Positions 1 through 32,000 of a stretch of DNA of 32,000 bases are shown one piece after another. The DNA lies in assembly GCF_002165375.2 (NCBI RefSeq), contig NZ_CP032134.1, positions 1,115,817 through 1,147,816 on the forward strand. The letters are read 5' to 3'. The DNA comes from Acinetobacter chinensis (GTDB lineage: Bacteria; Pseudomonadota; Gammaproteobacteria; Pseudomonadales; Moraxellaceae). Within the stretch, counting starts at the first letter, position 1; every line of letters starts with the position of its first letter. The notes beneath the pieces were generated by a model. The model was not told where the DNA came from and ran no database searches. It saw nothing but the letters and a program-made list of their open reading frames with translations. A program made the position numbers and the translations under genes.

Positions 1-2738
1 TGTGTTTCAATGCCTTCTGCAACAACGGTCATGCCCATGGCTTTACCCATTGCCACCATAGCACTGACAATAGCTTCCTGTTTGGCTTGTCCGATTTTGG
101 AAACAAAACTGCGGTCAATTTTCAGAATATCAATTGGAAAGTCTGCCAGGTAGGATAATGAAGAATAGCCTGTACCAAAATCATCCAGTGAAATATGAAT
201 TTTCCGTTGTTTGATACTCTGTAAAACATCTTTGACTGATTCAGAGTTTTCAACCAGGGATGACTCTGTAATTTCCAGTTCCAGGCTTTCACCTGAAATG
301 TTGTAGGTGCTGATGGCGGCATCGAGGTCTTCAATAAGCTGACCACGCTGAAGCTGCTGAGCAACAATATTGACTGAGACGCAGATATTCTTAAAACCTT
401 TTTTATTCCATTCCTGAATCTGTTTTGCAGTCTGCTGAATAACGATTCTGCCAATATCAGAAATCAGACTGGTCTGTTCAGCTAAAGGAATAAACATATT
501 AGGTGGAATAATACCTTTGACGGGATGATTCCATCTGACCAGGGCTTCAAAACCGTAAATCTGCTGATCACGGAAATTGATTTTTGGCTGATAATAGACA
601 ATCAGTTCATTGTTCTGAATGGCATGGCGTAAATCCCGTTCCAGATAAATACCCTGTTCGAGTAATTTTGTATTTTCTTTGGAATAGTATTTGATGGTAT
701 TGCCACCCAGGCGTTTTGCTTCTGACAATGCCTGTTCAGCACAGTTATTCAGATAATCCAGTTGGCGACCATGTTCAGGATAGAACGATACCCCCATGGA
801 CAGTGTAATAATATGATCCTGTCCAGAAATGTTAAAAGGCATGGAAAATGCTTTTGCTATTCTTTCACAGTGCTGCTGAACCGATGTTCTGATATGTGAG
901 ATTTCATAGACGATTGCAAAATCATCACCATTGAGATGCGCGAGGAACAGTGCTTCTGTATTTGTCAGACGTAATCTTTGTGCAACCTGACGGAGAAGTT
1001 CATCACCGCCATTATTGGTCAGGTATTCATTCAGTGGTCTGAAGCGGTCTATATTCAACCGGATAATGGCAAACTGATTGATTGAATCTTCCTGACTGAC
1101 CAGATACTGGTGCAGCTGGTAGTTATAATAAAAACGGTTAGGCAGATCAGTCAGTGGATCATAGTTTTCCAGGTAGGATAGACGCTGTTCCTGAAGTTTT
1201 CGTTCGGTCAGATCTGTGACGATACCAATATAATGAATGATACGATCCTGCTCATCTTTAATCGCACTGATATGAAGTCTGATGGAAAGCTCTTTGCCCG
1301 AAAGGAACTTTTCATTAAATTCAGCATCATATTTATGTGTTTCAAGCAGTTGCTGTACAATTTCATTATGTTTTGAGCGCTGTTGTGATTTGTAATTTGC
1401 AGTGATGTCAAACAGATGCTTACCCAGAATCTGCTCACGGTTGAAACCGCTGATTTTTTCATAAAATGGATTGGTGTCGATATAACACAGATCTTCATTG
1501 AGTATGAATATGCCCTCGGCAGCCTGTTCAAGGACACTTGCAGCAAGACGCAGACGTTCCTGATCTGTACGCTCCTGATGAATATTGCGTCGGATACCCA
1601 CCATGCGAAGCGGTTTTCCAGACTGTGGGTCACGTTCAATGACTCTCCCGGTATCATGCACCCAATACCATTTTTCCTTGGTGTTCTGAAGACGGTATGT
1701 TGTTTCATAGCGTTCGGTTTTTCCACGAAGATGGTGCTTCATGGAAGTTTTCAGGTGTGTAATATCATCTGGATGGATTTTATTCTGGAGTAACAGCTGA
1801 TGTGAGCGGGCATCAATTTTTCGGGTCTGTTGCTGTTCGTTGGTAATGGAAAAATGCCGTTCTTTGATGTTCCAGTCCCAGGGATTCAGCCCCGCAATTT
1901 CATGAGCGAGGTTTAAATTGTCCTGCTGTTCCTGAAGATTTTTATGCATCAGTTCAATATCATAGATACGCTCTCGGACTTTCTGTTCCAGTAACTGGTT
2001 ATTCAGCTGTAGCTGTAACTCGATGTCTTTGGATTTATTCATTTCCGACTGGAGTTGCTGACACAGCTCATCAGACCAGCTTGCCTGTTGCTCTGCATTC
2101 TTTTTCAGTACATTGTTCCGATAGTACATGCCGGTCAGACGACTGTGCATATTCATGATGGCATTGGCACATAAGAGCAGTATGATCAGAATAAAGTTGG
2201 TCACCAGATGAAACAGCGGATCAGACTGACTGGTCATAAATATCTGAGAAGCCACATAAGGTAAGACCGTAGGAACGGCAACCAGTAAAAAGAAGCTGAG
2301 GCGTTGCGTCAGATAAGTCAGTGCAAATGTCTGTGACACCAGAATCAGCAAGCCTGAAAGAATTAAGGCGTGGAATTCACTGAAATCAGGGTTGATACTC
2401 GGCAGATAGTAGTACAGCAGGGCGATGCCGATGGCGATGAGGATACCTGTCATCAGACAGACAAACTTCAGCCAGTAATTCCCTGTCTGCGGGCTGAACT
2501 GTCCTTTTTTGAAATACAGTGTGGTGATCATCAGCATGGAGCTGACTGAAACAGCAGTAATGATAAACCAGGAATTGAAATAGACCGAAGTCTGAGAAAA
2601 ATAAAACTGATAGAGACAGAATGTATAAATACAGGCAATAAAAATACTGACCAGATACAAGCGGATAAACCGAATGGTATTGGTTATTTGAGCCGCACGG
2701 ATATGCTGCTCCAATAGCTCATCTTTAATGTCTGACAT
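1..2738 (-). CDS. Membrane-anchored PAS / degenerate-GGDEF / EAL c-di-GMP signalling protein (C-terminus lies outside the window)
   Basis: Own minus-strand translation from the ATG at 2738-2736 gives MSDIKDELLEQHIRAAQ... It continues through several hydrophobic helices, a coiled-coil (LQLQLNNQLLEQKVRE) and PAS-like segments (KWYWVHDTGRVIERD; ILGKHLFDI). The GGDEF-domain signature reads NGDDF (AHLNGDDFAIVY). The EAL domain has QIYGFEALVRW and DDFGTGYSSLSYL. The frame stays open to base 1, which is why it is absent from the supplied ORF track. Confidence 0.85.
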   Translation of the reverse strand, partial: MSDIKDELLEQHIRAAQITNTIRFIRLYLVSIFIACIYTFCLYQFYFSQTSVYFNSWFIITAVSVSSMLMITTLYFKKGQFSPQTGNYWLKFVCLMTGILIAIGIALLYYYLPSINPDFSEFHALILSGLLILVSQTFALTYLTQRLSFFLLVAVPTVLPYVASQIFMTSQSDPLFHLVTNFILIILLLCANAIMNMHSRLTGMYYRNNVLKKNAEQQASWSDELCQQLQSEMNKSKDIELQLQLNNQLLEQKVRERIYDIELMHKNLQEQQDNLNLAHEIAGLNPWDWNIKERHFSITNEQQQTRKIDARSHQLLLQNKIHPDDITHLKTSMKHHLRGKTERYETTYRLQNTKEKWYWVHDTGRVIERDPQSGKPLRMVGIRRNIHQERTDQERLRLAASVLEQAAEGIFILNEDLCYIDTNPFYEKISGFNREQILGKHLFDITANYKSQQRSKHNEIVQQLLETHKYDAEFNEKFLSGKELSIRLHISAIKDEQDRIIHYIGIVTDLTERKLQEQRLSYLENYDPLTDLPNRFYYNYQLHQYLVSQEDSINQFAIIRLNIDRFRPLNEYLTNNGGDELLRQVAQRLRLTNTEALFLAHLNGDDFAIVYEISHIRTSVQQHCERIAKAFSMPFNISGQDHIITLSMGVSFYPEHGRQLDYLNNCAEQALSEAKRLGGNTIKYYSKENTKLLEQGIYLERDLRHAIQNNELIVYYQPKINFRDQQIYGFEALVRWNHPVKGIIPPNMFIPLAEQTSLISDIGRIVIQQTAKQIQEWNKKGFKNICVSVNIVAQQLQRGQLIEDLDAAISTYNISGESLELEITESSLVENSESVKDVLQSIKQRKIHISLDDFGTGYSSLSYLADFPIDILKIDRSFVSKIGQAKQEAIVSAMVAMGKAMGMTVVAEGIET

Positions 2739-2907
2739 GAATCCCCAAAAACCTTATTTTTTTTCTGTAGTAAAGAAAACAGCAATTCCAAATATTTTGC
2801 TAAGGTGCTAAATCAACAGATAATCTGTTGAATTAATGTATAGAGATTAATCATGTCAATGATAAAAATCAATAAATTAAGACAGGTTTTTTAAAAATAT
2901 AGATGAG

Positions 2908-3624
2908 TTACATGTTTAAGTTGTAATTAAGAATGGATAATGCGACGACTGGAGCAGTTTCAGTCCTTAAAACACGGTTTCCAATACACCAGTTTTTAAA
3001 TCCGTGGTCATTTGCCTGGCTGATTTCAGCTTCACTCAGACCACCTTCTGGACCAATCAGCAACACAATATCTTTGCTTGCATCTTTGAGCACATCCGTC
3101 TGTTCTTTTTCAGGTGCGAGAACTAATTTTGTTGCAGGTAATTCTGTTTGTAACCATTGCTCAAGACTGAGTGGTGCAAGTATTTCAGGAACAATATTCA
3201 TTCCGCATTGTTCACAGGCAGCAATTGCGATCCCTTGCCAGTGATCAATTTTCTTCTGGTCACGGTCATACTTTAAACGCATTTCACAGCGTTCAGAAGT
3301 CAACAGCTGGATTCTGGAAACACCAAGTTCAACAGCCTTTTGAATCGCATAATCCATACGGTCACCTTTACTCATCACTTGGCCAAGTAGCGCGGTGAAG
3401 TGTGGTGTACGGTTGTCAGGATTAAATGCGTCAACTGAAACAGAAGCAGATTTTTTCGCAACATCAACTAATGTCACTGAATATTCACCACCTTGTCCAT
3501 TGAACAAAGTGGCTTTTTCACCGACTTGCGCACGTAAGACTTTTACCCAGTGATGGAAAACTGTTTCAGTCAGTTCAACCGTAGTATCAACAGCTAAATC
3601 AGTTTCAATATAAAAACGGGGCAT
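2908..3624 (-). CDS. rsmE: 16S rRNA (uracil1498-N3)-methyltransferase RsmE
   Basis: 238 aa ORF. It has the MPRFYIE N-terminus and the C-terminal LLIGPEGGLSEAE segment typical of the RsmE/SPOUT family. It lies 37 nt downstream of metF on the same strand. Confidence 0.85.
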   Translation of the reverse strand: MPRFYIETDLAVDTTVELTETVFHHWVKVLRAQVGEKATLFNGQGGEYSVTLVDVAKKSASVSVDAFNPDNRTPHFTALLGQVMSKGDRMDYAIQKAVELGVSRIQLLTSERCEMRLKYDRDQKKIDHWQGIAIAACEQCGMNIVPEILAPLSLEQWLQTELPATKLVLAPEKEQTDVLKDASKDIVLLIGPEGGLSEAEISQANDHGFKNWCIGNRVLRTETAPVVALSILNYNLNM

Positions 3625-3661
3625 TCAGTCTTACTCGCAAAATAGGTGATTTAATTTTGAA

Positions 3662-4498
3662 TTATGCTAAACCAAGGTCAAGTACAAGCTGACGGTTTGG
3701 TTCGGTATGGTTCATGGTATAGAAGTGCAGACTTGGCGCACCACCTGCAATCAGGCGTTCACATAGCTTCACGACCACTTCATGACCAAAGGCTTTGATA
3801 CTCGCAGAATCATCACCATAAGTTGCCAGTTGCTTACGAATCCAGCGTGGAATCTCTGCACCTGTACCATCAGCAAAGCGAATCAGATTACTAGCATTGT
3901 TAATCGGCATAATCCCTGGTGCAACTGGAATATCAATTCCTTCTTTTTGAATACGGTCTACAAAGTAGAAATACGCATCTGGATTGAAGAAGAATTGAGT
4001 CAGTGCTGCATTTGCACCTGCACGGGCTTTATCACAAAAACGTTGAATGTCTTTGTCAAAGCTGTCTGCTTGCGGATGCATTTCAGGATATGCGGCAACT
4101 TCGATATGAAAATGATCACCTGAATGTTCACGAATGAAGCGAACCAGATCAGTTGCATAAGGCAGTTCACCTAAACCGACTTGACCTGATGGTAAATCAC
4201 CACGCAGTGCAACAATACGGTCAATGCCTTGTGATTTATATAAATCCAGCAATTCAGCAATACGTTGTTTGCTGTCACCAATACAGGAAAGGTGAGGGGC
4301 AACAGGCGTGCCTTTGCCGTTGAAATCATCCAGTGTAGACAAGGTGCGTTCACGGGTAGAACCACCCGCACCATAAGTTACAGAGAAAAATTCAGGATTC
4401 AGTAGCTGAAGTTCTTGATGAACAACTTTGAGCTTTTCCGCACCTGCATCGGTTTTGGTCGGGAAAAACTCAAAAGAAATCGGGACACGTTTGGTCAT
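3662..4498 (-). CDS. metF: 5,10-methylenetetrahydrofolate reductase
   Basis: Track ORF 3662-4591 trimmed to the ATG at 4498 (MTKRVPISFEFFPTKT..., SVTYGAGGSTR), which matches the conserved MetF N-terminus. The 31 upstream codons read through intergenic hairpin repeats and are probably not translated. Confidence 0.9.
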   Translation of the reverse strand: MTKRVPISFEFFPTKTDAGAEKLKVVHQELQLLNPEFFSVTYGAGGSTRERTLSTLDDFNGKGTPVAPHLSCIGDSKQRIAELLDLYKSQGIDRIVALRGDLPSGQVGLGELPYATDLVRFIREHSGDHFHIEVAAYPEMHPQADSFDKDIQRFCDKARAGANAALTQFFFNPDAYFYFVDRIQKEGIDIPVAPGIMPINNASNLIRFADGTGAEIPRWIRKQLATYGDDSASIKAFGHEVVVKLCERLIAGGAPSLHFYTMNHTEPNRQLVLDLGLA

Positions 4499-4537
4499 GG
4501 TTAAATCCTTTTTTATCAATATTTTTTGATTGATTTT

Positions 4538-4642
4538 ACCTCTCCTAAATCCTCTCCTGAAAGGAGAGGACTTACCCTCGATGACATACATTTGATAATG
4601 AATGTTCCCTCTCCCTATGGGAGAGGGTTAGGGAGAGGGTTA
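4538..4642. repeat. Cluster of polypyrimidine/polypurine 9-mer arms forming two hairpins, each with a spare third arm (ahcY-metF spacer)
   Basis: Arm cctctcct at 4539-4546. Hairpin tcctctcct-gaa-aggagagga at 4550-4570. Hairpin ccctctccc-tat-gggagaggg at 4607-4627. Tandem repeat gggagagggtta x2 at 4619-4642. The arm pattern is Y,Y,R ... Y,R,R (Y = pyrimidine arm, R = purine arm). Confidence 0.7.
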
Positions 4643-4649
4643 ATATCAA

Positions 4650-6035
4650 TTAATATTTATAAGACTCGGACTTAAACGGACCTTCAACAGTTACACCTAA
4701 GTAATCTGCTTGAACTTGAGTCAATTGAGTCAAGACACCGCCAAAACCAACAACCATTGCAGCAGCAACTTCTTCATCCAGTTTCTTAGGAATAAGTTCT
4801 ACACGGATCGCAGCTTGTTTTTGATCTTCAGGAAGATCAGCAAATTTCTCAGCGAATAAATGCATTTGACCCAATACCTGGTTGGCAAATGAACCATCCA
4901 TAATACGTGAAGGGTGACCAGTCGCATTACCTAGGTTCACTAAACGGCCTTCTGAAAGAAGGATTAAATAATCGTTTTCATTTTCTGTACGATACACTTG
5001 GTGTACTTGTGGCTTAACTTCAACCCATTTGTAACCACGTAAGTAGTTAGTATCGATTTCAGTGTCAAAGTGACCGATGTTACAAACAACCGCACCCGCT
5101 TTTAATGAATCAAGCATTGCAGAATCACATACGTGATAGTTACCAGTCGTTGTTACGATCAAGTCAGTACTTTGAAGAAGGTCAAGATTGATGTCTTCTT
5201 TCTTACCAGTTTGTACGCCATTTTTGTATGGAGAAACAACTTCATAACCGTCCATGCATGCTTGCATTGCACAGATTGGGTCAATTTCAGTTACACGTAC
5301 AATCATGCCTTCCTGACGAAGTGATTGAGCAGAACCTTTACCTACATCACCATAACCGATTACAAGCGCACGACGACCAGATAAAAGCATATCTGTGCCA
5401 CGTTTGATGGCATCATTCAGTGAGTGACGGCAACCGTATTTGTTGTCGTTTTTAGATTTCGTTACTGAGTCGTTTACGTTGATTGCAGGAACTTTTAAAG
5501 TACCATCACGGTGCATTTCATACAGACGTTGAACACCAGTCGTTGTTTCTTCAGTAATACCGTGAATTTTAGCAATTACTTGAGGATATTTTTCGTGAAC
5601 AAGTGCAGTTAAGTCACCGCCATCATCCAGAATCATGTTGGCATCCCAAGGTGTGCCATTTACATTGATCTGTTGTTCTAAACACCAGTTGTATTCTTCT
5701 TCAGTTTCACCTTTCCAGGCAAATACTGGAATACCCGCAGCAGCGATTGCAGCAGCAGCGTGGTCTTGAGTAGAGAAGATGTTACAAGATGTCCAACGAA
5801 CTTCTGCGCCTAATTCAACCAAAGTTTCAATAAGAACTGCAGTCTGGATTGTCATGTGAATACAACCCAAAATTTTTGCACCAGCAAGTGGTTTCGCAGC
5901 AGAATAACGTTTACGAAGACCCATCAAAGCAGGCATTTCTGCTTCAGCAAGTTTGATTTCTTTACGGCCGTAGTCAGCAAGTGAAATATCGGCAACTTTA
6001 TAATCTGTAAATGAAGCATTAACCGCGTTCATCAC
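4650..6035 (-). CDS. ahcY: Adenosylhomocysteinase (S-adenosyl-L-homocysteine hydrolase)
   Basis: 461 aa ORF with [13 protein letters not shown], the NAD-binding [23 protein letters not shown], and the C-terminus SESYKY. This is a classic AhcY/SahH sequence. Confidence 0.95.
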
Positions 6036-6067
6036 GATCTCCTTAAAATAAATAATTGATCATTATG

Positions 6068-6210
6068 CTCGCGGATGCCGTTGTTGGTGGTTCTGAGTTG
6101 ATAACTCTGAGCAGAATACCGATGGTCGAGCCTAGCGATCTTACATGACTATTTGACCAATCTAGAAAAATCAGCCCGTAAGAAAGTCGCAGCATCCCTC
6201 GACTGGCGAC
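6068..6210 (-). promoter_or_regulatory. SAH riboswitch-like leader of ahcY
   Basis: The minus-strand RNA reads GUCGAGGGAUGCUGCGAC...(long insert)...UCGCUAGGCUCGAC...CAACGGCAUCC. Pairings seen:
- P1: GUCGAG with CUCGAC.
- P2: GCGA/UCGC, extended by CUUAC/GUAAG.
- Pseudoknot: GGAUGC with GCAUCC.
The conserved AGGCUCG and AACGGC blocks match my recollection of the SAH riboswitch consensus. It sits between a TTGGAA-N17-TACAAT promoter and the AAGGAG Shine-Dalgarno of ahcY. Confidence 0.65.
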
Positions 6211-6211
6211 T

Positions 6212-6240
6212 ATTGTACCGATATTTTAATTTTGTTCCAA
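6212..6240 (-). promoter_or_regulatory. Candidate sigma70 promoter of the ahcY-metF(-rsmE) unit
   Basis: Minus strand TTGGAA (6240-6235), 17 nt spacer, TACAAT (6217-6212), immediately upstream of the riboswitch-like P1. Confidence 0.4.
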
Positions 6241-6347
6241 TGTAGATTGTATAAAAACGTATCAACTAAGGTTTAAGGTATTTTAAATGCTTTAAACTTA
6301 GAACAAGGATTAAAAAAATGAATTAAATGAGTATTGGAAAATAAAAA

Positions 6348-7175
6348 TTGAGTAAATTCATACATAAATTAAAAGACAATCTAGTGATATTTTTGGGTGT
6401 CCCTCTTGTTGCTTTTGGGCTTTGGTTGAGCTTATTTGATAACGAAAATCTTCGGATTGTTCCTTATAGTATTGTACTTTCTTTGATTATTTTATTGAGC
6501 AGTCAATTTTATTTTAAGAAGAAAGTAGCTTGGTATCTGTACTTGGTATTGCCATTTGTGCTTTATATTTTTTTGCAGATCATTTTCCGATCTTCGCCTT
6601 TGTTGCAGTTAAAAGAATTTGAATGGACGCATCCTGGCTGGCAACGAGGGAGCGATGTTCAGTTGGTCTCACTTGAACTGGATGCTCATCGAGGTTCAAG
6701 ACGTATTAATTCAACTTACGGGATTCTGATTTATCAGTATCAGTTTGATGGGCAAATTTATAGTACTGAACAGAGTGATGTAGCTCGGCAGTATACTTTG
6801 TGGATGAGTGATGATGCTTCGGAACTGTATCAGCTGACTGAATCTAAAATTCGGCAGTCATTTCCACAAGAGCAGAATGTTGTATTGATAAATTCAAAAG
6901 ACCCATCACAGTCCATCTTTTTTTACAGTCAGGACATCATTGATATTAGAGGTTCGTGGATTTCTGAGTTTTTAGTGATTTTGCAAGTTTTACTGGGCTT
7001 GAGTGTATTAGCTGTTATTGGTATTGGAGTGAAAAAGATCATTAATCCGCACAATACGGTTCAAACATGGTCTAAACCTAAAAGATATTTATTCATTGCT
7101 GTATTCTTTATCATTGCATGGAGTGTATTATTTGCGGGTTGGATTTTATTTATGTATATCAAAAATTCACCTTGA
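6348..7175 (+). CDS. Hypothetical inner-membrane protein, DUF3592-like architecture
   Basis: 275 aa ORF with a TTG start and no in-frame ATG nearby. Three N-terminal TM helices, a soluble beta-rich core (YGILIYQYQFDGQIYSTEQSDV, resembling the DUF3592 pattern from memory), and two C-terminal TM helices. Confidence 0.55.
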   Translation: MSKFIHKLKDNLVIFLGVPLVAFGLWLSLFDNENLRIVPYSIVLSLIILLSSQFYFKKKVAWYLYLVLPFVLYIFLQIIFRSSPLLQLKEFEWTHPGWQRGSDVQLVSLELDAHRGSRRINSTYGILIYQYQFDGQIYSTEQSDVARQYTLWMSDDASELYQLTESKIRQSFPQEQNVVLINSKDPSQSIFFYSQDIIDIRGSWISEFLVILQVLLGLSVLAVIGIGVKKIINPHNTVQTWSKPKRYLFIAVFFIIAWSVLFAGWILFMYIKNSP

Positions 7176-7241
7176 ATTTAGTATTTAACCGTACCTTAAT
7201 ATCTGAGATTATAAAATTCTGAGCTTATAAAAAATTGGAAC

Positions 7242-8204
7242 ATGATAATGAAAAAATTAACGATATTCATGAGCTTGTGTGTTTCAACTCTGACATATGC
7301 CAATGATTCTACAGGCTATGTGGGAACAGGGGGAATTGAATATTTAAAGAATAAAAATATCGCGATGCAAAGCGAAGACTTATTTATCAGTAAAAAAATT
7401 ATTAAAGTCGATTATCAGTTTAAAAATCTCAGCAAGCAGGATATTACTGAAACTATCTTATTTCCTTTACCTCAATTAGATAATTATCGTGATGGTGACT
7501 TTGCTCATACCGAAGAATTATTAAAAAGTTTTAGAGTTCAGGTGAATGGGAAAACTGTAGTGCCTCAAATGCATGTCCGAGCGTTTATGAAACCATTAAA
7601 AAATGGTGAAGTCGATGAGCGTGCAAAAGAAATAGATGTGACAGAAGAGTTTAAGCGTTGTGGTTTTTCTGAAAAAGATTTATTGACGCCTTGGATGGAT
7701 GCTTCTGAGAGTAAGTTTTTTTCATCCAAAATTTATAATTGTAAAATGCCAAAAACTCAAAAACTTGTACAAGGTTATACAAAAGATCAGGAAATTTACT
7801 GGACAGGGCAAGTTATTTATAGCTGGAAGCAAACTTTTAAAGCCAATTCAGTTACACAAGTGAAGCACCAATATAAACCATTGGTTGGTGGTTCAGTTGC
7901 ACTGTATGAAGATGAATATAATCATCAATTTTGTATGGATGCTAACTTTAAAAAAGGTTTGAAAAAGGCGAAGTCAGAAAATTCTTCATTCAGTGCATTG
8001 GGCTATATTTTAACGACAGGGGCGAATTGGGCAAAACCGATTGAAAATTTTAAATTAACCATTGAACGTGATCCAAAAGAACTGGTGTCATTTTGTTGGA
8101 AAGGGAAAGTCAGCAAAATTAGTCCAACACAGTTTCAGATGGTGGAGAAGAACTTTGTTCCTAAGCAGGACTTGGATATTATTTATGTATATTTACGCAA
8201 TTAA
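7242..8204 (+). CDS. Secreted hypothetical protein, DUF4424-like
   Basis: 320 aa ORF with a signal peptide (MIMKKLTIFMSLCVSTLTYA/ND). The N-terminal GTGGIEYLKNKNIAMQSEDLFIS...VDYQFKN pattern matches my recollection of DUF4424 proteins. The start could instead be 7248. Confidence 0.6.
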   Translation: MIMKKLTIFMSLCVSTLTYANDSTGYVGTGGIEYLKNKNIAMQSEDLFISKKIIKVDYQFKNLSKQDITETILFPLPQLDNYRDGDFAHTEELLKSFRVQVNGKTVVPQMHVRAFMKPLKNGEVDERAKEIDVTEEFKRCGFSEKDLLTPWMDASESKFFSSKIYNCKMPKTQKLVQGYTKDQEIYWTGQVIYSWKQTFKANSVTQVKHQYKPLVGGSVALYEDEYNHQFCMDANFKKGLKKAKSENSSFSALGYILTTGANWAKPIENFKLTIERDPKELVSFCWKGKVSKISPTQFQMVEKNFVPKQDLDIIYVYLRN

Positions 8205-8212
8205 AGAAAGTG

Positions 8213-8245
8213 AGCATCAAACTCATATGGTATGAGTTTGATGCT
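8213..8245. terminator. Bidirectional hairpin terminator between convergent genes
   Basis: agcatcaaactcata-tgg-tatgagtttgatgct, a 15 bp perfect stem. It lies between the stop of the 7242-8204 ORF and the stop of the Sel1 gene at 8251. Confidence 0.6.
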
Positions 8246-8250
8246 TTGCT

Positions 8251-8808
8251 TTATTCGGCAGAGTCTTCAGCAGCATTTGCTTTTTCCGCCCAAAAGTCTG
8301 CTTTGTCTTCATCTACGTCGACACCTAAACCATGTTCATAGATTGCAACAAGATCACGCATGGCTTGCACTTCGCCTAACTCAGCAGACTGAATCACCAT
8401 TTGTACAGATTTCTCTATATCTTTTTCAACGACATCACCACGACGATAAAAACTGGAAAGCTCCAGAATAGCAGCAGGGTGGCGATGCTTAACTGCTTGC
8501 CCTAACCAACGATGTGCATGTTCAAACCAGACTTTGGCTTCTTCAGGGTCTTCTTCACGTAAGTCTTTTGCATAAGCATGATAGCCTTCACCAAGCCAGT
8601 ACATGGCTTCTACATGACCGAGTTGAGCTGCTTTCAGTGCCCATTCTTCTGCCAGCTGATTATCATCTTCGTCATCACTTTCCATGTAAATTTCAGCAAG
8701 TTCAAATTGAGCTGCTGGGTTTCCCATAGCTGCACGATTGAGAAGTTCAGCAGAAATGATGATTGAAGCCATAAAAAATCCACAAGATAATAAAAGGAAG
8801 ATCAGCAA
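8251..8808 (-). CDS. Sel1-repeat (TPR-like) protein with N-terminal membrane anchor or signal
   Basis: 185 aa ORF with a hydrophobic N-terminus, then repeated A-x-x-W/Y-x-x-A-A-x-x-G-H-x-x-A motifs (EEWALKAAQLGHVEAMYWLGEGY; QMVIQSAELGEVQAMRDLVAIYEHG) typical of Sel1 repeats. Confidence 0.7.
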   Translation of the reverse strand: MLIFLLLSCGFFMASIIISAELLNRAAMGNPAAQFELAEIYMESDDEDDNQLAEEWALKAAQLGHVEAMYWLGEGYHAYAKDLREEDPEEAKVWFEHAHRWLGQAVKHRHPAAILELSSFYRRGDVVEKDIEKSVQMVIQSAELGEVQAMRDLVAIYEHGLGVDVDEDKADFWAEKANAAEDSAE

Positions 8809-8928
8809 TGAAAAAATCAGTCCATGGACTGACCTTGAATGGTTGCTGATTATAGCCTGAATCCGGTCTGTATGGGATAGGACAGAATCGGATTCAGGAA
8901 TGCATCATGGCTAAAGTAACTTCTGCAT

Positions 8929-9267
8929 TTACATAAAACTGAACACTGCACTGATCAGGCTGATGATAATCATGACAATAGCAAACCATTTCAGACGGGT
9001 TGCCAGATAACTGGTGACCAGTCCAACAGATAAAGCAGAGAAGGTCAGCACAACGACCCAGTAACTGATCGCTGTACTCCAGTGATCTTTTAGCAGACAG
9101 GGAATCAATGAAAACAGTAACAGACTCCATCCTGCCCAGCTGGCAGACCTGGTCTGAAATGGTGTTAATTCCGCCCCAAAAAACTGCTTCTGATGTTTTG
9201 ACATGGAACAGGCCAGCGCTGTAAATCCAAGACAGGACAGCGACCAGATCAATAAAAACCACATCAT
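8929..9267 (-). CDS. Small polytopic membrane protein, DUF3325-like
   Basis: 112 aa hydrophobic ORF. It overlaps the stop of the upstream PepSY-TM gene by 4 nt (ATGA). Its position as third gene of the DUF3649 / PepSY_TM / DUF3325 triad is recalled from Pseudomonas and Acinetobacter genomes. Confidence 0.6.
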   Translation of the reverse strand: MMWFLLIWSLSCLGFTALACSMSKHQKQFFGAELTPFQTRSASWAGWSLLLFSLIPCLLKDHWSTAISYWVVVLTFSALSVGLVTSYLATRLKWFAIVMIIISLISAVFSFM

Positions 9268-10979
9268 GTCTGAGCCTCCTGTGCTGTTTCTATTTTAGCT
9301 CTGGTTTTTTTAACAGGTAGTCCAGTGTGATTTTTTACTTTATAAAAACTGTATGCAAACAGCAGGGCAAGTACCCACATGATGAGGTCAAATGAGGCAA
9401 TCATCCACTGAGCATTGGCGATACTGTTCCATATGGCTTGACCACCTGTCATAAAGTTCAGGACGGGCAGTAAAGCGAAAAGGAGAGTTGCACATGCCAG
9501 CAGTTCAAGCCATGCCTGACGGTGACTGCGGATCATGGCGTAGAGCAGTGTGATGAGCCAGACAGTGAAGAAACTGCGGATTTCCCAGTTCAGACGCATG
9601 TCCATTTCAGCAGGAATCAGGCGGTTTGCGTAAAAATAGGCTGCACAGGCAATCGGTAGACCAATGATGGCTGCAATATTGGTCACTTCCACCACACGGT
9701 AACCCAAAGATTTATAGCCCTGTTTCTGTTGTTGTGGTGCTCTTTTAACACACCACAGAATCAGACCGGTTGCGATCATTAATGTACCTACAACGCCAGA
9801 CAGGAACAGTAACCAGCGCAGAGCCAGATCGACTCCACGTGCTTCATGCAGGACGGTTACAACATTATAAATTCCGGCAGGAATGGATGGGTTGGCAAGG
9901 CTTTCACCGTCTTTACTGGTTTTGTGACCTGTAACGCCATCAAATTTCAGACTGGCATAAACGTTACGATGTGCCACACTTTCCGCATGTAATGCACGCA
10001 GTTCAATTTTTGCCTGACTGGTATTGGGTGCAATGATACTGATAGATGCAATCGGGTTGTTTTTCCACTGCGACTGGGTATAGCGGATAACAGGAGCAAG
10101 ATCTGTCAGTGCTGCCGGTTGACCAATTTCTTCTTTCTTTCGCTTGCGACCTTCGCCACGGCCGCCGCTGCGGCGTTCTGATCTGCCTTTCAGCTCAGAC
10201 TGCGCTGTATGATTTTTTTGTGCATTGTCAGGATTCTGCTGAATTAAACCCGCCCGCTGATCCTGGAGAAACTCCTGACGGCTTTCGTAGACCTGATTGA
10301 TCCCCCAGGGCATCAGAGTGAACATCAGCAACAGCAGTCCACTGAATGTGATCATGATGTGAAAAGGCAGGGCAAAGACTGCCGTTGCATTGTGTGCATC
10401 GAGCCATGAGCGCTGTCCCTTGCCAGGACGGAAAGTAAAGAAGTCCTTAAAGATTTTTTTGTGGGTAATGATACCGCTGATAATTGCCACCAGCATCAGC
10501 ATGGTTGCAAGCCCCACAATCCAGCGTGCCCAAATACGATCCATTCCATACAGTTCAAAATGGAAACGGTACAGGAAACTTCCCCCGCGTGTTTCGCGGT
10601 TTTCGATTTTTTCACCTGTCGCACTGTCTATGGTAATGCGTTCCCCACCACGGCGTGCCTGCAGATCTTCCCCCTGTTTACGGATGTTCAGTTCTGTTGT
10701 GGTCTGGCGTGAGTTGGGCAGTTGAACAGTCCAGCTGCCAGCATCAGGATAGTTTTTCTGTAAATAGTTCAGCGCCACCTGAGTCTGCTCAATCTGTGAT
10801 TTTGCTGGAATGGACTGATGGCTTTCGGGTTTCATCCAGACTGAAATTTCAGACTGAAAAAAACTCAGTGTACCTGTCAGAAAAATCGCATACAGTAACC
10901 ATCCTAAAATCAGACTTGCCCAGGTATGCAGCCAGGACATGGACTGGCGTGGCCCTTCTGTTTTGTCATCTATGCGCAT
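9264..10979 (-). CDS. PepSY-associated TM-helix protein (PiuB-like iron-regulated membrane protein)
   Basis: 571 aa ORF. The N-terminus WLHTWASLILGWLLYAIFLTGTLSFF and the later HNATAVFALPFHIMITFSGL / LHEARGVDLALRWLLFL segments are typical of the PepSY_TM family. It carries an unusual highly basic internal loop (KGRSERRSGGRGEGRKRKKEE). Confidence 0.8.
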   Translation of the reverse strand: MRIDDKTEGPRQSMSWLHTWASLILGWLLYAIFLTGTLSFFQSEISVWMKPESHQSIPAKSQIEQTQVALNYLQKNYPDAGSWTVQLPNSRQTTTELNIRKQGEDLQARRGGERITIDSATGEKIENRETRGGSFLYRFHFELYGMDRIWARWIVGLATMLMLVAIISGIITHKKIFKDFFTFRPGKGQRSWLDAHNATAVFALPFHIMITFSGLLLLMFTLMPWGINQVYESRQEFLQDQRAGLIQQNPDNAQKNHTAQSELKGRSERRSGGRGEGRKRKKEEIGQPAALTDLAPVIRYTQSQWKNNPIASISIIAPNTSQAKIELRALHAESVAHRNVYASLKFDGVTGHKTSKDGESLANPSIPAGIYNVVTVLHEARGVDLALRWLLFLSGVVGTLMIATGLILWCVKRAPQQQKQGYKSLGYRVVEVTNIAAIIGLPIACAAYFYANRLIPAEMDMRLNWEIRSFFTVWLITLLYAMIRSHRQAWLELLACATLLFALLPVLNFMTGGQAIWNSIANAQWMIASFDLIMWVLALLFAYSFYKVKNHTGLPVKKTRAKIETAQEAQT

Positions 10980-10980
10980 A

Positions 10981-11325
10981 TCAGTTCCCCATCATTTTAT
11001 AGAGTGCAAATAAAATGAGGCAGGGCAGCACAATACCTAAAGTTGCTTTCATGGTTTTTTTGACCATGAAGATCCAGATAAAAGTAGCGCAATAAACGCA
11101 GAATGCAATTAAGGTTGCAGACATGACAGCAGCAGCCCGATATTCAGCAAAGTATTGTGCAATCACGATGGCAGAAAGTGCAGAAAGTGCATAACCACCT
11201 GCAAAAGCGAGTACAAATCTGTAGAAAATCATGATTCGGTACTGATTGAGAGTGGTCACGGTTTTTTTCGGCTGAGAATGAATAGGAACGGATGTACTGA
11301 CATCAAGTCCAGTCGGATTGTTCAT
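10981..11325 (-). CDS. Small membrane protein, DUF3649-like (first gene of the PiuB-like operon)
   Basis: Track ORF trimmed to the ATG at 11325 (MNNPTGLD...). Three predicted TM helices. Its stop is 1 nt from the PepSY-TM start, and a Fur-box-like site lies ~30 nt upstream. Confidence 0.5.
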   Translation of the reverse strand: MNNPTGLDVSTSVPIHSQPKKTVTTLNQYRIMIFYRFVLAFAGGYALSALSAIVIAQYFAEYRAAAVMSATLIAFCVYCATFIWIFMVKKTMKATLGIVLPCLILFALYKMMGN

Positions 11326-11353
11326 GAGCGGAGAAGATTTGTTGAAACATAAT

Positions 11354-11380
11354 GCAAATGATATCAATTATCATTAATAA
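11354..11380. promoter_or_regulatory. Fur-box-like operator upstream of the DUF3649/PepSY-TM/DUF3325 operon
   Basis: gcaaatgatatcaattatcattaataa. The core AATGATATCAATTATC matches 13 of 16 positions of AATGATAATCATTATC from the GATAATGATAATCATTATC consensus. Confidence 0.5.
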
Positions 11381-11646
11381 TTAACAGGGCTGATTTTAAA
11401 AAAATATATTGAATCAGTGATATAGAAAATTCAGTCAAAAAAGACTGAATCGGGTTGAATGAAAATTTAAAGAGAGAAAGGTGTTGAGGCTAAAGCATGA
11501 CTCTGTGAAAGATGATTGAAGAATTACACAACTGCAACAGAAGCCTGTTCAAGCTTATTAAAGTAATAATAAATAGTCACACATGCAGATGCCGGAGTTT
11601 CTTATGATAAGCAGGCAAAATAATAATTGTAAAAAATGGAGCAAAA

Positions 11647-12063
11647 ATGAAAATAACAGCAAAGCAATGGATGTTGATGATCTCACTTGGACTGTATTCA
11701 GGTTTGAGTATGGCAGCAGTCTGTAACAGTCAGATTCAAAACAATGCAGTGGGGGGATTGAGTGTCCCTGCAAATGCGACCTGTATTATCAATGGTACTG
11801 CTGTCGATGGTAATGTGAATGTACAGAAAGGCGGTTCACTGGTACTGCATAATTCTTCGGTCAGTGGCAGTATTCAGGCTGATGCAGCAAAGTCGGTTCA
11901 ACTGATCAATTCTGCAGTTGAAGGCGATGTCAGAACAGCAGGTGTTACGGGTTTACTGAAAGTGGATAAATCGTCTGTTGAAGGAAAACTTTACTGTTCT
12001 TCTGCAACCAGGTTACAGGCAAATATGAGCAGTATTAATGGAACGGTCGGTAAGTGTAAATAA
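11647..12063 (+). CDS. Small secreted repeat (beta-helix-like) protein, unknown function
   Basis: 138 aa ORF with a GGAG-type Shine-Dalgarno and a signal peptide (…GLYSGLSMA/AV). It has roughly 18-20 aa periodic S-V-x-G-x-(V/I) repeats (AVDGNVNV, SVSGSIQA, AVEGDVRT, SVEGKLYC, SINGTVGK), with Cys near both ends. A terminator follows. Confidence 0.55.
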   Translation: MKITAKQWMLMISLGLYSGLSMAAVCNSQIQNNAVGGLSVPANATCIINGTAVDGNVNVQKGGSLVLHNSSVSGSIQADAAKSVQLINSAVEGDVRTAGVTGLLKVDKSSVEGKLYCSSATRLQANMSSINGTVGKCK

Positions 12064-12104
12064 CTGAAAAGATGTTTCGGTTTTCATATACAGATTTAAG
12101 AAAA

Positions 12105-12140
12105 TAAAAAAGCCTGATGCTTAATGCTCAGGCTTTTTTA
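12105..12140. terminator. Bidirectional rho-independent terminator
   Basis: aaaaaagcctga-tgcttaatgc-tcaggctttttta, flanked by an A-run and a T-run. It terminates the 138 aa gene. On the other strand it would originally have terminated the tRNA-Glu transcript. Confidence 0.7.
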
Positions 12141-12163
12141 TGAAAGATAAATACTTTCAGAAT

Positions 12164-12213
12164 ATGGCGTCCCTACGGGGATTCGAACCCCGGTTACCGC
12201 CGTGAAAGGGCGA
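12164..12213 (-). repeat. Prophage att direct repeat (displaced 3' 49 nt of tRNA-Glu plus 1 nt)
   Basis: 50 bp identical to 20456-20505. It covers the anticodon arm through the CCA end of tRNA-Glu. Identity stops at 12214, where gcatcc replaces tgtcct. Confidence 0.9.
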
Positions 12214-12252
12214 GCATCCAATTTATGAAAATAATTGTAAATATTTGTAAAG

Positions 12253-13077
12253 TTATACTAAGGAGGGTAAACATTTTAAAACTTCATGTAAATTCTCAGG
12301 TGCTAAATGTGCATAACGTTGAGTGATACGAGTATCAGAATGTCCCAATAATGTTGAAACATGATAAATGGGTACACCTTGTTTAACTAAAAAACTTGCA
12401 AATGTATGACGTAAATCATGAATTCGAAGCGGAGCCAAGTCAGCACGATCGGCTGAACACTGAAAGCCACGACGAAAACTCTTTATATGATGATTAGTCT
12501 TAGGATTATAAAAGACATATTTACGATGCAATTTAAGTCTAAGCAATGCATCAAATGAAGTATCATTGAGAGGTTTATAAATTGTCTTTTTATTCTTTGA
12601 CAATGAGTTCCTTATAATTATAAAGCGATCATTTAATGAAACATTATCCCATGTTAATGTGGTTAATTCAGAAGCACGACAACCAGTATTTAATGCTAAT
12701 AATATAAAATCATGTAAAACATAGTTATTATAACGCTTAGCAGATGATAATAATTTTTGACATTCAGTTGCATTTAGAAATTTAGGTATATAATCCTCTT
12801 CGAATAATTTAAACCCATTAAATACATTTTTAAAATTGACGTTTTTATGTTTTAAATAGTAATTGAAAGCAGACTTAATTACATTTAATTCTCTATTAAT
12901 AGTGCTGTTTTTAACACCGCATAATTTTCGATAAGCACAATAATCATTTACAATTTCAATTGTAATATCATCATACTCATAGAACCATTGAAGATGCATT
13001 ATTTTATCTGAATAGATATATTTAGAGTCAAAAAGACCATTTCGCACATAAAAATCTATAATTTCTTTAATATTCAT
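12253..13077 (-). CDS. int: Tyrosine recombinase / phage integrase
   Basis: Catalytic signature present: ALNTGCRASEL (Arg), RIHDLRHTFAS (H-x-x-R), LLGHSD (His), ITQRYAHL (Tyr). Track start 13089 is a GTG; the ATG at 13077 (MNIKEI) is preferred. It is adjacent to the att repeat. Confidence 0.85.
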   Translation of the reverse strand: MNIKEIIDFYVRNGLFDSKYIYSDKIMHLQWFYEYDDITIEIVNDYCAYRKLCGVKNSTINRELNVIKSAFNYYLKHKNVNFKNVFNGFKLFEEDYIPKFLNATECQKLLSSAKRYNNYVLHDFILLALNTGCRASELTTLTWDNVSLNDRFIIIRNSLSKNKKTIYKPLNDTSFDALLRLKLHRKYVFYNPKTNHHIKSFRRGFQCSADRADLAPLRIHDLRHTFASFLVKQGVPIYHVSTLLGHSDTRITQRYAHLAPENLHEVLKCLPSLV

Positions 13078-13155
13078 AAATACACACACCTAAATATAAT
13101 GGAAATTAAAATATATCAACTAATTAAAATAAGGCATTGAATTATATTGATTAAT

Positions 13156-13343
13156 GGGGCTTTGCCCCAAACCCCACCAAAGGGGGTGACCCCCTTTGGA
13201 AACCTCATATCTCTTCGCCAGAGTGGCAAGGGGGGATGTCACTTTGTGAACACCCCCCTTGAATTAGTGTGCTTTTCAATGTCTGCTGATCAATATGTTT
13301 TCAGATGAGCCGATGAGCTTAAGCTCACCGTTCAGTCTGAAAA
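13156..13343. other. Hairpin-rich intergenic region of the prophage (candidate packaging signal / replication origin)
   Basis: A GC-rich island in AT-rich DNA, containing:
- ggggc-ttt-gcccc (13156-13168).
- A perfect 11 bp-arm palindrome ccaaagggggt-g-accccctttgg (13177-13199).
- An imperfect hairpin aagggggg...cccccctt (13228-13260).
- A 46 nt hairpin (13298-13343) with outer stem ttttcaga/tctgaaaa around the 14 bp palindrome tgagcttaagctca (13314-13327). Confidence 0.5.
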
Positions 13344-13520
13344 ATATTGACAGTCAGATTTTGGAAAATATTTTTCAAATGTCTAAATTATTTTTAAAAG
13401 CTAAGACATATTTCTTAACGTAAATCAGATTAATTAACTATGACATATCAAAGATATGACATAGTTATTTACTAATTTTCTAAAATATGACTTATCTTTA
13501 AAATAATCATTAACTTAAGC

Positions 13521-13619
13521 TCAAGAAGTTTTTTGAAAGAGATCAATTAAGATTGAAAGAACCATGAGGAATAAGATAAAAGCCGTAATAATGATATAGC
13601 GATGTTCATTTAGATTCAT
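13521..13619 (-). CDS. Candidate 32 aa single-TM micro-protein translationally coupled to zot-like gene
   Basis: Own translation: MNLNEHRYIIITAFILFLMVLSILIDLFQKTS. Its ATG overlaps the Zot-like TGA stop (ATGA at 13619-13616). It is below the ORF-track size cutoff. Confidence 0.3.
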   Translation of the reverse strand: MNLNEHRYIIITAFILFLMVLSILIDLFQKTS

Positions 13620-15061
13620 ATTAAGCCTTGTTCTTTAGCGAGCTGATATTTAGCTAATTCTTCACGAGATAGTGAAACAGTAGAAATATTCTGATTAACA
13701 TTCTGTTGATTCATCGTATTGTTATTTTGAGTATTTAGATTCTGCTGTTTAAAGTAATCAAATGGACGATCACCAGAAGCAAAACGCATACAATCAGCAT
13801 CGGATATATCATACATTTGTGTCCCTTGCTGATTATAAGCATGGCATTTTCCATTGTAGATAATCGTAGCTGACAAACGAGGAAAATCAGTAGGGTTATA
13901 GTTTGCAGTGAAATTAGCGTCATAAGGCTTATTCGGATTATAGTCAAATACAACCTGTTGCATTGAATTGCCCGTCTGTTGTTGCAAAGCATTGTTTCTT
14001 TGTGCTGAATATGCAGGATCAAATGAGACACGACATTGTTCAGCTGTCATTTGTTTATCTTCGATACATTTTTCAACAATCATTTTTGTTTTAGTTTCTT
14101 CTGAATGGACAGAATAGCCCCCTGGAGACTGATCTTTTGAAGTTGCTGATATGGGTTCTTTTTCTCCAAAAATGCCCAGGGTATTTTTTTGTTTAGCATC
14201 GTAATAAGCATAACCCCAGAGTGCAAAAGGAATAGCTGCTACAGAAGCCAATCCGAGGGGAATACGTGCTTTTGTATGATGCTGTTCAGCTGAAATATAG
14301 TATTTATAAAGATTTTTTCTATATCTGAAAACACGCCATGACGTAGCATTTTTTCGATTTGATGAACCAAAATAAGTCTGGACTTCAGGATATTCAAAAA
14401 TAAAACAACATTGCCAGCCATACATGCGACGTAAAACAAGATGCAAAGAAGTTGCTGATTTGATAGCTGAGTTCACACGTTTAACATCCTGAGTGATCAT
14501 ATAGATATCGATACCAAAATGACCGTGAAGCGTTAATGATCTACCAATATCCAAAATAGCTTCTTTAGCTCTGATCAGTTTTCTTTTTTTCCAGACGTTG
14601 ACATGATCAATCAAGCTTTTCCGTATTTCTCTTGGAACTGATTTTTCATGCAAAATCTGAGATTTAAGTTTTGATTTAGAATCGTCATCAAAATCATTAT
14701 ATGAAAGATAATCAGTGAGTAATTGAAGTACATAATTATCAACAATTCCATTGCCGACTTTATTGATCAATGAATCATATTCTGAGACATCAACTGTCAT
14801 ATCTTTAAGAAGATCTTCATCAGAAAAAGCAGGATGCTCATGACATTCATCGTAAAAGAGAATAGAACCATTTGGCAAATCTCTCCAGTCAAAAGGTTTA
14901 TGTGTTGTCGACCTAATTGAAACAACACCAGGGTAATTCATACCGATGATGTTTGTAAAAATGATGCGATCAGGATATTTTTTTGAAAGCTGATCAATCA
15001 AATATACAGCGTATTGAGTTTTACCAGTACGTGGTGGTGCAGATATAAGAGTCTGTGTCAT
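13616..15061 (-). CDS. Zot-family assembly ATPase (inovirus pI-like)
   Basis: 481 aa ORF with an N-terminal Walker A (SAPPRTGKTQYAV), Walker-B-like ILFYDECHE, and a central TM helix (IPLGLASVAAIPFALWGYAYY). It has a Q/N-rich C-terminal domain. This architecture and position are typical of pI/Zot. Confidence 0.85.
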   Translation of the reverse strand: MTQTLISAPPRTGKTQYAVYLIDQLSKKYPDRIIFTNIIGMNYPGVVSIRSTTHKPFDWRDLPNGSILFYDECHEHPAFSDEDLLKDMTVDVSEYDSLINKVGNGIVDNYVLQLLTDYLSYNDFDDDSKSKLKSQILHEKSVPREIRKSLIDHVNVWKKRKLIRAKEAILDIGRSLTLHGHFGIDIYMITQDVKRVNSAIKSATSLHLVLRRMYGWQCCFIFEYPEVQTYFGSSNRKNATSWRVFRYRKNLYKYYISAEQHHTKARIPLGLASVAAIPFALWGYAYYDAKQKNTLGIFGEKEPISATSKDQSPGGYSVHSEETKTKMIVEKCIEDKQMTAEQCRVSFDPAYSAQRNNALQQQTGNSMQQVVFDYNPNKPYDANFTANYNPTDFPRLSATIIYNGKCHAYNQQGTQMYDISDADCMRFASGDRPFDYFKQQNLNTQNNNTMNQQNVNQNISTVSLSREELAKYQLAKEQGLI

Positions 15062-15069
15062 GTTTTTCT

Positions 15070-15135
15070 AGCCTGTTTCGCCAATGTCGTCGTTGTCGTC
15101 GCACCTCCTCCGCCTCCTCCGAAGCGAAACAGGCT
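15070..15135 (-). promoter_or_regulatory. Long-loop hairpin in the spacer between the pVI-like and pI/Zot-like genes
   Basis: 12 bp perfect inverted repeat agcctgtttcgc (15070-15081) / gcgaaacaggct (15124-15135). It encloses a 42 nt GC-rich loop which on the mRNA strand reads ggaggaggcggaggagg-tgcgacgacaacgacgac. It ends 8 nt upstream of the Zot-like ATG. Confidence 0.4.
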
Positions 15136-15139
15136 TGTT

Positions 15140-15415
15140 TTAACGCTTAACTAATCTGAGTTGTGCCATACCTACAGCCATCCCTGTTAATGAGCCAGAG
15201 AGCCAAAGAGAGAGCGCAGTAGGTATACCCATCATCCTAATGACCTGCAAAGCGTCCGGAGGTAATGATTGAAACTGTTCATTTATCGATTGAATGATTT
15301 TCTGTGTTAAAAAATCGACACCAGTGTATGAGATCAATGCAAGACCGAGACCTGCTAGAACCCAACCAACCAGGTTAAATGCAAAAAACTGTAAAACAGC
15401 GATTAATGCAGGCAT
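15140..15415 (-). CDS. Minor coat / assembly protein, pVI (Ace)-like
   Basis: 91 aa ORF with two hydrophobic helices. It lies between the pIII-like and pI-like genes, as gene VI does in Ff and ace does in CTXphi. Its start is 3 nt after the pIII-like stop. Confidence 0.55.
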   Translation of the reverse strand: MPALIAVLQFFAFNLVGWVLAGLGLALISYTGVDFLTQKIIQSINEQFQSLPPDALQVIRMMGIPTALSLWLSGSLTGMAVGMAQLRLVKR

Positions 15416-15417
15416 AT

Positions 15418-17007
15418 TTATTTCCCCGTAACGCCATAAGAAAGAAATTCACGAATTCCAAAGAAAGTACCGATGAAAATGAATACAAAATGAATTTGAA
15501 CAGCGAACTGACATATATATTTAAAAGTAAGAGTGATCGAACCTAACTTAGTTTGAACAACCCAAGGGGCAGGGCATTGTGCATTTGATGAACCGAATAA
15601 GCTGCCATCGAGCATATTTGATAAAGCACCAGCATCCTGTTCTTTAAAAACAGAATCGTTATCAGATTTGACTTTCCCATCACTCTGAAGCCATTCCATA
15701 TATTTCTTATCGAATTCAGCCTGGTCATCCATTTTTTTATTAATGTCGTTTAAAGCCTTGTGATATTCACCACGACACTCACCAGGAGCAAACAAGTCTG
15801 AAAGATTGTCATCAGTAAAATCAGTTTCTTTACAACGATTAAGTGATGTGCCTGAACCGTCACCATTGCCTGTACCATTCCCACCAGATCCAGAACCGGC
15901 TGCAGTATTATTTTTAATTGAAGTCAATAAATCAGAAATGGCATTCAATGAGTCATTAATACGAGCTGTATCAGAACTAATCTCTGAAAGTCTGTTATTT
16001 GAAGTCGTCATTTTTGAATCAATAGATTCAGTTGATTTATTGATATCTTTTAAATTTTCATTTGAAACATCAATCTTCCTGCTAATAGTATTCAAAGTTG
16101 TATTCAATTCAGAACGAGCATGGTTAACAGCTGAAGTAACTTGATTGATTGCAGAAATAACGCCTTTTAAATCGACGCCACCGCCACCAGTCGGGGGATT
16201 GCCGCCAGTAGGTTCAGAAGCACCGCCACCAGTCGGGGGATTGTCACCACCACCGTCACCACCTCCAGTCTCAGGTTCAGAAGCACCGCCACCTGTTTCT
16301 GGTGGAGGGGATGATTTAATACAAATCTCCTCACCATTCCAGTTTCCAGAAACATAGCCAGGACCACAGCCTTGTGGAGGTCTTTTGCAGTATGTAGCAC
16401 CATTACTACAACCCTGTTTTATCGGAGGCACTTCATCATCTGGACAAAGAATTGAGCCATCATGCTGACGAGTACAATTGTCATCAGGAGGGGTATAACA
16501 GCCACCATACGGATCTTTCGGATCACATGGAGGATTCAAAAGCTCTTCTTTACAGTTAGGATCAGGTGTTTTTGAAACCGAACTGAAGGTAGACGTTATA
16601 TAGCCGTTAATTACAGGAGCATTTGCAACATTACCAGTATATTTACAAAGCACTCCATTATTCGGAACACAAATCGTTTTTTTAATTTTTGTGTTCACAG
16701 ACTGTTGAACAACTTTGTAGTCTGGATGCCAACACTCTGCCGGTGCTAATTTTCTATAAATGTAGTAACCATTCATCACGTAATTACCGCTATTCTTAGT
16801 CTGACAATAACCATAATGATCTGGACCAGAATTAGGATAAAAAACTGAATATTTCGTTGAAGCATTATTAGCAGAAATAAGTAGATCACAAACGCCACTT
16901 GGTGACCTTGCTTCAAGATGAGAGTAATAATAAATATATTCTTCAGCATAAGAATTAACTGAAAAAATGCTGAATATTACGAAAATTAAATATCTGAAAA
17001 ATCTCAT
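15418..17007 (-). CDS. Receptor-binding minor coat protein, pIII-like
   Basis: 529 aa ORF with a signal peptide (…FSVNSYA/EE), a Cys-rich N-terminal region, a Gly-rich linker (PETGGGASEPETGGGDGGGDNPPTGGGASEPTGGNPPTGGGG), a middle domain, a second Gly/Ser linker (AAGSGSGGNGTGNGDGSGTS), and a hydrophobic C-terminal anchor (FVFIFIGTFFGI). This domain plan is as in Ff g3p. Confidence 0.7.
   Translation of the reverse strand: MRFFRYLIFVIFSIFSVNSYAEEYIYYYSHLEARSPSGVCDLLISANNASTKYSVFYPNSGPDHYGYCQTKNSGNYVMNGYYIYRKLAPAECWHPDYKVVQQSVNTKIKKTICVPNNGVLCKYTGNVANAPVINGYITSTFSSVSKTPDPNCKEELLNPPCDPKDPYGGCYTPPDDNCTRQHDGSILCPDDEVPPIKQGCSNGATYCKRPPQGCGPGYVSGNWNGEEICIKSSPPPETGGGASEPETGGGDGGGDNPPTGGGASEPTGGNPPTGGGGVDLKGVISAINQVTSAVNHARSELNTTLNTISRKIDVSNENLKDINKSTESIDSKMTTSNNRLSEISSDTARINDSLNAISDLLTSIKNNTAAGSGSGGNGTGNGDGSGTSLNRCKETDFTDDNLSDLFAPGECRGEYHKALNDINKKMDDQAEFDKKYMEWLQSDGKVKSDNDSVFKEQDAGALSNMLDGSLFGSSNAQCPAPWVVQTKLGSITLTFKYICQFAVQIHFVFIFIGTFFGIREFLSYGVTGK
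16179..16293. repeat. Short direct DNA repeats encoding the Gly-rich pIII linker
   Basis: caccgccaccagtcgggggattg occurs at 16179-16201 and 16221-16243. ggttcagaagcaccgccacc occurs at 16211-16230 and 16274-16293. Confidence 0.85.
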
Positions 17008-17108
17008 TAAAATACTCCAGATATTTAATCTAAAAACATTTTGTAAAAACTGAGAGCAAGAACCACATAAATGATCAAATTTATTAAATCCATGCTCTCA
17101 GCTCCCGA

Positions 17109-17315
17109 TTAACCTTTTTTAAACAGACGAATCACCAGACCGATACACATCAAAAAGACGACAGCACCGATCACGATTAATGAACCCTGATCCATTAAAC
17201 CCTCAGCACCTGCATCAGCATAAGCAGTAGTTAAATCAGCTGGAGTCAAAGCAAAAGCAGACTGTGTGAAAAGTGAAGCACTTCCAAGTGCTGTAATTGC
17301 AGTGATTTTTTTCAT
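17109..17315 (-). CDS. Major coat protein, pVIII-like
   Basis: 68 aa ORF with a signal peptide ending AFA. The mature ~46 aa form has an acidic N-terminus (D, D, E, D), a hydrophobic core (LIVIGAVVFLMCIGLVI) and a basic C-terminus (RLFKKG). Confidence 0.75.
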   Translation of the reverse strand: MKKITAITALGSASLFTQSAFALTPADLTTAYADAGAEGLMDQGSLIVIGAVVFLMCIGLVIRLFKKG

Positions 17316-17335
17316 GGTTTTACCCCTTAGTTAAG

Positions 17336-17512
17336 TTATGCGCCCAAAAATAAATGTTTGAGCATTTTTACAATGAACACCGTGATAAAACAGCAGATCG
17401 TGAAATACAGCAGTGAATCACGGATATCACCAGTGAAGGTCGGCAATAATTCATATTCAAAACATCTGACAACTGTGTCAGCATTCTGTTGAATCGTTTC
17501 GCAGACTTTCAT
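17336..17512 (-). CDS. Candidate 58 aa small protein (pVII/pIX-position)
   Basis: Own translation: MKVCETIQQNADTVVRCFEYELLPTFTGDIRDSLLYFTICCFITVFIVKMLKHLFLGA. A GGGGGA Shine-Dalgarno precedes it. It lies directly upstream of the major coat gene. Confidence 0.4.
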   Translation of the reverse strand: MKVCETIQQNADTVVRCFEYELLPTFTGDIRDSLLYFTICCFITVFIVKMLKHLFLGA

Positions 17513-17621
17513 TTTTCCCCCTTCTGAACTTTGTCAGAACAGTGAAGAAACTTTTAATATCAAAAAAGATGAAACGACCCAGACCGTATATAAAAAAGAT
17601 AAGTACAAAGTAGTAGGTCAT
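17478..17621 (-). CDS. Candidate 47 aa hydrophobic micro-protein (pVII/pIX-position)
   Basis: Own translation: MTYYFVLIFFIYGLGRFIFFDIKSFFTVLTKFRRGKNESLRNDSTEC. It overlaps the start of the next small ORF. Confidence 0.3.
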   Translation of the reverse strand: MTYYFVLIFFIYGLGRFIFFDIKSFFTVLTKFRRGKNESLRNDSTEC

Positions 17622-17654
17622 GAGATTATTATCCCTATAAATAGCCTAAGCAAA

Positions 17655-17957
17655 TCAAGCAGGTTTTGGAGATGCAGATTTTTGTGGCAAAAGGTCAAGC
17701 AAAATAAGTGCTGAAGTTTTACCGTTCGATACCTGCTCCATAGTCACATCAGCTACCAATGGGAAATCGAGTGATTTGATTTTTTCAAAATTTGCAGACG
17801 TACCCCATTTAATTTGTTCGCCAACTTCACCTACGAAGTTGTCACCAGCCTGTAAATCAGCCTTGTAAAAGATGACAGTCGAGTCATAAGGGCGACCCTG
17901 AAACTCACCTTTTGATGATTTAGCCCCAAGTACAACCATTGTTGATTTAAATTGCAT
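17655..17957 (-). CDS. Putative ssDNA-binding protein (pV / RstB position)
   Basis: 100 aa ORF that overlaps the Rep stop by 11 nt. The call is positional only, from its place immediately after the replication gene, plus its small, beta-rich-looking sequence. Confidence 0.4.
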   Translation of the reverse strand: MQFKSTMVVLGAKSSKGEFQGRPYDSTVIFYKADLQAGDNFVGEVGEQIKWGTSANFEKIKSLDFPLVADVTMEQVSNGKTSALILLDLLPQKSASPKPA

Positions 17958-19431
17958 GAGTTAATCCCTCATAGAAGTTATGTTTAGACGTAAGAAAAGG
18001 CACACCCTCAAATAAAGGTGTCTCATTAATGGTTTTGTTTCGAATAGGTTCACCGATACGCAAAGCTTGCATAACAGCAGAATGTGAAAAAACAAGGCGT
18101 TTAGGAACAACGTCCTTATCAGATGAAATAAGATTTAATAAATCTTCATCATTAATAAATTTACGAAATTGACGAATGTATTTACCGAATTGATGCTTAA
18201 GAACATCTAAAGCTTTATCTACATTGATAGTCGCTTGTTTTTCGATAAGCTCACATTTTTCAGGTACAACAAAATCATTTAGTTGATTTGCAAGAATCTC
18301 AAGCGCAGGGTAAGCACCTTTAAAATAAGTGCTCGGAGACAAAAGAATATCAAGTGGCAAATACCGATCAGTTGACTTAAGCTCCAGCTCTGCACGTGTC
18401 CAGAGACTAAGAGAATCCCCTTCCTTTTTGCCACGTTCATAAAAACGTAAGAATTTTGAACTTGAACGATTACCGACAGTTAAAGTACGCCCTTTACCAT
18501 TAATACGTTTCCAATCACCTAGACAATTTATCTCAGGATTACAGCCACCACACCAGAAAAGGTTCTGAGAATCCCATTCATAGGCAAGATCAACAGAGAC
18601 CCATTCGCTATCAAAGTCATCAAATGCAATATCAACCCTGTTAAGCTTCGGAGATACAGCCTGTACAGTTAGAAATTTATAAAGCTGTTCATTCCAACCT
18701 TTACGAGCTAAAGCACAGCCAGTACCGTTAATTTGAACAGTTACACGTTTATTGTTATGACCATAAAGCACAATGCCGAGGTTATCTTGCAAGTCATATC
18801 CAAATTTATTCCAGTGCATTCCTTTTTCACGTTTCTGTGAAATGCCAAAGCCAAAAATTTCAAAAAGAAGCTGATCAAGCCAAGTCTCAATAGCATCACC
18901 AACAGATTCATTAACCTGCTCTGGAGTAAGCATTACGTATTTATCACCGAATGTACTCTGACAAAAACTGAAGGTAATCCAATCTAAACCACAAATAGAG
19001 TTATCAATTGGAACAGCACGCAGAACAGGTAAAACACCTTGTGGCGTAGAAATCAGTTTGTAATTATCTAAGTTCCGAGGAAAAGCCCATGAATCAGATG
19101 CTTTTTGCGTATCCGCTACCCCTATATTATAAAAAGGGGAGCTTTCTGCCGTCTTTTGTGCAGGTATGGCTATTTTTTGTACAAATATTTCTGCAATGGA
19201 TTGATCATCTTTTTTCTTCGGTTTAACCAACGTGTTTTCAAAAGCACAAAGCTTGTTACGTGTAATGCCATCAAGCATGTTTCTTAAAATCTGAGAATCC
19301 GCAAGTGTGAGATCGCCAAATGCAGCACGAGCATAAAGCTCATGAGAAATTTCTTTTTCTTGATCAAATATTTCAGCGAGCGATAAGGATGCTGAATCAA
19401 AAGCTTGAATTTGAGAAAGGATTGTATTCAT
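17947..19431 (-). CDS. Rolling-circle replication initiator (pII / RstA-like, Rep_trans-type)
   Basis: 494 aa ORF. The segments VSPKLNRVDIAFDDFD, TLTVGNRSSSKFLRFYERGKKEG and RAELELK resemble the replication initiation factor family of CTXphi RstA, from memory. It is the first large gene of the leftward operon. Confidence 0.7.
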   Translation of the reverse strand: MNTILSQIQAFDSASLSLAEIFDQEKEISHELYARAAFGDLTLADSQILRNMLDGITRNKLCAFENTLVKPKKKDDQSIAEIFVQKIAIPAQKTAESSPFYNIGVADTQKASDSWAFPRNLDNYKLISTPQGVLPVLRAVPIDNSICGLDWITFSFCQSTFGDKYVMLTPEQVNESVGDAIETWLDQLLFEIFGFGISQKREKGMHWNKFGYDLQDNLGIVLYGHNNKRVTVQINGTGCALARKGWNEQLYKFLTVQAVSPKLNRVDIAFDDFDSEWVSVDLAYEWDSQNLFWCGGCNPEINCLGDWKRINGKGRTLTVGNRSSSKFLRFYERGKKEGDSLSLWTRAELELKSTDRYLPLDILLSPSTYFKGAYPALEILANQLNDFVVPEKCELIEKQATINVDKALDVLKHQFGKYIRQFRKFINDEDLLNLISSDKDVVPKRLVFSHSAVMQALRIGEPIRNKTINETPLFEGVPFLTSKHNFYEGLTHAI

Positions 19432-19515
19432 TCAAACCCCCATACCAAATAAGTAGCCCGAGATAAAACCAAGAACAACGCCAAGACCATAGGAAACGTA
19501 ATTAAAATCAGACAT
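19432..19515 (-). CDS. Candidate 27 aa TM micro-protein coupled between the 83 aa ORF and rep
   Basis: Own translation: MSDFNYVSYGLGVVLGFISGYLFGMGV. Its ATG overlaps the upstream TAA (TAATG), and its TGA abuts the rep ATG (TGAATG). Confidence 0.3.
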   Translation of the reverse strand: MSDFNYVSYGLGVVLGFISGYLFGMGV

Positions 19516-19766
19516 TAATCTTCCCCAAAAGCTTCAATAAGTTCTGAATTGGTTGCCTTAGTAATATGGTAATAAGCCTCAATTTTTGAAGCATCGTAGG
19601 ACCAATCTTGAGCAACTGTAGAAAGATGAGAAAGGCACTTCTCAGTAGAAATCGCAGGGGTTAATGCTTCAAAGCAAGGTTGAGCATGATCAGAGATAAT
19701 CTTAGCGACCTGATCAAAAGCAGCCTGAATAAATTCAGATTTAGTTTTAAAACTCAGATCAGCCAT
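19515..19766 (-). CDS. Hypothetical acidic 83 aa protein, first ORF of the leftward phage operon
   Basis: ORF with an AAGGGG Shine-Dalgarno. I recognise no family. Confidence 0.5.
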   Translation of the reverse strand: MADLSFKTKSEFIQAAFDQVAKIISDHAQPCFEALTPAISTEKCLSHLSTVAQDWSYDASKIEAYYHITKATNSELIEAFGED

Positions 19767-19807
19767 AAAAGCCCCTTGTATATTTTTTGACTAAAATCAA
19801 TTAGATT

Positions 19808-19835
19808 GACTTAACAGGTTACAGCCTGTTAAGTC
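19808..19835. promoter_or_regulatory. Perfect 11 bp-arm inverted repeat upstream of the leftward phage operon
   Basis: gacttaacagg-ttacag-cctgttaagtc, lying 42-69 nt upstream of the ATG at 19766. Confidence 0.4.
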
Positions 19836-20130
19836 ATTCAAATGTCATAGTGAGTGGAGATGAATATGACACCCGAAGTTTTAAATGAAGTAGCTACAAA
19901 TTCTTTTCTAAGTTTCTTAACTAAAAATTGGTTATTAATATTGATAGGAATGATCGTATTAATCATAAAAGTCAGAATGAAATAATCAGACCAATGAACC
20001 AAAATAAAACCAGATTAAGAAAACCGTAATTACCCCAAAAACATAACCCTGTATTGCATATGAATATTTACTATTAAAAATCTTAGAAATTATTTTTAGC
20101 ATGCAGGGATATCCTATTTTTTTTAACAAA

Positions 20131-20210
20131 CTTCGCAAAAATGCGAAGATGGAAGCAAAAAAAATCTTTACAATTATGCGAAGTGAATATACTTCGCATA
20201 ATTGCGAAAA
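20131..20210. promoter_or_regulatory. Operator-like TGCGAAG/CTTCGCA palindromes over the regulator promoter
   Basis: Inverted repeat 1 is cttcgca-aaaa-tgcgaag (20131-20148). Inverted repeat 2 is attatgcgaagt-gaatat-acttcgcataat (20173-20202, 12 bp arms). There is an extra half-site, aattgcgaa, just after. TTTACA (20167-20172) and TATACT (20188-20193) overlap inverted repeat 2. Confidence 0.45.
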
Positions 20211-20225
20211 ATCAAGAGGTGAAAA

Positions 20226-20513
20226 ATGCTGAACGAACTTATTGAGAAGTGCAAGGAACGATTTGGGAGTTACGAAAAATTAGCATGGGAATTAGAATTA
20301 ACCCCATCAGTTGTTTCAGATTGGCGAGCAAAAAGAAGAAAACCCAACACAATTCAAGTCATGCAAATGGCTGAATTTGTTGGGTTTGATCAGTACCAAA
20401 CACTCTGCTTAGTGATGGAAGAAATCGACATCAAGAATGCAGAGCTTTGGAGAAAATGGCGTCCCTACGGGGATTCGAACCCCGGTTACCGCCGTGAAAG
20501 GGCGATGTCCTAG
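20226..20513 (+). CDS. Phage HTH transcriptional regulator (repressor candidate); 3' end crosses the att core into tRNA-Glu
   Basis: 95 aa ORF with an AGAGG Shine-Dalgarno. It has an HTH-like segment (YEKLAWELELTPSVVSDWRAKRRKP). It is divergent from the structural operon, as rstR is in CTXphi. The last 19 codons (WRPYGDSNPGYRRERAMS-stop) are the antisense of tRNA-Glu. Confidence 0.6.
   Translation: MLNELIEKCKERFGSYEKLAWELELTPSVVSDWRAKRRKPNTIQVMQMAEFVGFDQYQTLCLVMEEIDIKNAELWRKWRPYGDSNPGYRRERAMS
20456..20505 (-). repeat. Prophage att direct repeat (forms the 3' part of the intact tRNA-Glu)
   Basis: Identical to 12164-12213. Confidence 0.9.
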
Positions 20514-20532
20514 GCCTCTAGACGATAGGGAC
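20457..20532 (-). tRNA. tRNA-Glu (UUC), copy 1 (prophage-occupied)
   Basis: The minus strand reads GTCCCTATCGTCTAGAGGCCTAGGACATCGCCCTTTCACGGCGGTAACCGGGGTTCGAATCCCCGTAGGGACGCCA. Acceptor stem GTCCCTA/TAGGGAC, anticodon loop CTTTCAC, T-loop TTCGAAT, encoded CCA. It is close to E. coli tRNA-Glu. Confidence 0.95.
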
Positions 20533-20563
20533 TTATATGAGGCAATACTTCTGAAACAATTAA

Positions 20564-20639
20564 TGGCGTCCCTACGGGGATTCGAACCCCGGTTACCGCC
20601 GTGAAAGGGCGATGTCCTAGGCCTCTAGACGATAGGGAC
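20564..20639 (-). tRNA. tRNA-Glu (UUC), copy 2 (tandem with copy 1, 31 nt spacer)
   Basis: 76 nt identical to copy 1. Confidence 0.95.
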
Positions 20640-20656
20640 GTTTCAGAGGTGGGCGT

Positions 20657-20685
20657 ATATTAGGTTGAAAATACGGGGGTGTCAA
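20657..20685 (-). promoter_or_regulatory. sigma70 promoter of the tandem tRNA-Glu pair
   Basis: Minus strand TTGACA (20685-20680), 17 nt spacer, TAATAT (20662-20657), 17 nt upstream of the mature tRNA 5' end. Confidence 0.6.
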
Positions 20686-20842
20686 ATCATTTCAGGGAAT
20701 AAAACTTAAAAAAATGACTGGATGTATGAAAATAAATCACTTATGCAAAAATGGAATAAAAATACAGCAATTTAAGAGTTCTTTCGTACTTCTAACTTCA
20801 TTTTCTGAGATCGGCAAATGATGCGAATTGAACTTTATAAAT

Positions 20843-20874
20843 AAAAAAAAGAGCAGTCAAAATTGCTCTTTTTA
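20843..20874. terminator. Bidirectional rho-independent terminator after permease 1
   Basis: A-run, agagca-gtcaaaat-tgctct, T-run. On the minus strand the stem is followed by eight T. Confidence 0.6.
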
Positions 20875-20889
20875 AGTATCGGGACTGTT

Positions 20890-22308
20890 TTAGGATTTTT
20901 TGTGATAAAGCAGGTAGTAACTGATATAGCATCCTGCAATAAAAATCAGACAGCCAATAAAACCTGGCAGCATTTCTGGATCAAAAACCATGCTGATACA
21001 GGTGATCAGACAGAACAGGAAACCCAGAACAGGAACAACAGGGAACAGCGGTGCTGCAAACCCTAAGTCTTTGGCAGTTTTACCCTGTTTATACCATTGG
21101 CGACGGAAGTTGAACTGGCTCAGACAGATACTCATCCACACCACCACCATGGTAAAAGCCGCAATTCCCAACAGATTTTTAAAGATGGTTTCCGGTGCAA
21201 ATTTTTCTGAAAGTAAGCCAGGTAATCCACCCAGCATAGTTACGATAACTGCCACATAAGGGATGCCGCGCGTGTTTACGCGGGAAAATATGGCAGGTAA
21301 CTGCTTCTGATAAGATAAAGACCACATCATACGGGATGCAGCAAACAACCCTGAGTTTGCAGCTGACAACAGCGCCGTGATAATGACAAAACGGATAATA
21401 TCTTCTGCATAAGGAATACCGATATGGTCAAACACCGTCACGAAAGGACTGCTGCTGACACCTTCTGCATCCAGTCCTGCCATCTGATGTGGCAACAGTG
21501 CACTGATCACAACAATCGTTCCTACAAAGAAAATCAGCAGGCGCCAGATGGCAGTATTGATTGCTTTAGGCACATTTTTGGCGGGGTCCTGAGTTTCACC
21601 TGCAGCAACACCAATCAGTTCTGTCCCTGAAAATGCAAAATTTACAATCAGCATGGTGGCAAAAATTGGAAACAGACCTTCAGGGAACCAGCCTTGAGCA
21701 GTCAGATTGCTGAACAGTGGCGCAGATTCATAATCCTGATAGCTCAGTACACCTGTAATGGCAAGCAAGCCCAGCAGGATGAAAGCAATCACAGTCACAA
21801 CTTTGACCAACGCCAGCCAGAACTCAGACTCTGCAAACCAGCGGGTCGAACTCATATTCATTGCAAAGACAAATGCTGCAAAAATAATGGTCCAGATCCA
21901 TACGGAAATATGGGGAAACCATTCCTGCATCAATAAAGCAGCTGCGGTAAATTCTGTGCCCAGTGTGGCAGCCCAGGTCAGCCAGTATAACCAGGTGATG
22001 GTATATCCGGTGCCAGGTCCGATATATTGTCTGGCATATGCACCAAATGAGCCTGAGACTGGCATATGGACAGCCAGTTCACCCAGGCAGAGCATAACCA
22101 TGTAAGCAATGACACCGCCCAGAATGTATGAAATGATAGCGCCAACAGGACCAGTCTGTGCAATTACCTCACCAGAACCCAGGAATAAACCTGTTCCGAT
22201 TGCCCCACCCAGTGAAATCATAACCAGATGCCGGGTGCTCATGGCACGCTTTAATGGCGCGGAACTGTCCTGTGATACAGAATCTTCCGTATTATGACTT
22301 GTCTGCAT
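20890..22308 (-). CDS. APC-superfamily amino-acid permease (LysP/AroP-like), paralog 1
   Basis: 472 aa ORF with 12 predicted TM helices. It has the N-terminal signature LKRAMSTRHLVMISLGGAIGTGLF plus GELAVHMPVSGSFGAY and FSGTELIGVAAGETQDP. Confidence 0.85.
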   Translation of the reverse strand: MQTSHNTEDSVSQDSSAPLKRAMSTRHLVMISLGGAIGTGLFLGSGEVIAQTGPVGAIISYILGGVIAYMVMLCLGELAVHMPVSGSFGAYARQYIGPGTGYTITWLYWLTWAATLGTEFTAAALLMQEWFPHISVWIWTIIFAAFVFAMNMSSTRWFAESEFWLALVKVVTVIAFILLGLLAITGVLSYQDYESAPLFSNLTAQGWFPEGLFPIFATMLIVNFAFSGTELIGVAAGETQDPAKNVPKAINTAIWRLLIFFVGTIVVISALLPHQMAGLDAEGVSSSPFVTVFDHIGIPYAEDIIRFVIITALLSAANSGLFAASRMMWSLSYQKQLPAIFSRVNTRGIPYVAVIVTMLGGLPGLLSEKFAPETIFKNLLGIAAFTMVVVWMSICLSQFNFRRQWYKQGKTAKDLGFAAPLFPVVPVLGFLFCLITCISMVFDPEMLPGFIGCLIFIAGCYISYYLLYHKKS

Positions 22309-22414
22309 AACTGAAAAAATGAAAATGTGTAATGAAGCGCGCTATTGTAGTGAAAAATGCCAATACTGCAATGTAATAATGATAAATAGCGAAAGAAAAT
22401 AAAGAAGATATAGA

Positions 22415-22490
22415 TGGCGTCCCTACGGGGATTCGAACCCCGGTTACCGCCGTGAAAGGGCGATGTCCTAGGCCTCTAGACGATAGGGAC
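22415..22490 (-). tRNA. tRNA-Glu (UUC), copy 3
   Basis: 76 nt identical to copy 1. Confidence 0.95.
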
Positions 22491-22507
22491 GTTGCGAGGT
22501 GATGCGT

Positions 22508-22536
22508 ATATTATGGATTTTTTTACAGAGTGTCAA
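22508..22536 (-). promoter_or_regulatory. sigma70 promoter of tRNA-Glu copy 3
   Basis: Minus strand TTGACA (22536-22531), 17 nt spacer, TAATAT (22513-22508). The discriminator region resembles that of the 20657 promoter (GAGGTG.GCGTATATTA on the plus strand). Confidence 0.6.
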
Positions 22537-22597
22537 ACCAAACTGAATGTTATTTTTATAATGCTGATTTAAATGGATAAAAAATGTGTTATTTCAT

Positions 22598-22632
22598 AAA
22601 AAAAGGTACAGAAAAAAGTCTGTACCTTTTTT
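22598..22632. terminator. Bidirectional rho-independent terminator after permease 2
   Basis: A-run, ggtacag-aaaaaagt-ctgtacc, T-run. Confidence 0.6.
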
Positions 22633-22651
22633 ATTTATGGCAATCATCAGA

Positions 22652-24085
22652 TTATTTTTTTGGATGATAAAGCCAGTAATAGCTGGCATAACATGCAGCC
22701 ATAAACAACAGACATCCAATAAATCCAGACAGCATTTCAGGGTCAGCAGCCATACTTAAACCTGTCGCGGTACAGCAGACAAAACCGAGTATGGGCACGA
22801 GTGGATACCAGGGCGTTCTGAATTTTAATTCACTGAGCTGATGCCCCTGCTTTAACCACTGACGACGGAAATTAAACTGACTCCAGCAGATACTCATCCA
22901 GACAATCACCATGGTGAACGCAGCCACACCCAGCAGGTTTTTGAAAATAACATCGGCACCGAACTGTTCTGACAATAAACCAGGCAGACCACCGATCATG
23001 GTCACCAGTACCGCTATATACGGAATACCAGATCGTGTAATTCTACTGAAAACTTTAGGCAGCTGCCCTTGTGCAGATAAAGCCCACATCATACGTGAAG
23101 CTGCATACAGACCTGAGTTGGCAGTCGACAGTAAGGCTGTGATAATGACAAAGCGCATGATGTCTTCAGCATAAGGAATCCCCATCAGGTTAAAGACAGA
23201 AACGAAAGGGCTGCTGCTGATGCCATCACCATGTGCTGGTGCATTGATTCCTGCATCCTGGTAGGGTAACAGGGAGCTGATGACAATAATCGTCCCGACA
23301 AAGAAAATCATGAGGCGCCATACGGCAGCATGAATGGCTTTCGGTACATTCTGTTCAGGATTTTCTGTCTCGCCTGCTGCAATACCGATCATTTCTGTAC
23401 CGTTAAAGGCGAAATTTACAATCAGCAGAGTGGTAAACAGTGGAATCAGACCATTTGGCAGCCAGCCATGTTCAGTCAGATTACTGAAAAGTGGAGCAGA
23501 ACTGTAGCCCTGAAATGGAATAAATCCAAAGATTGCACCCGCACCCAGCAAAATGAAAATCAGTACCGTTGCAACCTTAATCATGGACAGCCAGAATTCA
23601 GACTCTGCAAATGTCCGAGTGGAGCTCAGGTTGGAGAGTAAAACCCCAGCTGCAAAAATAAGTGTCCATAACCAGATGGATGTGGTGGGGAACCATTCCT
23701 GCATTAGTATTGCAGCAGCAGTAAACTCGGTTCCCAGTGTTGCGGACCAGCCCAGCCAGTACATCCAGGACACCATATAGCCTGTACCTGGACCGATATA
23801 CTGGGTGGCAAATGCACCGAAAGAACCTGATACAGGTAAATGTACAGCCAGTTCGCCCAGACAGAGCATGACCATATAGGCGATCAGACCACCAATAATA
23901 TACGCAGTCACAGCACCCAGCGGTCCAGCCTGTGAAATGACTTCGCCAGAACCCATAAACAGTCCTGTACCAATTGCCCCTCCCAAAGAAAGCATAATCA
24001 GATGCCGTTTGCTCATGGCACGTTTCAGGGAAGGGCTTTGCTCCTCGGCAGTATCTGTCTGCGAAGGTTGAGAGGGAGAATGCAT
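22652..24085 (-). CDS. APC-superfamily amino-acid permease (LysP/AroP-like), paralog 2
   Basis: 477 aa ORF, collinear with paralog 1. Long identical runs include GGAIGTGLF, IAYMVMLCLGELAVH, PVSGSFGA, QYIGPGTGY, LGTEFTAAA and LMQEWFP. Confidence 0.85.
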   Translation of the reverse strand: MHSPSQPSQTDTAEEQSPSLKRAMSKRHLIMLSLGGAIGTGLFMGSGEVISQAGPLGAVTAYIIGGLIAYMVMLCLGELAVHLPVSGSFGAFATQYIGPGTGYMVSWMYWLGWSATLGTEFTAAAILMQEWFPTTSIWLWTLIFAAGVLLSNLSSTRTFAESEFWLSMIKVATVLIFILLGAGAIFGFIPFQGYSSAPLFSNLTEHGWLPNGLIPLFTTLLIVNFAFNGTEMIGIAAGETENPEQNVPKAIHAAVWRLMIFFVGTIIVISSLLPYQDAGINAPAHGDGISSSPFVSVFNLMGIPYAEDIMRFVIITALLSTANSGLYAASRMMWALSAQGQLPKVFSRITRSGIPYIAVLVTMIGGLPGLLSEQFGADVIFKNLLGVAAFTMVIVWMSICWSQFNFRRQWLKQGHQLSELKFRTPWYPLVPILGFVCCTATGLSMAADPEMLSGFIGCLLFMAACYASYYWLYHPKK

Positions 24086-24314
24086 AACAAGATGAACTGA
24101 ATTTTAAAGCAGTATTTTAAGTGCTGATTACATGAAATTTCAAATAAATTTAAAACAACAACAGTTTTCGATCATTGTTGTGAATATTTAAAAGGATGGC
24201 TTCATTTTTTATGGTGATCCTGCAGTGCTTATTACAGTGAGCTGCAGCAGATATCATCCGGAGACAATATCTGCCTGTGTATATTGTGAATATATACTGA
24301 AGTCAGTGGACTGT

Positions 24315-26834
24315 TTAAAATTTAAAAGTCACATCTGCAATGAACTGACGACCATATTCGGCATTTACCTGTCCAGTTGAATCAATATATTCATTGTTTT
24401 TATTGGTTATATTGTTGATGGTCAGTCCAAAGACCGTGCTGTAGTTTTTGGAAACAGGCAGTGTGTAGGTTCCACGCATGTCCCAGGCAAAAGTACTGGC
24501 ATTTTTTACTGGGGTGTAACTGTCATAGATGTTGCCGTCAGTATCTGTGTATCCATTGGCTTTCAATTTCATGGCATCATAATGATATTTATAAGTCATG
24601 AAGTTACTGATTCGGACGGGCAGATCAGTCAGAGCAATGTCCCAGCCTGTACGGACAGTCCAGGGCTGATTAAAATTGTCGGCTGGACGGTTGCCGGATT
24701 GCATGGTTTTTCCATCATAATAAATCAGGCTGTTTGGATCTTCATAACGATCATTATAAGAGCTGAAGTTACGCTGTGTGTCAGTGTAATCCACTCCCAG
24801 ACTGAAATGGTGCAGTGTATTTTTAAATGGCAGAGCCTCAATATTTTTAAGGCTTAGCGTGAAGATATCAGACTTTGAAAAACCTGAATTATCGAGTTCA
24901 TAAATACTGTACGTTCCTGATCCTGTCGGTTTAGGTACGGTCTGATAGAGGGTCTGTCGTAATATATCTTGAGTATCACGGTTTACCCATTTTAATGACC
25001 AGTCAATATTTGCATGTTGCCCATTGATGGCAAAAACAGTCTCATCACTGAAAGGGGTATCCAGCTGATTGCTGAGCTGCATTGCTCCATATCTTGAGCC
25101 TGCTGTCTCTGTCCATGCATCGCTGACACTGTTCCGTGTCTGAGTGGACTGCAGCATTCTTTTTCTGTTCTGCAGTTCATTGGCAAATGCATTCAGACCA
25201 TAATAGCGGTTCCATCCTGTGGTAAAACGCAGGGAACTGTCACCAAAAGGCATATAGCTGAAAGAACTTCGCGGAGCAAAATTATTATTTTTTGAGAGTG
25301 AGTCATAATCTGCGCGCAGTCCCAGTGTCGCTGAAAAATAGCGGTCGTAGTCCATTCTGTTTTCCAGGTAGGCATGCCAGCGATCCTGCCGTACTTCAAT
25401 ATCACCTGCGCCATAGACAGTTCTCGTTTTGGCATATTGTCCATCGTATTTTGCTGCATTTGTGGTTGCTTCATCACATGCATCGTAACGGATACCTTCT
25501 GTCGAATAACAGGATGCTCCTTTCAAATTGGTAGTGCTGACATACCAGTAGCTGTCATTTTCTCTATGATTGAATGCTTCATAATGACCATAACCCGCGC
25601 CCATTTTGAAGGTGTTCTGGAGTTTGCCAAAGCTGATCGGTGCAAAACTGGTTTTAAAGGTATATTCCAGCTTTTGTTCTTCCTGTTCAAACTGCCCAAA
25701 GCTGCCTTCCTGTGCCAGTGTGCCGGTATTGATCCAGTTTTTGGATTCGGATCTTAACCAGCTGTAGAGATGATCCTTTCCATCCCGTGCTCTGTTCTGA
25801 GTCTGATAGTTCAGCTGCTGTTCAATTTTCACTGCATCCAGCTCATTTTTCATCTGGATATAAAAAGCCTGGCTGTCTGAAGTATGAGTTGTTGCCGAAT
25901 TTTTTACATTGTCCTGAAAATAATCCCCGCTATCTTCAAAAAGAAGCATGCCAAATTTTAACTGGGTCTGATCAGTGAGCGCGTAAAAGGTTTCCAGGGC
26001 GAAGTTGCTGGCTTGTCGCTCCTGTTCGGCATGAGTTGGATCGTTGAGAGATGTTTTCAGCGGAATATCCGACCAGCGATGAGAACCTGCGAGATTAAAA
26101 CCGAGTCTGTCTGTTAAGTTTCCATAGAGTGTTCCGCTGAGACCCTGTTTGGTATAACGCTTCTGGTATGACTCTGACACAGAGTTTTCATACTTTGATT
26201 CTTCTTCCTGACTGGCATAATTCTGCGTTGCCCATTTATCTGAAGTGTAGTCATAGGACAGACTTCCATGAAACTGGTTAACAGCGGTCTGTGGTGCGCA
26301 GGTTTCAGCTGAAACGACACCGCCTGTGAACTCACCGTATTCGGCACTGACATTGCTGTCCAGAACAGTCACGTTGCACAGCAGGTCGGTGTTGACAGCG
26401 ACCGTCTGACTGGAACCCATCAGGTCGGTATTACTGTTGGACGAGGCGCTGCTGGCAGGGTTGATATTGTCGTTGATACTCAGTCCATTAATCAGAAATT
26501 TATTTTCATAAGGCAATGAACCATTAATGCTGATTTCAGCAGGGGACAGTTCACCTTGCTGGCGACCTGAGCGCTGTTTTCTGTCGAACTGAACATTTGG
26601 ATTTACTTTTAATAAATCAGTGATGTTCTTACTGCTGTTGGGCGTATTTTTTATTTCTTCTTCGGTATACGTGGTTTTGCCGACCGTATTTCTCTTTTCT
26701 GCCTGGGTTTTGATGGGTTGTAACTGTGGGACTTCTACGGTTTGTTCTGGTGCGGGTATTTCAGTTGTTGCAGAAATGGATGCGCTGATGACGGAGAGTA
26801 TGGCAAAGGCGAGCGGAGATAGAGCAGGGCGCAT
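24315..26834 (-). CDS. TonB-dependent outer-membrane receptor
   Basis: 839 aa ORF with a signal peptide and a plug-like segment (TYTEEEIKNTPNSSKNITDLLKVNPNV). It has a long barrel region rich in alternating aromatic residues and ends ADVTFKF with a terminal Phe. Fur-box-like sites lie upstream. Confidence 0.85.
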   Translation of the reverse strand: MRPALSPLAFAILSVISASISATTEIPAPEQTVEVPQLQPIKTQAEKRNTVGKTTYTEEEIKNTPNSSKNITDLLKVNPNVQFDRKQRSGRQQGELSPAEISINGSLPYENKFLINGLSINDNINPASSASSNSNTDLMGSSQTVAVNTDLLCNVTVLDSNVSAEYGEFTGGVVSAETCAPQTAVNQFHGSLSYDYTSDKWATQNYASQEEESKYENSVSESYQKRYTKQGLSGTLYGNLTDRLGFNLAGSHRWSDIPLKTSLNDPTHAEQERQASNFALETFYALTDQTQLKFGMLLFEDSGDYFQDNVKNSATTHTSDSQAFYIQMKNELDAVKIEQQLNYQTQNRARDGKDHLYSWLRSESKNWINTGTLAQEGSFGQFEQEEQKLEYTFKTSFAPISFGKLQNTFKMGAGYGHYEAFNHRENDSYWYVSTTNLKGASCYSTEGIRYDACDEATTNAAKYDGQYAKTRTVYGAGDIEVRQDRWHAYLENRMDYDRYFSATLGLRADYDSLSKNNNFAPRSSFSYMPFGDSSLRFTTGWNRYYGLNAFANELQNRKRMLQSTQTRNSVSDAWTETAGSRYGAMQLSNQLDTPFSDETVFAINGQHANIDWSLKWVNRDTQDILRQTLYQTVPKPTGSGTYSIYELDNSGFSKSDIFTLSLKNIEALPFKNTLHHFSLGVDYTDTQRNFSSYNDRYEDPNSLIYYDGKTMQSGNRPADNFNQPWTVRTGWDIALTDLPVRISNFMTYKYHYDAMKLKANGYTDTDGNIYDSYTPVKNASTFAWDMRGTYTLPVSKNYSTVFGLTINNITNKNNEYIDSTGQVNAEYGRQFIADVTFKF

Positions 26835-26860
26835 AGTGTATAGAATGTGTAAATATTAAT

Positions 26861-26918
26861 GCTAGCGATTATCATTAACTTTAATATTGTAATCAATAGT
26901 AATGAGAATTATTTTCAA
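26861..26918. promoter_or_regulatory. Two Fur-box-like sites upstream of the TonB-dependent receptor
   Basis: The reverse complement of 26861-26879 is GTTAATGATAATCGCTAGC, matching 15 of 19 positions of GATAATGATAATCATTATC. The reverse complement of about 26900-26918 is TGAAAATAATTCTCATTA, a second partial match. Confidence 0.55.
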
Positions 26919-27005
26919 TAAAAATATATAATTAAAATTCAGAATTCAATTGAAAAAAATGAAGTGTCTGAAAAAGACATAACAGAAGGAGTGGTGTATA
27001 GATAA

Positions 27006-27081
27006 TGGCGTCCCTACGGGGATTCGAACCCCGGTTACCGCCGTGAAAGGGCGATGTCCTAGGCCTCTAGACGATAGGGAC
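27006..27081 (-). tRNA. tRNA-Glu (UUC), copy 4
   Basis: 76 nt identical to copy 1. Confidence 0.95.
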
Positions 27082-27098
27082 GTTTTGAGGATGGCGGT

Positions 27099-27127
27099 AT
27101 CTTATTGATCCGCCACCATTGTGTCAA
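27099..27127 (-). promoter_or_regulatory. sigma70 promoter of tRNA-Glu copy 4, embedded in the 3' end of rnt
   Basis: Minus strand TTGACA (27127-27122), 17 nt spacer, TAAGAT (27104-27099). The TAA of the -10 element is the rnt stop codon (27104-27102). Confidence 0.55.
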
Positions 27128-27761
27128 GTAAGTGGGGTGCGAGTTTGTTCAAAATGTAGCAGAACAGTTCAGCTGTTTTCTGCGTGTCATAAAGTGCAGA
27201 GTGCGCTTCTTTACCATCAAACTCGATTCCAGCCTGGATACAGGATTTTGCCAGTACCGTTTGCCCAAACATGACAGCACTTAAAGTCACTGTGTCAAAA
27301 ACTGAAAAGCTGTGAAACGGGTTCTGGTTTTTGGTACCGGTACGCGTAATAGCTGCCTGTACAAAGCCCAGATCAAAGTGTGCATTATGCCCGACTAAAA
27401 CCGCATGAGTGCAGTTCTGCTGACGGCGTACTTCATTAACTGCTTTGAAAATACGTTTCAGTGCGGATTTTTCATCTTCTGCCATTGCCATACGCATAGG
27501 GTTGAATGGGTCTACACCAATAAAATCCAGTGAGCGACGATCCAGGTTTGCACCTTCAAAAGGATTGATATGTGCATGATAAGCCTGACCTGGAACAAAC
27601 TGACCAGATTCATCATATACTATTGGAATTGCCGCAATTTCCAGTAAGGCATCTGTCTGAGCATTAAAGCCCGCAGTTTCGACATCGACAACTACAGGCA
27701 GAAATCCACGAAAACGCTGACCAATCACTGGCAAGGTTTCATCTGTCACACTTTTCTCCAT
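27102..27761 (-). CDS. rnt: Ribonuclease T
   Basis: 219 aa ORF. The segments [37 protein letters not shown] and [16 protein letters not shown] align with E. coli RNase T (DEDDh exonuclease). Confidence 0.9.
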
Positions 27762-28786
27762 TGGATGGTTTTACCCGCATACAGCGGAATAATCTGTTCA
27801 CCATCCAGATAGTCTAAACTTTCAGGAATGACCTGATCTTCTTTTACAAGGGTAATCGTATTTGTATTGCGTGGCAAACCATAGAAGTCTGCACCGAAAT
27901 GACTGGCAAAGCCCTCAAGGCGTTCAATTCGACCCACCTGATCAAATGCTTGCGCATATAATTCAATTGCAGTCGGAGCACTGTAGCACCCAGCACAGCC
28001 ACATGCATTTTCTTTGGCATTTTTTGAATGCGGCGCACTGTCTGTACCAAGGAAAAATTTAGGATTACCACTGGTCGCCACTTCAAGCAGTGTCTGTTGA
28101 TGAGACTGCCGTTTCAGAATAGGCAGACAGTAGAAGTGAGGCTTAACACCACCGACCAGTAAGTCGTTGCGGTTGAACAGTAAATGCTGTGGCGTGATGG
28201 TTGCTGCAACATTCCGGTCCTGTTCCAGGACAAAATGAGCCGCTTCACTGGTGGTGATATGCTCTAGCACCAGTTTCAGTTTCGGGAACTGTTGCAGTAA
28301 AGGAGACAGTACTTCATCGACAAAACGCTTTTCACGGTCAAAAATATCAACATGATGATGAGTGACTTCACCGTGCAGCAATAAAGGAACCTGATGTTCT
28401 TCCATCTGCTCAATGACAGCATACACTTTACTGATGTCACTGACACCACTATCTGAGTTTGTAGTCGCCCCGGCAGGATAAAGTTTAATGGCATTCACAT
28501 GTTCAGAGTTCCTGATTTTCAGAACTTCTGCCGGTGAGGTCAGATCTGTAAAATAAAGCACCATGCGTGGGTCAAAATTTACACCTTCAGGAACATGCTG
28601 CATGATCCGTTCACGGTATGCATTGGCTTCTTCAACGGTTTTTACCGGTGGAACCAGGTTCGGCATGCAGATCGCCCGCGCAAACTGATTTGCCAGGTCC
28701 GGAACAGTACGTTGCAGGGAAAGTCCATCGCGTAAATGCGCATGCCAGTCATCTGGCTGAAGAAGAGTAATTGAGTTCAAGGTCAT
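27746..28786 (-). CDS. pyrC: Dihydroorotase (class II)
   Basis: 346 aa [26 protein letters not shown] and FLGTDSAPH match E. coli-type PyrC. It overlaps the rnt start by 16 nt. Confidence 0.9.
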
Positions 28787-28930
28787 GCCGATCTTAGAAA
28801 TAAAACAAATGATAATGCATAAATGTGAAAATGATAACGTTAAATAAAGATAAATGGTGTCATAAAGCTAAATTAAGCCAGATAAACTGTGCTATTTTTA
28901 AGCCATTATAAAAATTATATTTTTATCTGA

Positions 28931-30190
28931 ATGGAATATAAATATAAACTTGCCAAGTTACAGTATGACAAGGAAAAAATTGAGGGGTTGATCTCACGTC
29001 AGAAAAGACGGGCAGGTCAGGTTTTTCCAAAGCAGCTTGAACTTGAGTTCTGGGAGCAATACCTGGAAAGGGCACGGGACAATATTAATCAGTACTTCTG
29101 GTCAGGAGTGCTGACGTATTTCATTTTTATTTTATTGATCGTTCCGGGTGATTACTGGATTATTGATAAAACACACTTCAGATATGACTTTATTCATAGC
29201 CTGCTTGGACTGGTCAATGGAGCACTCTGTCTATTGGCATTGTTCTTCTTCGCACATTATAAAAAACTGAAACCGTTTTTTCCCTGGGCGTCCATGGCTA
29301 TTGTCCTGTGGGCAGTCATCAGCATGACCTGGCTGACCATGACGGTTCATACTGAAGCACTGAAACATCAGGCGATGATGATTATCTGTACCATTTATAT
29401 CATGGGCTATGTGCTAACAGGTGTTAAACCGTTTCATATGCTGCTGACAGGGCTTATGGCTGCCATTATTGCACTGATTATCCTGATGGTTTCATTCGTA
29501 AAGATTGATGTCATGGTCATGTCCAGAGTACTGGTTGGCAGCTGTGTGATGGGTTTTCTGATCAGTAAAATGCTGTGTACCCGTGAACGTATGATTTTCC
29601 TGATCATGCATCAGGCAAAAATCAGTGAACGGATCAATATTATTCATACCAATGAATTACTGCATTTAAGTCAGCATGATGAACTGACCAAAATATCAAA
29701 CCGCCGTAATTTTGATGAAATGCTGAATGTTCTTTACGATCAGGCAAAGCGTAATAAAACTGCTCTGTCATTGCTGTTTATAGATGTCGATCATTTCAAA
29801 AACTATAATGATTATTATGGGCACCAGAAAGGTGATGATGTCATTTCCTCCATAGCACGTGCAATTAAAGATGCGATTCGCCATATGGATTTTGTGGCGC
29901 GATATGGCGGTGAGGAGTTTGTGGTGCTTTTACCCGAAACCGATGCACATGGTGCTTATGCGGTTGCATCCAATATTTATAAAGGGATAGACAGGCTCGC
30001 TATTCCACATGCAAAGTCACTTGTGTCAAAGCATGTCACGATCAGTCTGGGGTTTACAGTTTACCGTGGCGAAGCAGATTTAACTGAACATGAGTTTTTA
30101 TCAGTAGCCGATCAGGCGCTGTACCGAGCCAAGCAACTGGGAAGAAATCAGATTTATTTTCAGTCCATGCAGACTGAACAGGTTGCCTGA
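28931..30190 (+). CDS. Membrane-bound diguanylate cyclase (GGDEF), paralog 1
   Basis: 419 aa ORF with an N-terminal multi-TM region and a C-terminal GGDEF domain. The domain includes LLFIDVDHFKNYNDYYGHQKGD, RYGGEEFVVLL, and RHMD five residues upstream of GGEEF (an RxxD I-site). Confidence 0.85.
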   Translation: MEYKYKLAKLQYDKEKIEGLISRQKRRAGQVFPKQLELEFWEQYLERARDNINQYFWSGVLTYFIFILLIVPGDYWIIDKTHFRYDFIHSLLGLVNGALCLLALFFFAHYKKLKPFFPWASMAIVLWAVISMTWLTMTVHTEALKHQAMMIICTIYIMGYVLTGVKPFHMLLTGLMAAIIALIILMVSFVKIDVMVMSRVLVGSCVMGFLISKMLCTRERMIFLIMHQAKISERINIIHTNELLHLSQHDELTKISNRRNFDEMLNVLYDQAKRNKTALSLLFIDVDHFKNYNDYYGHQKGDDVISSIARAIKDAIRHMDFVARYGGEEFVVLLPETDAHGAYAVASNIYKGIDRLAIPHAKSLVSKHVTISLGFTVYRGEADLTEHEFLSVADQALYRAKQLGRNQIYFQSMQTEQVA

Positions 30191-30252
30191 TGATGTGTTT
30201 TTTCAGCACTGGGTCAGCAGCATCTGACTGATGTGGGTATTTTGCTTTTATT

Positions 30253-31494
30253 ATGGATATTGAACAGCAAGTCACAGAGCTTCAGCGGGATAAGCAGAAA
30301 ATAGAAGCCGTGTTGCAGCAACAGCACAATCGTATGCAGTCCATCTTTTCCGTGGAGCTTGAGCAGAAGTTCTGGAAAGACAGGGAAGACAGACTTACAC
30401 GCCTGATCGTCAGGGCGTTTTTTCCTGCGACTGTATTTTATCTGATTTTTGAATTGATCAGCTTGCCATTGAATTATTTCAGTATGGCTGTTGAGTTTCG
30501 TCGACATGATATTTCATTGATTATGACCTCATATACAACAGGGTGGCTGGCGTTATTTTCCATTTTTATCATGTCCAGAAATGATCAATGGAAGAAATAT
30601 TATTCTGTCGTTGTAACGACCGTGATCTGTATCAGCCTGACCGTTGTTCAGAGTGTACTGTTGTCAGTACAGTCGGTTGAGATGAGCTGGCGTGGTACGC
30701 TGATTATTATCATTGCACTGATGTTTGCTTATCTCTGTTCTGGTCTGCGCCCACGTAATATGCTTTTTGCAGGGCTGCTGTCAGCTGTGCTGACATTGAT
30801 CTATCTGAAAACAGTATCTACGCATGTTTCATCGCTTGTACTTTCCAATGTATTTTTACTTGGAAATCTGGTTGGACTGGGTTTGTCCGTTTTAACCATA
30901 TCAACCGAAAGAATCCGTTTTTTACAGTCAATCATTATTAAACTCGACAGCCAGATTTATGAGTTACTTGGACAGCATTTATATACATTAAGTCATCAGG
31001 ATACACTGACTGCACTGATGAACCGTCGTGGGTTTGAAGACCGCTTTAGTCTGCTGTTTAGGGAGGCACAGGAACAGCAGACTCCACTGGCTTTATTGTT
31101 TATCGATGTGGATTTTTTCAAACTTTATAATGATTTTTATGGGCATCAGAATGGTGATATTGCTTTAATCCGTGTTGCTCAGACCCTGAAGCGTTTCAGT
31201 GGTGAGCAGGGAGTGGCAGTTCGTTTTGGTGGCGAAGAGTTTTTATTGGTATTGAAAAATACAGATATGCAGAATGCTGTTCTGATGGCTGAAGGCATTC
31301 TGACTGATATCCGTGAACAGTGTATTCCTCATGCAGACTCAAGTGTTTCTGAGTATCTGACTTTAAGTATTGGTGTGGCGGTGTATACCGGGGCTGAAAA
31401 TATCAGTGAATATGATCTTTTAAATCAGGCCGATAATGCATTGTATCAGGCTAAACGGCAGGGACGGGATCGGGTGATGGCTGCTCACTACTGA
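30253..31494 (+). CDS. Membrane-bound diguanylate cyclase (GGDEF), paralog 2
   Basis: 413 aa ORF with the same architecture as paralog 1. It has LLFIDVDFFKLYNDFYGHQNGD and RFGGEEFLLVL. The I-site position reads GEQG (from FSGEQGVAVRF), so there is no RxxD. Confidence 0.85.
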   Translation: MDIEQQVTELQRDKQKIEAVLQQQHNRMQSIFSVELEQKFWKDREDRLTRLIVRAFFPATVFYLIFELISLPLNYFSMAVEFRRHDISLIMTSYTTGWLALFSIFIMSRNDQWKKYYSVVVTTVICISLTVVQSVLLSVQSVEMSWRGTLIIIIALMFAYLCSGLRPRNMLFAGLLSAVLTLIYLKTVSTHVSSLVLSNVFLLGNLVGLGLSVLTISTERIRFLQSIIIKLDSQIYELLGQHLYTLSHQDTLTALMNRRGFEDRFSLLFREAQEQQTPLALLFIDVDFFKLYNDFYGHQNGDIALIRVAQTLKRFSGEQGVAVRFGGEEFLLVLKNTDMQNAVLMAEGILTDIREQCIPHADSSVSEYLTLSIGVAVYTGAENISEYDLLNQADNALYQAKRQGRDRVMAAHY

Positions 31495-31513
31495 AATCCT
31501 GTCTAAGCTGCAA

Positions 31514-31547
31514 TAAAAAAAGCCACTGATTACAGTGGCTTTTTTTT
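31514..31547. terminator. Bidirectional rho-independent terminator between the GGDEF gene and argG
   Basis: aaaaaaa-agccactg-atta-cagtggct-ttttttt. Confidence 0.75.
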
Positions 31548-31557
31548 AAGTCGAAAC

Positions 31558-32000
<443 letters not shown>

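Follow-up and report, generated by a model that had tools for sequence, protein, structure and literature searches.

An intact 8.3-kb filamentous prophage in a tRNA-Glu gene of an Acinetobacter chinensis strain

Introduction

In one Acinetobacter chinensis strain, an 8.3-kb block lies between exact repeats in a tRNA-Glu gene; what is it, and how did it arrive there? We addressed this question in a stretch of 32,000 nt (the window) by profile searches, structure models and genome comparison. It is common for inovirus prophages to have their att sites within tRNA genes or beside an integrase (PMC6813254), and the evidence supports well that this block is an intact filamentous (inovirus) prophage.

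Results

The initial annotation had placed the block between perfect 50-bp direct repeats, inside the distal member of a tandem tRNA-Glu pair. Both points hold (Table 1): the two copies are exact and lie 8292 bp apart, and the occupied gene is the distal of two tRNA-Glu(UUC) genes. The span originally given, 12164-20505, is 8342 bp long because it counts the repeat twice; the insertion itself measures 8292 bp. The repeat consists of the last (3') 49 nt of the distal tRNA-Glu gene plus 1 nt, and the 3' half of this gene is restored by the phage-borne core, giving the same sequence as the distal tRNA of empty-site strains. An empty attB, which had been suggested as a check, was found base for base in four further assemblies of A. 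chinensis (CP032143.1, CP127923.1, JAYSBE010000226, and JASVDY010000001), where the tRNA runs straight into the sequence of window positions 12150-12163. The junctions are thus not common to all related genomes and the block is not fixed in A. chinensis; its absence from four conspecific genomes indicates a recent acquisition. The G+C content is 31-40% in the block versus about 37-49% in the adjacent flanks.

Comparison with other genomes establishes the insertion, its exact boundaries, and the sharing of its att core. The same 50-bp core also flanks prophages elsewhere: ~8.55-kb ones in at least three further Acinetobacter species (A. corruptisaponis, A. guerrae, and Acinetobacter sp. Axc73) and a 7.0-kb one on a JGI metagenome contig. 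The relatives in other species lie at different chromosomal loci. A sister phage, whose integrase is 87% identical, shows an attP junction (int, one core, HTH gene) in two independent runs, and this attP is colinear with the reconstructed attP of the window over 778 bp at 76% identity. The phage proteins themselves are each recorded from a single chromosome and from Logan re-assemblies; a second sample (ERR7015395) holds a 3.4-kb stretch that is 100% identical, and the Logan contig of the source strain's run ends within the repeats. No attP junction, circular contig, or virion of exactly this phage was found in the collections examined, and neither IMG/VR nor the JGI metagenomes contain its exact attP string.

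Table 1. Features of the prophage and its attachment site (window positions)
Feature	Position	Strand	Evidence or remark
Left att junction	12164..12213	-	displaced tRNA-Glu 3' half (49 nt + 1 nt), adjoins int
Tyrosine integrase, 274 aa from ATG	12253..13077	-	PF00589 9.5e-30; phrog_1 2.3e-53
Hairpin-rich intergenic region	13090..13520	-	G+C-rich stem-loops within A+T-rich DNA
p32, single-TM micro-ORF, 32 aa	13521..13619	-	overlaps Zot stop codon (ATGA); hydrophobic segment residues 5-32
Zot/pI-like assembly ATPase, 481 aa	13616..15061	-	PF05707 3e-11; phrog_197 1.6e-49
pVI-like minor coat protein (DUF2523), 91 aa	15140..15415	-	PF10734 3.6e-14; phrog_1242 1.2e-17; N-terminal TM segments
pIII-like adsorption protein, 529 aa	15418..17007	-	phrog_17788 3.9e-94
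Probable major coat protein precursor, 68 aa	17109..17315	-	phrog_7106 3e-4; phrog_1646 1.5e-3; PF19199 0.083
p58, hydrophobic micro-ORF	17336..17512	-	phrog_13391 8.6e-9; RefSeq WP_160116986.1
p47, hydrophobic micro-ORF, overlaps p58	17478..17621	-	unannotated
Candidate ssDNA-binding protein, 100 aa (pV/RstB analogue)	17655..17957	-	phrog_4994 2.5e-33; directly after Rep
Rep, rolling-circle initiator, 494 aa (Rep_trans/RstA-type)	17947..19431	-	PF02486 1.3e-19; phrog_453 2.6e-89
p27, doubtful hydrophobic micro-ORF, 27 aa	19432..19515	-	between p83 and Rep; good Shine-Dalgarno, tight junctions
p83	19515..19766	-	first conserved gene of forward operon; phrog_20873 3e-36
Phage-specific variable region	19767..20116	-	tight hairpin 19800-19843
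Three operator-like palindromes	20131..20208	.	O3 20131-20148; O2 about 20166-20184 (degenerate); O1 20193-20208
HTH (Cro/CI-like) regulator, 95 aa when integrated	20226..20513	+	phrog_638 1.6e-12
Right att junction	20456..20505	-	50-bp core within intact distal tRNA-Glu
Distal tRNA-Glu(UUC)	20457..20532	-	intact, occupied attB; ARAGORN; Rfam tRNA 58.2 bits
Proximal tRNA-Glu(UUC)	20564..20639	-	tandem-pair partner; identical core, unoccupied; ARAGORN

The tRNA att repeat is accounted for by a tyrosine integrase of the element's own, annotated at NCBI as a site-specific integrase (AXY56191.1), whose ORF extends upstream to a GTG at 13089. A motif search locates its catalytic residues R134, H220-x-x-R223, and H246, and Y255 was read off the translated sequence (TQRYAHL). 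These residues, and the position of the gene adjoining att, suggest that Int catalysed the insertion. No excisionase was recognised in Pfam and PHROGs profile searches, and the p83 fold had no match. The stretch that had been described as a hairpin-rich intergenic region also holds this 274-aa integrase, but the Zot-int spacer does fold strongly: as ssDNA, 13090-13530 reaches -81.7 kcal/mol versus -37.4 for shuffles (z = -9.7), with inverted repeats including 13227-13261 and 13177-13199. The spacer is not conserved among relatives and may be a packaging signal or complementary-strand origin.

At the opposite end, the initial annotation had overlooked a divergent HTH regulator and three palindromes. 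The final ~20 codons of the regulator run antisense across the att core. Since attP sits within the regulator ORF, integration shortens the protein from 130 aa, its length over the reconstructed attP, to 95 aa; the 130-aa form is called as a gene in two attP contigs (L031 and L033). The palindromes (consensus CTTCGCA-N4/5-TGCGAAG) lie between the HTH gene and the forward operon. Four matches to this pattern were observed against 0.34 expected (0 of 100 shuffles), and the three positions are the same in five phages, where the central half-site base covaries (G/C, C/G, A/T). On the minus strand, a sigma-70-like promoter (20215..20186) overlaps O1. No DNA match to the adjacent variable region exists in any relative, and its hairpin is not conserved among phages with this Rep; together, the variable and operator regions (19767-20225) fold with z = -6.7.

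All minus-strand ORFs claimed at the outset are present at their stated lengths (83, 27, 494, 100, 47/58, 68, 529, 91, and 481 aa), and their frames are intact and tightly joined, most with Shine-Dalgarno sequences. The junctions cited at the outset are real, with a 1-nt overlap at p83/p27 (TAATG), abutment at p27/Rep (TGAATG), and a 4-nt overlap at Zot/p32 (ATGA); Rep and the 100-aa ORF overlap by 11 nt and the pIII-like and pVI-like genes are 2 nt apart, but other junctions have gaps of 20-101 nt. The larger ORFs match inovirus profile families, namely PF02486 for Rep, as proposed, PF05707 (Zot) for the 481-aa protein, and DUF2523 for the 91-aa protein. Every check suggested at the outset that can be run in silico favours the prophage reading.

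Within the replication module, Rep is 74-78% identical to proteins in four other Acinetobacter species and up to 79% identical to those in IMG/VR contigs, and its tblastn search matched many Vibrio phage and Affertcholeramvirus (CTXphi-group) records. The 100-aa protein, whose family is also present in A. baumannii genomes, is modelled by AlphaFold2 as an all-beta barrel with one short helix (pLDDT 88.1). Its top PDB matches are nearly all OB-folds of SSB, RPA, or PriB (E about 1e-2, TM about 0.5), and its best BFVD match scores 2.8e-5 (TM 0.74), with an 'RstB-like protein' at rank 6. The modelled OB-fold is consistent with the earlier assignment as an ssDNA-binding candidate, which it stays. 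The p83 family is restricted to Acinetobacter (86 clusters, all hypothetical); its model is a three-helix bundle (pLDDT 94.6) with no significant neighbour in PDB (best E = 1.4). p27 is doubtful as a gene: it is unannotated, and tblastn found no match in any relative.

The structural module begins with p58 and p47, which both contain TM-like segments and may be positional analogues of pVII/pIX; p47 is doubtful, being unannotated and preceded by a weak ribosome-binding site. The 68-aa ORF probably encodes the major coat protein. It shows the features noted before, a signal peptide up to AFA and then a mature protein whose N-terminus is acidic, core hydrophobic, and RLFKKG tail basic (TM 39-68), and it matches coat PHROGs weakly. 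The pIII-like protein has a signal-like N-terminus, a Cys-rich N-domain (14 Cys within the first 235 aa), the two expected Gly/Pro linkers (232-277 and 366-388), a coiled-coil-like middle, and a C-terminal TM anchor (497-519). It scores 20.1 bits against the TspB C-terminal domain of NCBIfam, under the 24-bit cut-off, and its nearest homologues reach 55% identity, limited to the N-terminal 44%. The pVI-like label is borne out, DUF2523 being the pVI-like family of inoviruses. In the Zot-like protein, the predicted Walker A motif (APPRTGKT at residue 8) is present, followed by a Walker B-like ILFYDE at 67, but the claimed TM helix is plausible and unconfirmed: the hydrophobic segment at ~268-286 failed the Kyte-Doolittle filter (cut-off 1.6; about 1.55 by hand estimate). 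p32, which is unannotated and had been overlooked, is probably coding; L012, L013, and L015 have a small ORF, hydrophobic by eye, in the same place after or overlapping the Zot stop, and L029 has an 89-aa ORF there. As had been stated, no pIV-type secretin is encoded: searches of the ten largest phage ORFs against Pfam, PHROGs, and NCBIfam gave no match to a secretin family, and the remaining ORFs are too small. Many active inoviruses without a secretin use that of the host, such as CTXphi and the Neisseria MDA phage.

Discussion

By analogy, the element appears to work like the Pseudomonas Pf phages (Pf4/Pf-tRNA-Gly, Pf6/Pf-tRNA-Met, and others), temperate inoviruses that likewise have their own tyrosine integrase. 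In Pf, attP corresponds to 27-46 bp from the 3' part of a tRNA or tmRNA gene; both systems have a repressor gene and int at opposite ends, and in both, structural and integration modules reassort between lineages (PMC7549136). Unlike Pf, the element has a tRNA-Glu target with a 50-bp core, a Rep_trans/RstA-type Rep, a smaller genome (8.3 kb), and no recognised XisF-like excisionase; there is no meaningful sequence kinship, the single match being to Pf3, over 72 aa at the Zot N-terminus. From the same host genus, A. baumannii Af1, Af4, and AfK (groups A-J) and phage M02 have Zot, DUF2523, a TspB-related adsorption protein, and coat in the same order (PMC11209303, PMC12285184), but M02, the best deposited relative of the Zot-like protein, is merely 32% identical there; the ICTV-based genus boundary used for Af phages is <50% CoaB/Zot similarity (PMC11209303). 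With CTXphi/RS1 the element shares a Rep_trans (RstA-type) initiator followed by a small candidate ssDNA-binding protein (RstB analogue), a divergent repressor (RstR analogue), Zot as pI, and the lack of a phage secretin. Unlike CTXphi, which integrates as ssDNA via host XerCD at dif (as cited in PMC11209303), it has its own integrase and a tRNA target and carries no toxin cargo. Neisseria MDA/Nf phages have a distantly related TspB-type adsorption protein and no secretin, but integrate by means of a transposase, PivNM/Irg (as cited in PMC11209303).

The position of attP inside the regulator ORF recalls, speculatively, the integration-dependent immunity of mycobacteriophages BPs, Brujita, and Charlie, where attP also lies within the repressor ORF 3' end, the regulator shortens from viral to prophage form (136 to 103 aa in BPs), and a compact cassette (int, repressor, divergent first gene) has no recognised xis (PMC3694055, PMC4557955). 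The likeness comes from ORF layout and spans another virus realm and host phylum. Unlike the mycobacteriophage cassettes, int and the regulator here are convergent and not co-transcribed, and the regulator has no ssrA-like C-terminal tag.

Could the block instead be cryptic, a prophage that arrived recently and looks intact but can no longer excise or make virions, perhaps because it lacks an excisionase or because the host has no compatible secretin, and so persists only as chromosomal cargo? The failure to recognise an excisionase or a secretin gene in the element, and to find a circular form or attP of exactly this phage in the collections examined, favours such a reading, yet we consider it rather unlikely. 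All genes are intact, the att repeats are perfect, the acquisition was recent, and attP junctions occur in the sister phage, whose integration cassette is the same. Active inoviruses that lack a secretin borrow the host's, and integration-dependent switches operate without Xis (PMC3694055).

A different origin of the insertion, by host XerCD at a dif-like site or by a transposase with the tRNA repeat incidental, is suggested by the Af phages, for which an IS110 DEDD transposase or presumed XerCD integration is reported (PMC11209303) and for which neither PMC11209303 nor PMC12285184 mentions an integrase or tRNA site, and by relatives that share the Rep module without int (L014, L036, and L039). 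It is highly improbable here, where a complete tyrosine integrase adjoins att, the boundaries match the tRNA repeat exactly, the same core flanks relatives at different loci in other species, and searches of ten ORFs against Pfam and PHROGs revealed no transposase. Several small ORFs have no assigned function and no virions have been seen, which would also suit a non-viral integrative element (a small genomic island or integrative plasmid) with incidental Zot-like and Rep genes. That reading is scarcely credible: the inovirus genes, those for coat, pIII-like, pVI-like, and pI-like proteins among them, are all there in their canonical order, genome size and one-strand coding are typical, and relatives are known as circular viral contigs of 6.8-7.3 kb.

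The element is thus very probably a temperate inovirus of A. chinensis that would form a circle of 8,292 bp and that entered the chromosome through its own tyrosine integrase, and we infer that it is active. Int would recombine attP, which contains 50 bp matching the tRNA-Glu 3' half, with the distal gene of the tandem pair, leaving an intact tRNA at one end and a displaced 3' fragment at the int end. In lysogeny, as the layout suggests, the HTH regulator would bind the three palindromic operators overlapping the forward-operon promoter and repress it. The productive steps follow from homology with Ff, CTXphi, and Pf: on derepression, the operon would express p83, Rep, the ssDNA-binding protein, small hydrophobic proteins, major coat, pIII-like, pVI-like, Zot/pI ATPase, and the small TM protein in turn; Rep_trans would nick the double-stranded form for rolling-circle synthesis, the OB-fold protein would cover the single strand, and Zot/pI would assemble and extrude virions through a host secretin, since the phage encodes none.

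The lineage is not wholly undescribed, as IMG/VR already catalogues about 26 related viral contigs, among them circular ones with 123/127-nt terminal repeats that carry the p83-Rep-SSB module at 72-84%. Among other Acinetobacter inoviruses, both the int-attP-HTH cassette and the p83-Rep-SSB cassette turn up, each combined with different partners. The genome is a mosaic, in which the integration and replication modules are shared and the coat-pIII-pVI-Zot module is nearly unique.

Integration site and empty sites

The gene set and junctions are those of an intact inovirus prophage that varies between strains and brings its own integrase. It lies between exact 50-bp direct repeats spaced 8,292 bp apart, as the initial annotation had reported. 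The repeated core corresponds to positions 28-76 of tRNA-Glu(UUC) (the last 49 nt, running from the anticodon stem through CCA) and the single nucleotide downstream of them, and the distal tRNA-Glu is intact, i.e., it was regenerated at integration. The empty attB proposed for related strains is present and precise in four A. chinensis assemblies (CP032143.1, CP127923.1, JAYSBE010000226.1, and JASVDY010000001.1), where the sequence ATTCTGAAAGTATT, the reverse complement of window 12150-12163, directly follows the distal tRNA-Glu. These four precise empty sites indicate that the block is an exact 8,292-bp insertion, variable between strains rather than fixed with the same junctions in all relatives, which the initial annotation had named as the pattern that would speak against its reading. 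The amino-acid permease flanking the element is also present in other A. chinensis assemblies, while an exact-sequence lookup records each phage protein from one chromosome plus Logan re-assemblies. The G+C content is 31-40% within the block vs. about 37-49% in the adjacent flanks, and an Rfam scan of the element shows nothing besides tRNAs.

ARAGORN detects four tRNA-Glu(UUC) genes within 7 kb of the window, two of them in tandem. Genes for two amino-acid permeases and one TonB-type receptor are scattered among these tRNA genes. Because the 49-nt att core is identical in all four genes, there are at least four equivalent attB sites, one of which is occupied. The product of the host gene at the int-side junction is a protein of 138 aa that looks secreted and has no recorded Pfam match. 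The gene is kept at the empty sites, and a weak, sub-threshold Thr_leader match next to it is probably its terminator.

Features of the prophage and its surroundings (window positions)
Feature	Position	Strand	Evidence
Host gene at int-side junction	11647-12063	+	138 aa
Thr_leader match	12056-12142		E = 0.019
Inovirus prophage	12164-20505		
att direct repeat, int side	12164-12213		exact 50 bp
HTH extension	12214-12326		open in all seven loci
Tyrosine integrase (int), 274 aa	12253-13077	-	PF00589 9.5e-30; phrog_1 2.3e-53
Zot-int spacer, noncoding	13090-13520		hairpin-rich
Essentially unique DNA	13119-17670		DNA map
pIII-like gene, 529 aa	15418-17007	-	phrog_17788 3.9e-94
pIII N-terminal Cys-rich domain	16740-16315		73% to L010 and L011 (IMG/VR)
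Match of Logan contig L027	15878-19298		100% identical
Hairpin rejected as Rep origin	19800-19843		
Operator-like palindromes O1-O3	20131-20208		
Sigma-70-like promoter of forward operon	20215..20186		overlaps O1
HTH regulator, 95 aa	20226-20513	+	phrog_638 1.6e-12
att direct repeat, tRNA side	20456-20505		exact 50 bp
tRNA-Glu(UUC), distal	20457-20532	-	ARAGORN
tRNA-Glu(UUC)	20564-20639	-	ARAGORN
tRNA-Glu(UUC)	22415-22490	-	ARAGORN
tRNA-Glu(UUC)	27006-27081	-	ARAGORN

Inovirus genes

The minus-strand open reading frames listed in the initial annotation all exist with the lengths given there. Its description of the junctions holds in part: TAATG, TGAATG, and ATGA are real, but at several others the genes are 20-101 nt apart. 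Rep matches Rep_trans (PF02486; 1.3e-19, 71.1 bits vs. a cut-off of 29.6) and phrog_453 (2.6e-89), as expected for the rolling-circle initiator that it had been called. The assignment of Zot/pI is supported by PF05707 (3e-11, 43.6 bits vs. a cut-off of 20.3), phrog_197 (1.6e-49), and the Walker A motif, beside which a Walker B-like motif is present, but the claimed membrane anchor falls below the TM filter, as the hydrophobic segment near residues 268-286 reaches a KD of about 1.55 (hand estimate) vs. the cut-off of 1.6. A 32-aa ORF with a single TM segment overlaps the Zot stop codon, and the relatives carry small ORFs at the same position.

The sequence of the major coat protein shows all the features claimed for it, namely a signal peptide, an acidic N-terminus, a TM core, and a basic C-terminus, and its profile support is weak (phrog_7106 3e-4; PF19199 E = 0.083, below cut-off). 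The pVI-like protein matches DUF2523 (3.6e-14), and the pIII-like protein, with its profile match, starts with a signal-like segment, contains Gly-rich linkers, and ends in an anchor; both genes lie distally in the structural module (coat-pIII-pVI-Zot). A match of pIII to the TspB C-terminal domain is below cut-off, and its hits among PDB sequences were rejected as coiled-coil noise (haemagglutinin HA2). GenBank and RefSeq disagree on the annotation of this gene, as AXY56194.1 has 225 aa and WP_160116984.1 the full 529 aa. The statement that the phage lacks a pIV-type secretin stands, with no secretin-family match and no ORF long enough to encode one.

The 100-aa candidate ssDNA-binding protein (SSB) matches no sequence family of known function. 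A model built on an alignment of 47 homologues shows an OB-fold barrel (pLDDT 88.1). Its neighbours in the PDB, nearly all of them SSB, RPA, or PriB, have weak E values of about 1e-2, and its viral neighbours (best BFVD hit 2.8e-5, TM 0.74) include an RstB-like protein. These weak-E OB-fold neighbours make ssDNA binding by the modelled protein plausible, short of proof. The model of p83 is a confident three-helix bundle (pLDDT 94.6) for which a fold search returns no neighbour, and p83 was therefore rejected as a candidate excisionase or Cro. The hairpin considered as the Rep origin was likewise rejected, as it is not kept in phages with the same Rep. Scans for promoters and terminators show no enrichment over shuffles, individual sites apart.

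An overlooked integrase

The stretch described earlier as a hairpin-rich intergenic region is noncoding and hairpin-rich only in the Zot-int spacer, which folds as ssDNA at -81.7 kcal/mol vs. -37.4 for shuffles (z = -9.7); the remainder holds an overlooked tyrosine integrase. A motif search identified the catalytic residues R134, H220-x-x-R223, and H246, and Y255 was read off the sequence. Between the end of the integrase gene and the att core lie 39 bp, and the 90% cluster of Int has 52 members. None of the ten ORFs searched by profile matches an excisionase (Xis) family; Xis is not obligatory for every integrase. This copy of the phage is likely active.

HTH regulator and operator-like palindromes

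A second overlooked gene, divergent from the main operon, encodes an HTH regulator. Three palindromes with the consensus CTTCGCA-N4/5-TGCGAAG lie between this gene and the forward operon, and the pattern gives 4 matches vs. 0.34 expected. The three palindromes occur at the same positions in five phages, namely the window phage and four relatives (L012, L013, L031 from Logan, and L028 from JGI); in L012 they lie at about 8775-8860. The middle base of the half-sites changes in concert in the two arms, from TTCGCA/TGCGAA in the window phage to TTCCCA/TGGGAA in L012 and TTCACA/TGTGAA in L031. Such covariation is the pattern expected of operators co-evolving with a repressor, and suggests distinct immunity types within one cassette family. 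Given these conserved, covarying palindromes and the promoter overlapping O1, the most economical model is that the HTH protein would repress the Rep and structural operon.

attP lies within the regulator gene

The att core makes up roughly the last 19 of the 95 HTH codons. Because the HTH ORF runs antisense through the core, its C-terminus is set by the recombination state: in all seven loci examined, the ORF encodes 95 aa when integrated, with its stop in the tRNA anticodon arm, and 130 aa across attP. Gene callers report the 130-aa form on the attP contigs L031 and L033; an exact-sequence lookup found neither form of the window phage called as a gene, which is uninformative on circular assembly. 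In the frame of the extension, 105 nt are free of stops in each of the seven loci, whereas 3-8 stops occur in the other two frames (shuffle P = 0.02-0.04 per locus). The frame into the core and the open extension (36 or more codons) are kept in these loci, which represent 4-5 lineages, despite HTH identities of 47-83%, and a divergent first gene, p83, is present.

This arrangement can be read as an integration-dependent switch. Since attP is inside the HTH gene, the episomal form of the phage would produce the 130-aa regulator, whose hydrophobic 35-residue tail might destabilise it, inactivate it, or alter its oligomerisation. On integration into tRNA-Glu, three tRNA-encoded residues would take the place of the tail, and the resulting 95-aa form would keep repression. 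The precedent is mycobacteriophage BPs, in which attP lies inside the repressor ORF and the repressor is shortened from 136 to 103 aa on integration (PMC3694055, PMC4557955), and the window phage matches this defining layout. In BPs, however, rep and int are co-transcribed, the divergent first lytic gene is cro-like, and the repressor carries an ssrA-like tag, whereas int and HTH of the window phage are convergent across attP, with an overlap of 74 nt in the circular form, and the long HTH form has no ssrA-like tag (C-termini ...NVE, ...NAG, ...NVV, ...PRN, and ...SKN); another degron may be present on it. In addition, the extension is antisense to the int 3' end, which is conserved, over about two-thirds of its length (74 of 105 nt). 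The convergent int, the missing tag, and this antisense overlap make the switch a minority reading, and we consider it improbable that the int-attP-HTH cassette works in this way. If it did, the logic of BPs would operate in an ssDNA inovirus whose host is Gram-negative and whose int is convergent; we know of no report of an integration-dependent switch in inoviruses.

Related phages, circular junctions, and mosaicism

The same 50-bp core flanks prophages of ~8.55 kb in A. corruptisaponis, A. guerrae, and Acinetobacter sp. Axc73. Their proteins share 74-78% (Rep), 67-70% (Int), 69-83% (SSB), and 47-83% (HTH) identity with those of the window phage, while Zot is about 28-30% identical and coat, pIII, and pVI have no match, and by these identities the structural module is swapped between the window phage and the same-core prophages. 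At the DNA level, the core-HTH-operator and int blocks are common to one set of phages and p83-Rep-SSB to another, and the region marked as unique in the table has essentially no relatives except the N-terminal domain of pIII. The rest of the pIII gene has no DNA relatives, which suggests that the receptor-binding part is exchanged as a domain. A 3421-bp Logan contig (L027, ERR7015395), from an apparently unrelated run, is identical to the window phage from Rep into pIII.

Two contigs from independent Logan runs, L031 (SRR27946741) and L033 (SRR17405913), have the order Zot, small ORF, int, one full core, HTH, p82, and Rep. By gene order this is the attP junction of a sister phage, from a circle or a tandem array. 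Compared to the window phage, Int of the sister phage is 87%, Rep 39%, and Zot 27-39% identical (Zot being partial on L031 and L033), and the reconstructed attP of the window phage aligns across the sister junction over 778 bp with 76% identity. The sister phage is also integrated on the JGI contig L028 between two cores 7,004 bp apart. Positions 1-22 of L031 are AGATGTGTATAAGAGACAG, a Nextera transposase adapter sequence; this is adapter contamination at the contig end, and the attP junction at 1776-1825 is unaffected.

The exact attP string of the window phage is absent from the IMG/VR and JGI metagenomes. An 8,301-bp Logan contig from the run of this strain was rejected as a circle, as it ends inside the core on both sides with a 9-nt self-overlap, i.e., a repeat-broken assembly, and the 30-nt end overlap of the phage contig L029 is equally ambiguous. 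A stand-alone contig of A. rongchengensis (NZ_RAXT01000087.1, 7191 bp), with Rep 75% and Zot 38% identical to the window phage, was set aside, having no terminal overlap, int, or HTH. One genome of A. qingfengensis carries two different copies of a more distant relative (Rep 50-54%), each close to a contig end; this strain may have two prophages.

Related Rep proteins occur in 26 IMG/VR contigs. Two contigs from this database, L036 (6947 bp) and L039 (7450 bp), have terminal direct repeats of 123 and 127 nt, which probably mark complete circles, and their p83-Rep-SSB proteins are 72-84% identical to those of the window phage. Both contigs lack integrase, HTH, and the tRNA core, indicating that the replication cassette is found in non-integrase inoviruses too. 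When the whole element is compared with deposited phages by megablast, only the tRNA is matched, and at this level no deposited phage is close to the element.

Comparison with known filamentous phages

It is common for inovirus prophages to have att repeats in a tRNA gene or beside an integrase, with 582 such prophages in isolate genomes (PMC6813254). In the Pf phages of P. aeruginosa, integration is by tyrosine integrases, with an attP consisting of a 27-46 bp tRNA 3' fragment, and their integration and structural modules are reassorted (PMC7549136). The window phage has the same mode of integration and module reassortment, but no sequence kinship with the Pf lineage: the sole match is a 72-aa P-loop region to Pf3, and no Pf phage appears among the 25 listed Rep matches or in the organism-name tally.

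The Af phages (groups A-J) of A. baumannii and phage M02 are reported to carry IS110 transposases or are presumed to integrate by XerCD; an integrase or a tRNA site is mentioned in neither of the two papers (PMC11209303, PMC12285184). They share the layout of Zot, DUF2523, and TspB-like genes with the window phage. In contrast to the Af phages, reported with IS110, or with presumed host XerCD and tandem copies flanked by Rep or the regulator, the window phage is present in a single copy with its own integrase and a tRNA att site, and its ORF list and profile searches show no transposase. The closest deposited Zot in the phage collection is that of M02 (32%), which is below the Af genus threshold of at least 50% Zot/CoaB similarity (PMC11209303); the closest deposited Rep is about 35% identical. 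No Acinetobacter phage gene was matched in the pIII search or the whole-element search of the phage collection, the latter covering the coat. A full-text literature search found no Acinetobacter inovirus at tRNA-Glu, and the lineage, which is mosaic and catalogued in IMG/VR, is not described in the papers searched.

These results confirm the inovirus gene set, the tRNA att site, and the empty sites, and hence the substance of the initial annotation. They show that Acinetobacter inoviruses also take the tyrosine-integrase/tRNA route, and that their cassettes for integration, replication, and structure are freely reassorted. A temperate inovirus with clean boundaries, apparently intact, is thereby added to a genus whose filamentous phages have been characterised only from 2024, and its exact att sites, candidate repressor-operator set, and empty-site control strains are a resource for work on induction, possible dependence on a host secretin, and lysogenic conversion in A. 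chinensis. The sole feature of possible broader weight is the location of attP within the regulator gene, which, if functional, would extend integration-dependent immunity beyond actinobacteriophages.

Follow-up and report, generated by a model that had tools for sequence, protein, structure and literature searches.

How many proteins does a phage regulator gene encode when it runs without interruption through the attachment site of its own prophage, and does the answer matter to the phage? The question is raised by a small helix-turn-helix (HTH) ORF at one end of a prophage of Acinetobacter chinensis, which lies in the 32,000-nt stretch of contig NZ_CP032134.1 analyzed here (the window, whose numbering is used throughout). 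A first-pass annotation of this DNA had placed the recombination site inside the coding region of the regulator and had claimed that integration truncates the protein and exchanges its tail, with a choice left between a role in telling lysogenic from episomal regulator activity and neutrality.

RESULTS AND DISCUSSION

An inovirus prophage in a tRNA-Glu gene

The element is an 8.3-kb prophage (12164 to 20505) located in a tRNA-Glu(TTC) gene and bounded at each end by an exact 50-bp core, which reads, on the plus strand, as the 3' 49 nt of tRNA-Glu in antisense with 1 nt more. The features of the locus are collected in Table 1. Four tRNA-Glu(TTC) genes, identical in sequence and all on the minus strand, are found in the window: a tandem pair (20457 to 20639) and the genes at 22415 to 22490 and 27006 to 27081. 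Each of them contains the same 49-nt target, but the phage occupies just the distal member of the tandem pair. In the relatives L199 and L200, the empty attB consists of a terminator hairpin, tRNA-Glu, and the tandem tRNA-Glu in uninterrupted succession; since the unoccupied site is contiguous in these related genomes, the insertion is clean. Judging from the same empty sites, the host terminator at about 12105 to 12140 is the one that normally follows tRNA-Glu. The genome holds one copy of the phage, with neither a tandem array nor an attP.

The gene block between the cores encodes an 83-aa protein, a Rep_trans initiator, an ssDNA-binding candidate (100 aa), the major coat protein (68 aa), a pIII-like protein (529 aa), a pVI-like DUF2523 protein, and a pI-like Zot ATPase. 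Assignment to the inoviruses (Tubulavirales) was based on the presence of Rep, ssDNA-binding, major coat, pIII-like, pVI-like, and Zot/pI genes on one strand of an element of about 6 to 9 kb, and this set was found here with matches to PF02486, PF05707, and PF10734 and to phrog_453, 197, 1242, 1646, and 17788. As the element is an inovirus, its circular form is the replicative form and not only a transient product of excision. Homologous prophages were located in A. guerrae and A. corruptisaponis, and the integrase was found in 7 of 240 Acinetobacter species representatives. The sequenced-phage collection contains no record of the regulator or of the phage, the only matches being those to tRNA-Glu itself, and the literature that we found on Acinetobacter filamentous phages makes no mention of att sites, integrase, or repressor.

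Table 1. Features of the prophage locus, in window coordinates
Feature	Position	Strand	Basis or remark
attL core (50 bp)	12164-12213		Exact repeat of attR core
Segment for residues 94-130 and stop codon of the circular form	12213-12326	+	Simulated junction
Spacer, from core to int stop codon	12214-12252		Sequence; open in the regulator frame only
Tyrosine integrase, ORF of 278 aa from GTG	12253-13089	-	PF00589, E=9.5e-30; phrog_1, E=2.3e-53
Inovirus gene block	13616-19766	-	Pfam and PHROG matches
Zot/pI ATPase	13616-15061	-	Pfam/PHROG
Rep_trans initiator	17947-19431	-	Pfam/PHROG
Two CTTCGCA/TGCGAAG palindromes, putative operators	20131-20205		Sequence; upstream of regulator, over its promoter region
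HTH regulator ORF, prophage form of 95 aa	20226-20513	+	ORF list, translation
Conserved HTH domain, residues 1-77, six helices	20226-20456	+	AF2, family conservation
attR core (50 bp)	20456-20505		Exact repeat of 12164-12213; encodes regulator residues 78-93
tRNA-Glu(TTC) rebuilt at attR	20457-20532	-	ARAGORN

The integrase gene, int, lies at the attL end. Its likely start is the ATG at 13077, giving 274 aa, and a truncation of the 278-aa ORF was ruled out, as the full-length homologues have about 275 aa. The protein comprises a core-binding and a catalytic domain, with no extra N-terminal arm-binding domain. None of the ORFs tested, small ones included, gave a Pfam or PHROGs match to an excisionase (Xis/RDF), a result that falls short of proof of absence. 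Between int and zot, 525 nt (13090 to 13615) hold no convincing ORF. The spacer that separates the attL core from the int stop codon contains two direct TTGTAAA repeats (12235 to 12241 and 12245 to 12251). This pair, about 10 nt apart, is kept throughout the Acinetobacter relatives, in 11 arms (those of the window, L001, L003, L004, L029, L032, and L111 to L115), and an analogous pair, ATTAGTTACA twice, is present in L116 (571 to 607). The spacer repeats are probably Int-binding sites. Within every TTGTAAA repeat there is a stop triplet, in one frame for the first copy and in another for the second, which leaves the regulator frame alone open.

Two forms of the regulator

The regulator starts with ATG, directly downstream of a strong ribosome-binding site (AAGAGGTG). 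It crosses the entire attR core and stops at a TAG (20511 to 20513) whose last base is located 8 nt past the core, in tRNA-Glu; we thereby reproduce the coordinates and the 95-aa length of the first-pass annotation. Codon 78 (TGG) is complementary to the CCA end of the tRNA, and at the other side of the core, the host tRNA-Glu gives the prophage form its last two codons and its stop. When excision was simulated in silico by joining the regulator and core to what lies beyond the attL core, a product of 130 aa with its stop at 12324 to 12326 was obtained. This is the tail that had been predicted for the circle, at about 130 aa and antisense to the 3' end of int: the last 37 residues are read from the 39-nt spacer and then, in antisense, from the 23 terminal codons of int, which the end of the longer form overlaps on the opposite strand. 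By this layout, the two forms are mutually exclusive and tied to the state of the DNA.

Residues 3 to 76 match the transcriptional regulator family phrog_638 (E=1.6e-12). The AF2 model of the 95-aa form has a mean pLDDT of 94; residues 1 to 77 score about 97 in the models of both forms, and in the model of the viral form, the tail scores 34 to 55 against 93 to 96 for residues 1 to 70. Foldseek placed Xre-family proteins, cI, and Cro at the top of its list (probabilities reached 1.0, but no E value was below 0.1), and PF01381 is precomputed on several homologues, the Pfam matches of the window regulator itself being below threshold. Based on the profile match and the predicted structure, we assign the regulator to the Xre/cI/Cro type, with a predicted lambda-repressor-like helical DNA-binding domain. 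The piece encoded by the core is very polar (GRAVY -2.2), and the viral tails that follow it are hydrophobic (+0.4 to +0.9 over their first 37 residues).

Both forms in public sequence data

A search of 5.8 billion proteins retrieved 55 close homologues, and the core-encoded segment is present in 55/55. Considering all fetched proteins that carry the tRNA-Glu-encoded segment, 58 in number, the prophage-type end is found in 40, while the other 18 continue for 38 to 72 further residues; a short alternative (non-tRNA) end is found in none of the 58. Tails homologous to the viral ones are present in the database proteins P0007, P0008, P0012, and P0022, and P0004, P0036, and P0043 are further proteins of the long form. 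The metagenome contig L029 (1.8 kb) is itself an attP junction, in which the regulator (134 aa) and the core are followed by a complete, oppositely oriented int of 275 aa. When excision of prophage L037 was simulated, the attP product matched P0022 at 95% identity over 130 aa. Because of this junction and this match, the excision simulation can be said to predict genes that are actually assembled. On this sequence evidence, the pattern goes beyond chance at one locus, and the claim that integration swaps the tail at a recombination site within the coding region holds in the window and in related phages alike.

The same data bear on whether the read-through is real at all. The core could be untranslated, or the circle could never persist since the phage replicates from the chromosome, and the single copy in the genome, neither arrayed in tandem nor accompanied by an attP, fits this reading. 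We give it next to no credence, given a strong ribosome-binding site, an ATG start, and a confident fold, a frame kept in at least 55 homologues, attP-junction ORFs assembled in independent datasets, an intact Int, and clean att sites.

Some further observations were made in these searches. The metagenome scan yielded only L029 to L032 and L037 as useful loci and otherwise mostly plain tRNA-Glu genes, since the most conserved peptide words are tRNA-encoded. A candidate remnant of the regulator beside the fourth tRNA-Glu gene (about 26967 to 27059) was rejected, as it comprises just the tRNA-encoded part and a weak similarity. In L029, an ORF of 150 aa (6 to 458, plus strand) is located upstream of the regulator in the same direction; it has no counterpart in the phage of the window, so the regulatory regions differ in content among members of the family. 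The close homologue P0056 (107 aa) leaves the family at about residue 68 and continues into a repetitive tail with HGDIRHLE twice, which may be a rearranged or chimeric junction.

The layout at other tRNA targets

An exhaustive, profile-free search with residues 1 to 76 alone retrieved relatives at 30 to 40% identity, and in many of them, the C terminus reads like an antisense tRNA 3' end right after the conserved last helix. One such relative is encoded in L116, an 8.1-kb inovirus prophage with 48-bp repeats of tRNA-Arg(CCG) at its ends. Its regulator, about 36% identical to that of the window, runs into attR, and its int, 42% identical, is located at attL. The prophage form of the L116 regulator has 97 aa versus 136 aa for the simulated viral form, and only the regulator frame is open. 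This tRNA-Arg lineage is represented in the database by the short protein P0074 and by the long proteins P0069, P0070, and P0077 (132 to 137 aa).

A subfamily rich in GC likewise extends into tRNA-Arg(CCG), its HTH domain being followed first by a hydrophobic segment of transmembrane-like character. These relatives are the IMG/VR proviruses L117 to L147 (e.g., L126, 10001 to 10420, and L139, 10001 to 10423), with alternative ends giving 139, 142, and 170 aa. In the forms of L117 and L145, no tRNA follows the core and the downstream context is not int. In L147 and in P0089/P0096, the tail resembles a tRNA 3' end in sense orientation. Relatives of P0083 were not found in the viral contigs searched.

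Is the tail under selection?

The existence of two forms leaves room for a neutral by-product of a compact genome, in which residues 1 to 77 alone would matter, the tails would be tolerated, and the isoforms would behave alike. We consider this neutral reading, the main rival of the switch discussed below, a real possibility, if not a probable one. The tRNA-independent conservation of the family stops at residue 77/78, which is the core edge, so the tail lies outside the DNA-binding fold. Conservation of the fold that stops at the core favors neutrality, as does the finding that the two forms of gp33 of mycobacteriophage BPs bind DNA equally, which means that a tail need not change binding (PMC4557955). 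A fold that ends at the core does not argue against a function for the tail, as it is compatible with a tail that might alter stability or activity in the way seen in BPs (PMC4557955). The first-pass annotation had proposed to align homologues and had regarded conservation ending well before the core, followed by variable tails, as evidence against its claim. The alignment gives a divided answer: conservation ends exactly at the core and not well before it, which suits the claim, and the tails vary with the tRNA, which does not.

The tails themselves are dictated by the tRNA used or by the int-side arm. The viral forms have 130 to 165 aa with tails of 37 to 71 residues, whose ends differ by lineage, and a conserved C-terminal tag is absent from them; in sequence, none of the viral tails, that of L116 included, has an end of the Ala-Ala (ssrA-like) type, though a degron of another kind may be present. 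The phage of the window has a stop where its relatives continue for 24 more residues. The variable lengths and the missing tag are what neutral tails would show, and the one near-invariant tail motif, 'FC[KN]', is likewise accounted for at the DNA level, since it is encoded by the TTGTAAA repeats. The overlap shows no drop in the synonymous diversity of int (0.43 and 0.54, versus 0.41 to 0.57 elsewhere), as expected under neutrality, and the tail residues are therefore without detectable purifying selection.

What the neutral reading explains less readily is that the regulator frame always stays open. Over the first 111 nt beyond the core, this frame contains 0 stops in the 11 distinct int-side arms, and the other two frames contain 63 and 31; no lineage stops before, inside, or shortly after the core, and 18 proteins and 11 arms continue for at least 37 codons. 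Over the body of int, stops interrupt the same antisense frame 18 to 27 times in about 278 codons. In the 130-aa class, an open run of 23 codons over int is what the int protein would give in any case (synonymous-shuffle P of 0.5 to 0.78), again in line with neutrality. In three of the long-tail arms (L004, L111, and L113), codon choice in int avoids antisense stops beyond synonymous shuffles (P = 0.013 to 0.025), and in a fourth such arm, L032, P is 0.17. The int-overlapping portion of the tail is thus weakly informative on selection. More can be learned from the spacer, which is AT-rich and poorly conserved and has 0 stops in the regulator frame and 14 and 10 in the others. When spacers were shuffled, an open regulator frame had a P of 0.14 to 0.51 per sequence and a joint probability of about 1e-3 over about six related lineages, a value that overstates the significance because of that relatedness. 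A frame test through the cores is uninformative, since these are nearly stop-free in all frames. The joint probability and the recurrence of the layout at a second tRNA both stand against neutrality, and we regard the spacer result as moderate evidence that a stop right after the core is selected against.

Putative operators and transcription across attP

The open frame could also be secondary to a selected feature that is transcriptional. In the circle, the regulator (plus strand) and int (minus strand) are convergent across attP, and in the prophage, they lie at opposite ends. The regulator and the int/lytic operon might then interfere with each other by antisense transcription across attP, integration would uncouple them, and the open frame would merely keep ribosomes on the regulator transcript. 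A consensus scan, which is weak evidence, found no terminator-like site separating int from the core, nor one downstream of the regulator stop. The palindromes at 20131 to 20148 and 20170 to 20205 do form minus-strand hairpins followed by T-runs and scored as terminator-like; these hairpins could stop antisense read-through across the regulator, coming from the tRNA-Glu promoter in the prophage or from int in the circle. The missing terminators, the fact that the palindromes are the only minus-strand hairpins with T-runs, and a convergent layout kept in L029 and L116 all agree with transcriptional interference as the selected feature. We deem it quite improbable, though, given the weakness of consensus scans as evidence and the avoidance of stops in one frame, which it leaves unexplained unless translation protects the RNA.

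A candidate integration-sensing switch

With modest confidence, we lean towards an integration-sensing repressor switch analogous to the immunity of BPs or to ORF13 of the Ralstonia inovirus RSS0. The sequences show the two isoforms, their occurrence in public data, the layout at two tRNA targets, and the avoidance of stops in the regulator frame; what we infer is a repressor role for the regulator, its use of the operators, and a difference in stability or activity between its forms. The regulator gene has no stop of its own and takes one from whatever sequence lies beyond attP. In the circle, the product would be the 130-aa protein, consisting of the HTH domain, 16 polar core-encoded residues, and 37 hydrophobic residues; if this long form is less stable or less active, the episome would be derepressed and make Rep, virion proteins, and Int. 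Int-mediated insertion into tRNA-Glu would then add two codons and a stop, resulting in the compact 95-aa protein, and this short prophage form would repress stably via the TGCGAAG palindromes. Upon excision, the weak form would return, committing the phage to production.

More tentatively, and at somewhat less than even odds, the scheme may extend to a whole clade of tRNA-integrating filamentous phages: the host tRNA would encode the final residues and the stop of the active repressor, the long hydrophobic tail of the episomal form would disable it, and the system would have arisen independently of those of actinobacteriophages or long before them. Members of such a clade target tRNA-Glu and tRNA-Arg, and probably other tRNAs too. 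If this wider reading is true, the clade would possess a minimal bistable integration-sensing switch.

So far, integration-dependent immunity is experimentally supported in actinobacteriophages and is otherwise represented by one hypothesis-level remark on a Ralstonia inovirus. Here, Gram-negative filamentous phages show the same logic in a layout that is conserved, with another gene arrangement and at least two tRNA targets that give the stop. If the isoforms differ in activity, this would explain how small chronic phages without cII/cIII or an excisionase choose between lysogeny and virion production, and it would amount to a very compact and portable integration sensor. The layout also has a consequence for annotation, where regulator genes at prophage ends that enter tRNA genes are usually trimmed or ignored, although the episomal and prophage products differ.

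Comparison with known systems

Small HTH repressors encoded opposite to the replication and structural genes confer immunity in other integrative filamentous phages, such as RstR of CTXphi and Pf4r of Pf4; neither gene is known to span the attachment site. An attP inside a coding sequence is found in intP/intX of the myxophage Mx8, where integration alters the C terminus of the protein, but the gene affected there is the integrase and not a repressor.

Among inoviruses, the Ralstonia phages RSM1 and RSM3 have an attP formed by a tRNA 3' end in reverse orientation and located between the recombinase and the repressor ORF15, and ORF15 is reported to be unaltered by integration (PMC3816273). They share with the phage of the window an own recombinase, but the RSM recombinase is of the serine type and the core has 13 nt. 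Closer in layout is RSS0 of Ralstonia solanacearum, where attP lies at the 3' end of ORF13 and integration shortens the protein from 156 to 130 aa (Yamada 2013; PMC3816273). Both are filamentous phages in which a reverse-oriented HTH regulator spans attP and is shortened by integration, a likeness of layout. RSS0 uses the host XerCD at dif, in contrast to the own tyrosine integrase and tRNA-Glu target found here, and a functional difference between the forms of ORF13 was put forward as a hypothesis from one phage (PMC3816273).

Integration-dependent immunity was described for mycobacteriophage BPs and Clusters G, I, N, and P (Broussard & Hatfull; PMC3694055, PMC4557955), and nowhere in the literature searched is it linked to inoviruses. 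In BPs, attP lies within the repressor gene, and gp33 passes from a viral form of 136 aa, which is degraded via an ssrA-like tag, to a prophage form of 103 aa that is stable and active (PMC3694055, PMC4557955). The systems have in common an attP core within the repressor ORF (here in 55 homologues and L116), a longer viral form (136 versus 103 aa in BPs; 130 versus 95 aa here), a tyrosine Int, and divergent promoters with operators, putative in our case, beside the repressor gene; as far as the Pfam and PHROGs matches reach, a recognized excisionase is missing here as it is in BPs. They differ in that rep and int of BPs are codirectional and cotranscribed (int-rep-cro cassette, Prep), whereas the genes are convergent here, and in that the BPs tail is a demonstrated ssrA-like degradation tag, whereas the tail here has no conserved tag and is encoded by the att arm and, in antisense, by int. 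The comparison reaches from BPs to an inovirus of a Gram-negative host known from its sequence, and we claim no homology with the BPs protein. Since its tails have no conserved tag and its genes are convergent and not cotranscribed, the arrangement described here is best viewed, by analogy, as one that resembles the BPs switch without being a member of that system.
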